Below the pieces are notes generated by a model. That model did not search any database. It saw only the letters and a list, made by a program, of their open reading frames with translations, and had not been told where the DNA came from. Shown here in pieces: positions 1-51,011 of a stretch of DNA of 51,011 bases. Origin of the DNA: Acidimicrobiales bacterium (GTDB taxonomy: Bacteria; Actinomycetota; Acidimicrobiia; Acidimicrobiales; SZUA-35). The position numbers and the translations under genes are program-made. Each line of letters opens with the position of its first letter. Positions within the stretch are counted from its first letter, which is position 1. The stretch is from assembly GCA_024644005.1 (NCBI GenBank), contig JAHELU010000004.1:1-51011 (forward strand), in the 5' to 3' direction.

Positions 1-238
1 CGGGGGCGACAATGCGGTCAACGAGACGATGATGGCCAAGCACATCGCAACGGAGACCGTCGGACGGGTGGTGGACAGCGCCATCCAGACCGTCGGCGGG
101 CAGGCGCTGACCGGCGGCCATCCCCTCGAGTCCATCCATCGGCGGGTCCGCAGCCTCCGCCTGGCCGAGGGCACGAGCGACGTCCTTGCGCTGAACGTGG
201 CCAGGGGCCGGCTCGACCTCGACCTCGGCCGCATCTGA
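1..238 (+). CDS. Acyl-CoA dehydrogenase family protein, C-terminal fragment (runs off the left edge)
   Basis: MAKHIATETVGRVVDSAIQTVGGQAL...RRVRSLRLAEGTSDV matches the ACAD C-terminal pattern (AxQxxGGxG ... RxxxIxEGTxE); frame is open to the window edge. Confidence 0.85.
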   Translation, partial: GGDNAVNETMMAKHIATETVGRVVDSAIQTVGGQALTGGHPLESIHRRVRSLRLAEGTSDVLALNVARGRLDLDLGRI

Positions 239-262
239 GCGGGTCGCCGTGGTCGACGTCGG

Positions 263-862
263 TCAGGGGTTGTTGCTCGTCTGCTCGGCATCGAACGTCA
301 GCGTCGCCGTGGTCGCGCCACCCTGACCGCTGGTGGCAGCCAGCGGGAGCGTCACGTTCAGGCAGAGGTCTTCAAACGCCGCCGGGCCGAGGGTGCGGTC
401 GCCCGGATCGGCTCCCGGAGCGTTCGAGCCGAACAGCGCCGTGGTGGCCACGGTCCCGAGCGGGCCGCTGTAGAGCGTGGCGCCGCCCACGTTCCAGTTG
501 GCATCGTCGCAGCTCGCCACGCCGCTGCGGACGGTCAGGACGAGCTCTGCGGCCAGTGTGTCCTCGGTCGTCGTCGAGGTCGCGGCATAACGGAGATCGA
601 GGGATCCTGCGTTGGTGATCCGCAGCGGTGCCGTCACCTGGTCGCCCGGCACCATGGTCGACATCGTGACGACGGCGCTCGCCGGGCTGGCGGCTATGTC
701 GATCGTGCCGGTCGTGAACGCGTTCGATCCGACGGCCTCGCTGTCGGTGAAGAGCGCGAGCGACGACACGGTGACGGTGGCCACCCCGACCAACAGCACG
801 GCCAGGGTCAGGACGATCTTGATGAGACCGACACTGCTGGTCTCGGGTCTTGTCTCGCGCAT
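263..862 (-). CDS. TasA/CalY (camelysin)-like secreted protein with SipW-type signal peptide (subunit 1, subtype B), 199 aa
   Basis: ATG at 862 with GGAGGAG RBS at 871-877; hydrophobic leader ending SSLA|LFTD, then NAFTTGTIDI, MVPGD, ITNAGSLDLRY and C-terminal LTFDAEQ, all typical of TasA-family proteins. Confidence 0.85.
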   Translation of the reverse strand: MRETRPETSSVGLIKIVLTLAVLLVGVATVTVSSLALFTDSEAVGSNAFTTGTIDIAASPASAVVTMSTMVPGDQVTAPLRITNAGSLDLRYAATSTTTEDTLAAELVLTVRSGVASCDDANWNVGGATLYSGPLGTVATTALFGSNAPGADPGDRTLGPAAFEDLCLNVTLPLAATSGQGGATTATLTFDAEQTSNNP

Positions 863-1548
863 GGTCCGTTCTCCTCCAGTCCTATCGACCGGGCCCGATC
901 GGTGCTGAGCGCGCGAAGGTGGGGATGGTTCGATCGGCCCAGGGGGAACCGGTCCAGTCGAGCGCGCCGGTGTCGCCAGATCCGGCGCAGCACCAGCGTC
1001 GACTGCACCCCCACCGCCAGCAGCACCACCCCACCGCCGATCAGCGGGGACCCCAGGGCGAGCAGCAACCGCCCGACCCCGGGGACGACCCATCGCCCGA
1101 CGAGCTCCCTGGGTCGGAGGTGGTAGGGGGCTGCATCGATCTGGCGGTTGGCGTCGCCCTGCGTGGTGGCGTAGACGTGGCTTCCGACGCGGTTCAGGTC
1201 GACGACCCGATGGGTGATCGTGCTTCGCCCTTCCCGCCGCATCACGAGGATGTCGCCGACCTCGACCGCGCCGGTCGGCTCGGCGATCACCAGCGAGCCG
1301 GTCGGGACCGCCGGTGTCATGCTCCCCGTCGTGACGACGACCAGTCGGTAACCGGCGGCCAGCGCGCCGACCCCGACGACGGCCAGCCCGATGGACACGA
1401 CACCGACGGTGCGGCAGGCGACCCGGCCGATCCGTCCGCTCTCTCCGATCCGGCCGATCCGTCTGCTCCCGCCCATCCATCGCGGTCGCTCGATCGATGG
1501 CTCCGGGGGGCTCGACGATCGCCGTCCCCGCCGGCGAGTCGCCGTCAC
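808..1548 (-). CDS. sipW: Signal peptidase I, SipW/S26B (ER-type)
   Basis: N-terminal TM, VVTTGSMTP (catalytic Ser), GDILV, ITHRVV (His), TQGDAN...D, C-terminal TM; GTG start overlaps the stop of the upstream TasA-like gene (GTGA). Confidence 0.88.
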   Translation of the reverse strand: MTATRRRGRRSSSPPEPSIERPRWMGGSRRIGRIGESGRIGRVACRTVGVVSIGLAVVGVGALAAGYRLVVVTTGSMTPAVPTGSLVIAEPTGAVEVGDILVMRREGRSTITHRVVDLNRVGSHVYATTQGDANRQIDAAPYHLRPRELVGRWVVPGVGRLLLALGSPLIGGGVVLLAVGVQSTLVLRRIWRHRRARLDRFPLGRSNHPHLRALSTDRARSIGLEENGPCARQDPRPAVSVSSRSS

Positions 1549-2135
1549 GAGTCGTCGCTCTCGATGGCGTGCTCCGCGGCCACGGTCAGCTCGTGGCGCG
1601 ACGCCACGCCCTGGGCCGAATCGGGGGCGTCGATGGCCATCGTGGCGGCAAAGCAGACCAGCTCGACCGCCCCAGGATCGATGGTGCGATCGCCGGGATC
1701 CTCACCGCTGGCGGGATCGCCGAGGAGGGCCACGGAGCCGGCCGTCAGCCGTCGGTCACTCACGAGGGCCTCGGCCGGCGACGGCCCCTGCTCGCAGGCC
1801 GAGGCCGTCCAGATGTCCCAGCTGAGCAGGCCCGTCAACGGCTGGGCCGATGTCTCGAAGCTCAGTGAGTAGCGCAGCGGCAGCGAACCGGCGTTGAGCA
1901 GCTCGACCGATCCGACCATCCGATCCCCCGGCGCGATGTTCGACACGACGATCGGGGTCGTCCTCGTCCCGACCTCTATGTCCAGGGTCCCCGCATCGAG
2001 GCGATAGGTGCCGAGGCGCTGGGCGGCCCCGAACGCGGCCTGTCCCCGCTGGGCCCTCACGAGGATCACCCCGGGGACGATCAGTGCCGCCGTGACGACG
2101 AGAGCGCCGATGACGACGAGCGCCTGCCGCCTCAT
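1545..2135 (-). CDS. TasA/CalY-like secreted protein (subunit 2, subtype B), 196 aa
   Basis: ATG at 2135 after GGAAGG; leader MRRQALVVIGALVV...GQA|AFG, then AGTLDI, IAPGD, LLNAGSLPLRY, DPGDRT; clear paralog of 263-862. Confidence 0.8.
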   Translation of the reverse strand: MRRQALVVIGALVVTAALIVPGVILVRAQRGQAAFGAAQRLGTYRLDAGTLDIEVGTRTTPIVVSNIAPGDRMVGSVELLNAGSLPLRYSLSFETSAQPLTGLLSWDIWTASACEQGPSPAEALVSDRRLTAGSVALLGDPASGEDPGDRTIDPGAVELVCFAATMAIDAPDSAQGVASRHELTVAAEHAIESDDS

Positions 2136-2179
2136 TGGTCTACCTTCCGATCCACAGCGACGACGGTCCAGCCAGGGAT

Positions 2180-2198
2180 GTTCCGCCGGAGGCGGAAC
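2180..2198. other. Perfect 8-bp hairpin GTTCCGCC-GGA-GGCGGAAC in the inter-module spacer (possible terminator or mRNA stability element)
   Basis: Inverted repeat read directly in the 94-nt gap between 2135 and 2230; no U-tract. Confidence 0.45.
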
Positions 2199-2229
2199 TC
2201 CGTGAGGGGCTGCTCCGCAGCGCCGGCGC

Positions 2230-2844
2230 TCACGACGGGACCGCCTCCCAGACGAAGTCGGCGGTCGACGACCGACCGACCGCCTGTCGCTCGTCCAGCA
2301 CCTCGAACTGGAACCGGAACGACACCGTGGCCCGCCCGTTGCGGATCGTGCCCACCGGGGTGGCGCCCTGGGCGGCCAGCTGGGAGAGGGTGCCGGAGAA
2401 CAAGCGCTCGTCCGGCCGGAAGTCACCGCACGAGTCGAACCCTGCGCCGGTGCCCTTCTCGACATGCACACGGAGGTACCGAGCCAACTCGCCCGTCGTG
2501 TTGGCGACGAGCGTCAGCTCGACCGGGAGTATGGTCCCGGCGTAGTCGATCCGGATGCACCGCTCCACGGGCTGCTCGGGGCCCATGTTCTCGAGGCGGA
2601 CCAGCGATCGGCCCTGATCGTCGTCGACGAGGGTGATGGTCCCCGTCTCGAACGAGTTACCGCTCACCGTGCCCTCCTGGCGCAACGTCTCGGCCGACGT
2701 GGTGACCACGAGGGTGGCGACGATCAGCGACGAGATGGCGGCGGCGAACGCCCGGCCCGTCGACTTGGCCAGCCGCCGCTCCTGGTGCAGTCCGGTCTCC
2801 TCCGCCGATTCTGATGCCAGCACGTCGTCCAGTGAGCGGGCCAT
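2230..2844 (-). CDS. TasA-like secreted/membrane-anchored protein (subunit 3, subtype A), 204 aa
   Basis: ATG overlaps the stop of the fusion gene (TGATG); hydrophobic segment then GNSFETGTITL, MGPEQPVERCIRIDYAGT, DSCGDFR, ADFVWEA. Confidence 0.75.
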   Translation of the reverse strand: MARSLDDVLASESAEETGLHQERRLAKSTGRAFAAAISSLIVATLVVTTSAETLRQEGTVSGNSFETGTITLVDDDQGRSLVRLENMGPEQPVERCIRIDYAGTILPVELTLVANTTGELARYLRVHVEKGTGAGFDSCGDFRPDERLFSGTLSQLAAQGATPVGTIRNGRATVSFRFQFEVLDERQAVGRSSTADFVWEAVPS

Positions 2845-5768
2845 CAGGCGGTCTCCACCCGATCCCGACCCCGCTCGACCATGCCGTCGATGTCCGACGC
2901 AGGGAGCGGACGGTGGAACACGAAGCCCTGGACCAGGTGACATCCGACCCCGGCGACCGTCGACAGCTGATCCTCGGTCTCGACGCCCTCGGCGATGACC
3001 ACGAGGTCGAGCTTCCGAGCGAGGTCGACGATCGACTCCAGGACGATCCGCTCCGTCTCCGAGTCGGCGCTGTTGACGACCAGCATGCGGTCGAGCTTCA
3101 CCCCGACCACCGGCAGCTTGTGGAGGAAGGCCAGCGACGTCTGCCCCTCGCCGAAGTCGTCGAGCAGCAGGCCCACCCCCAGCTCCCTCAGCGCATGCAT
3201 GTTGTCGAGGATCGCTCCCTGGTCGGGCCTGACCAGGCGCTCGCTGATCTCGATGAAGAGTCGGTCCGGCCCGAAGCCGGACTCGGCGATCGCCGTCGTC
3301 ACGTTCTCCATGAGCTCGGCCGACATCAGCTCTTCCGGTGAGGCGTTCACCGTCACGAACACGGATGAGTCGGGGTCGATGGTCCTCCACCTGGCCCCGT
3401 CCGATGCCGCCCGGTGGAGGATCCAGCGATTCAGGCGGGGCCCGATCCCCACGTCGTCGGCGAGGGCGATGAGCTCGTCCGGCCTCACGGGCCCGTAGAC
3501 CGGATGCGTCCAACGGATGAGGGCCTCGACACCCACCAGGCGATCGATCGCAACATCGATCACCGGCTGGTAGAGCAGGGTCAGCGAGCCGTCGTCCACC
3601 GCCGTCGCCAGGTCGACTGCGAGCTGGGCCCGACGCCCCAGCTCGACGTCGAGCTCCTGGTCGTAGACGACGTACCCGGCCGACCCACGGGCCCGTTTCT
3701 TGGCGCGATACATCGCGACGTCGGCTCGTCGCAGGAGCTCGCTCTGGTCGATGCCGGCCTCTGCGACGGCGATGCCGACGCTGGCGGCGATCGACACCGT
3801 CTCCTGGCCGAGCAGGAACGGTTCCGCCAATCGCTGCTGGATCCGGGTCGCCAGCTCGCTGGCCCGCTGGGGGGGCACCCTACCCTGCAGCAACACGGTG
3901 AACTCGTCACCGCCGAGGCGGGCCACCAGGTCACCGGCCCTCACGGCCTCCCCCAGCCGGGTGGCAACCAGCTTCAGGAGCTCGTCGCCGGCCTCGTGGC
4001 CGAGACGGTCGTTGACGGGCTTGAAGCCGTCGAGGTCGAGGAACAGCAGGATGGGGCTGGCGTCGGGGCTCCGCAGCTCCTCCTCCAGAGCCCCGAGGAG
4101 GCGCGTGCGGTTGGGGAGGCCGGTGAGGGCATCGTGCATCGCCTGGTGCTCGAGCTCGTCGCTGACCGTGGTGAGCTCACCGAGGAGCCGGTCGTTGCGA
4201 AGGGCTACCGCTGCCTGGCCGGCCAGTAGGCGGAGCGCCTCGAAGCGATGGTTGTCGGCTGTGCCGTCGCGACTCCCGGCCCGTAGGACCAGTCGGGCTC
4301 CTGGTTCGTCGTTGACGGTCAGCGCCACCACCGAGGCCAGTCTCGCCTCCTCGAGGGCGGCCGACTCGGCCGGCTCCGGGTCGTCGGCGGTCACGAGGAC
4401 GGCGGAGGAGTCGAGATCGACCGGCCGCAACCCGCTCCCTGCAGCGCCGGGCGCAGGCAGGGTGCCGTCGCCGTCGACGGCCATGATCTGCCACGGACCG
4501 ACGCCGTCGCCGGTGACGATGTCGGCCACGTCGAACCCCAGCTCGAGCGATGCATCGACGATGGCCGAGACGTGGAGATCGCCCAGCCGCGTCACCTCGT
4601 GACCCGTGGCCATGACCCGCTCGAGCATGTGGCCCCGCAGCACCGCTTGGTCGGTCGCTCCTCGCTGCGTCAGCACGTCTCCCAGCAGCTGCTCTGCCAG
4701 ATAGCTGCCGGGCACCACGACGAGGAACAGGACGCTGAGCTGGTCGAGCACCCGTTCCAGCTCGGTGATCAGCGGTTCGGGGCCAGGTACCAGCTCCGAC
4801 ATCGCAATCCGGGCCCCGAGGGTGATCACGGTCAGGATCATCCAGTGCACGAGGGCCCCGACGAGGCCGAATCGCATCGCCGCCTCGATCACGGGCAGGG
4901 CGAACAGCACCCAGCCGATCCCGGACGTCCCGGCCGCCGTGGCCAGGAAGACCACGAGCACCGTGTCGACGGCGAGCTCCAGCAGTGCCGCCCACCTCGT
5001 CTCGATCTTCCATCGCCTGGTCGCAACGATCGACCAGAGATTGACCGCTCCGAGGGCGCCGAGGCCGATCGCCAGCATCGGGACTCGACCGGAGTCGGTG
5101 CCGGCAACGTCGAACCGTGACGGGTCGATGGCGAACTGGACGATCATCAGCACGCCGACGAGGACGCGGACCCGCCACAGGCCCACCTGGGCCGTCGGGA
5201 GCTGGCGCTCGGCGGACAGGTCATGGCGGCGCCGCAGCCGCTGGACGGCGGAGGCGCCCACCACTGCGAAGCTCCCGATCGTCATCGCCCCCCAGGCGAC
5301 GAGCGGAACCACGTCGGCGCGAGCGAACCAGACCACCGGAAGGCCGAGCAGTGGCACCACGAGCTGACCTGTCCCCGCCACCGCTTCCGGGCGGACCGAA
5401 TCGACGTCTGGCGTCGGGTTGCCGTCGCCCTTCGTCACGTACGCGTCGTCCTCGACCGAGAAGATCCGGTGGACGATCAGCTCACCGCCCGGTCGCTCGA
5501 AGACGATGACGGCCCGCTGGGCCAGCAGCTCCGCAGGGTGCTCGTCGATGAGGAGCACGTCTCCCGCCTGCAGCGTCGGCCGCATCGATCCGCTGGTAAC
5601 GACGACCGGCGACCACCCGGCCAGGACCATGCCGAGCACGACCCACAGAGCCATGAGCACGACCAGGTAGACGTAGAGCCAGGCAATCAGCACGGCGGTG
5701 GGCACGACGGCCCGAGCTGCGAGACGCCCCACCCGCCCGAGGGGCCACGAGCGCACGGAGGCCCTCAT
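2844..5768 (-). CDS. Fusion protein: SipW/S26B signal peptidase + multi-TM region + GAF-like region + GGDEF diguanylate cyclase + EAL phosphodiesterase, 974 aa
   Basis: One uninterrupted frame from ATG 5768 (ATGA overlap with the upstream gene). Peptidase motifs VTSGSMRP, IVHRI, TKGDGN...D; several hydrophobic helices; LAGQAAVALRN; HDALTGLPNR, DLDGFKPVND, RAGD-x5-GGDEF; YQP, VEALIRW, IEISE, DDFGEG, KLDR, AEGVET, QGF. Confidence 0.9.
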   Translation of the reverse strand: MRASVRSWPLGRVGRLAARAVVPTAVLIAWLYVYLVVLMALWVVLGMVLAGWSPVVVTSGSMRPTLQAGDVLLIDEHPAELLAQRAVIVFERPGGELIVHRIFSVEDDAYVTKGDGNPTPDVDSVRPEAVAGTGQLVVPLLGLPVVWFARADVVPLVAWGAMTIGSFAVVGASAVQRLRRRHDLSAERQLPTAQVGLWRVRVLVGVLMIVQFAIDPSRFDVAGTDSGRVPMLAIGLGALGAVNLWSIVATRRWKIETRWAALLELAVDTVLVVFLATAAGTSGIGWVLFALPVIEAAMRFGLVGALVHWMILTVITLGARIAMSELVPGPEPLITELERVLDQLSVLFLVVVPGSYLAEQLLGDVLTQRGATDQAVLRGHMLERVMATGHEVTRLGDLHVSAIVDASLELGFDVADIVTGDGVGPWQIMAVDGDGTLPAPGAAGSGLRPVDLDSSAVLVTADDPEPAESAALEEARLASVVALTVNDEPGARLVLRAGSRDGTADNHRFEALRLLAGQAAVALRNDRLLGELTTVSDELEHQAMHDALTGLPNRTRLLGALEEELRSPDASPILLFLDLDGFKPVNDRLGHEAGDELLKLVATRLGEAVRAGDLVARLGGDEFTVLLQGRVPPQRASELATRIQQRLAEPFLLGQETVSIAASVGIAVAEAGIDQSELLRRADVAMYRAKKRARGSAGYVVYDQELDVELGRRAQLAVDLATAVDDGSLTLLYQPVIDVAIDRLVGVEALIRWTHPVYGPVRPDELIALADDVGIGPRLNRWILHRAASDGARWRTIDPDSSVFVTVNASPEELMSAELMENVTTAIAESGFGPDRLFIEISERLVRPDQGAILDNMHALRELGVGLLLDDFGEGQTSLAFLHKLPVVGVKLDRMLVVNSADSETERIVLESIVDLARKLDLVVIAEGVETEDQLSTVAGVGCHLVQGFVFHRPLPASDIDGMVERGRDRVETA

Positions 5769-6391
5769 GGTCTGGCCTCGATCACGATCCAGAACTCGGT
5801 GCCGAGGCCCTGGGCGGCATTGTCGTCGTCGACCTCCACGATGGTCCGGAAGGTGGTGGTGAGCCCGGATCCGATGTGGGAGCTGAGATCGATACCGTCG
5901 GCGAACGACCCGTGGTCGATCGTCAGGTCGGTGGATCTTCCCTGATAGAGCCGTTCGCTGGTTCGGAAGTCGGCGCAGTCGGTCGCCTCTCCGGTTCCGA
6001 GCTCGAACGTGACCGTGACGAGGTCGCCGAGTCCGGTGTCGGCCCCGCGGTGGCCGTGGAGCCGGATCCGAGCGTCGTCGAGCGTTCCCGAGTAGGTGAG
6101 CTGGAGGCACCGCTCGATGGGCCGCCCCGGGAACACCCTGTCGTCGTCGACCAGCAGCTCGACGGCGGCACTGCCGTCGGAGCCGGTCAAGTCGAGATCG
6201 ATCGCAACGGTTTGGAAGAGGCTGTTCGTGTTCTCGGTCGACGCCGAGAACCTTGCCGAGGCGGTCCGGGCACCGGACCAGACGACGACCAGTGCCGCAA
6301 GCAGGAACAGGGACGCGGCGACGACAGCGCCCTGCGCCCCACCTCGTCGGAGACGAGAGGGAACAGCTCCAGACCCTTCCGATCCAGTAAT
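5765..6391 (-). CDS. TasA-like secreted protein (subunit 4, subtype A); start codon uncertain
   Basis: Leader RLRRGG...VVAASLFLLAALVVVWSGARTASA|RFSA, then NSLFQTVAIDL, FPGRPIERCLQLTYSGT, TDCADFR; paralog of 2230-2844. No in-frame ATG/GTG/TTG ahead of the leader; 6391 is an ATT downstream of AGGAG (6402-6406). Confidence 0.7.
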   Translation of the reverse strand: MTGSEGSGAVPSRLRRGGAQGAVVAASLFLLAALVVVWSGARTASARFSASTENTNSLFQTVAIDLDLTGSDGSAAVELLVDDDRVFPGRPIERCLQLTYSGTLDDARIRLHGHRGADTGLGDLVTVTFELGTGEATDCADFRTSERLYQGRSTDLTIDHGSFADGIDLSSHIGSGLTTTFRTIVEVDDDNAAQGLGTEFWIVIEARP

Positions 6392-6523
6392 GGCGATCAG
6401 GCTCCTGTTCAGCGAATTCGCTGTACCCGTCGGCAGCTCGATCGCCAGTGTGACGATCCGCCGGATCCGCAGCCGGGCGGCGCTCGGTCGACGGCATGTT
6501 GGTTCGGTTGTCCAACCAGGGCC

Positions 6524-7777
6524 ATGATTGTGGTCGTGATCCTCCGCCAGATCGCCGTCGCCGTCGCCGTCGCTGTCGCTGTGCTCGTGGTCGTAGCGAA
6601 CTGTGGTCGAGGTGACCTGGAGGCCACGGGACCGGCGCAGGGTGGCACCTCCTCTTCCACCACCACCGCCGCCCTGACCACGGCCGCTGGAGCGACGTCG
6701 ACCCCCGGCCCGACGGCGGGCTCGACGTCGACCGACCTCGAAGCGACGACCACGACCAGCCGGCAGCGCGGCTTCACGATGGCCTTCACCGGGGATCTGC
6801 TGCTCCACAGTCGGGTGAACGCGATGGCGGCGGCCAATGCGGGCGGCCAGCCCGGGCGCGACTACGACTACCGCCCGATGCTCCAGCCCATCCGACCGCT
6901 GGTCGAGGCGGCCGACTGGGCAGTCTGCCACATGGAGGTCAACCTCTCGGCCGACGGCACTCGGTTGGAGCCGTACCCCACGTTCCGGGCTCCGGGTCAG
7001 ATCGCAGTCGACATCGCCGACATCGGCTACGACTCCTGCAGCGTGGCCTCGAACCACATCCTCGATCACGGCATCGAAGGCGTTGCCGAGACCTTACAGG
7101 TACTCGACCGAGCGGGGCTCGGGGCCACCGGAGCGGCACGATCGAGGGCCGAGGCGTCGCGCCAGATCTGGATCGAGCTCGGCGGTCTCCGTGTCGCCCA
7201 CCTCGCCTACACCTACTGGTTCAACGGGTTCACCGTCCCCGCAGACGCCTCGTGGACGTCGAACGGCATCGACGAGGACCGAATCCTGGCCGATGCCTCG
7301 GCGGCCCGTGCCGACGGTGCGGACTTCGTGGTCGTCTCGCTGCACTGGGGTGACCAGTACGACCACCGCCCCAACCGGCAGCAGCGAGAGCTCGGTCCCC
7401 GGGTCCTCTCATCGCCGGACGTCGATCTGCTGGTGGGCCACCACGCCCACGTCGTGCAGCCGATCGACAACCTCGATGGCGAGTGGTTGATCTACGGTCT
7501 CGGCAACCTCCTGTCCAACAGCCCTCAGCCCGCTCGCCGGGACGAGTTGCTGGTGCTGGTCACCGTCTCGGAGGGCCCGACCGGTGAGTTGACGTCCGAG
7601 CTGGAGGTGATCCCACTCCATCTGGATCACTCGACCCTCACGGTGCATCCCAGCAACCCGCTGACCAGGCCACCATCGACGGCGCCCGATCTCGCCGCCG
7701 ACCTCGACGCCAGCTGGGCCCGGGTCAACCGGATCCTCGACACCGGGACCGGCCGGGACGCGCTCGTCATCGGCTGA
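6524..7777 (+). CDS. CapA/PgsA family (poly-gamma-glutamate capsule biosynthesis-like) metallophosphatase-fold protein, secreted or lipoprotein
   Basis: Signal peptide ending VANC, Thr/Ser-rich linker, FTGDLLLH, CHME, ASNHILDHG, SLHWG, GHHAHV, IYGLGN. Confidence 0.88.
   Translation: MIVVVILRQIAVAVAVAVAVLVVVANCGRGDLEATGPAQGGTSSSTTTAALTTAAGATSTPGPTAGSTSTDLEATTTTSRQRGFTMAFTGDLLLHSRVNAMAAANAGGQPGRDYDYRPMLQPIRPLVEAADWAVCHMEVNLSADGTRLEPYPTFRAPGQIAVDIADIGYDSCSVASNHILDHGIEGVAETLQVLDRAGLGATGAARSRAEASRQIWIELGGLRVAHLAYTYWFNGFTVPADASWTSNGIDEDRILADASAARADGADFVVVSLHWGDQYDHRPNRQQRELGPRVLSSPDVDLLVGHHAHVVQPIDNLDGEWLIYGLGNLLSNSPQPARRDELLVLVTVSEGPTGELTSELEVIPLHLDHSTLTVHPSNPLTRPPSTAPDLAADLDASWARVNRILDTGTGRDALVIG
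6554..6583 (+). repeat. Hexamer tandem repeat (GCCGTC)3(GCTGTS)2 encoding Ala-Val runs in the CapA signal peptide
   Basis: Read directly; in-frame unit length. Confidence 0.7.
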
Positions 7778-7919
7778 GCCATGACGGGGCTCGTCGGCTG
7801 CGCCTGGCGCCGCTCGACCGACCACCGTCCCCATTCGTTCGTACGACAGGAAACGCGCGTCGAAATCGGCCATGATGACGACGGGCGATTCGAACCGGCG
7901 GCTCGAAGGATGGCGGACA

Positions 7920-8897
7920 ATGGGTCAGATGAAGGCGGTCGTCTACGACGAGTACTGCTCGCCCGACGGCTTGGAGCTGCGTGCGGTCGAGCGGCCCGTC
8001 ATCGGTGACGATGCGGTCCTGGTCCGGGTGATGGCCGCATCGGTCAACCCAGTCGACTGGCACCGTCTGACCGGCACACCGAGCATCGCCCGACTGGAGG
8101 CCGGGCTGCGGTCGCCGAAACGGCACATACCGGGATCGGACCTGGCGGGCCGGGTGGAGGCGATCGGCTCGGCGGTGGCCGGGTTCAAGCCGGGCGACGA
8201 GGTGTTCGGTACCGCCGAGGGCAGCCTCGCCGAGTACGTCGCCGTCACCGAGGACCGCATCGCCCACAAGCCGGTCAACCTGTCGATCGAGCAGGCGGCG
8301 GTGGTGCCGGTGGCAGGGCTCACCGCACTGCAGGGCCTCCGTGACTGCGCCAGGCTCGAGGCCGGCCAGAGGGTCCTGATAAACGGCGCTTCGGGCGGTG
8401 TCGGGACCTTCGCCGTCCAGATCGCAAAGGCATTCGGCGCCGAGGTGACCGGGGTCTGCAGCGGCGGCAACGTCGAGATGGTGCGGGCCATCGGCGCGGA
8501 CGACGTCGTCGACTACACCGCGACGGACTTCGAGGAGCGGGAGCAGCACTACGACGTGCTGTTCGACACGGTCGGCAACCGTCGGCTGTCGACCTGCCGA
8601 CGGACCCTGAAGCCGAAGGGGGTGTACGTCATGGTCGGTGGCCCGAGGACGAATCGCTGGTTGGGGCCCGTGGCCCGGGTCGTTGCCGGGCGACTGCTGT
8701 TCGCGCTGACCAGCGAGAAGTTCTCCACCTTCGTGGCCAAGGACGACGAGGACGATCTGCGGTTCCTGCGCGATCTGCTCGAGTCGGGGTCGGTCGTCCC
8801 GGTCATCGACCGTCGCTACGACCTGAGCGACACACAGCAAGCCTTCCAGTACTGGGAGCGGGGTCGGACGAGCGGCAAGATCCTCGTCACGGTCTGA
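7920..8897 (+). CDS. NAD(P)-dependent medium-chain dehydrogenase/reductase (quinone oxidoreductase-like)
   Basis: MKAVVYDEY, AASVNPVD, PGSDLAG, INGASGGVGTFAVQIAK, VIDRRY, GKILV; start 7920 or 7929. Confidence 0.9.
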   Translation: MGQMKAVVYDEYCSPDGLELRAVERPVIGDDAVLVRVMAASVNPVDWHRLTGTPSIARLEAGLRSPKRHIPGSDLAGRVEAIGSAVAGFKPGDEVFGTAEGSLAEYVAVTEDRIAHKPVNLSIEQAAVVPVAGLTALQGLRDCARLEAGQRVLINGASGGVGTFAVQIAKAFGAEVTGVCSGGNVEMVRAIGADDVVDYTATDFEEREQHYDVLFDTVGNRRLSTCRRTLKPKGVYVMVGGPRTNRWLGPVARVVAGRLLFALTSEKFSTFVAKDDEDDLRFLRDLLESGSVVPVIDRRYDLSDTQQAFQYWERGRTSGKILVTV

Positions 8898-9155
8898 GCG
8901 TCCGCTTCGGGCACGCCCGCAGCGGACGCCATCGAAGCCCTGGGCACAGCCTCACGACTCGGCGAGCAGCGGGCGGTCACGGGCTGGCGAGCATCCTGCC
9001 GATCCTGATGGTCGTGCCATGGCTCCAGGCGTCGAGCCGCTCACGCCGATCGAGGCGAGCGCCGACCGCTCGGCCGTGGCACCGCGGGGGCTCCGGTCGA
9101 GCTGCTGGTGCCCGCCGGTAGGGCCGGAGACGGCGCATCGGAATAGGCTGGACCC

Positions 9156-9836
9156 GTGCTCGCCCCACCGTCGCTCGGACAACGGAGTCGCGAACTGCTG
9201 CTGGGCCGTGATGTCCTGCGGGCCGCCGTGCGCCAGCCTCGGCTGCGGTCGGTCCCCCGAGGCGACGGTGGACCGGTGCTGATGATCACCGGCTTCGGCG
9301 GTACCGATGGCTCGCTGTTCCCGTTGCGGCTCTTCCTGCGTCGTCTCGGTCACGATGCCCGACCGGCCGATGTGGGGCGGGTCGGCGATGACGTCGAGGC
9401 GCTCTACCCCGAGATCGGTCGCCGCTGCCAGGCGCTGGCCGAGCAGACCGGGCGGTCGGTGGCGCTGGTGGGATGGAGCATCGGGGGCGTGCTGGCCAGG
9501 GAGGCGGCTCGCGATCATCCTCGGCTCGTCCGGCGGGTGATCACGTTCGGCACCCCGGTCGAGGGCGGGCCGAGCTACACGGCTCTGGCCGGCAGGTACA
9601 GCGCGGCCAGACTGGCCCAGATCCGATCCCGGATCGCCGAGCGGAACCAGACGCCGATAACCGTGCCGGTCACGGCGATCTGGAGCCCGAACGATGGCAT
9701 CGTCAGCCCGGCGGCCTGCGTCGATCGCGTCACGCCGGGAGTCGAGAACCTCCGGGTGTCGAGCACCCACATCGGTATGGGGATAGATCCGGACGTCTGG
9801 GCCGCCACGGCCGGCCGACTCGCCGCCGGCTCCTGA
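9156..9836 (+). CDS. Alpha/beta hydrolase (esterase/lipase family)
   Basis: ITGFGG oxyanion region, GWSIGG nucleophile elbow, NDGIV (Asp), STHIGM (His). Confidence 0.85.
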   Translation: MLAPPSLGQRSRELLLGRDVLRAAVRQPRLRSVPRGDGGPVLMITGFGGTDGSLFPLRLFLRRLGHDARPADVGRVGDDVEALYPEIGRRCQALAEQTGRSVALVGWSIGGVLAREAARDHPRLVRRVITFGTPVEGGPSYTALAGRYSAARLAQIRSRIAERNQTPITVPVTAIWSPNDGIVSPAACVDRVTPGVENLRVSSTHIGMGIDPDVWAATAGRLAAGS

Positions 9837-9846
9837 CGCCGGGCGA

Positions 9847-9872
9847 CCGGATCAGCTGTCCGGATCAGCTGT
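9847..9872. repeat. 13-bp tandem duplication CCGGATCAGCTGT x2 between convergent genes
   Basis: Read directly; the second copy contains the stop codon of the oxidoreductase gene. Confidence 0.75.
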
Positions 9873-10848
9873 CGAGACCCCGCAGCGGTAGGCCAGCCGC
9901 CTCGTAGCAGCGGTCGATCAGCTCCATCTGAGCGACCGCATCGTCCGGTCCGGTCAGCAGCGGGGCGCCGTGCTCGACCGCCGCCAGGAACGCATCGAGC
10001 TGGTAGGCATAGCTGGGACGGCGATCCACGTGCTCCACCGTTTGCTCGTCCCCGACGGTGAGCTCGATCCGGTGTCCCGACTGGGGGACCAGCGGCCCGA
10101 CCACGTGCAGTCGGCCAGCGTCGCCGACCACGGTGAAGTCGGCCCTGGTCTCGACCCCGGCCCGCATGTCACCCGAGGTGGTGGCGGCGATGCCGGAGGG
10201 AAACGTCAGCTCGGCGGCGAGATAGGTGTCGACGTGCTCCGGACCGGTCTCGGCGGTGGCCGATACCGAATCCGGTTCCTCGCCGGTGAGATGGCGGACC
10301 CACGACAGCGGGTAGCAGCCGATGTCCATGGTCACGCCCCCGCCCAGCCGGTAGATGTTGCGAATGTTGTCCGGGTCGGGAATCGCCACGTTGAACGTTG
10401 CGTCGATCGTTCGCACCGTGCCGAGGATGCCGCTGTCGACGATCTCCTTCGCCCGCTCGAACAGCGGGTGGTACCGGTAGTGGAAGGCGTCCATGAGCAC
10501 CAGACCCGTCGTCTGCGCCACCTCGGCCATCTCCCGTGCCTCCCGGGCGTTGCTGGCCAGCGACTTCTCGCAGAGCACGTGCTTGCCGGCCCGGAGGGCG
10601 TTGATGGTCCAGTCGTGGTGCATCGAGATCGGGAGGGGGACGTAGACCGCATCGATGTCAGGATCGGCGACCACGTCGTCGTAGGTCTGGTGAACCACCG
10701 GGATGTCGTGCCATCGGGCGAACTCGGCGGCCCGTTGCGGATCGCGGCTGGCCACGCAGTGGACCGATGCGGCCGGTTCGTCCCGACAGGGGGCGATCAG
10801 CGCTCGGGGCGTGATGTGGGCGGTGCTGAGCGTGCCGAAGCGGATCAT
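9865..10848 (-). CDS. Gfo/Idh/MocA family oxidoreductase
   Basis: MIRFGTLSTAHI, DAVYVPLP, GKHVLCEK, FHYRYHP, GGGVTMDIGCY. Confidence 0.9.
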   Translation of the reverse strand: MIRFGTLSTAHITPRALIAPCRDEPAASVHCVASRDPQRAAEFARWHDIPVVHQTYDDVVADPDIDAVYVPLPISMHHDWTINALRAGKHVLCEKSLASNAREAREMAEVAQTTGLVLMDAFHYRYHPLFERAKEIVDSGILGTVRTIDATFNVAIPDPDNIRNIYRLGGGVTMDIGCYPLSWVRHLTGEEPDSVSATAETGPEHVDTYLAAELTFPSGIAATTSGDMRAGVETRADFTVVGDAGRLHVVGPLVPQSGHRIELTVGDEQTVEHVDRRPSYAYQLDAFLAAVEHGAPLLTGPDDAVAQMELIDRCYEAAGLPLRGLDS

Positions 10849-10991
10849 CGGGAACACGCCGCTCCGATGGCCTCCGGACTCCACTCGCCGATGCGCGTCA
10901 TGTCGGAGACGAGGGCGTACACGGCCTCCGGTGGGGCGTCGATCTCGATCGATGCCTGTTCGAACGTGATGGCGTCGTCCGGCCGTTGCAT
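10845..10991 (-). pseudogene. Truncated SRPBCC/polyketide cyclase-like ORF (48 aa, N-terminus only)
   Basis: ASIEIDAPPEAVYALVSDMTRIGEWSPE is a typical SRPBCC N-terminus, but the ORF stops 8 codons later. Confidence 0.65.
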
Positions 10992-11131
10992 CGTGTCAGG
11001 GTAGTGCCACACGGGCGCTGACAGCACGGTGACAGCTGGGGGACAGCATGGGGACTGCACGGGGACGGCACCGGGACGGCACGGTGGCCGGAGCGCATTC
11101 GCCGGAGGCGGTGCAGCGGGGATAGAACGGG

Positions 11132-12613
11132 ATGGTGACCGACGCTGCCACCGATCAGTTCGAGGGGAAGTGGCTGGCGTTCGCGGCGATCGGGTTGGCC
11201 TTCGTCACCAATGTCCTGGCGATGAGCATGGTCTTCGTGGCCCTGCCGTCGATCGCCGACGACTTCGGGGTGACCCTGCGATCGGTGGCCTGGGTGGTCA
11301 TCGCCCAGTCGCTGACGATCAGCTCGCTCATGCTGCCGATGGGTCGGGTGGCCGACATCGTCGGTCGGCGTCGCCTGCACCTGCTCGGTCTGGTGTTGTT
11401 CGGTGTCGGCTCGGTGGCGGTGGCGGCGGCCCCGACGTTCGGCTTGCTGATCGCGGCCAGGGTGCTGATGGCCGTCGGCAACGCCATGGGTCAGTCTGTC
11501 GGCACGGCGATGGTTGTGGCGGTCTTCCCACCCGGCGAGCGAGGCAAGGCCATCGGCAGCCAAACCACGGCGGTGGCCATCGGAGCCGCCTCGGGACCCA
11601 TCGTCGGGGGACTGATCCTCCAGGTGCTTCCCTGGGAAGCGATGTTCCTGCTGTTGCTCGTCCCGATAGCGGCGGCTTTCGTCGCAGGCTCGATCATCCT
11701 GTCCGAGGAGCGGGTCAGCCCTCAGGCCGATCGCCGGGTCGTCGGCTTCGACTGGGGCGGTGCGGTGCTGTCGGCCGTGATGGTGGTCTGCCTGGTCCTC
11801 ACCATCAACAACCCGCTCGCCCTCGACTGGACCTCGCCGGTGATCCTGGGCGGGATCGTCGTGGTCGTCGCGCTCTTCGGCGCCTGGGTCCGATGGGAGC
11901 AGCGAACGCCCGATCCGATGCTGGAGATGTCGCTGTTCCGGAACCGGGCGTTCAGCGCTGCCGTCGGGGCCCGACTGGTCGGCTTCATGGGCGCAACCGC
12001 GGTGTTCTTCCTGGCCCCCGTGTTCCTGATCAGCCTCCGGTCGATGAGTGCGGCCGCCACTGGCGGGGTGCTGTTCCTGAACTCGCTCGGCATGGGAGTG
12101 GCGGCGCAGGCCTCGGGCCGGCTGTCCGACCGGTTCGGTGCCCAGCGGTTCTCGGTGGCTGGCTTCGGCCTGTTCACGGTGTCCGCATTCGGGTGGTCCG
12201 TCATCGATCGGTCGACGCCGGTGGCGCTGATCCTGCCGCTGATGCTCGTGACCGGGCTGTCGGTCGGGCTGTGGAACGTGCCGAACAACAGCACGATCAT
12301 GGGCTCGGTCCCGGCCAACCGGCACGGTGTGGTAGGGGCATTCACCAACCTGGTGCGGAACATGGGCAACGTCACCGGTCAGGCGCTGGCCTCGGCGGTC
12401 ATCGTCGGGATCATGACCTCCAAGGGCTTCGACATCCCGCTGAGCGACATCGCCGACTCCATACCGGCCGGCGATGCCTTTCTCTCGGGCTGGCGATGGA
12501 CGTTCCGTATCGCCGTCGGGCTGTCGATGGTCGGGATGTTCATGGCCGCCACCGGATCCCAACCGAGGCCCGAGCGACAACCGGTTGCCGCACGGGCCTC
12601 GACCGGTCGCTGA
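11132..12613 (+). CDS. MFS transporter, DHA2 (14-TM) drug/metabolite exporter type
   Basis: VALPSIADDF, GRVADIVGRRR (motif A), FPPGERGKAIG, GPIVGG, FDWGG, LFRNRAF. Confidence 0.9.
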   Translation: MVTDAATDQFEGKWLAFAAIGLAFVTNVLAMSMVFVALPSIADDFGVTLRSVAWVVIAQSLTISSLMLPMGRVADIVGRRRLHLLGLVLFGVGSVAVAAAPTFGLLIAARVLMAVGNAMGQSVGTAMVVAVFPPGERGKAIGSQTTAVAIGAASGPIVGGLILQVLPWEAMFLLLLVPIAAAFVAGSIILSEERVSPQADRRVVGFDWGGAVLSAVMVVCLVLTINNPLALDWTSPVILGGIVVVVALFGAWVRWEQRTPDPMLEMSLFRNRAFSAAVGARLVGFMGATAVFFLAPVFLISLRSMSAAATGGVLFLNSLGMGVAAQASGRLSDRFGAQRFSVAGFGLFTVSAFGWSVIDRSTPVALILPLMLVTGLSVGLWNVPNNSTIMGSVPANRHGVVGAFTNLVRNMGNVTGQALASAVIVGIMTSKGFDIPLSDIADSIPAGDAFLSGWRWTFRIAVGLSMVGMFMAATGSQPRPERQPVAARASTGR

Positions 12614-12651
12614 TCGTCAGCTGTTCCGCCCCGGCCCGGTCGAGCGCCGCC

Positions 12652-13575
12652 TCACCCGGTGTCAGGACTCCTCGTGGCGGCGTAACCCCGACGCATGAAG
12701 TCCCGCAGGTACTCCCGGTACACCAGCGGCCCATGACGCTTCGGATGGTCCTCGTCGACACAGCTCGCCACCGGGTCGACGATCGTGTCGACCCTGGGAT
12801 CGAAGAAGAACGGGATGGCGTAGCGGTCGACGGAGCCATCGCTGCGGACCCGGTGGCGGGTCGACAGGAACCGGTCGTTGGTCCATCGCCGCAGCATGTC
12901 ACCGGCATTCACCACGAACGACTCCGGTTCCTGGGAGACCGGCAGCCATCGGCCGGACGGGTCCTGGATCTCCAGCCCGGCCACCGGGTTCGTCGGCAAC
13001 ATCGTCATGAACCCGGCATCGGAGTGGGGGTCGATGCCCCACTGACCGTCCGCGCCCGGCACGGCCGGGTAGTGGGTCATGCGGAGGGTGGCGAGGGCCG
13101 GATCGAAGAACTGCCGGAAGTAGTCGGCCGGCATCCCGGCGGCCAGCGCATACAGCGGGAGGAGCTGCTGGCCGAGCCGGTCCATCGCCCGGTAGTAGCC
13201 GGTCACCGCCTCCCGGAAGCCGGGGAGCTGCGAGCCGTCGGGGAACCGGTTCCGCTTCGAGCCCGGCCGGGCCATGAAGAACGCGGCGTTCAGTGCCGGT
13301 AGGTCGCCCTGCCTGGCACCGCCGAGGGGCACGTAGCCCATCGTCGCCGGGCCCATGGCGTCGGCCGTCTTGGTCGCCGTCGGCAGGGCGTGGTAGCGGG
13401 CGGCCCAGCGGTAGATGTCGTCGACCTGCTCCCAGCCGATCCCGTGGCCGACGATCGACAGGAAGCCCACCTCGGTCAGGGCCGCCCTCAGCTGTTCGGC
13501 GGCCGCTCCGGTGGCGACCCGGTCGCCGCCGCGATGGCCGGTCAGGTCGATCACCGGGAGGGTGAGGACAGTCAC
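12652..13575 (-). CDS. Isopenicillin N synthase-like 2-oxoglutarate/Fe(II) dioxygenase
   Basis: LPVIDL, VGFLSIVGHGI, HSD (HxD), NAGDML..WTND..STRHRV (distal His), RYAIPFF; GTG start overlaps the upstream stop. Confidence 0.88.
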   Translation of the reverse strand: MTVLTLPVIDLTGHRGGDRVATGAAAEQLRAALTEVGFLSIVGHGIGWEQVDDIYRWAARYHALPTATKTADAMGPATMGYVPLGGARQGDLPALNAAFFMARPGSKRNRFPDGSQLPGFREAVTGYYRAMDRLGQQLLPLYALAAGMPADYFRQFFDPALATLRMTHYPAVPGADGQWGIDPHSDAGFMTMLPTNPVAGLEIQDPSGRWLPVSQEPESFVVNAGDMLRRWTNDRFLSTRHRVRSDGSVDRYAIPFFFDPRVDTIVDPVASCVDEDHPKRHGPLVYREYLRDFMRRGYAATRSPDTG

Positions 13576-15125
13576 GGCGAGCCCCGATCGAGCCGCTCGA
13601 CCAGCTCGAGCTTCTGGACCTTGCCCATCGGGTTCCGGGGCAGCTCGGTGACGACCACCACCTGTTTCGGGCACTTGTAGCCGGCCAGGCGGTGGCGGCA
13701 GTGGTCGACGATCTGGTCAGGCTCCAGCGACCGTCCCGGCTTCGCCACCACGACAGCGGTGACCCGCTCGCCCCAGGTCTCGTCGGCCAGACCGACCACG
13801 GCGGCCTCGGCGATCGCATCGTGCTCGACGAGGACGCGCTCCACCTCGGCGCAGTACACGTTCTCCCCGCCGGAGATGATCATGTCCTTCACCCGGTCCA
13901 CGATGGTCAGCCGCCCGTCGGGCAGACGGATCCCGATGTCGCCGGAACGGCAGAACCCGTCGTCCGTCAGCGCCGCGGCAGTCGCCGCCGGGTTGCCGAG
14001 GTAGCGGCCGAACGGCGTGAGCGAGCGGGCCACCACTTCACCGGGGGCACCGGTGGGACAGGACCGGCCCTGCTCGTCTCGCACGTCGATCTCGGTACCC
14101 AGCACCGGCCAGCCGACCGAATGGGGGACGAGGTCCGATCGCTGCTTGACCTCGTACGTCACCCAGCCGCCCTCCGTCCAGCCGTAGGCCTCGGTGATGT
14201 TGGCCCTGGGGAAGACGTCGAAGGCCCGGTCGAGCAGCGACATCGGGCCGGGAGCACCCGACGACAGCAGCCACTCCAGCGCATCGAGCGGTGGCTTGCC
14301 GGCTGCCTCCCACGCCTCGGCCACCATGGCGGTCATCGACGGCACGAGGAACACCCAGGTGGCGTTGCGGGCGTACTCGTCGAGCGCCATCTCTGCGTCG
14401 AAGTCGACGAGCAACCGGTTCCGGCCTCCGGCGGCGAGATGGGCCAGGCTGAGGCCGCCGTACGACATGTGGAACACCGGTCCCGGCGTCGACAGCACCT
14501 GGCCGGGGCTCAGGCCGAACGTCCACGCCCACTGGGCGAACCTGGTCAGCAGCCCGCCGTTGGTCACCGTCGACCCCTTGGGGAAGCCGGTGGTCCCACT
14601 GGTGTAGGCGACGAGGGCCAGTCGGTCCGCCGCCTCGGGCCCCGACGGGCCCTCCCAGCGCGATCCGGCGCCGTCGCCGAGCGGGGTGACCGTTGCGACG
14701 TCGACGACGGTGGCCCCCGCCGCCCCGGCCGCCTGCGAGGCGGTCGCCGCCATCGACCCGCCCGTCACGATCACCTCGGCCTCGCTGTCCGAGAGGACGA
14801 ACTGGACCTCGGGGGCGGCCAGGCGGTTGTTGATCGGCACCGCCGCCGCGCCGATGCGCTGGCAGGCCAGGTAGGCGGCCAGGTGATCGACCGAGTTCGG
14901 CAACAGGATGGCCACCATCGGGCCGTCCGAGCCCGGTGGCAGGGGACCGAGCGCGGACGACAACGCGTCCGCCAGGGTCTCCACCCGGCTCCAGACGCGG
15001 CCATAGGTCCACGTCTCGACCGGGGCCGAGCGGTCCCTGGGGGAGAGCACCTCCACCGCCACCCGATCGGGAGCCGAGCGGGCGACGGCGGCGACGCAGT
15101 CTGCCACCGTCCACCCCGGGTTCAT
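13572..15125 (-). CDS. Class I adenylate-forming enzyme (acyl/aryl-CoA ligase-like)
   Basis: YTSGTTGFPKG, YGWTEG, SGDIG, DRVKDMIISGGENVY, NPMGKV. Confidence 0.92.
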   Translation of the reverse strand: MNPGWTVADCVAAVARSAPDRVAVEVLSPRDRSAPVETWTYGRVWSRVETLADALSSALGPLPPGSDGPMVAILLPNSVDHLAAYLACQRIGAAAVPINNRLAAPEVQFVLSDSEAEVIVTGGSMAATASQAAGAAGATVVDVATVTPLGDGAGSRWEGPSGPEAADRLALVAYTSGTTGFPKGSTVTNGGLLTRFAQWAWTFGLSPGQVLSTPGPVFHMSYGGLSLAHLAAGGRNRLLVDFDAEMALDEYARNATWVFLVPSMTAMVAEAWEAAGKPPLDALEWLLSSGAPGPMSLLDRAFDVFPRANITEAYGWTEGGWVTYEVKQRSDLVPHSVGWPVLGTEIDVRDEQGRSCPTGAPGEVVARSLTPFGRYLGNPAATAAALTDDGFCRSGDIGIRLPDGRLTIVDRVKDMIISGGENVYCAEVERVLVEHDAIAEAAVVGLADETWGERVTAVVVAKPGRSLEPDQIVDHCRHRLAGYKCPKQVVVVTELPRNPMGKVQKLELVERLDRGSP

Positions 15126-16405
15126 CGGGCGGCCTTCCCCGCTCGACCGATGACAACGGACGCGTTCTGGCCGCCGAAGCCGAACGAGTTGACCTGGAAC
15201 GTGTCGATCGCAACGGGACGCGGCTCACCGAGCGCGACATCGAAGGCGATCTCGGGGTCGAGCACCGTGGTGCCCGCCACGTTGACCAGCCGACCCGATT
15301 CCATGGCCCGGATGCCGGCCATGATGCTCATGGCCCCGGACGATGCGCCGGTGTGGCCGGTATGACCCTTGATGCCGGTCACCACCAGGCCGTCGTTGCC
15401 GGTGAACACCCGGTTGATGGCCCGTATCTCGGCTGTATCGCCCTTCGGGGTGCCGGTGGCGTGGGCCACGACGGCGTCGATGTCGCCGGGGCCGACCCCG
15501 GCCGCGGCCTGGGCCTGCTCCATCACCAGCTCCTCCCACCGGCCGTCGGGTTCCGGCGAGCTGGGGTGGTGGGCATCGGCCAGCGAGCCGTAGCCCTCGA
15601 GCCAGGCCAGCACCGTCGCCCCTCTGGCCAGGGCGTGATCGGCCGTCTCGAGCACGAAGAAGGCAGAGCCCTCGCCGGACACGATGCCGACCCGGTCTGC
15701 GGCGAAGGGCAGCATGGCCCTGGCCGGATCGTGCTGTCCGGTGCTCATTCCGTAGCTCTGCTCGGCCACGTTCACGGCGGCCCGGAAGTGGCTGCGGCCG
15801 GGATCGCAGGTGTAGCCCCCCTCGGTCGCTCCGACGAGGGCGATGTCGGCCGATCCCGCCCGCAGGTGGAGTGCCGCGGTGCCGAGGGCGTCGAGCGAGG
15901 ACGCGCAGGCCGTGGTCACGGTGATCGATGGGCCATGGAGGCCGTTGGCCATGCAGATCTGGGCCGCCGCCATGTTCGGCCAGATCGTGATCTGCGTCTT
16001 GGGGTCGATGGCGGCAGCGCCGCCGCGGTCGTAATCCCACTGGGCCCTGGCCACCGAGAACAGACCGCCCATCGAGGTCCCGTGGACCACCGCGGTGCGG
16101 ACCGGGTCGAGCCCATCCGGCCCGAGCCCGGCATGGGCGACCGCCTGGTTGCAGGCCGCGACGGCGAAGCGGGCGAACCCGTCCGTGCCGGCCACGACCC
16201 GGTCGTCCATCCACGCATTGGGATCGAAGCCGTCGGCCACCGCGCCGTACAGCCCGCCGCCGAGCTCGTCGGCCCACGGGGCGGGGCGAATGCCGATCCG
16301 GCCGGCCAGCAGCCCATCGCAGAGCTCGTCGGCCGACAGCCCGATCGGTGAGACCGCCCCCAGTCCCGTTATGGCCAGTCCCCGATCCGCAGCGGCCCGA
16401 TCCAC
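15122..16405 (-). CDS. Beta-ketoacyl-ACP synthase (FabF/KAS II-like)
   Basis: ITGLGAVSPIG, TACASS (Cys), HATGTPKGD (His), KGHTGH (His), NSFGFGGQNA. Confidence 0.9.
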   Translation of the reverse strand: MDRAAADRGLAITGLGAVSPIGLSADELCDGLLAGRIGIRPAPWADELGGGLYGAVADGFDPNAWMDDRVVAGTDGFARFAVAACNQAVAHAGLGPDGLDPVRTAVVHGTSMGGLFSVARAQWDYDRGGAAAIDPKTQITIWPNMAAAQICMANGLHGPSITVTTACASSLDALGTAALHLRAGSADIALVGATEGGYTCDPGRSHFRAAVNVAEQSYGMSTGQHDPARAMLPFAADRVGIVSGEGSAFFVLETADHALARGATVLAWLEGYGSLADAHHPSSPEPDGRWEELVMEQAQAAAGVGPGDIDAVVAHATGTPKGDTAEIRAINRVFTGNDGLVVTGIKGHTGHTGASSGAMSIMAGIRAMESGRLVNVAGTTVLDPEIAFDVALGEPRPVAIDTFQVNSFGFGGQNASVVIGRAGKAAR

Positions 16406-16499
16406 CGTCGGTTCCCCCTGTCCTCGCTGGCCCGGAGCCTAGCAAAGGGCCAACCGCCGGCCCGAAACGGCCGAGCGACGGCCCGACCCGCTCGATGGC

Positions 16500-17813
16500 T
16501 CACGCCGGCGGCCCGTCGACGGCCCGATCTCGGGCTCGGGCCAGCATGGTGTAGCGGGCGTTGATCCGGCTGGCGTCTGCGCTGGACCAGCCGGCCCCTT
16601 CCAGGTGGTCGAGGAAGGTGTCGAGGACCGGGGCGAACGTGGTCTCGTGCGGTGTGCGCAACGCCGGCGGGACGATCACCTCGTGGCCCAGTTCCGAGGC
16701 CTGCAACGTGAGTCCGGGGAACTCCTCCCGCCACTCATCGAGTCGCTGGGCGAGTCGGTCCTCCAGCCGATCGTCGGTCTCCCCGTCACGGCCGGACGGA
16801 CCGATGTGGATCTGCGACTCGTGGCCGGTCTCCCGGCCCGCTCGCAGGACGACGCGGGCGCCGGTGCCCTCCGCCACCGAGCGGTGCTCGTCGCCTCCTC
16901 CCGGTTCGCATCGGAGCCGCCACTTCGTTCGCTGCCGGACCCGGACCCCGTCGAGCCGGTAGTCGATCAGGCCGTTGCAGGCCAGGTCGAGCACGCCATG
17001 ACGAACGGCCGCCGAGAGCGAGGGCGGAAAGGCCGGCTCACCGGTGCTCTCCACGAACACGTCGAGGGGAACCGCTGTCGTCCATCGCCGGGCGCCGTCG
17101 ATGACGAAGCCCGGCTTCGCCGCGTCGCTGCCGCCGGCCGCGTCGCTGCCGCCCGCCGCCTCGATGAGCCACTGGGCCTGATCGACGAGGTGCGACTGGA
17201 TGTCGACCACGCCGTCGCCCTGGATGCTGACGTCGTAGTACCAGGGTGGGCGGCGCAACGGCCGGCCGTCGACGGTCTTGCAGAGATGATGGATGGACTC
17301 GAACCACAGCGCCGGTTGCCGATCGGGGCGCTCGGTGAACCGGCCGAAGACCGATTCGGTGGCCACGATGCGACGCCGTATCCGGGTGGCGATGGCGTGG
17401 CGCTCGGTCATGAGGTCGAGCGCCAGTGGCGGCCCAGCGGTGATCCGATCGAGGTCGGGCAGTGCCTCGCTCGTCGTGATCAAGGGCTTGTCGGCCAGGA
17501 CGTGGAAGCCTGCGTCGTGGAGCCGCCGTATCGCCGGCAACTTCGCGCTGTTCCGCCCCGCCACCACGACCACGTCACCACGGCGCTCGGCGATCAGCCG
17601 GGCCAGCGGCTCATCGCTGCGGTGGACCCGGATCTCCCACGCGGTCGGGTCGGTCGTCCTCGCGTTGAATCCGTCGACGAGGCCGAGGAAGGCATCGAGC
17701 TCCGGGCCGTCCGAGCCGTACACGTGGACCGATCGATCGACACGCGGGTTGCGGTCCCGGAGCACGAGGGCGGCATGGAAGTGACCGGGTTCCAGGACCA
17801 GGAGGGTGTGCAT
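16500..17813 (-). CDS. Putative oxidoreductase (Gfo/Idh/MocA-related, with oxidoreductase C-terminal domain)
   Basis: PGHFHAALV, VLADKP, DLMTERH, SIHHLCK, RPPWYYDV..QGDGVVDIQSHLVD; contains a short AAGGSD duplication. Confidence 0.7.
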   Translation of the reverse strand: MHTLLVLEPGHFHAALVLRDRNPRVDRSVHVYGSDGPELDAFLGLVDGFNARTTDPTAWEIRVHRSDEPLARLIAERRGDVVVVAGRNSAKLPAIRRLHDAGFHVLADKPLITTSEALPDLDRITAGPPLALDLMTERHAIATRIRRRIVATESVFGRFTERPDRQPALWFESIHHLCKTVDGRPLRRPPWYYDVSIQGDGVVDIQSHLVDQAQWLIEAAGGSDAAGGSDAAKPGFVIDGARRWTTAVPLDVFVESTGEPAFPPSLSAAVRHGVLDLACNGLIDYRLDGVRVRQRTKWRLRCEPGGGDEHRSVAEGTGARVVLRAGRETGHESQIHIGPSGRDGETDDRLEDRLAQRLDEWREEFPGLTLQASELGHEVIVPPALRTPHETTFAPVLDTFLDHLEGAGWSSADASRINARYTMLARARDRAVDGPPA

Positions 17814-17882
17814 GGCAAGGCACCGTAGGCCCGGGGTCCTGCGCTGGCCATCGCCGCCGCAGCATCGTGCGATGATGGCTCG

Positions 17883-18902
17883 ATGCGAGATCTCGTGCTG
17901 CAGCACTGCCAGGCTGTCTTCCCGTCGTGGCGGGACGCCACGGTCGACGACTTCGACTTCGACGATCCGAAGGGGTTCTCGTCGTTCACGATGGGGATCC
18001 GGGCCAAGCGGAGGCTCGATCCTCCTGCGGTGCTGTACCGGCAGCTGGCCGGCAAGGAGAACGCCATCCTCGACTTCGAGGCGGAGCAGCAGGTGTTCGG
18101 CCTGCTCGGCCGCCACGGCATCGCCGCCCACTGCTACCACGTCGACGAGACGTGCCGCATCGAGCAGTTCTACCGGGGCCGGACCCTGACCGCCGCCGAC
18201 GTGTTCGATCCAGGGGTGCAACGCAGGATCGCCGACGAGCTCTTCCGCCTGCATCGCCTGGAACCGGAGGACCTGCCCGCCGCCACGTTCTTCGAGCTGC
18301 TGGTCGAGCGCTGGGCGCCGCTGGCCCGAACCGTCATCGTGGAGCATCGCTCGTCGTTCCCGCCCGACGAGCAGCCGTTGTGCGACGAGCTCGAGGAGCT
18401 CTACAGCGACGAGACCACCGCCAAGGTGCTGGCATGCCTACCGGATCGGCCACCGGTGTTCTGCCACAACGACACCTACCACGGCAACGTCTTCCTCCTC
18501 GACGACGGCACGGTCAAGTTGCTGGACTTCGAGTTCTCCTGTCTCAACCACATCGCGTTCGATTTCGCCAACCTCTTCGCCGAGACCACCCTGCAGCACG
18601 GCATCGGTGAGCCACCTCACTTCCGGCTCGTCGAGCCATCGTTCACCGACGCCGACCTCGCCGCCTTCATCGGGTACTACCTCGACAATCGCCAGTTCGT
18701 CACGGACGCCGACCGAGCCGCAGAGCTGGCGGCGCTGGTGGTCGAGACGAGGCGGGCCACCTTGCTGTCCGACTACATGTACGCCATGGCCGCACTGCCC
18801 CTGGCCCTGGAGCCGATCCAGAAGATCCGATTCGTCCCCTATGCCCACCAGCGGTTCCAGCGCTTCCTGCAGTCCTGGGAGCGGGAGTTCGCCGGCGGCT
18901 GA
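17883..18902 (+). CDS. Choline/ethanolamine kinase family phosphotransferase
   Basis: Brenner motif FCHNDTYHGNV, choline-kinase motif LLDFEFSCLN...FDFANLF, RIEQFY.GRTL. Confidence 0.75.
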   Translation: MRDLVLQHCQAVFPSWRDATVDDFDFDDPKGFSSFTMGIRAKRRLDPPAVLYRQLAGKENAILDFEAEQQVFGLLGRHGIAAHCYHVDETCRIEQFYRGRTLTAADVFDPGVQRRIADELFRLHRLEPEDLPAATFFELLVERWAPLARTVIVEHRSSFPPDEQPLCDELEELYSDETTAKVLACLPDRPPVFCHNDTYHGNVFLLDDGTVKLLDFEFSCLNHIAFDFANLFAETTLQHGIGEPPHFRLVEPSFTDADLAAFIGYYLDNRQFVTDADRAAELAALVVETRRATLLSDYMYAMAALPLALEPIQKIRFVPYAHQRFQRFLQSWEREFAGG

Positions 18903-18993
18903 GCGCGGCCGGCCCGCCCTCGTTAGCGTCGCCGCCGGCGACATCGTAGTGTTGTCGACACGCGCCGGGCATCAGCCTCTTCCAGGAGTCACG

Positions 18994-21108
18994 ATGGCCA
19001 ACCAGACCACCAACACGCTCGGGGCCTGTCCCCACGACTGCCCGGACACCTGCTCGATGGTGGTGACCGTCGAGGACGGTCGGGTGACCAAGGTACGAGG
19101 CAACCCCGATCACCCGTTCACCCGGGGCGGCCTGTGCGTCAAGGTCACCGACTTCCCGAACCACATCTACGCCGAGAACCGGCTGACGAGCCCGCAGCGC
19201 CGGATCGGGCAGAAGGGGGAGGGCCGGTTCGAGTCGATCACCTGGGACGAGGCGCTTGACGACATCCACGAGCGGTTCACCGCGATCATCGACCGCCACG
19301 GCCCGGAGGCCATCCTGCCGTACAGCTATCTGGGCAACATGGGCATCCTCAACGGGCTCACCGTCGGCGACCGGTTCTTCAACGGCCTCGGAACGAGCGT
19401 GTCGGAGCGGACGTTCTGCGACGGTGGCGGGATCTCGGCCTATCTGATGACCCTCGGCCCGACCGCTGCGGTGGATCCCGAGTCGTTGATCCACTCCCGC
19501 TACATCATCATCTGGGCGTGCAACGTCCTGTCGAACAACCTCCATCTGTGGCCGTTCATCGAGGAGGCCCAGCGGCGGGGGGCCAAGGTGGTCTGCATCG
19601 ATCCGGTCGCCCACCGCACGGCCAAGAAGGCCGATTGGCACATACCGATCCGACCGGGAACCGACGCCGCTCTGGCGCTGGCCATGATGAACGTGATCAT
19701 CACCGAGGGCCTGCACGACGCCGACTACGTGGCCAACCACACCGAGGGCTTCGATGAGCTCGTGCCCCACGTGGCCGACTGCAGCCCGGAGTGGGCCGAG
19801 CGCGAGACCGGTATCGGTGCCGACGACATCCGCACCCTGGCCAGGGAGTACGCGGCGGCGAAGCCGTCGATGATCCGGGTGGGCGTGGCCCTCGAGCGCA
19901 GCACGGGCGGCGGCAACGCGGCCAGGGCCGTGTTCTCACTGCCGGCCCTGGTCGGAGCCTGGCGGGAGGTGGGCGGCGGCGTGCTGCAGATGCCGATCTG
20001 GGCCTTCCCCGTGGACTGGGACCGCCTCCACGGGCCCCATCCGAACGCAGAGCGGGTTCGGATCATCAACCAGTGGGACCTCGGCGAGGCCCTGCACGGC
20101 GGGTTCGACGGCCCGCCGATCGAGGCCCTCGTCGTGTACAACTCGAACCCAGCCGTCGTCGCGGGGGCCCAGCGGGACGTGCTGAGCGGCCTGGCCCGTG
20201 ACGATCTCTTCCTCGTGGTGTCCGAGCACTTCGTCACCGACACCGCCCGCTACGCGGACATCGTCCTGCCGGCCACGATGGCGATGGAGCACGAGGACCT
20301 CATGTTCTCGTGGGGGCACCTGTACCTGACCTACAACCCGAAGGTCATCGAGCCGATCGGCGAGTGCGTGCCGAACACCGAGCTCTTTCGCCGGCTCGCC
20401 AAGCGAATGGGCATCGACGACCCCTGGTTCGACCTCAGCGACAGCGAGCAGCTCGAGGTCGCCCTCGACTGGTCCGCCCCCCAGCTCGAGGGGATCACGC
20501 TCGACCGGCTGCGGGCCGAGGGCTATGCCCGCCTGAGCCTGCCGCCGACCGATGACTACGCCCCCCATCGCCACGGCAACTTCCCGACCCCGTCCGGCAA
20601 GGTCGAGCTGCTGGCCTCGATGGCGGCGGGCGGCAACTTCGTGGCCCCGCTGTTCCGCCAGGGCATCGTCGGCAACCAGGACGGCAGCCGTGTCGAGCCC
20701 CTGCCGACCTATTACCCGCCCCGGGAGCTGGGAGCGAACGGCGACTACCCCTTGGCTTTGCTCTCGCCGAAATCCCATGCCTTCATGAACTCCCAGTACG
20801 CGAACATGGACCGCCAACTCGACCAGCAGGGCCACCAGAGCGCCCGCCTCAATCCCGATGACGCCGTTGCCCGTGGGATCGGCGACGGCGCCTCGATCCG
20901 CTTGTTCAACGAGAGGGCCGAGCTCGTCACGACGGCCAAGCTCACCCCCGATGTGGCACCCGGCGTCGTGCTGATGCCGATGGGCCACTGGCCGTCGCTG
21001 TCCGAGGCCGACCTCTCGGTCAACGCGCTGAACTCCACCCGCTACGCCGACATCGGGCGAGCCCCGACGTTCTCGGACACGGCGGTCGAGGTCGAACCGC
21101 TGGCCTGA
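18994..21108 (+). CDS. Molybdopterin (bis-MGD) oxidoreductase, uncharacterised MopB subfamily with N-terminal 4Fe-4S site
   Basis: AGGAG RBS; CPHDCPDTC...GGLCVK, WDEALD, IRPGTDAALA, TDTARYADIVLPA, FPTPSGK, C-terminal molydop-binding region. Confidence 0.9.
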   Translation: MANQTTNTLGACPHDCPDTCSMVVTVEDGRVTKVRGNPDHPFTRGGLCVKVTDFPNHIYAENRLTSPQRRIGQKGEGRFESITWDEALDDIHERFTAIIDRHGPEAILPYSYLGNMGILNGLTVGDRFFNGLGTSVSERTFCDGGGISAYLMTLGPTAAVDPESLIHSRYIIIWACNVLSNNLHLWPFIEEAQRRGAKVVCIDPVAHRTAKKADWHIPIRPGTDAALALAMMNVIITEGLHDADYVANHTEGFDELVPHVADCSPEWAERETGIGADDIRTLAREYAAAKPSMIRVGVALERSTGGGNAARAVFSLPALVGAWREVGGGVLQMPIWAFPVDWDRLHGPHPNAERVRIINQWDLGEALHGGFDGPPIEALVVYNSNPAVVAGAQRDVLSGLARDDLFLVVSEHFVTDTARYADIVLPATMAMEHEDLMFSWGHLYLTYNPKVIEPIGECVPNTELFRRLAKRMGIDDPWFDLSDSEQLEVALDWSAPQLEGITLDRLRAEGYARLSLPPTDDYAPHRHGNFPTPSGKVELLASMAAGGNFVAPLFRQGIVGNQDGSRVEPLPTYYPPRELGANGDYPLALLSPKSHAFMNSQYANMDRQLDQQGHQSARLNPDDAVARGIGDGASIRLFNERAELVTTAKLTPDVAPGVVLMPMGHWPSLSEADLSVNALNSTRYADIGRAPTFSDTAVEVEPLA

Positions 21109-21142
21109 TCGCCTGGTCGGACCGAGTCCGGCCGAATCCCGG

Positions 21143-22354
21143 TCAGGAGAGGACGGTCCGCTCGTCAGCGGTGTGCTCGAGCACGTTTTCGACGTAGTCG
21201 GCCACGGCATCGGCCAGTGGGATCTCTTCGCCCGCCTGCTCGTTCAGGTACCAGTTGTGCTCGAGGATCTGGTGGTAGATCTCGGGGTCCTCCAGCCGAT
21301 CACGGACCTCGGGCGAGATGGCGTCCATGGTCGGCTGCCAGCGCTCGGTGAGCCACCGGTAGGCCGCCACCGCCTCCGGCAGGACCGTCCCCTCGGCCTG
21401 TGACAGCCAGGCCCCGTAGGCCCGTATGGCGCTCAGCAGGCGCCGGGCCTGGTTCTCGTGGGCCACGATCCCGGTCAGGCGCTGCAGGACCCGGCGATGA
21501 TGGCCCTCCTCCAGCACGGTCGGCCGGAACCGGGCCACCCCGTCGGACGCGTGGAGCTCGTACTCCTCGGTGTCGAAGCCCAGATCGTTCAGTCGGGCCA
21601 GGCGCTGGTGGATCTTTCCGAGCTCGCCGCTCGGCAGCTCGTCGGTGTCCTGCAGCTCGCTCCACAGCGCGGCGTACCGGTCGGCCAGGTTGGACGCCAC
21701 CCGATCCGGCTCCACGTCCTCCGCGAGCAGACCCTCTGCCTGGAGGTCCAGCAGCCCGCCGAGCACGTTCTCGGCCCCGATGTCGAGATCGAGCTGTCGC
21801 TGGCCGTCGGTGAGATGCTCGTGCCACTCCGCTGTCTCGGTGTCGACCACGTAGGCCCGCAGGGCCCCGGCGTCCCTGCGGAACAGCGCGTTGTTCAGCG
21901 AGCAGTCCCCCCAGAAGAGGCCGGCGAGGTGGATCCTGGCCATCAGGACCGCCAGTGCATCCACCACCTGATCCCGCGTCCCCTCGTGGCGGATCTCGGT
22001 GAAGAGGAACCGGTAGGGCAGGGAGTAGCGGAGGTGCCTGGTGACGAGGATCGACTCGAGCGGTCGGCCGTCCTCGTCCTGGCGATCGGTGACGATGCCG
22101 ACCAGCGCCACCGCTGGCAGGCCCTCCTCGCGCAGCCGCTCGAGGATGTCGAACTCCCGTTCGGCCAGGCGCTGGGGCAGCTCCTTCAGGGCGAGAACGG
22201 TGTCATCCAGCCCGAGGAACCGCACCACGTGCCGATGCAGGCCGGTCGGGAGACCGACCAGCAGCTCCTTCGGCCACTCGGCCAGTGGCCGCTCCCACGG
22301 GAGCCCGACGAGTGCGAGGTCCTCCCCGATCGTCTTCAGTCTCAGTGCGACCAT
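21143..22354 (-). CDS. DUF4032-domain protein (kinase-like, Kdo/WaaP-related)
   Basis: LPWERPLAEW, GLHRHVVRF, YSLPYR, FWGDCSLNNALFRRDAGALRAYVVDTET, ENQARRLL, ILEHNWYL. Confidence 0.82.
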   Translation of the reverse strand: MVALRLKTIGEDLALVGLPWERPLAEWPKELLVGLPTGLHRHVVRFLGLDDTVLALKELPQRLAEREFDILERLREEGLPAVALVGIVTDRQDEDGRPLESILVTRHLRYSLPYRFLFTEIRHEGTRDQVVDALAVLMARIHLAGLFWGDCSLNNALFRRDAGALRAYVVDTETAEWHEHLTDGQRQLDLDIGAENVLGGLLDLQAEGLLAEDVEPDRVASNLADRYAALWSELQDTDELPSGELGKIHQRLARLNDLGFDTEEYELHASDGVARFRPTVLEEGHHRRVLQRLTGIVAHENQARRLLSAIRAYGAWLSQAEGTVLPEAVAAYRWLTERWQPTMDAISPEVRDRLEDPEIYHQILEHNWYLNEQAGEEIPLADAVADYVENVLEHTADERTVLS

Positions 22355-22385
22355 CGTTCTTCGGTTCCGGTTCGGCGCCGGGAGG

Positions 22386-22685
22386 TCAGGCCTCGAGCGT
22401 CTCGAGCAGGTCGTGGACGGTGTGGTTGCTCTCCAGCGGGTGGCGGAGCGGCTTGTCGTCGATGATCTCGTAGCGGTTCCGGCGGCCGATCCGCTCCCTG
22501 GTGATGTAGCCCCCCTGCTCGAGATCGTCGATGATCTTCTGCACCGCGCCGGTGGTTATCCCCACCGCATGGCTGATGTCCCGCTGGCGCAGCTCGGGGT
22601 TGCGCCGGATGGCGATCAGCACATGGGCGTGATTGGTGAGGAACGTCCACGACGGGAGCTCCGGTTGCGGGTCTACTAATTCCAC
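22386..22685 (-). CDS. Small winged-helix (MarR-like) transcriptional regulator
   Basis: WTFLTNHAHVL...RDISHAVGITTGAVQKIIDDLEQGGYITRERIGRRNRY...LRHPLE; GTG start at 22685 is inferred. Confidence 0.85.
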   Translation of the reverse strand: MELVDPQPELPSWTFLTNHAHVLIAIRRNPELRQRDISHAVGITTGAVQKIIDDLEQGGYITRERIGRRNRYEIIDDKPLRHPLESNHTVHDLLETLEA

Positions 22686-22797
22686 CGTCGGAGTATAGCT
22701 ATTCGGCTGCGCCTGTTCCCAGGGGCCGAACACTGGCCATGGGTTCGGACCGCCCACGCCGATTGACCACGGGAAGGGGCCGGACGAGGATTGATCC

Positions 22798-24969
22798 GTG
22801 AAGCTCTTCTCCCATCGGAAACGGCCCGTCCATCTCGGGCCGTTCCCGCTGGAGCGGCTGCGGCGCCTCACCGACCCGGGAGCCCGCCCGCTCGGCATCG
22901 AACCCGGTCGACCGCTGCCGCCTCGACCCGCGGAGGCGCGAGTCGATGGACCGCGCGGCGCCGGTCACGCCTACCGGCCCTATCTCGATCTGCTCGACGA
23001 GCGCCGTCTCGGTCGCCCGGCCCAGCCGGCCCCGGTGCCCGACGGGGAGACGGAACGAGCCAACAACCTGAAGGCCGGCCTCTACTTCCTCGATGCCGAC
23101 ATGGTGGGCTGCGCAATCGTGCCAGACGAGGCCTGGTCCGACCAGCGGTCGAACCATCCCTACGCCGTCGTGGTGCTGATCGCCCACACCCGCTCGCCGG
23201 CCGGCCGCCAGCCGGGCGACGAGTGGATCGACGGGACCCGGCAGCTCAATGCCGACCTCCGGGCCGCCGAACTGGCCGTGATCACCGCCGCCTACATCCG
23301 CAACATCGGTTTCGAAGCCACGGCCCACACCCCGACCGGTTCCGACGTCGATCTCGACCGCCTGGCCCTGCAGGCCGGCCTCGTCGAGGTGGCGGGCGGT
23401 CGGCTCCGGTCGCCCTACCTCCGTACCGGGTTCGCGCTCTCCGCCGTCACCACCTCGATGGTGGTCCGACCGGATGCCCCACTGGCGAGGCGCTCGGCGG
23501 CGGCGCGGCTGCGAACCACGCTCGGGCCCGGTTGGCTCATCGGCTGGGGCGGGACGAGGGCCGGCCTCGATCGGCTCAACGGCGATCACCGACCGCTCCA
23601 CCTCGGGCGGTACCCGATGGAGCGGATCGCCCGCGTCGACGAGCCGACGACGCTCGTCATCGAGGACGAGGTCGAGCGGGTCCCGGTTCGCGCCGGCGGA
23701 TTCCCGCGTGCCGCGAACGGCGACTTCGGACCGAAGTTCCAGAACGACGTCAAGGTGTTCGCCTTCAAGACGCCATCGGCCCAGGCCTACGTGAGCCAGA
23801 TCGCAGCGATGGTGCCCCATCAGGACGGGCCGGTCGGCGATCAGCCGGACCAGGGAACCGACGACGCGGGCGCCAACGCCGATGCCGTGAAGGCGCTGGC
23901 CCACCACCTCGGCGCGGACATGGTCGGTGTGTGCCGGATACCGGACTACGCCTGGTACAGCCACCGCGGCGATGGCACCCCGATCCAGCCCTATCACCGC
24001 TATGCGGTGGTGATCCTGCTCGATCAGGGCTACGAGACGATGGAGGGCGCCAGCGGGGACGACTGGATCTCCGGCGCCCAGTCCATGCGGGCCTACATGC
24101 GAGGGGCCCAGATCGCCGGCATCCTGGCCGAGCACATCCGCTCGCTCGGCCACGGGGCCCGCAGCCAGACCAACCGGGACTCCGATGTGCTCCACATCCC
24201 GCTCGTGCTCCATGCCGGGCTGGGGGAGATGAGCCGGATCGGGGAGCTGGTGCTGAACCCGTTCGTCGGGCCGAGGTTCAAGTCGGTCGTGGTCACCACC
24301 GATCTGCCGCTCACCCCGGATCGCCACATCGACTTCGGGCTCCAGGACTTCTGCTCGAAGTGCACGAAGTGCGCCAGGGAGTGCCCCTGTGCCGCCATCC
24401 CGTTCGGCGACAAGATCATGTTCAACGGCTACGAGACGTGGAAGCCCGACGTGGAGCGATGCACCAAGTACCGCCTCGGCAACCTCAGGGGCTCGGCTTG
24501 TGGCCGTTGCATGAAGACCTGTCCGTTCAACATCGAAGGCGTCCTCGCCGAGCGAGCGGTCCTCTGGGCCGCCATCAGACTGCCGGTCACCAGGCGCTGG
24601 ATCGCCCGGCTGGACGACTGGATCGGCAACGGCTCGATCAACCCGGTCAAGAAGTGGTGGTGGGACCTCGAGTTCGTCGACGGGCGAGCGGTGGAGCCGG
24701 CCAGGGGCACCAACGCCCGGGAGCTCGATCCATCGGGTGGCCGGATCGCCGACAGCCAGCAGATCGCCCTCTACACACCGGACCTCCTGCCGCCCGGCGA
24801 CGCCGTCGGTGTACCGGTGAGGCTGGTCCGCAAGGAGGCCCTGCAGCGGGCGGCCGAGGCGGAGTCCCCGAGAGCGGCCCTGGCCAGGATCGGGGCGCCG
24901 GCCCGATCGCCGGGTCGCGGCCGGTCCCGGTGGCTCGGTCGGGTGAGCTCAGGTCGACGGGTTCTGTGA
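22798..24969 (+). CDS. rdhA: Cobalamin-dependent reductive dehalogenase, catabolic NpRdhA-like (no Tat signal, no fused reductase)
   Basis: Duplicated B12-domain architecture; DQGYETMEGASGDDWIS, SMRAY, AGLGEMSRIG, GPRFKS, two Fe-S motifs CSKCTKCARECP and CTKYR...CGRCMKTCP, KKWWWDLE. Confidence 0.88.
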   Translation: MKLFSHRKRPVHLGPFPLERLRRLTDPGARPLGIEPGRPLPPRPAEARVDGPRGAGHAYRPYLDLLDERRLGRPAQPAPVPDGETERANNLKAGLYFLDADMVGCAIVPDEAWSDQRSNHPYAVVVLIAHTRSPAGRQPGDEWIDGTRQLNADLRAAELAVITAAYIRNIGFEATAHTPTGSDVDLDRLALQAGLVEVAGGRLRSPYLRTGFALSAVTTSMVVRPDAPLARRSAAARLRTTLGPGWLIGWGGTRAGLDRLNGDHRPLHLGRYPMERIARVDEPTTLVIEDEVERVPVRAGGFPRAANGDFGPKFQNDVKVFAFKTPSAQAYVSQIAAMVPHQDGPVGDQPDQGTDDAGANADAVKALAHHLGADMVGVCRIPDYAWYSHRGDGTPIQPYHRYAVVILLDQGYETMEGASGDDWISGAQSMRAYMRGAQIAGILAEHIRSLGHGARSQTNRDSDVLHIPLVLHAGLGEMSRIGELVLNPFVGPRFKSVVVTTDLPLTPDRHIDFGLQDFCSKCTKCARECPCAAIPFGDKIMFNGYETWKPDVERCTKYRLGNLRGSACGRCMKTCPFNIEGVLAERAVLWAAIRLPVTRRWIARLDDWIGNGSINPVKKWWWDLEFVDGRAVEPARGTNARELDPSGGRIADSQQIALYTPDLLPPGDAVGVPVRLVRKEALQRAAEAESPRAALARIGAPARSPGRGRSRWLGRVSSGRRVL

Positions 24970-26391
24970 CGCCGCCAGTGCGGTGGCCGCCGCCTCGGCA
25001 TGCGTGTGGTGGCTCATCGCCCGCTCGGCCCGGATCTCGGTCAACGCCTCTCGATCGACGGAGCACGGCACGGTGACCGGATCGACGTCGAACAGCCGCG
25101 CCGCGTTGTAGCCCAGGATCTTCCGCTTGATCTCTGTGGTCAGGGCCGGGTAGCCGAACCGCTCCTGGAGCTCGTCGCTGATCTGGAACGTCCTGAAGGC
25201 CTGGATCTGATCCTGCGGCGAGCCGTACCAGATCGAGTCGGTGCCCCACAGGATGTTGTCCTCGCCGACGGCGAGGAGGAGCTTGCCGATGAGGTGGGCG
25301 GCCTCGTCCGGCCTGGTCATGAGGGTTCGCCAGGTCGAGCCGAGCTCGGCGTACACGTTCGCTCCCGGGCCGATGCCGGACCGTCGCAGGGAGGTGATCA
25401 GCCGGTTCACCCCGACCTCGGCGCTCACGTCGTCGTAGGGTCCCTCGGCCGTTGCCGCCTCGAAGCCGGAGTGGTAGACGAGCAGGCTGATGGCTGGATG
25501 GTTGGTCGCCGCCGGGCCGATGTCGGCCGGCGACGAGGCGGGGTCGTTGCCCGAGAGGCCCTTGTGGACGGCGACGATCGGAACGTCGACCGCCGCCACC
25601 TGGGCCAGGTAGGCGTCGCCGGTCGCATCGTCGAGCCGCCAGGGCGGACCGCCGGCGTGGGTATAGGTCTTGAAGGCCCGGATCGGGAACTCGGCCGCAA
25701 CCTCGGCCATCGCGTCGAGCCCGAGCGAGGTGGGGAACGACTCGCCCTGCATCAGTACCCGGCCCTCGCAGCCCACCCGCTCGGCAGCCTCCATCGTGCG
25801 CTCCATCACCTCGGGCGACAGCGCTCCCGGGGCGAAGGGGATCGCGGACAGCATCACCAGATGGGTGTCGCTCTCCAGGAACAGCAGCTCGAGGAAGTGC
25901 TCGATCGAGTAGCAGTCGCCGGGGTCGGCCTCGCCGCACGCCGACTGGGGGAAGCCCGGGGCGCCGGTGCCCGGTCCGAGCTCCAGCAGATGGTTCTGCA
26001 CGTCGAAGATGAACTCGTCGTCGAGCGGGCCGACGGCCCGCTCGGCCGCCTCGGCATCGAGGGTCGAGGACGACTCGGCGCCGACCGTGCTCGACGGAGC
26101 GCCGGAGGGGCCGCTGGTCGGTTCCGGCTCGACCAGGAAGGTCCCGCCGGTCCGACCCGATTCCCTGGTGCAGGCCGCCAGCACCGACAGCGTCGTGGCC
26201 GCGCCCAGTGACGAGCGGAGGAACTGGCGCCTCGTCAGTCCGACCCGGCGGGCGTTGCGGTCGACTGCGGCGTTGGCTCGGCGGACCGCCTCCCTGGCCA
26301 GCTCGTTGGCCGGCGGGGGGACGAACTCGCCGTTGCCGCACGGCCCGAGCTTGATGGGGAGCCCCGGATCCGGTGGTTCTGGCCTGGCCAC
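24949..26391 (-). CDS. Amidohydrolase-family (Amidohydro_2-like) protein with twin-arginine/lipoprotein-like leader
   Basis: TRRQFLR...LAAC, FIFDVQNH, FKTYT, AVHKG, VYHSG, YAELGSTW, LWGTDSIWYGSPQ, KILGYNAARL. Confidence 0.82.
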   Translation of the reverse strand: MARPEPPDPGLPIKLGPCGNGEFVPPPANELAREAVRRANAAVDRNARRVGLTRRQFLRSSLGAATTLSVLAACTRESGRTGGTFLVEPEPTSGPSGAPSSTVGAESSSTLDAEAAERAVGPLDDEFIFDVQNHLLELGPGTGAPGFPQSACGEADPGDCYSIEHFLELLFLESDTHLVMLSAIPFAPGALSPEVMERTMEAAERVGCEGRVLMQGESFPTSLGLDAMAEVAAEFPIRAFKTYTHAGGPPWRLDDATGDAYLAQVAAVDVPIVAVHKGLSGNDPASSPADIGPAATNHPAISLLVYHSGFEAATAEGPYDDVSAEVGVNRLITSLRRSGIGPGANVYAELGSTWRTLMTRPDEAAHLIGKLLLAVGEDNILWGTDSIWYGSPQDQIQAFRTFQISDELQERFGYPALTTEIKRKILGYNAARLFDVDPVTVPCSVDREALTEIRAERAMSHHTHAEAAATALAASQNPST

Positions 26392-26444
26392 CGGGCCAGT
26401 CTCCCACAGCCTGGCCTAGGACGGCCGCCGGCCGGCCGTCGCGG

Positions 26445-27608
26445 TCAGGCCATGACGTGAACCGGCGTCCCGTTCGGCAGCTCGTCCGGCAGGTACTCGG
26501 CGATGTGCATCGGCAGCCTGATGCAGCCGTGGCTGGCCGGATACAGCGGCACCGACTGAGAGCCGTGGAGGGCGATGCCGCCCCGGAAGTAGAGCGGGTT
26601 GTAGAGCCGGCCGATGTCGAGGCTCGACTCCCGCCAGCCGGAGATCCGCCGGCTGATGTGGAAGTCGCCGACCGGGGTGATCGAGCTGCCGCTGTGCTCC
26701 TCGTTCTTCCAGGGAATGCCGCTGCCGCTCGAGGCGTGGGAGATCAGCACCGGCATGTCGTCGCCGGGGTCGTAGACCTTGACCAGTTGCTGGGAGAGGT
26801 CGACTTCGACCCAGCGCAGCTCGTTCGTCCGCTCCGGCTGCCCGATCTCCCCGTCGAGCAGCTGCTGCCAGGCCTTCTCGTCGAGCGGGCCCCAGTCGCC
26901 GTCGACGACCACGCCGGCCAGCTTCTCCAGCGCCCAGACGGCCTCGACGGTCCTCCTGCCGTACTCGCCGTCGATGGGCCCCGGATCGAAGGGCCCGTCG
27001 GCCAGCCGCTGCTGCAGCTCTTCGACCTCGTCGCCCTCGTCGCCGGCCCGGAGCAACAACCCGTCGTAGCGATACTCGGCCAGTGCCGTGACCGTCGCAG
27101 CGTCCGCAGTGCCGGTCGGCTCGAGATCGACCAGGCCCTGGAACGCCTCGACCGCCGCCGCCGTTCTACGGCCGTAGGACCCGTCGGCGGATCCGGGGGT
27201 GAATCCCAGCGCGTCCAGTCGGTCCTGCAGGGCCACCACCACCGGGCCGGAGTCGCCCCGATCGGCCGGTAGGAGCGTCACGATCGACGCCGGCTCGGTC
27301 AACCTCCCCGAGGTGATGTCGCCCACCGTGATACCGGCGCCGTCCGGCGCGCTCGGGTCGCTGTCGGTCTCGGGGTCGACGCTGCCGCTGCTCCGGTCCG
27401 GATCGGTGGTGGCGGGCCCGGCCGGTGCCCGATCGGTCGAGTCGCTCGTCGCCCGGTCGTTCGTCGCCGAGTCGACTGCGGTCGAGCCGATCGAATCGGC
27501 CCGCCCACCGTCGGCCGCCGGTGCGCCGGCTGCCTCCGAGCCGGCACCCCCGCAAGCGGCGGCGAGCAGCATCATCGTCAGAACCGTCGCTGTCAGCCGG
27601 TGTCCCAC
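26445..27608 (-). CDS. L,D-transpeptidase family lipoprotein with two peptidoglycan-binding domains
   Basis: LLAAAC lipobox; two LQxRL...DGxYGxxT repeats; ALHG...SHGCIRL catalytic motif. Confidence 0.9.
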   Translation of the reverse strand: MGHRLTATVLTMMLLAAACGGAGSEAAGAPAADGGRADSIGSTAVDSATNDRATSDSTDRAPAGPATTDPDRSSGSVDPETDSDPSAPDGAGITVGDITSGRLTEPASIVTLLPADRGDSGPVVVALQDRLDALGFTPGSADGSYGRRTAAAVEAFQGLVDLEPTGTADAATVTALAEYRYDGLLLRAGDEGDEVEELQQRLADGPFDPGPIDGEYGRRTVEAVWALEKLAGVVVDGDWGPLDEKAWQQLLDGEIGQPERTNELRWVEVDLSQQLVKVYDPGDDMPVLISHASSGSGIPWKNEEHSGSSITPVGDFHISRRISGWRESSLDIGRLYNPLYFRGGIALHGSQSVPLYPASHGCIRLPMHIAEYLPDELPNGTPVHVMA

Positions 27609-27755
27609 CTGCTGCGCCTCTCTCGAGCCTCTCTCATGCTTCTCTCGTAGGTGCGCCCGCCCGACCCGGGCTGCGCTCCTACCCTATAGACGCATAGCAC
27701 ACCGATGAGGTTCCCCGGTAGGCGGGATGGCGGAGCGACCGTCGTCTCGGCGCCG

Positions 27756-28430
27756 TCATCGTCCCACTTCGCCCGAGGTGCCACTCTGGGGGGCTCGGCG
27801 CTCCGAGCGCCTCGCCGCCACCGGTCTCTGGCTGCCGGCGGGGCCCAACAGGGCCAGCCCGACCATCGATCCGACGAGGCCGCCGGTGCTCGATAGCGCC
27901 AGGTCGAGCACGGTGTCGCCATAGGTGAGAGCGAGGCCGCCGGCGCCGCCGAACCCGTCCTCCGACACCGCCCACTCCATGACCTCCCACCAGACGATGG
28001 CGATTGCGCCGACACCGTAGCCGAGCAGGATCGCCTCGTCTCGCCTGTGCACATTGCGGAACCGGAAGGCGTGGAAGGCCGCCACCAGCAGCACCCAGTT
28101 CGCCGCATGGAGGACATCGTCGGTGGCCGGATAGCGGTCGTAGAAGCCGAAGAGGTTGCCGAGCGTGTCCACCAGGAACGGGGCGGCCAGCAGGGCGTCG
28201 GCCGTGTGCGGGTAGGGCCGCCAGCGACGCAACCCGGCCAGCATCGGGACCACCACCGCAGGAGCCAGGAACAGCGGGGCCCGGAACCCCATCGCCTTGC
28301 CTTCCACCGACGACGGCTCGAAGCCGATGGCGATCGCGAACGACAGGACGAGCCCGGCCTTCACGGCCAGGTTGGCCACCGCCGTGTACGGCTGGCGATC
28401 GAGATGGAGGACCCTGGTCGGAAACGGCAC
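27756..28430 (-). CDS. Hypothetical integral membrane protein (DUF2238/YjdF-like)
   Basis: Several TM segments with FYDRY..TDDVLH, WEVMEW, DTVLDL; GTG start inferred. Confidence 0.6.
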   Translation of the reverse strand: MPFPTRVLHLDRQPYTAVANLAVKAGLVLSFAIAIGFEPSSVEGKAMGFRAPLFLAPAVVVPMLAGLRRWRPYPHTADALLAAPFLVDTLGNLFGFYDRYPATDDVLHAANWVLLVAAFHAFRFRNVHRRDEAILLGYGVGAIAIVWWEVMEWAVSEDGFGGAGGLALTYGDTVLDLALSSTGGLVGSMVGLALLGPAGSQRPVAARRSERRAPQSGTSGEVGR

Positions 28431-28588
28431 CGGACCAGTGTGGCACCGCCTACTGGTCCGGGCCGGCTTCCCATGGCAACGGTCGGCCGATCTCCGCCCT
28501 CGCGACGACGAGCGACGCAGCGCTCGCCCGACCAACGGGCGGTCGGTACGCTCGGATCGTCGGGATGGTGCCGGTGGTTGGAGGCGGT

Positions 28589-29410
28589 ATGGCCGCAGAT
28601 GCAGGAGCCTGGGATCGAGTGGGTCCGCCACCGGGCGATGGGCTCGAAGGCAAGGTGGCCATCGTGACCGGGGGAGGAGCACTCGGCGACGGCATCGGCA
28701 ACGGCCGGGCCGCAGCCCTCCTCCTGGCACGGGCCGGGGTCAACGTCGCCGTGGTCGACCGGCAGGAGGCACTGGCGGCCCGCACAGTCGAGATGATCGA
28801 GGCGGAGGGCGGCACCGCCCTGGCCCTTGCCGGCGACGTGACCGTCGAGCGGGACTGTGCGTCGATCGTCGCTGCGGTCATGACCGCATTCGGTCGGATC
28901 GATGTGCTCGACAACAACGTCGGGATCGGCAGCCGGGGCTCGGTGGTCGATCTCGATCCGGAACGGTGGGACCTCGTGATGAAGGTCAACGTCGCCTCGA
29001 TGGCCACGATGTCGAGGCACGTCGTCCCGGTGATGGCCGCCGCCGGCGGGGGCGCCATCGTCAACATCTCGTCGATCTCGGCGTTGCGACCCCGGGGGCT
29101 GACGGCGTACTCCACGTCGAAGGGGGCGGTCATCGCCCTCACCAGAGCCATGGCGGTCGACCACGGTCCGGATGGGATCCGCGTCAACTGCGTCGCCCCG
29201 GGTCCGGTGTACACCCCGATGGTGGCCGGCAGCGGCATGTCCGAAGAGCTGCGGGCGCGACGACGAGATGCCTCGGTGCTCGCCATCGAGGGGACCGGGT
29301 GGGACATCGGGAACGCCGTCGTGTTCCTGTCCTCGGCCCGGGCCCGGTACATCACCGGCCAGACGCTCGTCGTCGACGGGGGCGTGACTCTGGGCGCGCC
29401 GCAGCGCTAG
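28589..29410 (+). CDS. Short-chain dehydrogenase/reductase (SDR)
   Basis: GGAGG RBS; VTGGG...GIGNG, NNVG, NISS, YSTSK, IRVNCVAPG, ITGQTLVVDGG. Confidence 0.92.
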   Translation: MAADAGAWDRVGPPPGDGLEGKVAIVTGGGALGDGIGNGRAAALLLARAGVNVAVVDRQEALAARTVEMIEAEGGTALALAGDVTVERDCASIVAAVMTAFGRIDVLDNNVGIGSRGSVVDLDPERWDLVMKVNVASMATMSRHVVPVMAAAGGGAIVNISSISALRPRGLTAYSTSKGAVIALTRAMAVDHGPDGIRVNCVAPGPVYTPMVAGSGMSEELRARRRDASVLAIEGTGWDIGNAVVFLSSARARYITGQTLVVDGGVTLGAPQR

Positions 29411-29551
29411 CCCTGCCCGCGGGCGCTCGCCATATCGGCGCAAGGGTGTGGATCCCGGCTGCTGCAGCGACTACGGTCGCGCCCTGCGGGATGGGCGACC
29501 GACGTTCGATTCGCCTTTGCCGTGCACCACCACGGGCGAAGGGAAGACAAA

Positions 29552-30889
29552 ATGGCCGAGAACGATGCCGCTGGCGACGAGCTCCATCCGTACGGAGCCG
29601 GCTCGCACGGACCACTGCAGGACGAGCGCGAGATGCCGACCTGCCATCCCATCAAGGGGCGCGTGCGGGAGGACGGAACGAAGCTCTACCACCGGCCGGA
29701 CGGCCGGGATTACGAGTCCACGATCGCCGAGGTCTGGTTCGACTCCCCGTCGGCGGCCGAGGCGGCTGGGTTCGTCCTGGCGCCCACCCATCCCCCGGGC
29801 TCGGTCGGCGCAGACTTCGAGCCTGGTGCATCCGGACACCCCTGTTCCGCCGAGATGGTCGACGCCGCTCGAGCCGCCGCCGCCGGTCTGGCCGGCACCG
29901 TCGGGGACGGGGACGGGGACGGGGACGGTGCTGGTGCTGGTGACGGCGAGGAGCCGGCTTCGCCGGCGCCCGGTCAGGTGGCAGCCACCGGTGCTGCAGC
30001 CGGTGCCGCTGGCGCAGCCGCGATCGGTGCTGCCGGCGCCGCCAGCGCCGCAGCCGACGCCGCTGGCGGGGAGCTGGTCGGTGATACGGCGTCCGCCGCC
30101 GCTGACGGGACGAGCGCCGTTGCGGCCAGTGCCGCGGAGACCGTGGAAGACGTCGCGCCCGGCGGAGCCGGGCTCGGCACTGCCGCGCCAGGTGCAACCG
30201 GGGCCGCAGCGCTGGCATCCCAGCACGTGGGCGCTGCCGCATCCGGGATGGCGAGCGATGCCAGCGGTGCCGTCGGCCGAGCCGCCGGTGGTGGCGATGG
30301 TGACAGCGGTCGGGGACTCGGCAGTCCGGCGACCGGTGGTGGCCTCGCCGACCGGTCCGGTCTCGGCCGCTGGTTGTGGCTGGGGATCGGCCTGTTGGGC
30401 CTGGTCGTGCTCCTCGGCCTGCTGCTGTCCCAGTGCGGCAGCGACGACGAGGAGAACGAGGCCGGCACCGCCGACACCGAGGCCGTAGACCCCGCCGCTC
30501 CCGGCTCGGCCGACGACCCGGCGCCGACGATCGAACCGGCCGACGACGCCGCGGCGACAGACGATGCCGGGACCGGCGCAGAGGATGCGGTCACCACGAC
30601 CGCCGGGTCCGATGGCGCGGATCTGGAGGCGTTGGCGTTGGCGGCGCTGGCCGATGCGGGTTACGACGGGGTCGGGGTGGAGGTGGATGGTGACACGGTT
30701 CGGTTGACCGGTGAGCTCGGTTCGCAGGACGAGCGGGCTGCGGCCGAGGCGGCGGTGGCTGGCGTGGCCGGTGTTGGCGGTGTGACGAACGAGATCACGG
30801 TCGCCGCCGCAGCTGCCGATTCCGGCTCCGACCCGGACGAGACTCCGACCGCCGAGGCCACCGACGGCGATCCGAGCTACACCGGCTGA
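29552..30889 (+). CDS. Membrane protein: N-terminal 'sunset'-like small domain + Ala/Gly-rich linker + TM + BON domain
   Basis: PIKG...LYHRPDGRDYESTIAEVWFDSPSAAEAAGF; TM WLWLGIGLLGLVVLLGLLL; BON-like VEVDGDTVRLTG...AVAGVAGVGGVTNEITV. Confidence 0.72.
   Translation: MAENDAAGDELHPYGAGSHGPLQDEREMPTCHPIKGRVREDGTKLYHRPDGRDYESTIAEVWFDSPSAAEAAGFVLAPTHPPGSVGADFEPGASGHPCSAEMVDAARAAAAGLAGTVGDGDGDGDGAGAGDGEEPASPAPGQVAATGAAAGAAGAAAIGAAGAASAAADAAGGELVGDTASAAADGTSAVAASAAETVEDVAPGGAGLGTAAPGATGAAALASQHVGAAASGMASDASGAVGRAAGGGDGDSGRGLGSPATGGGLADRSGLGRWLWLGIGLLGLVVLLGLLLSQCGSDDEENEAGTADTEAVDPAAPGSADDPAPTIEPADDAAATDDAGTGAEDAVTTTAGSDGADLEALALAALADAGYDGVGVEVDGDTVRLTGELGSQDERAAAEAAVAGVAGVGGVTNEITVAAAAADSGSDPDETPTAEATDGDPSYTG
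29903..29926 (+). repeat. (GGGGAC)4 tandem repeat encoding Gly-Asp
   Basis: Read directly within the low-complexity linker. Confidence 0.8.
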
Positions 30890-30908
30890 TCGGCTCACCG
30901 GCCTGCGG

Positions 30909-31235
30909 TCACCAGTGCGGTTGATAGGGGCGGGCCATCTGGCCCCGGTTGTGGCCGATGTCGAGCTCATCCGGCTGCGGCAAACCGACCCGGTAGAACG
31001 CCACGATCTCGGCCACGGCGTACAGCCACATGCACCCGGCCATCGAGGCGCAGGCCACGACGCCGATCAGCGTCGCCCCGGTCCCGACGGCGATCACGCC
31101 CATGAGCAGCTCGAGCCCGACGGCGACCACCAGCGCCCGCCCGATATAGGGTCGTCGGCACGAGCAGCCGGTCCGGTGGTGACAGGGGCTGCCCGACGAC
31201 GGGTCGCGGTCGGCAGAGGGGATTCGTAGTTCCAA
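30909..31235 (-). CDS. Small hypothetical membrane protein (two TM helices); start uncertain
   Basis: Hydrophobic ALVVAVGLELLMGVIAVG...LIGVVACASMAGCMWLYAV filling the gap between confident genes. Confidence 0.4.
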   Translation of the reverse strand: MELRIPSADRDPSSGSPCHHRTGCSCRRPYIGRALVVAVGLELLMGVIAVGTGATLIGVVACASMAGCMWLYAVAEIVAFYRVGLPQPDELDIGHNRGQMARPYQPHW

Positions 31236-31428
31236 GGGGTTCCATTCGAGAGGCGCCGTCGAGCGCGGCACAGGCCGAGAACCTACGTCGACCGCAAGGC
31301 CGATTTTCTTGAACCTCCGACACCACGAATCGGCAGTGACATCGGCCACCCTGCGCTGGCGACGACGAACCGTCGCCGCGACCCGACGGTCGGTCCACTG
31401 CCGACCCCCGGGATCGGCTCGCGCCCGG

Positions 31429-32163
31429 TCAGCGGATCGCGTAGGGCAGGAGCCGGTGGTAGAGCGCCTCCGCCTGTTCCAGCACAGGGCGGAGCGCCGG
31501 CAACAGCTCGTCCTGTTTCGCCTGCCATGGTCCCCAGCCGGTCGACCGGTGGACCGCGTCGTACCAGTGCCGGGCCCAGACGCCGTCCTCGGGCTTCGGA
31601 CCGGCCGGCCACGACAGCATTACCGGGTCGTACTCGACACCGAGGCGGCGGCACAGCTCGGCCAGTACCGCCGGGGGATCGAGCAGGAGCGTCTTGGCAT
31701 CGAGGACGATCGGCTGCCGACCCGCAGCCAACAGGCCGTCGAGTATCTCGACCATCTCCTCGAAGCCGGTGTCGGCGAGCGTGGTGTCCGGCATCTGCTT
31801 CTGGAACGACGTGAGCATGTCCCGCGGCTCCCTGGTGAGGAGCACGTTCCGGCACTGCGACAGGAAGCCACGGTCCAGGCCCACGAGGTGCTTCGCCATC
31901 TGCTTGAAGAACACGATCGGTGTGTCGTAGTGACCGAGGATCACGTCGGACACCACCGCCTGGCCATCGGGGTCCTGGGATGCCAGCACCGCGGCTGCGC
32001 CGGGGTGGACCCGGCCGGTCCGACGCAGGTAGTGGGCGTAGAGTGGCTCGTCGACCACGGTGGTGTCGGCTCGCTGGCGCCACGAGTACATCAACGCGGT
32101 CGAGATGTTGCGGGGGCTCGACCACACGTTCAGCCGTAGCGTCTCCGTCGGCGGGCTCCCCAT
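31429..32163 (-). CDS. Sulfotransferase-like P-loop protein (family associated with class IV aminotransferases)
   Basis: WSSPRNISTALMYSW, DEPLYAHYL, FFKQMAKH, LTREP, MLSWPAGP..EDGVWARHWY. Confidence 0.8.
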   Translation of the reverse strand: MGSPPTETLRLNVWSSPRNISTALMYSWRQRADTTVVDEPLYAHYLRRTGRVHPGAAAVLASQDPDGQAVVSDVILGHYDTPIVFFKQMAKHLVGLDRGFLSQCRNVLLTREPRDMLTSFQKQMPDTTLADTGFEEMVEILDGLLAAGRQPIVLDAKTLLLDPPAVLAELCRRLGVEYDPVMLSWPAGPKPEDGVWARHWYDAVHRSTGWGPWQAKQDELLPALRPVLEQAEALYHRLLPYAIR

Positions 32164-32174
32164 CGATCTGCCGG

Positions 32175-33095
32175 TCAGCCCTGCCGCTCGACATCGGCCG
32201 CAACGGCCCGCCGGTACAGCTCGCGGAGCCGCGCCGTCATCGGACCCGGGCCGTCGTGCTCGCCGATGACCCTGCCGTCGACCGCTCGCACCGGCGTCAG
32301 GCCACCGAACGTGCCGGTGACGAACGCCTCGTCCGCATCGTAGACGGCGGTAAGGGAGAACGGTCGCTCGGCGGTCGGGATGCCGGCGCCGGCCGCCTCC
32401 TCCAGCACCACCGCTCTGGTGATGCCGGCGAGGTTGTACTGGCCGGTGGACGTCAGCAGTCGTCCGGACCGGACCACGAAGAAGTTCGTGGCGTTGCAGG
32501 TGGCGACCGCCCCGGTGGGATCGAGCATGAGCGCCTCGTCGGCCCCGGCGTGCACCGCCTGGATGAGGGCGATGACCTCGTGGAGCTTCGAGTGGCAGTT
32601 CAGCCGCTGATCGAGCGTGTCGGGCGGGGGCCGTCGGACGGTTGCCGTGAACAGGGTGATGCCCCGGTCGGCAACGGCGGGGTCGGCCCGCTTGTGCTCG
32701 GCGATGATCACCATGTTGGGTCCGCCGACCACGTTGGACGGGTGCTGGGACGGCGTCTTCTTGTCGCCCCTGGTGATCATCAGCCGGACGTGTACGTCGT
32801 CGGTCATGTCGTTCCGCTCGACCGTCCGCTCCAGGGCGTCCATGATGAACGCCCTCGTCCCGATGGCCAGGTCGACCGCGCGGGCCCCTGCGAACAGCCG
32901 ATCGAGGTGGCGGTCGACGAAGGCGAAGCGACCGCCATGGAGCCGGAGCCCCTCCCAGATGCCGTCCCCGACCAGGAATCCGCTATCGAAAACGGAGATC
33001 CTGGCCTCCCGGCGATGCTGGAACTCCCCGTTGATGTAGATCTCGATCTCGTCGTTGCGGGGATCGTGGACCGCCGCGTGCGTGCTCGTGGCCAT
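32175..33095 (-). CDS. Aminotransferase class IV (branched-chain/D-amino acid aminotransferase-like)
   Basis: ISVFDSGFLVGDGIWEG, HLDRL, NCHSKL, CNATNFF, LAGITR, EAFVTGT. Confidence 0.9.
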   Translation of the reverse strand: MATSTHAAVHDPRNDEIEIYINGEFQHRREARISVFDSGFLVGDGIWEGLRLHGGRFAFVDRHLDRLFAGARAVDLAIGTRAFIMDALERTVERNDMTDDVHVRLMITRGDKKTPSQHPSNVVGGPNMVIIAEHKRADPAVADRGITLFTATVRRPPPDTLDQRLNCHSKLHEVIALIQAVHAGADEALMLDPTGAVATCNATNFFVVRSGRLLTSTGQYNLAGITRAVVLEEAAGAGIPTAERPFSLTAVYDADEAFVTGTFGGLTPVRAVDGRVIGEHDGPGPMTARLRELYRRAVAADVERQG

Positions 33096-33131
33096 CGAGC
33101 CACGGTAGTGGTCACGCACCACGGGCCCGGC

Positions 33132-33770
33132 TCACGATCGGTAGGCGATGTAGGACTTCGGCATGCCGAGCCAGCGCTCGACCAGGAGCTCGCAGTCGGG
33201 GAACAGCGCCTCCATGTCCGACCTCCGCAGCAGCTGGATCTCGTCGACCAGGTCGTCGACCGCAGCCCGGGTCGGTCGATTCATCAGACCCCACACCGTG
33301 AAGTTCCGGTAGAGCCGGCGGCGCCACGATGGGGGCAGCCAGTGGACGAAGGGCGTGATGAGATGCGGCTCGAGGAAGAACTCCCTGGCCGGAGTCTGGA
33401 TCCACACCCGCTTGCCGACCCGCTCCGCCTCGCGAGCGAACCTGACCTGGTTCTGCCGCGTGTAGAGGTGCTCGATGACGCTGTTCGAGAAGGCGATGTC
33501 GAACCGCTCGTCCTCGAAGTCGAGGTCCGTGGCGTCACCCTGTACCACCCGCATGGTCGGCCGATGATCCTCGTCGAGTCGGACCTCGGTCTTGTTGACC
33601 AGCGTGACCCGGGGCTCGACGTCCAGATAGGTCCAGTTGAGGGCGGTCCCGCCGATGTCGACGATCTCGGTGTCGGCCGAGGGGCGCATGAGCTCGGTGA
33701 ATCGCTTCATCCGCTTCTTGCGAGTGCCGGTCAGCCGGAAGATGACCCGGTACAGAACATGGATGTCCAC
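33132..33770 (-). CDS. Class I SAM-dependent methyltransferase
   Basis: IVDIGG, GDATDL, FDIAFSNSVIEH, QTPAREFFLEPH. Confidence 0.85.
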   Translation of the reverse strand: MDIHVLYRVIFRLTGTRKKRMKRFTELMRPSADTEIVDIGGTALNWTYLDVEPRVTLVNKTEVRLDEDHRPTMRVVQGDATDLDFEDERFDIAFSNSVIEHLYTRQNQVRFAREAERVGKRVWIQTPAREFFLEPHLITPFVHWLPPSWRRRLYRNFTVWGLMNRPTRAAVDDLVDEIQLLRRSDMEALFPDCELLVERWLGMPKSYIAYRS

Positions 33771-33825
33771 AGTCGTGCCTTTCCCGCACTGATCGTGTCC
33801 GCTCGGGGGACACCGTAGCGGCGAG

Positions 33826-34710
33826 CTACGCTCGGTCGTTGCCGACGGCCGGTCCGGCTGCGGTCCGCTCGGACCGCTCGATCGAGACCGGCGTGCCCAG
33901 GGGCAGGAAGCGGGCCATCCCCTCGATCGTGGGGTTGGCCACCCGGATGCAGCCATGGCTCACGTCCTGGCCGAGCAGGTCTGGCCGATTCGTGCCGTGG
34001 ATACCGATGACACCGTTTCCGCCGTTGAACGACTGGAGGGTGTCGCTGTACCCGGACAGCCCGTAGGCGTAGGACCCGTAGATACCGTTCGGATCCCTCG
34101 GCCGGACGAGCTCGACGAGGTAGAACTCGCCGAGCGGTGTCGGGGTGTCGCCGGTACCGATGGCGACGGCGGTCGAGAGCTTCACCCGGCCGTGGTGGTA
34201 GATGGTGAGCCGGTGGGCATCGGCATCGACCTCGATGCGGTAGGGATTGACGCTCATCTCGACGTCGCCGAGCGGGATCCAACCGGTGGTCCCGTTCGGC
34301 CGGACCGGCAACTGCACCTCCAGCCAGCCGTCGAGCGGGGGACCGACGGCCCGGAACACGAGGGGTCCCCCTCGGTCGGTCGGGTTGGCGAACTCGGCGA
34401 CCACCCCCGCCTGCTCGGTCGGGGCCGCCCTGGCCACCACACCGTCGGTCAGGGCGTGGGCCACGATGGTGGGTGCCGTCCGGCCCTCGACGCCGGCGAC
34501 TCGGGCGATCTCCTCTCGACCGGCCAGCGGCCCATCGATCGTGATCGGATCGATCATCGGTCCCGCCGGCCCCGCCATCGGGCTCGGTCGTCCGCTCTCA
34601 TCGAGCTCCGGGATGACCACTCCCGATGCGATGGCCACCAGCAGTGCGGCTACCGCCCCGACCAGCGGGCCGGTGATCCCCGCCGGCTCGTGTCGTCGCC
34701 CGTCGACCAT
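33826..34710 (-). CDS. L,D-transpeptidase (YkuD family), membrane-anchored
   Basis: N-terminal TM; LPVRPNGTTGWI, TPTPLG, IGIHGTN...SHGCIRV; GGAAGG before the ATG. Confidence 0.9.
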   Translation of the reverse strand: MVDGRRHEPAGITGPLVGAVAALLVAIASGVVIPELDESGRPSPMAGPAGPMIDPITIDGPLAGREEIARVAGVEGRTAPTIVAHALTDGVVARAAPTEQAGVVAEFANPTDRGGPLVFRAVGPPLDGWLEVQLPVRPNGTTGWIPLGDVEMSVNPYRIEVDADAHRLTIYHHGRVKLSTAVAIGTGDTPTPLGEFYLVELVRPRDPNGIYGSYAYGLSGYSDTLQSFNGGNGVIGIHGTNRPDLLGQDVSHGCIRVANPTIEGMARFLPLGTPVSIERSERTAAGPAVGNDRA

Positions 34711-34808
34711 GTCCAACCTTCCGTCGTCCGGCCCCGCGGTGGGAGCGCTCCGGTTGACAACACACCGTACCCGCACGATCGCTCAGCAGCAGCAACCAGC
34801 TGCAGCGC

Positions 34809-35750
34809 TCAGGGAAGCCCGTTCGGACCCACGATCGGATCGATGTGCACATCGTCGTACTCGCCGGGCGGGGTGAGCATGGTGAGGCCGGTGCCGTCGG
34901 CGTCGACGTAGGCGAGGCGATGACCGCCGGTGCCGAACTCGAACCGCCGGAAGAACACCCCGCCCGTCTTCGGGTGCCACCGTCCCACGATGTTGACGTT
35001 GCCGTCCGATACGACGGTGGTCAGCTCGGCGTCCGCCAGCGAGTAGGCCCGCAGAGCCCACCGACCGACGAACCGGTGGTTGGGGTCGACGGCGGTCTCG
35101 AACAGGATCACTCTGCCGTCCGGCGACCAGGTCGGGCTCTGGTCCCGCAGCTCGTCGAAGGTGAGCCGGACCTCGTTCGATCCGTCGACGGCGGCCACGA
35201 ACACCTCGAGGTTCTCGACCTCGTCCTGGCGGCCCCGGTAGCCGCTCGGGTGGGCGACGTAGGTCAGTCGCCGGCCATCGGGGCTGAAGGACGGGTCCGA
35301 GGAACAGGCGGTCTGTGTCGGTGACCGGGTGGGGCGTGAAGTCCCGGCTGTCGGCCACCCAGATCCGGTACCGACCGTCGTCGGGATCGGTTGCGGCGAA
35401 CGTTATCTGCAGACCGTCCGGTGACCAGCTGGCCGGGCCCAGCCCGTCGAACGCATCGGCGGGTAGGCGCTCGACGAGCCCACTGCCGTCGAGTCGCATC
35501 GTCCACAACGACGCAGACGCCCAGTTGCTGTCCGGGCTGTCGAACATTCTGGAGCGAGCCGGAGCGGCCCGAGGCGAACAGGAACGCTGTATCGGCGGGG
35601 TGGTCGGTACCGAAGCGAGCGCTCTCGGCCCCCGACGCGGCCGTCCTCGGTGCCTCCGGTCGCCCACCGGATTCGGCCACCAGCCGTCCACCGCCCGTCC
35701 CGGTCGACCGGCCCGATCGGCGACGGGGTGCTCGGGCCCTGACCACCCGG
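34809..35750 (-). pseudogene. TolB-like (PD40) beta-propeller gene split over three frames; 5' end uncertain
   Basis: FLFASGRSGS (frame A), ASWSPDGLQITF (frame B), PSFSPDGRRLTY and PTWSPDGRVILF (frame C); frameshifts near 35549 and 35301. Confidence 0.7.
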
Positions 35751-35901
35751 CAATCGTAGTGGGGCGATCCCACCGGGCGAGCACGGTGCGCGGCCCGGAG
35801 AGAGCTTTCCCTGGTGACACGATCGGGGGATCGACCCGGCCGGCCTCGTCGATCTCGAGCCGCCAGCTCAGGTCCGACGATGGCCGGCCGATAACCGCGG
35901 T

Positions 35902-36084
35902 GTGACTGAAGATCGCTTCGGACCGAACACCGCCGTCGTGCCCCGCTACCGGCGGGTCGGGCTCCGCATGAGCTGCTGGGCTTGCGAGGTGGCCTGGACC
36001 GGCTCGGCCCACTCCCGCTGCTGGGTCTGTGACGGGCCCGGTGTGCCCGGGCCACCCCCGTCGATCTACCCCGACATCGACTAG
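35902..36084 (+). CDS. Small protein with two CxxC motifs (zinc-ribbon-like)
   Basis: CWACEVAW...CWVCDG in a 60-aa ORF (38 aa from the internal ATG) lying in an otherwise non-coding gap. Confidence 0.5.
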   Translation: MTEDRFGPNTAVVPRYRRVGLRMSCWACEVAWTGSAHSRCWVCDGPGVPGPPPSIYPDID

Positions 36085-36117
36085 AAGAGTCGTAGTCGGT
36101 CGTCACCCCTCCTGGGC

Positions 36118-36918
36118 TCAGGCGCGCTCGGGAACCCAGGGGGCGGGCTCCCGGTTGCGGAATGCGGCTATGCCGACCCTGGCTTCCTCGGACTCGAACA
36201 GTTGACGGGACCGGACGGCAGTCCAGTCGAACGCGGCCTGCCGATCCATCTGGGGCACCCGGTTGATCAGCTCCTTGGCCGCCGCCAAGGCCTGCGGGCC
36301 ACCACGAACCAGCATGTCGACGAAGCCGGCCACCGTGGCGTCGATCGCGTCGGGCTCGACGGCCCGGTTGATGAGGCCGACCTCGGCCGCCCGCTCCGGG
36401 CTGATCCGATCGCCGGTCAGGAACAGCTCAGAAGCGTCGGCCCTGGTCATCTTCGGTAGGCAGACCACCGAGATGACCGCCGGGGCCACGCCGATCCGCA
36501 CCTCGGTGAAGCCGATCTTGGCGTCGTTTCTCATCACCGAGATGTCGCATGCTGCCACCAGCCCGACCCCGCCGCCGGTGGCGTGCCCGTCGATCCGGCC
36601 GACCACAGGCTTCGGTGAGTCGAGGATCTGACCGAAGACGTCCACGAAGGTTCGGCGCTGTGTCGGCGCGTCCGAGTCGGCGATGCCGGGACTGCTCGAC
36701 TTGAGATCGGCTCCGGCGCAGAACGTGTTCCCGGCGTTCGTCAGCACGATGACCCTCGCATCGTCGTCGGCCATCGCCCGGTCGAGCATGGCACTCAGCG
36801 AACCGACGAGCTGGTCCGACAGGCTGTTCTTGCGCTCCGGCATGTTGAGGGTGATCGTTGCCACGCCGGCTCCGACCTCGTAGAGGATCGGGACGTCATC
36901 GTTGGGTTCAGTCGACAT
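36118..36918 (-). CDS. Enoyl-CoA hydratase/isomerase family (methylglutaconyl-CoA hydratase-like)
   Basis: ATITLNMPERKNSL, FCAGADL, GHATGGGVGLVAACD, FTEVRIGVAP. Confidence 0.92.
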   Translation of the reverse strand: MSTEPNDDVPILYEVGAGVATITLNMPERKNSLSDQLVGSLSAMLDRAMADDDARVIVLTNAGNTFCAGADLKSSSPGIADSDAPTQRRTFVDVFGQILDSPKPVVGRIDGHATGGGVGLVAACDISVMRNDAKIGFTEVRIGVAPAVISVVCLPKMTRADASELFLTGDRISPERAAEVGLINRAVEPDAIDATVAGFVDMLVRGGPQALAAAKELINRVPQMDRQAAFDWTAVRSRQLFESEEARVGIAAFRNREPAPWVPERA

Positions 36919-36990
36919 GGCCCCAAGCATTGCCCCGGCCGGCTGCAAGTGGCAAAGGGGACGTGCGGGTGGCGGGGTACATTCTGGATC

Positions 36991-37707
36991 ATGTCGGTCG
37001 CCAACAGCCTCACCGCCGAGGAGCTCAGAGTACTGGCCTGCTTGATCGAGAAGTCTCACACCACCCCCGACCAGTACCCCCTGTCGAGCAACGCCTTGAC
37101 GACGGCCTGCAACCAGAGGACGAGCAGGGACCCTGTGGTCGACTACTCGACCCAGCTCGTCGACCGGACCCTCCAGCTGCTGCGCGACGCCGGTTGGGCC
37201 AGGATGATCCGGGGCGCAGGGAACCGGGCCTTCAAGCACCGGCACATCGTCGACGAGAAGCTCGGTCTCGACTCGGCGCAACAGGCGCTGGTGGCCGTTC
37301 TGGCCCTGCGGGGCCCGCAGTCGCCCGGCGAGCTGAAGACCAGGACCGAGCGGTATCACCGGTTCGAGGATCTCGGCGAGGTCGAGCGGGCCCTGGTCGG
37401 CCTGTCCCACCACGAGCCACCGCTGACCAGGAATCAGGGCCGGGGGCCGGGCCAGAGCCAGGACCGTTGGATCCAGTTGCTCGGCCCGACCAGCGATCGA
37501 CCGGCCGCAGCAGCTCCGGCGACTGCGATCACCGAGACCGCTCAGTCGAGCCACGCCGCCGGGCCGCCGGCCGATCGGGTCGTCGACGGGGGGGCGGGCG
37601 GCGAGCGCCAGCCGTCGGAGCTCGAGCAGCGGGTGGCCCGCCTCGAGCGACGGCTGGCCGTGCTGGAACGGGAACTGGGCATCGCCGAGAACGGAGCCGG
37701 GGACTGA
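36991..37707 (+). CDS. YceH/DUF480 family protein
   Basis: RVLACLIEK..TTPDQYPLS.NAL..ACNQ..SRDPV, LRGPQSPGELKTRTER, C-terminal coiled coil. Confidence 0.88.
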   Translation: MSVANSLTAEELRVLACLIEKSHTTPDQYPLSSNALTTACNQRTSRDPVVDYSTQLVDRTLQLLRDAGWARMIRGAGNRAFKHRHIVDEKLGLDSAQQALVAVLALRGPQSPGELKTRTERYHRFEDLGEVERALVGLSHHEPPLTRNQGRGPGQSQDRWIQLLGPTSDRPAAAAPATAITETAQSSHAAGPPADRVVDGGAGGERQPSELEQRVARLERRLAVLERELGIAENGAGD

Positions 37708-37774
37708 GGACCGAGTGTCGGCTCGTCCCGGATGGGGCAATTCGTCGTCGGTTGTGGCCTACCATCCGTCCTGC

Positions 37775-38434
37775 ATGGCTGGAGTAGCTCTCATCGTCGC
37801 CGGTGGTGCCCGCCCCGATCCGCTCGAGATCAAGGCGTTGCCGGCGATCGACTTCTGCGTCGCAGCAGACAGCGGCGCCGACTCGGCCATCGCCGTGAAC
37901 CTGGCGGTCGACAGCATCGTCGGCGATCTCGACTCGATCTCGCCGACCACCCTGGCTGCGCTGCGAGACGCCGGTGCCGAGATCCGGGAGCATGCGGCCG
38001 AGAAGGACCAGACCGATCTCGAGCTGGCATTCGCCAGGGTCATGGAGGAGCAGCCCGATCGGGTCATCGTCATAGGCATCGGTGGCGGCAGGATCGACCA
38101 CGCCTTGGCCAACATCGCCGTGTTGGCGGCCCAGGGGAGGGGTGGAGTGATCGTCGACGGCCTGGTCGGCTCCGCCCGGCTGTCGGTCGTCCGGGGCACG
38201 AGATCGCTCGATGGCGCCCTCGGGGAGACGATATCCCTGCTGCCGGTGCTCGGGCGGGCCGACGGGGTGACCACCGAGGGGCTCAAGTACCCGCTCGCCG
38301 ACGAGCCGTTGGAGCCGGGCTCGGCCCGAGGGGTCAGCAACCGGTTCGTGGCGCCGTTGGCCACTGTCAGCGTGCAGCGCGGGGTGCTGTTGGCGGTGCA
38401 GCCGTTCGCCCTCTCCGAACGGAGCCGGGGGTGA
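37775..38434 (+). CDS. thiN: Thiamine pyrophosphokinase
   Basis: AADSG, VGDLDS, KDQTDLELA, GGRIDHALAN, GLKYPL, GVSN. Confidence 0.9.
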   Translation: MAGVALIVAGGARPDPLEIKALPAIDFCVAADSGADSAIAVNLAVDSIVGDLDSISPTTLAALRDAGAEIREHAAEKDQTDLELAFARVMEEQPDRVIVIGIGGGRIDHALANIAVLAAQGRGGVIVDGLVGSARLSVVRGTRSLDGALGETISLLPVLGRADGVTTEGLKYPLADEPLEPGSARGVSNRFVAPLATVSVQRGVLLAVQPFALSERSRG

Positions 38435-39939
38435 CCCCGATGGTCGAGCGGGTGACCCCGCGTCTGAGGCGAAGCTGGATTCAGCGCGCGATCATCCTGA
38501 TGAACCTGCTGCTCATCGCCGTCAGCCTCGGTGCAGCAGTGCTGCTCAACTACGGGTACGGGCGTGCGGCATCGATCAACAGGGTTGCGCTCGGTCGCAG
38601 CCTGACGCCGGTCCCCGACGACCTCGAACCGGGCGAGCGGGTGATGAACGTCCTGCTCGTCGGCTCGGACTCGTCGGCCACGTTGGACGAGGACGACCCG
38701 ATCCAGATCGGCCGCCGGGGAGAGCGGTTCGGGGACGTGATCATCGTGGCCCACATCGACGAGCGGGCGGGCGAGATCGCGCTGCTGTCGTTCCCGAGGG
38801 ACCTGTGGGTCGACATCGCCGGTACAGCACGACCGGGCAGGATCAATCGGGCGTTCGAGGTCGGGGGACCGGCCACCCTGATCGAGACCATCGAGAACGA
38901 GTTCGATGTCCCGATCCACCACTACATCAACGTCGACTTCGCCGGCTTCAAGGGCCTCGTCGCCGCAATCGGCTCGGTCGACGTGTACTTCGAGACCCCG
39001 GCCAGGGACTGGAACGTGAGCGCCAAGCCCGCCCCGAGGAGCCAGACCGGCTTCATCATGGCCGAGGCGGGCTGCCAGTCGCTCGATCCGGAGACCGCCC
39101 TGGCCTACGTGCGGTCCCGCTACTACCAGACCCAGAACGAGGCGGGCGAGTGGGTCACCGACCCGACGTCGGACCTCGGCAGGATCCGCCGACAGCAGGA
39201 CTTCCTCAGGCGGGTGATCCAGCAGGCCATCGACATGGGCGCCAGGAACCCGTTCGTGCTTCGTGACCTGATCGATGCCGGGCTCGAGAACGTGGCCATC
39301 GACCAGCGCCTCACCCCACAACTGCTCCTGGACATCGGCATGACCTACCGCTCGTTCGAGCCCGACCGGCTCCAGACGTACAGCTTCCCGGCCACCGACG
39401 GCCAGGTCGGCCGCAATCAGGTCCTGCTCCCGCTCGACGATGAGGCCGAGCCGGTACTGGCACTGTTCCGAGGGGCGTCCTTCGACGATCCGGCGACGGT
39501 GGACCTCACCGTCCAGATCGCCAGGGGCGATACGACCCGGAGCGCACCGGATCCGATCTCGACCCGCTTGGCGATGCTCCGAGCGGCCGGGTTCCGGTTC
39601 GAGCAGTCGACCAGATCCGGATCCGTCGAGGGCGTGGTCGTCCGGCACGGTCCCGACGGTCGCCATGCCGGTGAGCTGGTAGCCGCAGCCATCGCTCAGC
39701 CGGTGCTCCTCGAGCAGGTCGAGGAGCTCGTCGGGCGCTCGGTCACCGTGGTCATCGGCCCGCCGGCCCCGGCGGCCGCCGACGCTCCAGGCGACGTTAA
39801 CCGAACTGGAACGGACGCTCATCGGTCGGAGAGCGCGACGACCGAGCCGCCATCGGAATCCGAGATGGGCCAGATCGATGATCCTGCGCCTGTTCCAGAG
39901 GGCGCAGGGCTACAGTCGACCGCTGCTTCATGCGGCTAG
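38431..39939 (+). CDS. LCP (LytR-CpsA-Psr) family glycopolymer ligase with LytR_C-like C-terminus
   Basis: N-terminal TM; NVLLVGSD, LSFPRDLWV, RINRAF, VDFAGF, YVRSR, DLGRIRRQQ; start GTG 38431 (overlaps thiN stop) or ATG 38440. Confidence 0.9.
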   Translation: MTPMVERVTPRLRRSWIQRAIILMNLLLIAVSLGAAVLLNYGYGRAASINRVALGRSLTPVPDDLEPGERVMNVLLVGSDSSATLDEDDPIQIGRRGERFGDVIIVAHIDERAGEIALLSFPRDLWVDIAGTARPGRINRAFEVGGPATLIETIENEFDVPIHHYINVDFAGFKGLVAAIGSVDVYFETPARDWNVSAKPAPRSQTGFIMAEAGCQSLDPETALAYVRSRYYQTQNEAGEWVTDPTSDLGRIRRQQDFLRRVIQQAIDMGARNPFVLRDLIDAGLENVAIDQRLTPQLLLDIGMTYRSFEPDRLQTYSFPATDGQVGRNQVLLPLDDEAEPVLALFRGASFDDPATVDLTVQIARGDTTRSAPDPISTRLAMLRAAGFRFEQSTRSGSVEGVVVRHGPDGRHAGELVAAAIAQPVLLEQVEELVGRSVTVVIGPPAPAAADAPGDVNRTGTDAHRSESATTEPPSESEMGQIDDPAPVPEGAGLQSTAASCG

Positions 39940-40025
39940 CGCACGCAACCCGCAATCTTGCCCCTTCGGCGCCCGTGTACGTCGCGATACGGTCTGTCAT
40001 GTTGTCAACAATTTGAGGAGGATGC

Positions 40026-41321
40026 GTGGCCTCGATCGCGATCATAGGCACCGGTTACGTCGGGCTGACCACTGGCGCCTGCTTCTCCCATCTCGGTCAC
40101 GACGTCATCTGCGCCGATATCGACGAAGCCAAGGTGGCCCGGCTCCAGGCCGGCGATGTGCCGATCGTCGAGAAGGGACTCGACCGCTTGGTCGACGAGG
40201 GCATCCGGTCCGGGAAGCTCCACTTCGTCGTCGGCGCCGAATCGGCATCGAAGGAGGCCGAGTTCCACTACCTCTGTGTGCCCACCCCTCAGGGCGACGA
40301 CGGTGCCGCCGACCTCAGCTACCTCGAGACCGCAGCCTCCCAGATCAGCCACGTCCTGCCGAACAACAGCGTCGTGGTCAACAAGTCGACGGTGCCGGTC
40401 GGCTCCACCAGGGTGGTGGCCCGGGTGCTCGGCCGGTCCGACGTCGCGGTCGTGTCGAACCCGGAGTTCCTCCGCGAGGGCACCGCCGTTGCCGACTTCC
40501 TCCAGCCGGACCGAGTGGTCATCGGCTCCCGTGACCAGGAGGCCGCCATCCGGGTGGCCGCGCTGTACTCCCGCATCGCAGCCCCGATCATGGTCACCGA
40601 TCCCGTCTCGGCCGAGACCATCAAGTACGCGTCGAACGCGTTCCTGGCGTCCAAGCTCTCGTTCGTCAACGCCATCGCCACCCTCTGCGAGGCGGTCGGG
40701 GCCGACGTGAACGACGTCGTGCTCGGCATGGGCTATGACTCCCGGATCGGTCGGGAGTTCCTGCGGCCCGGTCCCGGGTGGGGCGGCAGCTGCTTCCCCA
40801 AGGACACGCGGGCGCTGGCCAAGATCGCCCAGGACGCTGGCTACGACTTCCGGTTCCTCAACGAGGTGCTCCAGGTCAACGCCGACCAGTTCGACCGGAC
40901 CGCCCAGAAGATCATCGACTCGGTCGACCCGGGGCTCGCCGACAACCACATCGCCGCGCTCGGCCTCACGTTCAAGGCCGGGACCGACGACCTCAGGGAC
41001 TCACCCGCCGTCGAGGTGCTCGAGCGGGTCGTCGGCGCCGGAATGCAGGTCAAGGCGTACGACCCGGCCGTCCTCGTCGACGACAACCGGCTGGCGATCG
41101 TTCATCCCGATCTCGACATCGAGGTGGTCTCCGACCCCTATGCCGCAGCAGAGGGAGCGGCCTCGCTCGTGATCCTCACCGAGTGGGACGAGTTCACCTG
41201 GCTCGACTTCGACAAGCTGCGGGAGATCATGATCGGCAAGAACATCGTCGACGCCAGGAACCTGCTCGATCCGTCCATCCCGAGACGGCGAGGGTTCAAC
41301 TATCGAGGCGTCGGGCGCTAG
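40026..41321 (+). CDS. ugd: UDP-glucose 6-dehydrogenase
   Basis: GAGGAGG RBS; GTGYVG, NKSTVPVG, SNPEFLREG, KYASNAFLA, GWGGSCFPKD, FKAGTDDLRDSP. Confidence 0.93.
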   Translation: MASIAIIGTGYVGLTTGACFSHLGHDVICADIDEAKVARLQAGDVPIVEKGLDRLVDEGIRSGKLHFVVGAESASKEAEFHYLCVPTPQGDDGAADLSYLETAASQISHVLPNNSVVVNKSTVPVGSTRVVARVLGRSDVAVVSNPEFLREGTAVADFLQPDRVVIGSRDQEAAIRVAALYSRIAAPIMVTDPVSAETIKYASNAFLASKLSFVNAIATLCEAVGADVNDVVLGMGYDSRIGREFLRPGPGWGGSCFPKDTRALAKIAQDAGYDFRFLNEVLQVNADQFDRTAQKIIDSVDPGLADNHIAALGLTFKAGTDDLRDSPAVEVLERVVGAGMQVKAYDPAVLVDDNRLAIVHPDLDIEVVSDPYAAAEGAASLVILTEWDEFTWLDFDKLREIMIGKNIVDARNLLDPSIPRRRGFNYRGVGR

Positions 41322-41324
41322 CTG

Positions 41325-42263
41325 GTGGCTCGGGTCGTCGTCACCGGTGGGGCTGGCTTCCTCGGGTCCCACCTCAGCGACCGGCTGCTGGCCCGCGGTG
41401 ACGAGGTCATTTGCCTCGACAACCTGGTCACCGGCTCCATGGCCAACATCGAGCACCTCTTCGGCGACGACCGGTTCTCGTTCACCCGCCACGACGTCTC
41501 GAACCACATCTGGGTTCCCGGTCCCGTCGATGTGGTGATGCACCTCGCCTCACCGGCCTCGCCGGTCGACTTCCAGCGCATATCAATCCCGATCCTCAAG
41601 GTCGGGGCCCTCGGCACCCACAACACGCTCGGTCTCGCCAAGGAGAAGGGGGCCAAGTTCTTCCTGGCGTCGACCAGCGAGGTGTACGGCGACCCGGAGG
41701 TTCATCCTCAGCCGGAGACATACTGGGGCAACGTGAACCCGATCGGTCCCCGAGGGGTGTACGACGAGGCGAAGCGGTTCGCCGAGGCGATGACCATGGC
41801 CTACCACCGCCATCACGGGCTCGACGTCCGCATCGTCAGGATCTTCAACACCTACGGGCCTCGGATGCGGCCAGACGACGGTCGGGTGGTGTCGAACTTC
41901 GTGACCCAGGCGCTGCGGGGCCTGCCGCTAACCGTCTACGGCGACGGCTCGCAGTCGAGGAGCTTCTGCTACGTCGACGATCAGATCGCAGGTCAGCTGG
42001 CGCTGCTCGACAGCGACCACAGCGGCCCGATCAACATCGGCAACGACCAGGAGTACACGATGCTGGAGCTGGCCAACGTGGTGATCCGGGTGACGGGGAG
42101 CAGCAGCGAGATCGCCTTCGAGCCGTTGCCGACGGACGATCCGACCCGTCGCCGGCCGGATCTGACCGAAGCCTCGACGAAGCTGTCGTGGAAGCCGCTG
42201 ATCGACCTCGAGACCGGCTTGGCCCGTACGGCCGACCACTTCGCCTCGGTGATCGGGCTGTAG
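41325..42263 (+). CDS. UDP-glucuronate decarboxylase (UDP-xylose synthase) family extended SDR
   Basis: [72 protein letters not shown]. Confidence 0.9.
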
Positions 42264-42330
42264 CCGGCCGAGCCGCCCGGCCGGGGCCGCCGGGCCGCCT
42301 AGACGAAAGCCGCGCTCCGATCGGCGAACG

Positions 42331-43452
42331 ATGACACAATCGGGCCCAGTGAAGCCGCAGGTCCTCGCCATCGTCGAGCAGTTCTGGCACCGGATGCCCG
42401 GTGGGACCGCAACCGCCACAGAGCACACCCTCTCGGCCCTGGTCGAGCTGAACGACTACCACGTCATCGGGCTGGCGGCTCGACACGCACCGCCGGGGCG
42501 CCACGGACCGGCCCCCTGGCGGCGGATGCCGACCGGCTCCACGCTGCGGTTCCACTGGCTGCCCCGTCCGGCGCTCTACGAGGCCTGGCTGCGGCTGGGC
42601 CGGCCCTCGATCGACGGGTACTGCAATGACGGGGCAGTGGTCTGGGCCTCCAGCCTGATCGTGCCGCCGACGACGTTGCCGGTGGTGGCCACCGTCCACG
42701 ATCTGGACTTCCTGGCCAACCCCGGCTCCTCCACCTCCCGGGGTCGACGCTTCTTCCCGCTGGTGTGGCGGCGGGCGACGGAACGGGCCCAGCTGTTCGT
42801 CTGCCCCAGCCAGGTGGTCGCAGACGACTGCGTCCGCCGCGGGATCGCGGCCGATCGGGTCCTCGTGATCCCCTGGGGTGTCGCCCCGCCGCGGTGCAGC
42901 CGGGCCGAGGCGGCGGCGAAGCTGACCGAGCTCGGGCTGTCCGAGGACTACGTGCTGTGGGTCGGTCCGCTCATCCCGCGCAAGAACCCGAAGGGGGCGG
43001 CACTGGCGATGGGTCGGATCGACGCCGAGATCGTGGTCGTCGGTGCCGGAGCAGACGATCCGCAGGCGGCGGTTGCGTTCGCGTCGCTCGGCAGCCGGGT
43101 CCGCCGGTTCGATGCGGTCGACGACGAGACGTTGAGCGCCCTCTACCGGGGCGCCTCGGCCCTGCTGTACCCGTCGTTCGCCGAGGGGTTCGGATTACCG
43201 GTGCTGGAGGCCATGGCCCACGGCACGCCCGTCGTCACCTCCGTCGGGACGGCCACCGCGGAGGTCGCCGGGGGCGCCGCCCTGCTGGTCGACCCGACGA
43301 GCCCCGAGCACATCGCCGAGGGGTTGCGGACGGCCCTGTTCGACCGGGCCGCTCGCCGGCAGCTGATCGACGACGGCCTCAGCCGGGCCGGTGAGCTGTC
43401 GTGGGACAACACCGCAAAGGGCTACGCCGAGGCGTTCCGGACCGTCCGATGA
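42331..43452 (+). CDS. Glycosyltransferase family 4 (GT-B)
   Basis: TVHDL, PRKN, YPSFAEGFGLPVLEAMAHGTPVV. Confidence 0.9.
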   Translation: MTQSGPVKPQVLAIVEQFWHRMPGGTATATEHTLSALVELNDYHVIGLAARHAPPGRHGPAPWRRMPTGSTLRFHWLPRPALYEAWLRLGRPSIDGYCNDGAVVWASSLIVPPTTLPVVATVHDLDFLANPGSSTSRGRRFFPLVWRRATERAQLFVCPSQVVADDCVRRGIAADRVLVIPWGVAPPRCSRAEAAAKLTELGLSEDYVLWVGPLIPRKNPKGAALAMGRIDAEIVVVGAGADDPQAAVAFASLGSRVRRFDAVDDETLSALYRGASALLYPSFAEGFGLPVLEAMAHGTPVVTSVGTATAEVAGGAALLVDPTSPEHIAEGLRTALFDRAARRQLIDDGLSRAGELSWDNTAKGYAEAFRTVR

Positions 43453-44612
43453 CCCGCCGCTCGCCGTTCGTGGTCGGGGTCAACCTCACGTGGCTGGTCC
43501 CCGGCGTGGTCGGGGGCTCCGAGGAGTACACGCTCAGGCTGCTCCTCGCGGTGCCGTCGCTACTGCCAGACCACCTCCGCCTGCGGATCTACGGGCGACC
43601 GGACCTGCTGGACGCCTACCCTGACCTCGCCGGCGGAGCGGAGTACGTGACCACTCCACCGGTGCGCTCCAAGGCGGCCAGGATCGCCCTCGAGCACAGC
43701 TGGCTGGCCCACCGGAGCCGGAACGACGACGTCGTCCACCACGCCGGTGGCACGGTGCCATACGTCCGGGCCAAGCCCACCGTCGTCACCGTTCACGACC
43801 CCCAACCGCTCGATCATCCGGAGAACTTCGATCCGGTGAAGCGGCGGTGGCTGGCGCTGGCGCTGCCGCACTCGGTCAGGGTGGCACGCCTGGTGCTGTG
43901 TCCCAGCCGCTACACCGCCGACCGGCTCCGGCAGCTGCTGGCGGTCCCGGAGCACCGCGTCCGCGTGGTACCCCACGGGCACCGGGTCGCCGGCGGCCCA
44001 GCCGGCGATGCGCCGTCGTGGTCGAGCCGGGTGGCCGGAGCGTCCATCGAGCCGGAGCGGTTCGGCCGCTACCTGCTGTACCCGGCCATCGCCTACCCCC
44101 ACAAGCGACACTGCGACGCAGTTCGACTCCTGGCCGGTCTCGGTCCCGACCTGGACGATGTGCAGGTGGTGTTCACCGGCCGACCCGGTCCCGAATCGGG
44201 TGCCATCCACGCCGAGGCGGCCCGGCTGGGGGTTGCCGACCGGGTCCACCACCTCGGCCGGGTACCGGCCCCGGACCTCGAGGACCTGTACCGGTCGGCG
44301 GCCGCCCTCGTCTTTCCCTCGGCCTACGAGGGGTTCGGGAATCCGGCCCTCGAGGCGATGAGCCTCGGCTGCCCCGCAGTGGTCAGCGATGCCGGCGCCC
44401 TCCCGGAGGTGGTCGGCGACGCAGGCCTCGTCGTCCCGGTCGGTGACGTCGCCGCGCTGGCCGAGGCCACCCGGTCGGTGCTGGTCGACCGTCGGTTGGC
44501 CGACGAGCTCCGAGCCAAGGGCCGGGCCAGGGCCCGCTGTTTCGACGTCGGTATCGCCGCCGCCCGGCTGGCAGACGTCTATGGTGAGCTGGCCAGCACC
44601 CGGCGGGCGTGA
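43449..44612 (+). CDS. Glycosyltransferase family 4 (GT-B)
   Basis: GGSEEY, TVHD, YPHK, FPSAYEGFGNPALEAMSLG; ATGA overlap with the previous gene. Confidence 0.9.
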   Translation: MTRRSPFVVGVNLTWLVPGVVGGSEEYTLRLLLAVPSLLPDHLRLRIYGRPDLLDAYPDLAGGAEYVTTPPVRSKAARIALEHSWLAHRSRNDDVVHHAGGTVPYVRAKPTVVTVHDPQPLDHPENFDPVKRRWLALALPHSVRVARLVLCPSRYTADRLRQLLAVPEHRVRVVPHGHRVAGGPAGDAPSWSSRVAGASIEPERFGRYLLYPAIAYPHKRHCDAVRLLAGLGPDLDDVQVVFTGRPGPESGAIHAEAARLGVADRVHHLGRVPAPDLEDLYRSAAALVFPSAYEGFGNPALEAMSLGCPAVVSDAGALPEVVGDAGLVVPVGDVAALAEATRSVLVDRRLADELRAKGRARARCFDVGIAAARLADVYGELASTRRA

Positions 44613-44648
44613 CCCGCCGCTCCCTGTCGCCGGATGTCGGTCGCCGCC

Positions 44649-45896
44649 ATGAAGCTCTTGCTGTTCTGCCCCCACTTCCGTCCGGACCTCCATGCCGCAA
44701 CGGGCGAGGTCATGACCCAGCTGGTCGAGGGCCTGGCCGAGCGGGGCCACGAGATCAGCGTCGTCACGTCCCTGCCGTGGTACCGCGGCCACCGGGTCGA
44801 CCCGGACTGGCGGGGCAGGCCGTGGCGGCGGGAGCGCACGGCCTGGGGTCAGGTGGTCCGGGTGTGGCCGTTCCCGACCGACAAGACCAACATCCCGGCC
44901 AGGGCCCTCGGGTTCGGCGGCATGACCTCGCTGGCGGCCGGGCTCGGGCTGACCCTCGGTCATCACGATGTCGTCATGGCGATGTCGCCCCCGATCTTCC
45001 TCGGAGACGCAGCATGGCTGGTGGCTCGGCGGTTCCGGGTGCCCTTGGTGTTCAACCTGCAGGACATCTTCCCCGACGTCGCCCTCGAACTCGGCGCACT
45101 GAGCGGTGAGCGGGTCCTGCGACTGGCCCGGCACCACGAAGCCTCGATCTATCGCAGGGCGGACGCCATCACGGTGCTGTCCGAGGACCAGGCCCGCAAC
45201 ATCCGGGGGAAGCTGACGGCCGCAGCCCATGACCCGGACAAGGTCGTGGTGATCCACAATGTCGTCGACCTCGAGCGGATCCGGCCGACGGAGCGGGAGA
45301 ACCGCTACCGCCGCCAGCACGGCTTGAGCGGCAAGCAGGTGGTCATGTACTCGGGCAACGTCGGGCTGTCCCAGTCGTTCGAGCTGGTCAGGTCGGCCGC
45401 CGACCGCTGGGCCGACCGACCGGACGTCGTGTTCGTCATCAACGGGGAAGGGGCGGCCAGACCGATCGTCGATCGCTGGGCGCGATCGTTGGACAACGTC
45501 CGGGTCGTCGACTTCGGTCAGCGGTCGGAGATCAGCACCATCCTCGGCGCCGCCGACATCCACCTGGTGCTCTTGAAGAGCGGTCTGGCCAGGAGCAGCA
45601 CGCCGTCGAAGTTCTACAGCATCCTGGCCGCCGGTCGGCCGGTCCTGGCCAGCATCGACGAGGGGAGCGAGGTGTCGTCGGTCGTCAAGGAGGCCGACGT
45701 CGGTCTCGCCGTCCCACCCGACGACGAGTGGGCATTCTGCCGGGCGCTCGATCAGATGCTCGGAGATCCCGCCGAGCTGGTGGCCATGGGAGCGCGGGCC
45801 AGAGCGTTCGCCGCCACGTGGCTGACCCCCCAGGCCCAGGCCATGGCCTACGAAGCGCTGTTCGAGCACGTGGTGGCTGCGGCCGGTCGTCGATGA
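44649..45896 (+). CDS. Glycosyltransferase family 4 (WcaI/WbuB-like)
   Basis: VTSLPWY, MSPP, NLQDIFPD, MYSGNVGLSQ, PSKFYSILAAGRPV. Confidence 0.88.
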   Translation: MKLLLFCPHFRPDLHAATGEVMTQLVEGLAERGHEISVVTSLPWYRGHRVDPDWRGRPWRRERTAWGQVVRVWPFPTDKTNIPARALGFGGMTSLAAGLGLTLGHHDVVMAMSPPIFLGDAAWLVARRFRVPLVFNLQDIFPDVALELGALSGERVLRLARHHEASIYRRADAITVLSEDQARNIRGKLTAAAHDPDKVVVIHNVVDLERIRPTERENRYRRQHGLSGKQVVMYSGNVGLSQSFELVRSAADRWADRPDVVFVINGEGAARPIVDRWARSLDNVRVVDFGQRSEISTILGAADIHLVLLKSGLARSSTPSKFYSILAAGRPVLASIDEGSEVSSVVKEADVGLAVPPDDEWAFCRALDQMLGDPAELVAMGARARAFAATWLTPQAQAMAYEALFEHVVAAAGRR

Positions 45897-45965
45897 GCGC
45901 GGCGAGAGACCTCGCCCCACTCGGCCCCGTGTTCCGGTCCGGCCGGCGAGGGCAACTCGCCCAGT

Positions 45966-46022
45966 GGATTTCCGATCGTTTGGTGTTGTAATTGTGAGAC
46001 TTCGCAAAGGCGCAAAGGAACA
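45966..46022 (+). promoter_or_regulatory. AT-rich putative promoter/RBS region with an 8-bp tandem repeat CGCAAAGG x2
   Basis: Local GC drop (GTTGTAATTGT); repeat at 46003-46018 ends in the AAGGA RBS just before ATG 46023. Confidence 0.4.
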
Positions 46023-46469
46023 ATGGATCGACAGGTCGCAGTAATCGTCAGTGGATACTTCAGCCCCCTCCACGTCGGACATCTCGACATGATCGAGGCC
46101 GGTGCACGAGCCGGCGACAAGCTGATCGTCATCGTCAACAACAACGATCAACAGCTGCTGAAGAAGGGCAAGATCATCATCGACGAGCAGGACCGCCTCA
46201 GGCTGATCCTCGCCCTGCGGGCAGTCGACGAGGCGCTCATCGCGGTCGATCGGGACGGCACGGTCTGCGAGTCGCTGCGGCTCGTCGCCGAGAAGCACCC
46301 CGAGCACGACCTGATCTTCGCGAACGGCGGCGATCGCGAATCCGATGCGGTGGTCCCGGAGGCGGCGACCTGCGAGCAGTACGGCATCCGCATGGTGTAC
46401 GACATGGGTGGTAACGACAAGGCCGATTCGAGCACCAGGATCAACGTCGAGCTCGGGCTCGAGACCTGA
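46023..46469 (+). CDS. Cytidylyltransferase-like nucleotidyltransferase (HxGH family; TagD/RfaE-domain-II-like)
   Basis: SGYFSPLHVGH, LIVIVNND, FANGGDR, SSTRI. Confidence 0.85.
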   Translation: MDRQVAVIVSGYFSPLHVGHLDMIEAGARAGDKLIVIVNNNDQQLLKKGKIIIDEQDRLRLILALRAVDEALIAVDRDGTVCESLRLVAEKHPEHDLIFANGGDRESDAVVPEAATCEQYGIRMVYDMGGNDKADSSTRINVELGLET

Positions 46470-46498
46470 CGCTGATCCGGGTTGCTCGTCGTGCTCGG

Positions 46499-48979
46499 CT
46501 AGAGGCTGTAGGCCCTGACCCAGTCGACGACGGCCGTGCCCTCCTCGGCGGAGCGCTCGATGTCGACTGCGCCCTCGATCCGCCAGGCGTCGATGTCGTC
46601 CGGGTCGTGGATGATCTGGACCGCCCGGCCGGTGTCCGGGTCGTAGCTGAACCGTGAGGCGCTCCTGGCGGCGGCGTCGATCATGATCTGGTCGAACTCG
46701 TCCCAGTACCCTTCGAGCTCGGCCCGGTGCTCGCCCGGCGGCAGCCGGTCGTGGCGCCCGGTGGCCAGGCAGGTGACCCACCGGAACAGCTCGTTGCGGA
46801 CCATCACGCGGAACGCCCTGGGGTTGGCGGTGACATCGTGCTGGTCAGGGCGGTCGAGGAGCTCCAGGGGTTCCCGTCGGTCGTCGTCGCTCGGGCTGGT
46901 CAACCGCTCCCACTCGTCGATGAGGCTCGAGTCGACCTGGCGGACGACCGCACCGAGCCATTCCGTCAGATCGAGCAGCTCGTCGGTCTTGGCGTCTTCG
47001 GGGATGTTCTGGATCAGGGCCTTGTAGGCGTCGGAGAGGTAGCGGAGCACCACCCCTTCGGACCGCTTCAGCCCGTAGTGGCTGACGTACTCCTTGAACG
47101 TCATCGCCTGCTCGTACATGTCGCGGACGATCGACTTCGGGCGCACGTTGTCGGATCCCACCCACGGGTGCTGCGCTCGGAACCGGTCGAAGCTCTCGTA
47201 CAGACGCTCCTTCTCCGGCTTGGGGGCCTCCACCTCGGCCAGCCGCTCCATCCGCTCCTCGTACTCCACGCCCCGGGCCTTGAGATCGGCCACCAGCTCC
47301 GACTTGGCGTGGTTGATCTGGGCGGCGATGATCACCCCCGGCGACTCGAGCACCGACTCGATCGTGGTGAGGGCGGACAGGCCGTAGCCGTCGGCCTCGA
47401 TGTCGAGCTCGTCGATGGCTTCGATGGCCCACAGGGACAGCGGCTGGTGCAGGGCGAACTCGTCCTGGAGATCGAAGTTGACCCGGATCATGCGGCCCTC
47501 GGCGTCGGGCTCGTCCAGTAGCTCGAGGAGATCGGCGTCGAGCAGCGAGCGGTAGATGGCGATCGTCCGCTTGATGTGCCGGCGGGCCCGACGGCGGGTC
47601 TCGTGGTTGTCGGTCAGCAGGCCCTTCAGCGCCCCGCAGCCGTCGCCCGGCCGGTCGAGCATCGTGAGGACCATCTGGTGGTTGACCCGGAACGACGAGG
47701 TCAGCGGCTCCGGTTCCCCGGACAGCAGCTTGGTGAACGTGTCCTGTGTCCAGTGGGCGTAGCCGCGGTCCGGCGCCTTCTTGCGGACCGGTCGCTTCCG
47801 CTTCCTGGGGTCGGCGGCCGCCTTCTCGTCCGCCCGCAGGTTCTCGACCACGTGGGCCGGGGCCTGGACCCAGACGTGGCCGATGTCGTCGAACCCCTTC
47901 CTGCCGGCCCGCCCTGCGATCTGGCGGAACTCCCGGTTGGTCAGGATCCTGGTATCGGTGCCGTCGTACTTGCAGAGCTGGGTGAACAGCACAGACCGGA
48001 TCGGCACGTTGACCCCGACGCCGAGGGTGTCGGTGCCGCAGATGATCTTCAGCAGCCCCTCCTGGGCCAGCTTCTCCACCAGCAACCGGTACTTCGGCAA
48101 CAGCCCGGCGTGGTGGACCCCGACCCCACCGAGCACGTAGCGCCGCAGGTCCTTGCCGACCGGCGAGTCGAACCGGAACCCACCGATCGCCTCCTTGACC
48201 TGGTCCTTCTCGCTCTTGGACAGCGGGTCCAGCGAGAGGTACCCCTGGGCCGCCTCCGTCGCCTCCCGCTGGGTGAAGTGGACGAGGTAGATGGGGGAGC
48301 GGTCCATCGTCAGGAGATCCGACACCGACTGGTGGAGCGTGGTCGACCGGTACTCGAACTCGAGGGGCACCGGCCGGTCCTGCGATGCCACGAGCACCGT
48401 CGGCCGCCCGGTGCGGCGGGTCAGGTCCCGCTCGAAGAACGCCGTGTTGCCGAGGGTGGCCGACATGAGCAGGAACTGGGTCTCGGACAGCTCCAGCAGC
48501 GGCACCTGCCAGGCCCAGCCCCGTTGCGGGTCTGCGTAGTAGTGGAACTCGTCGACGACGACCACGTCCGCCTCGGTGTCCGCCCCGTCCCGCAGCGCCC
48601 AGTTGGCCAGGATCTCGGCCGTGCAGCACACGATCGGGGCATCCGGGTTGATCCTGGCGTCGCCGGTCACCATGCCAACCAGATCGGGGCCGAAGTCCCG
48701 CCGCAGGGCGAAGAACTTCTCGGAGACGAGGGCCTTGATCGGTGCGGTGTACACGCTGCGCCGGCCGCCGGCCAGCGCCACGAAGTGGGCGGCCGCCCCC
48801 ACCAGCGACTTGCCGGACCCGGTCGGGGTGTTGAGGATGACGTGGTTGCCGTCCAGCAGCTCGAGGATGGCCTCCTCCTGGGCCGGGTAGAGCTCGATGC
48901 CCTGGGCCGCCACGAAGTCGACGAACCCGTCGAGCAGGGCGTCGGGTTCGGGGACCGTCGGGAGGTGGCTCGTCAGCAT
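46499..48979 (-). CDS. Ski2-like DEAD/DEAH-box helicase with DUF3516 C-terminus
   Basis: PTGSGKS, APIKALVSEKF, DEFH, MSAT, HHAGLLP, GTDTLGVGVN, QIAGRAGR, VDSSLIDEWE. Confidence 0.92.
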   Translation of the reverse strand: MLTSHLPTVPEPDALLDGFVDFVAAQGIELYPAQEEAILELLDGNHVILNTPTGSGKSLVGAAAHFVALAGGRRSVYTAPIKALVSEKFFALRRDFGPDLVGMVTGDARINPDAPIVCCTAEILANWALRDGADTEADVVVVDEFHYYADPQRGWAWQVPLLELSETQFLLMSATLGNTAFFERDLTRRTGRPTVLVASQDRPVPLEFEYRSTTLHQSVSDLLTMDRSPIYLVHFTQREATEAAQGYLSLDPLSKSEKDQVKEAIGGFRFDSPVGKDLRRYVLGGVGVHHAGLLPKYRLLVEKLAQEGLLKIICGTDTLGVGVNVPIRSVLFTQLCKYDGTDTRILTNREFRQIAGRAGRKGFDDIGHVWVQAPAHVVENLRADEKAAADPRKRKRPVRKKAPDRGYAHWTQDTFTKLLSGEPEPLTSSFRVNHQMVLTMLDRPGDGCGALKGLLTDNHETRRRARRHIKRTIAIYRSLLDADLLELLDEPDAEGRMIRVNFDLQDEFALHQPLSLWAIEAIDELDIEADGYGLSALTTIESVLESPGVIIAAQINHAKSELVADLKARGVEYEERMERLAEVEAPKPEKERLYESFDRFRAQHPWVGSDNVRPKSIVRDMYEQAMTFKEYVSHYGLKRSEGVVLRYLSDAYKALIQNIPEDAKTDELLDLTEWLGAVVRQVDSSLIDEWERLTSPSDDDRREPLELLDRPDQHDVTANPRAFRVMVRNELFRWVTCLATGRHDRLPPGEHRAELEGYWDEFDQIMIDAAARSASRFSYDPDTGRAVQIIHDPDDIDAWRIEGAVDIERSAEEGTAVVDWVRAYSL

Positions 48980-49059
48980 GAGGCGATCCGGGTCAGGGTA
49001 CCGGCCCGATCATCCCGGCGCCGCCACCGGCGCGACCGCCACCGCTGGCTGGCGAGCGG

Positions 49060-49773
49060 TCAGCGGAACAGGTCCTCGCTGGGGTCCCTGACGATCGCCT
49101 CGGCGACGGAGCCCTCACCGAGCCATGCCGGGTCGACGCCTCGGATCATGGCGACGGCGATGCCCGTCGACTTGCCCCGGACGAGCTCTGCTGCTCCTGC
49201 CAGCTCGTCGACGATGCAGACCTCGGTGACCTGCAGCTCCCGTCCGATGGCGTCGTCGGTTCCCCGGAGGTCGAGGATGGGCTTGATTCCGGCGCAGCCG
49301 ATGGCCACGTCGGTCAGGCCCCGCCGCCACGGCCGCCCGAACGTGTCGGCCACGATCACGGCCACGTCGACCCCCAGCCGACCCCTGATGGCGTCCCGAA
49401 GCCGCCTGGCCGAGCGGTCGGCGTCCTCGGGCAGCAGGGCGGCGATGTTCGGCTCGACGTTCGAGCGGTCGACGCCGGCGCTGGCGCAGACGAACCCGTG
49501 CCTGGTCTCGCTGATGATCAGGTCACCCCGGCGTCGCAGGATGCGGACCGATTCGCTCACCACCAGGGGCTTGTGGGCCTGGGGGTCTTCCGGGTCGATC
49601 TCCACCAGTCGGCCCTCGGCCTTCGACACCACCTTCTGGCTCACCACCAGGACGTCGCCGTCGGCCAGCCCGGTCGAATCGGAGCAGGCTTCGATGATCG
49701 AGCCGGCCAGGTCGTCCCCCGGACGGATCTCGGGCAGGCCCGGGACCGGCATGATCTGGAGCGCTCGCAGCAT
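49060..49773 (-). CDS. cofE: Coenzyme F420-0:L-glutamate ligase
   Basis: GLPEIRPGDDL, VSQKVVSKAEG, ASAGVDRSN, DTFGRPWRRG, DELAGAAELV.GK, DLFR. Confidence 0.92.
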   Translation of the reverse strand: MLRALQIMPVPGLPEIRPGDDLAGSIIEACSDSTGLADGDVLVVSQKVVSKAEGRLVEIDPEDPQAHKPLVVSESVRILRRRGDLIISETRHGFVCASAGVDRSNVEPNIAALLPEDADRSARRLRDAIRGRLGVDVAVIVADTFGRPWRRGLTDVAIGCAGIKPILDLRGTDDAIGRELQVTEVCIVDELAGAAELVRGKSTGIAVAMIRGVDPAWLGEGSVAEAIVRDPSEDLFR

Positions 49774-49895
49774 CGCAGCATTGGAGCATGGAGCTCGGCC
49801 CGCTGTCGAGCGGCCGAGGCGGTGCCGAGCGCCGGGGACATGTCAAACGGGCGGCGTGATCCCGAACCGCAGGCCGATCTCCCTACACTGTCGCC

Positions 49896-50693
49896 GTGGC
49901 CAAGAACTCAGTCAGGGAAGCCGGCGGTGCCAAGCGCTCTCAGGTGCAGCGGATCTCGACGGTCGACAACCCCGACTCCGGTCGGCCGGGGCTGTTCGTC
50001 GCCGCCCTCGGAGCGATCCTCGTCGCCGGTATCGCCGCCGTCGTGTTCTTCGCCGCCAACCGCGAGTCGAACATCGGGGTGGCGCCGGAGGCGAACGCCG
50101 ACCACTGGCACTCCGCCTACCTCATCAACGACTGCGGGGTGGACCTCCCCCCGACGGGTCAGTTCGAGAACCCGGCCGGGCTCCACACCCACGGCGACGG
50201 GCTGCTCCACATCCACCCGTTCAACCCGGCAGCGAGCGGGTACAACGCAACCCTGGGCCAGTACTTCTCGGCCTACGACGCCGAGCTGACAGACGAGTCG
50301 TTCACCACCGGCTTCACCGACGTGGCTCCGATGACCCTCTCGGAGTCCGCCGGGTGCGGGGGCGAGGACGCCGTCCTCCAGCTCGCCGTCTGGGACAACG
50401 CGTTCGACGAGACGGCCGAGCCCCGGATCATCACCGAGAACCTGGCCGACTTCCGGTTCGAGTCACCCGGGATGGCCATAACGCTGGCCCTCCTGCCGGA
50501 GGGGGCCGAGATACCGAGGCCACCGGCCGACCGCATCACCGCCCTGGCCGAGACCGGGCCGGGTGGTTCGATCGCCGGCGTCGAAGAGGGCGAGAGCCCA
50601 TTCGTCACCACCACCACCGAGCCCCCGGCCGACGGCGACGGGGCAACCACGGAGGCCACCGTCGAAGGCGGCGCCGACGACGTAGACGGCTGA
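49896..50693 (+). CDS. Hypothetical membrane-anchored protein with His-rich putative metal site
   Basis: Single TM, then DHWH...C...GLHTHGDGLLHIHPF; acidic Thr-rich tail. Confidence 0.7.
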   Translation: MAKNSVREAGGAKRSQVQRISTVDNPDSGRPGLFVAALGAILVAGIAAVVFFAANRESNIGVAPEANADHWHSAYLINDCGVDLPPTGQFENPAGLHTHGDGLLHIHPFNPAASGYNATLGQYFSAYDAELTDESFTTGFTDVAPMTLSESAGCGGEDAVLQLAVWDNAFDETAEPRIITENLADFRFESPGMAITLALLPEGAEIPRPPADRITALAETGPGGSIAGVEEGESPFVTTTTEPPADGDGATTEATVEGGADDVDG

Positions 50694-50724
50694 GGCCCTA
50701 GCGCCCGCCCGCCGAGCAGGGGTC

Positions 50725-51011
50725 TCAGGGCAACCGGATCGGCAGCTCGACGAGCGTCGCGGCGAGGGCTCGTGTCACCGAGCGGTCGGCCATGATCGTG
50801 TCGGTGGCGAGGGCGCCCATGTCGAGCTGCTCGATGGCCGGGCACGACTCGCGGTCGGCCTCGTCGACGACGAGGGTCCCCACCAGATCCTCGTACCACT
50901 GGGCGACCCCGAGGACGGATGCCTCCCGGCCCAGCTCCACCAGCAGGCGGTCGGCCGGCCCCTTGAGGGCCGCACCGGCCACGATGGGTGAGACGGCGAT
51001 CACCGACCGTC
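50725..51011 (-). CDS. cofD: 2-phospho-L-lactate transferase, C-terminal part (runs off the right edge)
   Basis: VIAVSPIVAGAALKGPADRLL...GVAQWY...LVVDEAD...TDTIM; cofE lies downstream. Confidence 0.88.
   Translation of the reverse strand, partial: RSVIAVSPIVAGAALKGPADRLLVELGREASVLGVAQWYEDLVGTLVVDEADRESCPAIEQLDMGALATDTIMADRSVTRALAATLVELPIRLP

What the first reader, a model, noticed from the sequence alone, without database searches (positions are those of the whole stretch)
263..6391. Six-gene fibre locus built from two 'subunit-SipW-subunit' triplets
Seen, in transcription order: TasA-like 4 > SipW-GGDEF-EAL > TasA-like 3, a 94-nt spacer, then TasA-like 2 > stand-alone SipW > TasA-like 1. 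Within each triplet genes overlap (ATGA at 5765-5768, TGATG at 2842-2846, GTGA at 1545-1548, 55-nt overlap at 808-862), implying translational coupling. Established: this mirrors the tapA-sipW-tasA layout of Bacillus subtilis; TasA polymerises by donor-strand exchange without sortase. Inference: a sortase-independent pilus/biofilm fibre system in an Acidimicrobiia-like actinobacterium, with a sensing/initiating module (fused peptidase) and a structural module (subunit 1 has the strongest RBS and the most canonical A|xFTD site, so is the likely major subunit).
Basis: partly seen in the sequence, partly recalled or inferred. Interest (0 to 1): 0.87.

Follow-up and report, generated by a model that had tools for sequence, protein, structure and literature searches.

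The report
TasA-like fibre operon with signalling peptidase
An uncultured Acidimicrobiia bacterium carries a six-gene operon for four relatives of the Bacillus biofilm fibre protein TasA and two dedicated signal peptidases, one of them fused to the enzymes that make and break the biofilm messenger c-di-GMP.

Summary
The six minus-strand genes are real (GC3 0.81-0.92) and lie as described, overlaps and 94-nt spacer included. Four ~200-aa secreted proteins belong to the TasA superfamily. T1 and T2 pass Pfam Peptidase_M73. T3 and T4 form a divergent, large, unnamed branch (hhalign; the T3 AlphaFold model's best PDB match is the TasA fibre). Both peptidases are Sec11/SipW-type with invariant Ser-His-Asp. 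One is fused to about six extra TM helices, a GAF-like region and intact GGDEF and EAL domains. A T1 trimer model shows N-terminal donor-strand contacts. The fusion occurs in 39 of 87 other genomes of the family.

The 'two triplets' are not a unit. Paralogy is T4~T3 and T2~T1. T3 and T2 overlap in relatives. One relative splits the locus between T2 and the second peptidase. In all 18 related loci with that flank, the second peptidase carries a ~1000-aa DUF2341/LamG extension before T1. The window's 'stand-alone SipW-T1' junction is a lineage-specific deletion, also seen in Logan contigs of two runs. T4 has no ATG/GTG/TTG start (ATT).

TasA homologues in Actinomycetota, and c-di-GMP genes near TasA-like loci, are already in print. 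The peptidase-GGDEF-EAL fusion was not found in print. Verdict: new variant of a known kind.

The parts
5765..6391 (-). T4: TasA-superfamily subunit of the divergent T3/T4 branch (208 codons from ATT). N-terminal TM helix, then ...TASA|RFSASTENTNSLF...; invariant Cys pair; C-terminus ...EARP. It has no canonical start codon.
   Evidence: for the ORF and start. hhalign to T3 99.0% (E 2e-18), to T2 94.2%, to T1 66.7%. Pfam M73 only at E=0.082. No variant listed at 6389-6391 in contigs of X1, X2 and X4 that cover the place (45 further differences were not shown).
2844..5768 (-). FUS: 974-aa fusion of a SipW/Sec11-type signal peptidase, a polytopic membrane region, a GAF-like region, GGDEF and EAL.
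   Evidence: Full-length relatives.
5316..5681 (-). FUS peptidase domain (residues ~30-151), preceded by TM1 (residues 26-44). Catalytic candidates are Ser61 (SGSM), His100 (VHRI) and Asp115 (KGDGN).
   Evidence: TIGR02228 at 75.5-79.1 bits, cut-off 51.85. Human SEC11C/SEC11A at E 3e-7, with SGSM, HR and KGD-N aligned. The three residues are invariant in 46 of 46 aligned FUS-type and S2-type sequences.
4164..5312 (-). FUS residues ~153-535: about seven hydrophobic segments (153-362) followed by a soluble GAF-like region (~365-535).
   Evidence: Kyte-Doolittle scan. No Pfam hit at E<=1 and no PDB sequence hit. ESM Atlas look-alikes are membrane plus GAF proteins, score 0.94-0.96 with 186-205 shared features; this is a lead only.
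3687..4142 (-). FUS GGDEF domain (residues 543-694): GGDEF at 619 and RAGD (RxxD I-site position) at 610.
   Evidence: Pfam GGDEF 139.8 bits. Motifs located. Aligned to the GGDEF-EAL structures 5m3c (E 1.5e-83) and 4rnh.
2907..3614 (-). FUS EAL domain (residues 719-954): EAL 748, EISE, DDFGEG 870, VKLD, EGVE 927, VQGF.
   Evidence: Pfam EAL 199.4 bits. Motifs; they are matched position for position in 5m3c.
2230..2844 (-). T3: TasA-superfamily subunit of the divergent branch (204 aa). It has a conserved ~30-aa hydrophilic leader (M-A-R-x-L), then a TM helix (residues 32-50), and no A-x-F motif. It may be a retained membrane anchor.
   Evidence: hhalign to T1 88.8% and to T4 99.0%. AlphaFold pLDDT 84.4. 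Best PDB match is the TasA fibre 8aur_A, E 1.8e-6, TMq 0.51, followed by donor-strand pilins 7pnb and 7ueg and type 1 pili.
2136..2229 (-). 94-nt spacer between T3 and T2, with an 8-bp G+C-rich hairpin at 2180-2198 (no U tail) and GGAAGG before the T2 ATG.
   Evidence: The fold is not better than shuffles (z = -0.38). No terminator-like hit on the minus strand. The spacer is not conserved: T3 and T2 overlap in several relatives.
1545..2135 (-). T2: TasA/M73-type subunit (196 aa); signal peptide, then ...GQA|AFGAAQRLGTYRLDAGTLDI.
   Evidence: Pfam M73 27.2 bits, cut-off 22.5. hhalign to T1 99.3%, E 4e-20. Orthologue alignment.
808..1548 (-). S2: short SipW-type peptidase (246 aa) with TM helices at 48-66 and 161-187 and catalytic candidates Ser76, His113 and Asp132. 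Only residues ~43-193 are homologous to relatives. The last ~53 residues are a deletion-derived tail that reads into the T1 start.
   Evidence: TIGR02228 57.4 bits. BLASTP to the 1204-aa and 1250-aa relatives ends at ...LRRIW, residue ~191-193. Triad. Junction bridged by Logan contigs X1 record 2 (112-2190, 8 differences) and X2 record 10 (375-1113, 0 differences).
263..862 (-). T1: best-conserved TasA/M73-type subunit (199 aa). Signal peptide, then invariant S-L-A|L-F-T-D. The predicted mature N-terminus (residues 37-54, window 701-754) is the modelled donor strand. GGAGG lies 10 nt before the ATG.
   Evidence: Pfam M73 42.4 bits, TIGR04088 20.3. Profile hits TasA 5of1/8aur at E 9e-6. AlphaFold pLDDT 69.7, top Foldseek hits TasA 5of2 and 5of1. 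Trimer model. Alignment.
6392..6523 (.). 132-nt divergent intergenic region between T4 and a PGA_cap lipoprotein gene (6524-7777, + strand). It is the presumed promoter region of the operon.
   Evidence: No sigma-70-like consensus and no Rfam family found, so the promoter is inferred only.

Best explanation
This is one operon for a Sec- and SipW-dependent, sortase-independent extracellular fibre or matrix of the TasA superfamily, in a reduced, lineage-specific form.

Proposed steps:
1. Four pre-subunits are exported: T1 and T2 of the TasA/M73 type, and T4 and T3 of a divergent branch.
2. T1, T2 and T4 carry a signal peptide that ends A|x-F. This site suits an ER/archaeal-type Ser-His-Asp signal peptidase rather than LepB.
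3. They are cut by the two operon-encoded peptidases (inferred).
4. The freed N-terminus of T1 inserts as a donor strand beside the C-terminal strand of the next subunit, building the fibre (modelled, not shown).
5. T2 and T4 are likely minor subunits. T3, with its long conserved cytoplasmic leader and no A-x-F site, is likely a membrane-retained base (inferred).
6. The first peptidase sits on the same polypeptide as a polytopic membrane region, a GAF-like module and apparently active GGDEF and EAL domains. Subunit processing and c-di-GMP turnover are therefore physically coupled. Either secretion or envelope state sets local c-di-GMP, or c-di-GMP (RxxD site) gates the peptidase. The direction is unknown.

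In relatives the second peptidase is the N-terminal domain of a ~1200-aa protein. Its extracellular DUF2341/LamG part follows an internal signal-like segment (GVAWAL-F-T...N-x-F-G-T). This genome has deleted that part, leaving a complete 2-TM SipW core directly before T1.
For: Genes and coupling: six co-oriented ORFs with coding-type GC3, three 1- or 4-nt overlaps and one 55-nt overlap.

Subunit family:
- Pfam M73 is above cut-off for T1 and T2; TIGR04088 is above cut-off for T1.
- The T1 profile hits TasA 5of1 and 8aur at E 9e-6.
- hhalign links all four: T2-T1 99.3%, T4-T3 99.0%, T2-T4 94.2%, T1-T3 88.8%, T4-T1 66.7%.
- AlphaFold T1 (pLDDT 69.7): the three best PDB matches are TasA (5of2 at E 4e-5).
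- AlphaFold T3 (pLDDT 84.4): the best match is the TasA fibre 8aur_A at E 1.8e-6; the S. acidocaldarius 0406 filament (7pnb), archaeal bundling pili (7ueg) and chaperone-usher pilins follow.
- The T3/T4 profile finds 2466 cluster representatives at E<=1e-3 and 1469 at E<=1e-10. Of 60 aligned members, 12 hit PF12389 and 3 hit TIGR04088.

Polymerisation: three copies of T1 residues 37-199 gave a complex prediction score of 0.77 against a best of 3 controls of 0.02. The mark was reached by 20 of 30 proteins solved as pairs of one chain and by 1 of 23 solved as single chains. The runs agree in at least 94% of contacts and the partner's pLDDT is at least 88. Residues 40-51 of one copy pair antiparallel with 183-192 of the next. 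A like complex (the TasA fibre) is solved, so the pass may come from memory: it shows likeness, not binding.

Peptidases: TIGR02228 is above cut-off for both. SEC11A/C hit at E 3e-7. Ser, His and Asp are invariant in 46 of 46 sequences.

c-di-GMP module: GGDEF, RxxD and all EAL motifs are present and align with 5m3c and MorA.

Conservation:
- Full-length FUS occurs in 16 of 24 same-genus genomes, in 39 of 87 other genomes of the family (7 of 14 genera, own genus included), and in 1 of 400 other genomes sampled across the class (G334).
- 90 further clusters in the 5.8-billion-protein set match; all but one carry a precomputed GGDEF domain and most carry EAL too.
- The order T4-FUS-T3 holds in 22 of 23 related loci; the 23rd is cut by a contig end.

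From an abstract seen in a search listing (PMC10269814): TasA has Phe at P2', which LepB cuts poorly and SipW handles.
Against: - No fibre, cleavage site, enzyme activity or transcript has been observed for any member of this clade.
- T4 lacks a canonical start codon in this genome, so it may be poorly made or not made at all.
- T3 has no A-x-F site and no family hit.
- No TapA-like partner was recognised.
- The T1 model is only moderately confident (pLDDT 69.7 from a 10-row alignment), and its TM-scores to TasA are 0.38-0.47.
- One of the three complex runs scored 0.37, and the calibration used two copies, not three.
- This genome has lost the large extension of the second peptidase. The PilZ-domain protein that precedes the locus in 10 of 12 same-genus loci was not found in it, though the MAG is only 83% complete. 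The system may therefore be impaired here.
- Which peptidase cuts which subunit is unknown. Gene position gives conflicting hints: T2 travels with FUS in G018.
Confidence: 0.75

Rival explanations
1. One reading: the locus consists of two equivalent 'subunit-SipW-subunit' modules (a sensing/initiating triplet and a structural triplet), each mirroring tapA-sipW-tasA.
For: In this window each peptidase gene is flanked by two subunit genes. The 94-nt spacer separates the halves. Genes inside each half overlap. The two subunits flanking each peptidase are each other's closest paralogues, which could hint at peptidase-specific substrates.
Against: - The paralogy pattern (T4~T3, T2~T1) is not what a duplicated triplet gives.
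- T3 and T2 overlap by 4 nt in at least 4 of 12 same-genus loci by my heuristic starts.
- 18 of 18 related loci with the flank have ~3 kb between the second SipW domain and T1.
- The one naturally split locus (G018) breaks between T2 and S2, not between T3 and T2.
- G054 keeps T4-FUS-T3-T2 with no S2 or T1 within the fetched 19 kb.
- No TapA-like protein was recognised.
Confidence: 0.08
2. The locus is decaying in this genome: a remnant of the family's larger system that no longer makes a fibre.
For: - ATT stands where orthologues have ATG or GTG at the T4 start.
- A ~3-kb deletion removed the DUF2341/LamG part of the second peptidase and left a 53-residue unrelated tail.
- The PilZ-domain neighbour was not found in this genome.
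- The fusion is missing from 8 of 24 same-genus genomes and from 48 of 87 other family genomes, so loss is common.
Against: - All six frames are open, with coding-type GC3 of 0.81-0.92.
- Catalytic triads and the GGDEF and EAL motifs are intact.
- The retained S2 core has both TM helices and is about the length that I recall for B. subtilis SipW (~190 aa).
- T1 keeps a strong RBS and the invariant SLALFTD.
- The same arrangement and the ATT appear in near-identical contigs from runs of three studies, with only scattered substitutions.
- AUU can serve as a start codon (recalled: E. coli infC).
Confidence: 0.15
3. The small proteins are not fibre subunits but secreted or cell-surface camelysin-type (M73) proteases, or monomeric surface or spore-coat-like proteins.
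For: The Pfam family is named 'Camelysin metallo-endopeptidase'. TasA also exists as a soluble monomer (5of1 and 5of2 are the top fold matches for T1).
Against: - I saw no HExxH-type metal site when reading the four sequences (read by eye, not a motif scan).
- The best fold match of T3 is the polymerised TasA chain, followed by other donor-strand filaments.
- The T1 trimer model places the mature N-terminus as a donor strand.
- Four paralogues next to dedicated peptidases resemble fibre loci with major and minor subunits (B. cereus tasA/calY: title and abstract in the listing, PMC4292775).
Confidence: 0.07

Closest known systems
Bacillus subtilis tapA-sipW-tasA operon and the TasA donor-strand fibre (PDB 8aur, 5of1; PMC9674648, passages read)
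   Same: A dedicated ER/archaeal-type signal peptidase is encoded among genes for jelly-roll subunits with an A|x-F cleavage region. The fold matches TasA. N-terminal donor-strand contacts are modelled. No sortase signal was seen.
   Different: - There are four TasA-type paralogues in two subfamilies, and no recognisable TapA.
- There are two peptidases.
- Scores lie far below the Bacillus equivalog cut-offs: TasA NF046066 32.5 against 450, SipW NF046067 52.8 against 190.
- One peptidase is fused to GGDEF-EAL. Here signalling is enzymatic, not a short C-terminal tail. The bifunctional B. subtilis SipW is known to me only from the title of Terra et al. 2012, seen in a reference list; the paper is not held.
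Bacillus cereus sipW-tasA-calY region (PMC4292775; title and abstract start seen)
   Same: One sipW lies beside more than one TasA-family paralogue, without tapA.
   Different: That is a Firmicute system with a single stand-alone SipW and two paralogues. It has no c-di-GMP domain on the peptidase.
TasA superfamily of archaeal and bacterial biomatrix filaments (AbpA 7ueg, Sulfolobus thread 7pnb, CanA, AbpX; PMC9245690 passages; bioRxiv 10.64898/2026.01.04.697558 passages)
   Same: The jelly-roll subunits are built for donor-strand complementation, and these chains appear among the T3 fold matches. The preprint states three relevant things: the central TasA cluster holds Bacillota and Actinomycetota; the loci often sit with a dedicated SPase I, some with ten TM helices; and diguanylate cyclases and HD-GYP genes occur nearby.
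   Different: In the passages I read, the c-di-GMP enzymes are neighbouring genes, not part of the peptidase polypeptide. Acidimicrobiia, the T3/T4 branch and the peptidase-DUF2341/LamG fusion are not mentioned.
LapD-LapG control of the LapA adhesin (recalled knowledge)
   Same: The logic is similar: a membrane GGDEF-EAL protein links cytoplasmic c-di-GMP to an extracytoplasmic protease that acts on a biofilm adhesin.
   Different: - LapD is a degenerate receptor that sequesters a separate cysteine protease.
- Here the protease is a Ser-His-Asp signal peptidase on the same chain.
- Both c-di-GMP domains look catalytically intact.
- The NCBIfam LapD score is 134.6 against a cut-off of 1020, so this is not a member.
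Tandem GGDEF-EAL enzymes 5m3c and MorA 4rnh (P. aeruginosa is recalled)
   Same: The C-terminal 440 residues align end to end (E 1.5e-83 and 4e-81), with all motifs kept.
   Different: Their N-terminal sensor parts are unrelated. None of them carries a signal peptidase.

Membership tests
TasA / Peptidase_M73 (PF12389) superfamily | Match to the family HMM above the gathering score | tested here: met
   Met for T1 (42.4 bits) and T2 (27.2 bits), cut-off 22.5. NOT met for T3 (no hit) or T4 (13.2 bits, E 0.082). T3 and T4 are joined only by hhalign (88.8-99.0%), and by 12 of 60 members of their branch hitting PF12389.
TasA / Peptidase_M73 (PF12389) superfamily | TasA-like jelly-roll fold | tested here: met
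   T1 model: the top three PDB matches are TasA (E 4e-5 to 4e-4, TM 0.38-0.47). T3 model: the top match is the TasA fibre chain (E 1.8e-6, TMq 0.51).
TasA / Peptidase_M73 (PF12389) superfamily | Polymerisation by N-terminal donor-strand complementation | tested here: inconclusive
   The model passes: 0.77 against a best control of 0.02, with donor-strand geometry. A like complex is solved, so this shows likeness only. Only T1 was tested.
Bacillus TasA equivalog (NF046066) | Score above the equivalog cut-off (450 bits) | tested here: not met
   T1 32.5 bits, T2 17.5 bits. These are distant relatives, not orthologues of TasA.
SipW-dependent signal peptide (TIGR04088) | HMM above cut-off (19 bits); A|x-F-x-D/x...N-x-F-x-x-G-T-[IL]-D-[IL] | tested here: met
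   Met by HMM for T1 only (20.3 bits). By eye, T2 (QA|AFG) and T4 (SA|RFS) keep Ala at P1 and Phe at P2'. T3 does not. Actual cleavage is not testable here.
ER/archaeal-type signal peptidase I (TIGR02228; SipW/Sec11 type) | HMM above cut-off, and Ser-His(-Asp) instead of Ser-Lys | tested here: met
   S2 scores 57.4 bits and FUS 75.5 bits, cut-off 51.85. The bacterial-type model TIGR02227 gives only 14.6 bits for S2. SGSM, HR and GD-N align to SEC11A/C. The triad is invariant in 46 of 46 sequences.
Bacillus SipW equivalog (NF046067) | Score above 190 bits | tested here: not met
   S2 scores 52.8 bits.
tapA-sipW-tasA operon | A TapA accessory or anchor protein encoded in the operon | tested here: inconclusive
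   No TapA-named family appeared among the NCBIfam or Pfam hits of the six proteins at E<=1. I did not check that the libraries hold a TapA model. T3, or in relatives the DUF2341/LamG extension, might play that part; this is inference.
GGDEF diguanylate cyclase (PF00990) | HMM above cut-off; GG[DE]EF active site; RxxD I-site | tested here: met
   139.8 bits; GGDEF at 619; RAGD at 610. Activity is not testable here.
EAL phosphodiesterase (PF00563) | HMM above cut-off; EAL, N, E-x-x-E, DDFG, K, EGVE and Q motifs | tested here: met
   199.4 bits. All motifs align with 5m3c. Activity is not testable here.
LapD-type c-di-GMP receptor (NF045673) | Equivalog score (1020 bits); degenerate GGDEF/EAL; HAMP; LapG-binding periplasmic domain | tested here: not met
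   134.6 bits, reflecting generic GGDEF-EAL likeness. The motifs are intact, not degenerate. This is an analogy in logic only.

The most novel reading that the evidence does not exclude
The peptidase-GGDEF-EAL protein is a one-chain transducer. Either c-di-GMP (through the RxxD site or the EAL domain) switches the extracytoplasmic signal peptidase on or off, or engagement of fibre pre-subunits by the peptidase switches cyclase and phosphodiesterase output. Fibre assembly and the biofilm messenger would then be wired together without a transcription step: LapD/LapG logic collapsed into a signal peptidase. In relatives, the second peptidase would be a self-processing zymogen-like fusion. It would cut its own internal signal-like segment (GVAWAL|F-T...) and release a ~950-aa DUF2341/LamG tip or anchor adhesin whose new N-terminus can act as a donor strand for T1. 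This genome would be a natural deletion mutant of that adhesin.
Probability: 0.2. Interest if true: 0.8.

Novelty: new variant of a known kind. Interest (0 to 1): 0.58.

Why it matters
TasA-type donor-strand fibres are emerging as a cross-domain way to build biofilm matrices, but their regulation is known only for Bacillus, where it is transcriptional. This clade puts c-di-GMP synthesis and breakdown on the same polypeptide as the dedicated subunit peptidase. It occurs in 90 further protein clusters and in 39 of 87 other genomes of one Acidimicrobiia family. That makes a direct, post-translational link between second-messenger signalling and fibre export testable with a few constructs. The clade also shows a large unnamed sister branch of TasA (2466 cluster representatives) that current family models miss. 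For this particular window the lesson is more modest: the tidy 'two triplets' are the scar of a deletion in a larger conserved operon.

Tried and rejected
- A longer T4 from GTG 6808 (347 aa) was rejected. It would overlap the divergent PGA_cap gene, and coding-type GC3 in that frame stops near 6300-6400. TTG 6190 was rejected because it would remove the conserved signal/TM segment.
- A sequencing or assembly error as the cause of the ATT start or of the S2-T1 junction was rejected as far as contigs can show. X1 record 2 (112-2190) and X2 record 10 (375-1113) bridge the junction. Contigs of X1, X2 and X4 cover 6389-6391 with no listed difference. X2 may be the source sample, and 45 further differences were not shown.
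- Promoter and terminator consensus scans found no promoter-like site. The single terminator-like site is on the + strand, and shuffles give 1.2 on average. Rfam at E<=1 found nothing in 1-8000, so no c-di-GMP riboswitch. The spacer hairpin at 2180-2198 folds no better than shuffles.
- Expression: no RNA holder was listed by the look-up of sequencing runs. Nothing can be said either way.
- The T3 profile against PDB sequences gave no meaningful hit. FUS residues 201-535 against PDB sequences gave none either.
- The DUF2341/LamG extension and the PilZ-domain protein of relatives were sought in the own genome and not found with those queries. The genome is 83% complete, so absence is not shown.
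- Literature searches: 'SipW'+'GGDEF' (12 papers, all on Firmicutes or unrelated topics); 'signal peptidase'+GGDEF+EAL+fusion+Acidimicrobiia; SipW+Actinobacteria+TasA; Ilumatobacter+c-di-GMP; TasA-like+actinobacterial names. No listed title or abstract describes a signal peptidase fused to GGDEF-EAL or this locus. The library lacks most subscription journals, and supplements were closed. The SI of PMC9245690 and Table S3 and Data S1 of the AbpX preprint may list related loci.
That the deletion is the derived state rests on parsimony: 18 of 18 related loci, including one from another family.

Full report
WHAT IS THERE. The window is the first 51 kb of contig C18 of a metagenome-assembled genome (4.46 Mb, 314 contigs, 83% complete), so the locus touches a contig end. 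Six minus-strand ORFs fill 263-6391. Each has third-position GC of 0.81-0.92.
- ATGA at 5768-5765 (T4 stop / FUS start);
- TGATG at 2846-2842 (FUS stop / T3 start);
- GTGA at 1548-1545 (T2 stop / S2 start);
- a 55-nt overlap of S2 and T1 at 808-862;
- a 94-nt gap at 2136-2229.
The codon at 6391 is ATT, 10 nt after AGGAG. It aligns with the M-T start of orthologues. Logan contigs of three runs from three studies cover the place without a listed difference.

THE SMALL PROTEINS. T1 and T2 pass Pfam Peptidase_M73 (42.4 and 27.2 bits; cut-off 22.5), and T1 passes the SipW-cognate signal model TIGR04088 (20.3; cut-off 19). T3 and T4 match nothing curated. With alignments of orthologues from relatives, profile-profile comparison gives T2-T1 99.3%, T4-T3 99.0%, T2-T4 94.2%, T1-T3 88.8% and T4-T1 66.7%. 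They are one superfamily in two branches.

The T1 profile finds TasA in the PDB by sequence (E 9e-6). The T1 AlphaFold model (pLDDT 69.7) has TasA as its three best fold matches. A profile of T3 plus T4 finds 2466 cluster representatives (E<=1e-3) among 1.84 billion proteins. Of 60 aligned members, 12 touch PF12389 and 3 touch TIGR04088. T3/T4 therefore belong to a large, essentially unnamed sister branch of TasA. With that 60-row alignment, T3 folds at pLDDT 84.4. Its best PDB match is the polymerised TasA chain 8aur_A (E 1.8e-6, TMq 0.51), followed by other donor-strand filaments (7pnb, 7ueg, type 1 pili, cannulae).

T1, T2 and T4 keep Ala at P1 and Phe at P2' (SLA|LFTD, GQA|AFG, ASA|RFS). 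T3 instead has a conserved ~30-residue hydrophilic leader, a TM helix and no such site. All four families keep two invariant cysteines.

POLYMERISATION. Three copies of mature T1 (residues 37-199) scored 0.77, 0.37 and 0.77 (median 0.77) against a best of 3 controls of 0.02. The mark was reached by 20 of 30 proteins solved as pairs of one chain and by 1 of 23 solved as single chains. The runs agree in at least 94% of contacts and the partner's pLDDT is at least 88. Residues 40-51 of one copy run antiparallel along 183-192 of the next, which is donor-strand geometry. Because the TasA fibre is solved, this may be memory of a like complex: it shows likeness, not binding.

THE PEPTIDASES. S2 and the first ~150 residues of FUS pass TIGR02228 (57.4 and 75.5 bits; cut-off 51.85). 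The bacterial-type model scores 14.6. FUS aligns with human SEC11A/C (E 3e-7) through SGSM, HR and KGD-N. The three residues (FUS Ser61, His100, Asp115; S2 Ser76, His113, Asp132) are invariant in 46 of 46 aligned sequences.

After the peptidase core, FUS has about six more hydrophobic segments. Then comes a soluble stretch whose ESM-Atlas look-alikes are membrane GAF proteins (0.94-0.96; a lead only). It ends with a GGDEF-EAL tandem that aligns end to end with 5m3c and MorA. GGDEF (619), RxxD (610), EAL (748), EISE, DDFGEG (870), VKLD, EGVE (927) and QGF are all in place. Both c-di-GMP domains therefore look competent.

CONSERVATION AND THE REAL SHAPE OF THE LOCUS. The FUS N-terminal 489 residues match full length in three samples:
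- 16 of 24 same-genus genomes;
- 39 of 87 other genomes of the family, in 7 of 14 genera, own genus included;
- 1 of 400 other genomes sampled across the class (G334, another family of the same order). Thirteen more, among them the unpublished G353, match the SipW domain alone.
In the 5.8-billion-protein set, 90 further clusters match; all but one have a precomputed GGDEF domain and most have EAL too. Where a source names them, the names are only 'signal peptidase I' or 'EAL domain-containing protein', from Acidimicrobiia, Acidimicrobiales, Ilumatobacter sp. or Actinomycetota.

I fetched 23 related loci. T4-FUS-T3 is kept in 22 of them (one is cut by a contig end), and T2 follows in 21. In every one of the 18 loci that hold the second peptidase with its downstream flank (including a second site in G018), about 3 kb lies between the SipW domain and T1. 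In 12 of 19 loci with an S2 match, the peptidase frame runs on without a stop for 1130-1206 further codons. Three more are cut by locus ends and four are interrupted. The added part is made of:
- an Arg-rich linker;
- a second TM segment ending GVAWAL-[FY]-T...N-x-F-G-T-x-x-C-F-D, which resembles the subunits' own cleavage region;
- repeats;
- DUF2341 and Laminin_G_3 domains.

The window's S2 is homologous only up to ...LRRIW (residue ~193). Its last 53 residues match nothing, and the extension was not found elsewhere in the genome. Contigs X1 record 2 and X2 record 10 bridge the junction. The 'stand-alone SipW' directly before T1 is thus a deletion derivative. This rests on parsimony; no rooted tree was made.

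Three further points weigh against the triplet reading. By my heuristic start codons, T3 and T2 overlap by 4 nt in at least 4 of 12 same-genus loci. G018 carries T4-FUS-T3-T2 at one site and PilZ protein-S2long-T1 240 kb away. A 1012-aa PilZ-domain protein precedes T4 in 10 of 12 same-genus loci but was not found in this genome. Together with the paralogy pattern, this removes the 'two triplets' as a conserved or duplicated unit.

HOW IT PROBABLY WORKS. Shown:
- gene order and coupling;
- family and fold of the subunits;
- type and intact triads of the peptidases;
- intact c-di-GMP motifs;
- conservation of the operon.
Inferred:
- Sec export;
- cleavage after Ala with Phe at P2' by the operon's SipW-type enzymes. 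The abstract of PMC10269814, seen, says this site is poorly cut by LepB and is handled by SipW in Bacillus;
- T1 as the main donor-strand polymer, T2 and T4 as minor subunits, and T3 as a possible membrane base;
- coupling of processing to c-di-GMP by FUS, in an unknown direction.
I put 0.75 on this overall reading and 0.15 on the view that the system is decaying in this particular genome.

WHAT IS KNOWN. TasA donor-strand fibres and the tapA-sipW-tasA operon are established (PMC9674648, passages; PMC9245690, passages). A 2026 preprint (10.64898/2026.01.04.697558; passages) makes three relevant statements. The central TasA cluster includes Actinomycetota. TasA-superfamily loci often carry a dedicated SPase I, some with ten TM helices. 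Diguanylate cyclase and HD-GYP genes occur in bacterial AbpX neighbourhoods. So an actinobacterial TasA-like locus with a dedicated peptidase, and a loose link to c-di-GMP, are not new.

I did not find three things in print (supplements closed):
- a signal peptidase fused to GGDEF-EAL;
- the T3/T4 branch as such;
- the peptidase-DUF2341/LamG fusion of the relatives.
The closest functional analogy is LapD/LapG (recalled). FUS is not a LapD member (134.6 bits against 1020).

VERDICT. This is a new variant of a known kind: a conserved, uncharacterised domain architecture inside a known type of fibre operon, seen here in a reduced form. Interest 0.58.

Noticed in passing
L028-L046 (for example L034:5984-9598, L029:9786-13538): In relatives the second SipW-type peptidase is the N-terminal domain of a single 1130-1250-aa ORF. 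After an Arg-rich linker comes a second TM segment ending GVAWAL-[FY]-T...N-x-F-G-T, like the subunits' cleavage region, then repeats, DUF2341 and Laminin_G_3. This could be a peptidase fused to its own substrate or adhesin.
   Followed up: partly
L026:14872-17910 and its homologues in L028-L034, L036, L037, L044, L049: A ~1000-aa protein whose only recognised domain is PilZ (c-di-GMP binding) lies just upstream of T4, or of S2-long in G018. It occurs in 10 of 12 same-genus loci. It was not found in the window's genome.
   Followed up: partly
L027 and L049 (G018, contig C4): One near-complete relative has the locus in two pieces 240 kb apart: T4-FUS-T3-T2, and PilZ protein-S2long-T1-NHL protein. 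G054 (L045) shows T4-FUS-T3-T2 with no S2 or T1 within 19 kb.
   Followed up: partly
window 6524-7777 (+): A divergently transcribed lipoprotein-like PGA_cap (CapA-type) gene scores 217.8 bits. Relatives have the PilZ-protein gene on the operon strand at this position instead.
   Followed up: partly
window 6553-6786: Summed contig depth jumps to 230-1131 in all four laid runs, against 0.3-60 in every other bin. The stretch is a GAC/GGC-rich simple repeat, coding the Ala-Val run of the lipoprotein signal on the + strand. It evidently matches many organisms.
   Followed up: no
window 263-862, 1545-2135, 2230-2844, 5765-6391 and orthologues (A1-A4): Each of the four subunit families keeps exactly two invariant cysteines (T1 C118/C167, T2 C114/C161, T3 C96/C139, T4 C95/C139) and an invariant C-terminus (T1 ...E-Q-T-x-N-N-P; T3/T4 ...E-x-x-P, mostly EARP). 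These may mark a disulfide and a terminal contact or cross-link site.
   Followed up: no
window 2180-2198 (-): A perfect 8-bp G+C-rich hairpin (3-nt loop, no U tail) sits in the T3-T2 spacer. The whole spacer folds no better than shuffles, and it is absent where T3 and T2 overlap in relatives.
   Followed up: partly
window 1-291 (-): An open minus-strand frame with coding-type GC3 in 1-150 runs off the contig start. In relatives an NHL/DUF7948 protein of ~1000 aa follows T1. A contig in run X4 extends 740 nt beyond window position 1.
   Followed up: no
L031 (G022:C8): T2, T3, FUS and S2-long are each split into two frames in this relative. The cause could be assembly errors or a decaying copy.
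   Followed up: no

Follow-up and report, generated by a model that had tools for sequence, protein, structure and literature searches.

The window, a 51,011-nt stretch of DNA from an uncultured actinobacterium of the order Acidimicrobiales, contains a TasA-like fibre operon. Its genes code for four paralogous subunits and a free-standing second peptidase, and among them is a gene that fuses a signal peptidase to a membrane domain, GAF, GGDEF, and EAL. The genes of this operon are as follows:

5765..6400, minus strand: TasA_up, a TasA-like subunit gene upstream of the fusion, its start uncertain (signal-peptide-like N-terminus; orthologue P0216)
2844..5768, minus strand: the whole fusion gene P0001, peptidase, membrane domain, GAF, GGDEF, and EAL (translation, Pfam, NCBIfam, relatives, public-run contigs)
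2230..2835, minus strand: TasA_B, a TasA-like subunit gene 8 nt downstream of the fusion (next to it in 12 of 12 orthologous loci)
1545..2138, minus strand: TasA_C, a TasA-like subunit gene (PF12389, camelysin/TasA, 27.2 bits, cut-off 22.5; in 11 of 12 loci)
808..1548, minus strand: SipW2, a free-standing ER/archaeal-type signal peptidase (TIGR02228, 57.4 bits, cut-off 51.85; in 11 of 12 loci)
263..871, minus strand: TasA_D, a TasA-like subunit gene (PF12389, 42.3 bits; TIGR04088, SipW-dependent signal peptide, 20.3 bits, cut-off 19)

The fusion lies among TasA-like subunit genes, as originally predicted, and the order fusion, TasA_B, TasA_C, SipW2 is conserved at the frequencies given. TasA_up and TasA_B have no Pfam or NCBIfam match and reach no TasA model; both are tied to the other subunits solely through weak tblastn cross-matches, which for TasA_B are to TasA_D and TasA_up. 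The TasA_up orthologue P0216, which precedes the fusion in 11 of 12 loci of relatives, has a match in the window with an E value of 2e-22; no ATG, GTG, or TTG occurs for TasA_up between positions 6808 and 6190. SipW2 scores 52.8 bits on the SipW equivalog model, under the cut-off of 190. In 9 of 10 relatives, the open frame of this second operon peptidase also takes in a large passenger and, internally, a signal peptide of the TasA type; further peptidase-passenger fusions involve LamG, CBM96, and RCC1.

Immediately upstream, 10 of the 12 orthologous loci have a gene for a PilZ membrane protein (PF07238, 31.1 bits), whose resemblance to GT2/PilZ clusters we take as a lead. The PilZ gene was not found in the window or in its 83%-complete genome; its presence in the orthologous loci adds support for a link of the operon to c-di-GMP.

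The fusion itself is a real, conserved membrane protein of 974 residues, read from one frame with zero stops, and its ATG at position 5768 shares the sequence ATGA with the TGA of the gene upstream. The signal peptidase is N-terminal, followed by GAF, GGDEF, and EAL, with eight predicted membrane passes. The AlphaFold2 model, built with 63 relatives as input, has a mean pLDDT of 89.8 and contains an unbroken chain of helices linking the peptidase to GGDEF. We divide the protein into the following parts:

5604..5768, minus strand: Arg-rich N-terminus and first membrane helix, the peptidase anchor, residues 1-55 (AlphaFold helix 10-50; hydropathy peak 26-44)
5319..5603, minus strand: ER/archaeal-type signal peptidase catalytic domain, residues 56-150, with S61, H100, D115, and D121 (TIGR02228, SEC11A/C alignment, 63 relatives)
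5217..5312, minus strand: second membrane helix, residues 153-184, then the Arg-rich loop RLRRRH (AlphaFold helix 153-184)
4683..5201, minus strand: membrane sensor bundle, residues 190-362, five AlphaFold helices and probably six passes (AlphaFold; proteins of about 800 residues align from residue 191)
4254..4682, minus strand: predicted cytoplasmic helical stalk and GAF domain, residues 363-505 (VIA-align, Foldseek)
4137..4253, minus strand: long linker helix into GGDEF, residues 506-544 (AlphaFold helix 506-544)
3687..4142, minus strand: GGDEF domain, residues 543-694, GGDEF at 619-623, RxxD at 610-613 (PF00990, 139.8 bits)
2907..3614, minus strand: EAL domain, residues 719-954 (PF00563, 199.4 bits)

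Translation, Pfam, NCBIfam, and the structural matches of the GAF segment agree with the original prediction of an S26B peptidase, transmembrane helices, GAF, GGDEF, and EAL in a single 974-residue polypeptide. Its coordinates were also correct, GGDEF (residues 619-623) falling at nt 3900-3914, EAL (748-750) at nt 3519-3527, and SGSM (59-62) at nt 5583-5594, close to the expected nt 5586. The accompanying remark that no described protein of this architecture was known to its author fits our literature search, which found no printed account of a peptidase joined to GGDEF and EAL; databases label such proteins “signal peptidase I.”

Full-length orthologues are present in 16 of 24 genomes of the genus, at 42 to 48% identity. 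Of 87 other family genomes, 36, from six genera, contain the whole frame uninterrupted by stops. Among 400 other genomes of the class, a single one has the fusion, and it carries the whole operon. Public metagenome runs from three studies supply independent contigs that cover the fusion without indels, one of these contigs crossing the junction. Together with the stop-free frames in relatives, these contigs settle the question of a missed stop in favor of one gene, and an assembly chimera is ruled out.

The peptidase part matches the NCBIfam model TIGR02228, “signal peptidase I, archaeal type,” over residues 30-151 (75.5 bits, cut-off 51.85) and Pfam Peptidase_S26 over residues 34-104 (24.3 bits, cut-off 22.9), and it is 33% identical to SipW2. 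It aligns to human SEC11A/C (E value, 3e-7) over the SGSM, VHR, and KGD.N..D motifs. Residues S61, H100, D115, and D121, which we take to be the catalytic ones, match the SGSM, VHR, and KGDNN..DD motifs of SEC11A/C, with His and not Lys as the base. The SipW equivalog model NF046067 (cut-off 190 bits) is absent from the best 25 of the 32 families that match the fusion; the weakest of these 25 scores 49.8 bits, and the fusion therefore lies below that cut-off. The name “SipW-type” thus holds for the ER/archaeal S26B type, whereas the Bacillus SipW equivalog is not reached. All four residues are kept in 63 of 63 relatives and in 78 of 81 wider relatives, suggesting that the fused peptidase is most likely active in processing. 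The remaining 3 of the 81, which are divergent, keep the peptidase fold and an intact GGDEF motif and have lost the catalytic residues, a hint that the c-di-GMP module makes use of the fold for more than cleavage.

The GAF-like segment noticed in the sequence proves to have a GAF fold. Residues from about 388 to 535 align to solved GAF domains with VIA-align Z scores of 13.8 (rmsd 3.2, 143 residues aligned), 13.1, and 12.6, dozens more GAF chains follow (the whole set runs from 13.8 down to 10), and the top Foldseek matches are all GAF. The Pfam search of the fusion gives no GAF family at E values up to 0.1, nor does it match the 6TM_PilS, MASE2, or ImcA-type 6TM models. The membrane bundle superposes with the ImcA 6TM at a Z score of 11.8 (rmsd 4.5, 180 residues aligned; VIA-align), no higher than helical bundles can reach by chance, and language-model features give 0.88 for 6TM_PilS (PF25323) and 0.85 for MASE2, both below 0.9.

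Helices 10-50 and 153-184 flank the peptidase catalytic domain in the AlphaFold model. The loop at residues 176-201 has on average 7.35 K+R against 2.24 D+E in the 63 relatives, and the N-terminus is likewise rich in Arg. Six AlphaFold helices would lie between a peptidase outside and a GAF domain inside, and since this is an even count, one of them must be a hairpin or fail to span the membrane. Residues 285-324 are drawn as one 40-residue helix in both AlphaFold models; if this helix is a hairpin, the loop charges are compatible with the peptidase outside and GAF inside.

The GGDEF motif is intact in 63 of 63 relatives and 81 of 81 wider relatives. In the EAL domain, E748, E840, E843, D870, K891, and Q947 are kept in all 63, D871 in 62, and N808 and E930 in 58; together they make up the metal-binding and catalytic set (the EAL Glu, Asn, ExxE, DD, Lys, Glu, and Gln). 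The loop after DDFG reads EGQTSL, which differs from the usual form. With the Pfam scores listed above, these residues uphold the predicted intact GGDEF active site and EAL domain, and both domains look catalytic. Judged by residue conservation, all three catalytic parts of the fusion are conserved and under selection. Foldseek matches of the GGDEF-EAL part include PA0575, MorA, DosP, and RbdA. The canonical RxxD I-site of the original prediction is there in the fusion itself, as R610-A-G-D613 five residues ahead of GGDEF, but it is not a feature of the family, being kept in 2 of 63 proteins (the fusion and one other); gating of the peptidase through this site, also proposed, is accordingly not borne out as a family trait.

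The part from the membrane bundle through GAF, GGDEF, and EAL also makes up whole proteins on its own, about 800 residues long (P0107, P0116, and P0143, from genomes G529, G557, and G583) that align from fusion residue 191 onward at 31 to 38% identity. One of these, P0116, scores 25.5 bits on GAF_2, below the cut-off of 28.6. Since this sensor enzyme occurs unfused, the fusion would have added a peptidase to a pre-existing protein. No SipW or TasA-like gene is found within 8 kb of the unfused relatives, and hence they give no older sign of cooperation.

How such a protein might work can be put together from these parts. The outward-facing, SipW-like peptidase would remove the signal peptides of the surrounding TasA-like subunits, and its second membrane helix would join it to the older c-di-GMP module of six-pass bundle, GAF, GGDEF cyclase, and EAL phosphodiesterase, the last three on the cytoplasmic side. 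Other GGDEF/EAL proteins take their input from whatever precedes the catalytic domains, and for this reason the peptidase, bundle, and GAF would most likely tune the balance between c-di-GMP synthesis and breakdown. The membrane's burden of fibre subunits or signal peptides could thereby become a local c-di-GMP signal, received in most relatives by the PilZ membrane protein encoded upstream, for which glycosyltransferase family 2 is the lead. We give roughly even chances to the general form of this proposal, an active outward peptidase on TasA-like subunits with peptidase, bundle, and GAF setting the c-di-GMP balance, for which we infer the activities, topology, substrates, and coupling with its direction. 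More tentative is a specific version, in which peptidase and six-pass bundle form a PilS-like gauge of subunit traffic, signal-peptide engagement shifts the GGDEF/EAL balance, and c-di-GMP drives the PilZ glycosyltransferase-like protein. If it were true, matrix polymer and protein fibres would be exported in step, by a feedback from secretion to second messenger within one polypeptide and with the first signal peptidase known as a sensory input.

It is also possible, if rather doubtful, that the fusion serves co-localization only, with both halves active and independent, the c-di-GMP enzyme being kept where and when fibres are exported or the stoichiometry being fixed, and the input being whatever the ancestral bundle and GAF sensed. 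GGDEF and EAL domains occur fused to very many partners, and coexpression alone can explain a fusion. The sensor enzyme is complete as a stand-alone protein whose gene is unlinked to those for SipW or TasA, GAF folds commonly sense ligands, and the fused peptidase is not obviously needed for processing, because free SipW2 is in the operon. However, six genera retain the fusion, at 42 to 52% identity and with its Arg-rich linker and second helix conserved, and a dead peptidase fold before an intact GGDEF in some divergent members is hard to square with a fold that serves cleavage only.

Control from the inside out, as in LapD-LapG, is unlikely. Here the cytoplasmic GGDEF-EAL would sense c-di-GMP, through either the EAL site or the I-site, and signal outward across the membrane to switch the peptidase, so that subunits mature only at the right c-di-GMP level. 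The LapD GGDEF-EAL is indeed among the structural and HMM matches, and the fusion has an RxxD at the I-site position, but the LapD family model reaches 134.6 bits against a cut-off of 1020, the rarity of RxxD counts against the idea, and 63 of 63 relatives have intact catalytic residues in GGDEF and EAL, which a LapD-type receptor does not.

We regard as very improbable a self-cleaving polyprotein, whose peptidase would cut its own chain just behind the first sensor-bundle helix and so leave two proteins. This helix is preceded by an Arg-rich, signal-peptide-like stretch, an n-region and h-region being recognizable within residues 176-214, and the passenger frames of the other operon peptidase and of the LamG, CBM96, and RCC1 fusions offer parallels. 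However, the candidate helix belongs to the ancestral bundle, aligning with the first helix of the unfused proteins; a cut would cost the sensor one membrane helix; and the AxA plus N.F..GT motif is absent after it, the conserved sequence there being DPxRF. Least credible of all is that the peptidase is a noncatalytic binding module, as its lost residues in 3 of 81 relatives might suggest, or that the frame is an assembly chimera, given that S/H/D/D are present in the fusion and all 63 close relatives and that 36 further genomes and the indel-free contigs have the same frame.

The favored reading, a peptidase coupled to c-di-GMP turnover, bears on how bacteria keep c-di-GMP in line with the matrix components that they are in fact exporting, to our knowledge an open question; we know of only indirect ties between TasA-type fibres and c-di-GMP so far. 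The fusion suggests a direct, so far undescribed tie between fibre export and biofilm signaling. The family provides a physical link in one chain, open to simple mutants (peptidase Ser/His, GGAAF, and AAL), along with three natural controls: the sensor enzyme without a peptidase, the free peptidase in the operon, and the rare relatives with a dead peptidase fold. The operon furthermore adds Acidimicrobiia of marine and sediment habitats to the bacteria with TasA/SipW-type fibre systems, and in this lineage SipW-type peptidases recur as fusions with other proteins, their likely substrates included.

The fusion shares with SipW of the Bacillus subtilis tapA-sipW-tasA operon an ER/archaeal-type Ser/His peptidase among TasA-like subunit genes with SipW-type signal peptides. 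Terra et al. reportedly described in 2012 a second, regulatory role of SipW. The protein found here differs in that the peptidase makes up about one fifth of its 974 residues, which add six more passes, GAF, GGDEF, and EAL, in that the SipW equivalog is not reached, and in its host, an actinobacterium with four paralogous subunits and an additional peptidase in the operon. SipW is described as the dedicated peptidase for TasA and TapA (PMC4551309).

PA0575, MorA, RbdA/PA0861, and DosP are likewise membrane-bound tandem GGDEF-EAL proteins in which neither motif is degenerate and a helical linker leads in from a sensor at the N-terminal end, and PA0575 and MorA match the GGDEF-EAL part at Foldseek E values of 6e-33 to 1e-28 and 35 to 38% identity. 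However, they are without a peptidase and receive their input through PAS, haem, or periplasmic domains. The unfused relatives of about 800 residues have the same bundle, GAF, GGDEF, and EAL as the fusion and differ in lacking the peptidase. LapD is an outward-signaling c-di-GMP receptor controlling the periplasmic protease LapG, which cleaves a surface protein. Both systems link cytoplasmic c-di-GMP domains to proteolysis outside the membrane, but LapD is a degenerate receptor with a separate protease of another family, whereas the domains of the fusion look catalytic and its peptidase is a fused signal peptidase.

A six-TM domain is described for ImcA (PMC10904736). The ImcA 6TM cyclase, the PilS 6TM, and MASE2 resemble the fusion in having a compact helical membrane bundle right before the cytoplasmic output, although none of their Pfam models matches it and the likeness scores are within the chance range of helical bundles. 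PilS senses pilin in the membrane, and by analogy this is the closest model for how the fusion might work.

Judged by its sequence and those of its relatives, the fusion is conserved as one polypeptide in which all three catalytic centres are intact and which also has a membrane bundle and a GAF fold. The gene (2844-5768, minus strand) forms a single frame of 974 residues, and the motif coordinates of the original prediction proved right when checked on this translation and on the domain matches, which are the following:

Residues 30-151: TIGR02228, archaeal/ER-type signal peptidase I (NCBIfam, 75.5 bits, cut-off 51.85)
Residues 34-104: Peptidase_S26 (Pfam, 24.3 bits, cut-off 22.9)
Residues 543-694: GGDEF (Pfam, 139.8 bits)
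Residues 719-954: EAL (Pfam, 199.4 bits)

A PDB sequence search matched human SEC11C and SEC11A to residues 35-121 (E 3e-7), a stretch that includes the SGSM, VHR, and KGD.N..D motifs. The GAF region has no Pfam match, and the membrane bundle matches no Pfam family. The frame is open upstream as far as TTG 6515. ATG 5768 is the likely start, because it and the TGA stop of the upstream gene share the sequence ATGA and because homologue alignments begin only at residue 8-20; the longer start at TTG 6515, which would overlap the upstream gene in another frame, was rejected.

The AlphaFold2 model of the whole fusion, predicted with 63 relatives, has a mean pLDDT of 89.8 and contains the following elements:

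Residues 10-50: helix
Residues 53-138: beta-rich peptidase domain
Residues 153-184: helix
Residues 190-214, 225-252, 257-279, 285-324, and 333-394: helices
Residues 396-499: alpha/beta domain
Residues 506-544: long helix, followed by GGDEF and then EAL

The Foldseek search with the whole model returned GGDEF-EAL structures only, and the middle part (residues 185-535) was therefore folded on its own with 12 orthologues (pLDDT 75.9). Its C-terminal half has a GAF fold, with the best VIA-align matches at Z 13.8 (rmsd 3.2, 143 aligned), 13.1, and 12.6, followed by dozens more GAF chains. The top Foldseek matches of the middle part are likewise all GAF, so that the segment predicted as GAF-like can be named as such.

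The membrane topology was approached through the loop charges, averaged over the 63 relatives:

Residues 176-201: loop, mean K+R 7.35, mean D+E 2.24
Residues 250-258: loop, mean K+R 2.37, mean D+E 1.05
Residues 296-303: middle of the long helix, mean K+R 1.65, mean D+E 0
Residues 321-342: loop, mean K+R 0.81, mean D+E 4.65

Under the positive-inside rule, these charges fit a topology with the N-terminus inside, the peptidase outside, and GAF, GGDEF, and EAL in the cytoplasm. In this arrangement the second helix would lead back inward and be followed by six passes, with residues 285-324 as a hairpin turning at R299-F-R. Both AlphaFold models (whole fusion and middle part), however, have residues 285-324 as one helix, which gives an even number of helices between the outside peptidase and the inside GAF domain, and therefore one helix must be a hairpin or non-spanning.

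The fusion is not an assembly chimera. Within the genus, 16 of 24 genomes carry the full length as a single frame without stops (42-48% identity); two of these copies are cut short. A search with residues 1-530 gave matches that span peptidase, membrane part, and GAF in one frame in 36 of the 87 other family genomes, belonging to six of 14 genera, and one copy carries a TGA. Outside the family, the fusion was found in 1 of 400 sampled other genomes of the class, which has the whole operon, and in the order's other families none of the 16 genomes gave a match that starts before residue 267. Contigs from public sequencing runs (three studies, with one run possibly being the source sample) cover the fusion gene free of indels, with a few base changes; the runs listed as containing it include no RNA run. 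Together, the stop-free frames and these contigs rule out a chimera or a missed stop. The predicted one-frame fusion holds in these relatives, and its junction between peptidase and sensor part, the membrane bundle and GAF, which had been singled out for a coverage check, is spanned by a public contig reaching from 4135 to 5480. In one genome of the family (G048:C24:19237-20606), query residues 10-151 (peptidase part) and 260-529 (later part) match separately on one contig, with 135 nt between them, and the copy there may be split or damaged.

The fusion lies among the following genes:

Ending at 5765, minus strand: TasA-like gene (TasA_up), upstream of the fusion
2230-2835, minus strand: TasA-like gene B, 8 nt 3' of the fusion
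1545-2138, minus strand: TasA-like gene C (PF12389, 27.2 bits)
808-1548, minus strand: free ER/archaeal-type peptidase, SipW2 (TIGR02228, 57.4 bits)
263-871, minus strand: TasA-like gene D (PF12389, 42.3 bits; TIGR04088, 20.3 bits), after which the contig terminates

All 12 orthologous loci have gene B after the fusion, 11 have gene C, 11 have the free peptidase, and in 11 a TasA_up orthologue precedes the fusion. A large PilZ-domain membrane protein (PilZ 31.1 bits, cut-off 22.5) is encoded directly upstream of the TasA_up orthologue in 10 of the 12, for example as a 1003-aa open frame at L017:11497-14508 (minus strand). By its gene content, this is a putative operon for fibre subunits, to which most relatives add a gene with a c-di-GMP receptor domain. 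Language-model features, which serve as a lead only, link the PilZ protein with clusters in which 36% of members have PilZ and glycosyltransferase family 2 also occurs, suggesting a glycosyltransferase-2/PilZ (BcsA-like) relative; Pfam finds no glycosyltransferase domain in it, and the PDB sequence search with one such protein (P0217) gave nothing useful.

The window contains no PilZ gene, and the PilZ query from relatives did not find one in this 83%-complete genome. Its position is taken by a divergent PGA_cap (CapA-like) gene (6782-7777, plus strand, 216.6 bits), after which comes a zinc-type alcohol dehydrogenase-like gene (7872-8897, plus strand). TasA_up has no in-frame ATG, GTG, or TTG between 6808 and 6190, its signal peptide begins near 6350, and AGGAG stands just ahead of the in-frame codons CTG 6400, ATC 6397, and ATT 6391, which leaves two readings, a non-canonical start or a gene impaired in this genome. 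Nine of the 10 relatives (L016-L025) have the second peptidase in one open frame (717-1449 aa, some ended by contig edges) that also encodes an Arg-rich stretch, a TasA-type signal peptide in its interior, and a large passenger (e.g., L017:4106-6730, minus strand); in several relatives this frame extends into a Laminin_G_3/DUF2341 region. It looks as if a peptidase had been joined to the substrate that it cleaves; the counterpart in the window, at 808-1548, has the short 246-aa form only.

Domains located N-terminally to GGDEF and EAL serve as inputs. SipW-type peptidases are described to mature TasA-like subunits (PMC4551309). For these two reasons, we give about even odds to a reading in which the fused peptidase would mature the TasA-like subunits encoded alongside it and, with the bundle and the GAF domain, would adjust c-di-GMP turnover where the fibres are exported.

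The main rival, co-localisation of both activities without coupling, is possible but rather unlikely; it draws on the second peptidase in the operon and on the independent existence of the sensor part. An exhaustive search of representative proteins yielded three groups of related proteins. One consists of proteins of about 800 residues with GGDEF and EAL that align only from residue 191 on (P0107, P0116, and P0143 among them), another of many 170-200-residue free peptidases, and the third of peptidases with other C-terminal domains (Laminin_G_3, CBM96, RCC1). When 400 other phylum genomes were sampled, unfused sensor enzymes turned up in a single family, in 3 of its 10 genomes, and no SipW-like or TasA-like gene was found within about 8 kb of them. 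The fusion therefore arose when a peptidase was joined to a sensor-GGDEF-EAL protein that already existed independently. Such C-terminal fusions to a SipW-type peptidase are frequent, as seen from P0151, P0171, P0177, and P0183, which carry RCC1 repeats, CBM96, or Laminin_G_3. The related-locus search of the genome contigs gave no match with the N-terminal query and only an unrelated GGDEF-EAL gene with P0107; neither outcome enters the readings given here.

Control in the opposite direction, with c-di-GMP acting outward on the peptidase by analogy to LapD-LapG, is improbable, since the catalytic motifs are intact and the I-site is missing from most of the family. S61, H100, D115, D121, and all five GGDEF residues are present in 63/63 aligned full-length relatives, as are E748, E840, E843, D870, K891, and Q947 of the EAL domain (D871, 62/63; N808 and E930, 58/63). 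The RxxD motif predicted as I-site is present at residues 610-613 of this protein but in only 2 of the 63 relatives, and product inhibition or the proposed I-site gating is therefore not a family trait. Across 81 proteins from the protein collection and the representative search, aligned over peptidase, membrane part, and GAF, the S/H/D/D residues are kept in 78 and GGDEF in all 81. The divergent metagenome representatives P0096, P0110, and P0119 retain the architecture and have lost peptidase catalytic residues, P0119 also lacking EAL, and P0104, outside the 81, has lost the key motifs of peptidase, GGDEF, and EAL as judged by eye, which suggests a receptor or scaffold form. Self-cleavage of the fusion chain, for which the peptidase-passenger frames next door could speak, is very improbable, given the absence of a cleavage motif after the relevant helix.

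Every part of the fusion is already known, and the combination sits in databases under automatic names. In a large protein collection the fusion is represented by 75 clusters, most of them 950-1090 residues long; those with a name are called "signal peptidase I" or "EAL domain-containing protein" and derive from metagenome bins of Acidimicrobiia, Acidimicrobiales, or Ilumatobacter. The open-access literature searched, partly by title and abstract, contained no paper on the peptidase plus GGDEF/EAL architecture; the original prediction likewise knew of no described protein of this kind.

The whole fusion model resembles the tandem GGDEF-EAL structures of PA0575, MorA, DosP, and RbdA in Foldseek. 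For the membrane half, the six-TM domain of ImcA is the one middling match (Z 11.8, rmsd 4.5, 180 aligned) and a lead only, the ImcA cyclase being described as a six-TM domain with GGDEF (PMC10904736). Weak resemblances of the bundle to 6TM_PilS (0.88) and MASE2 (0.85) in language-model features are likewise leads only.
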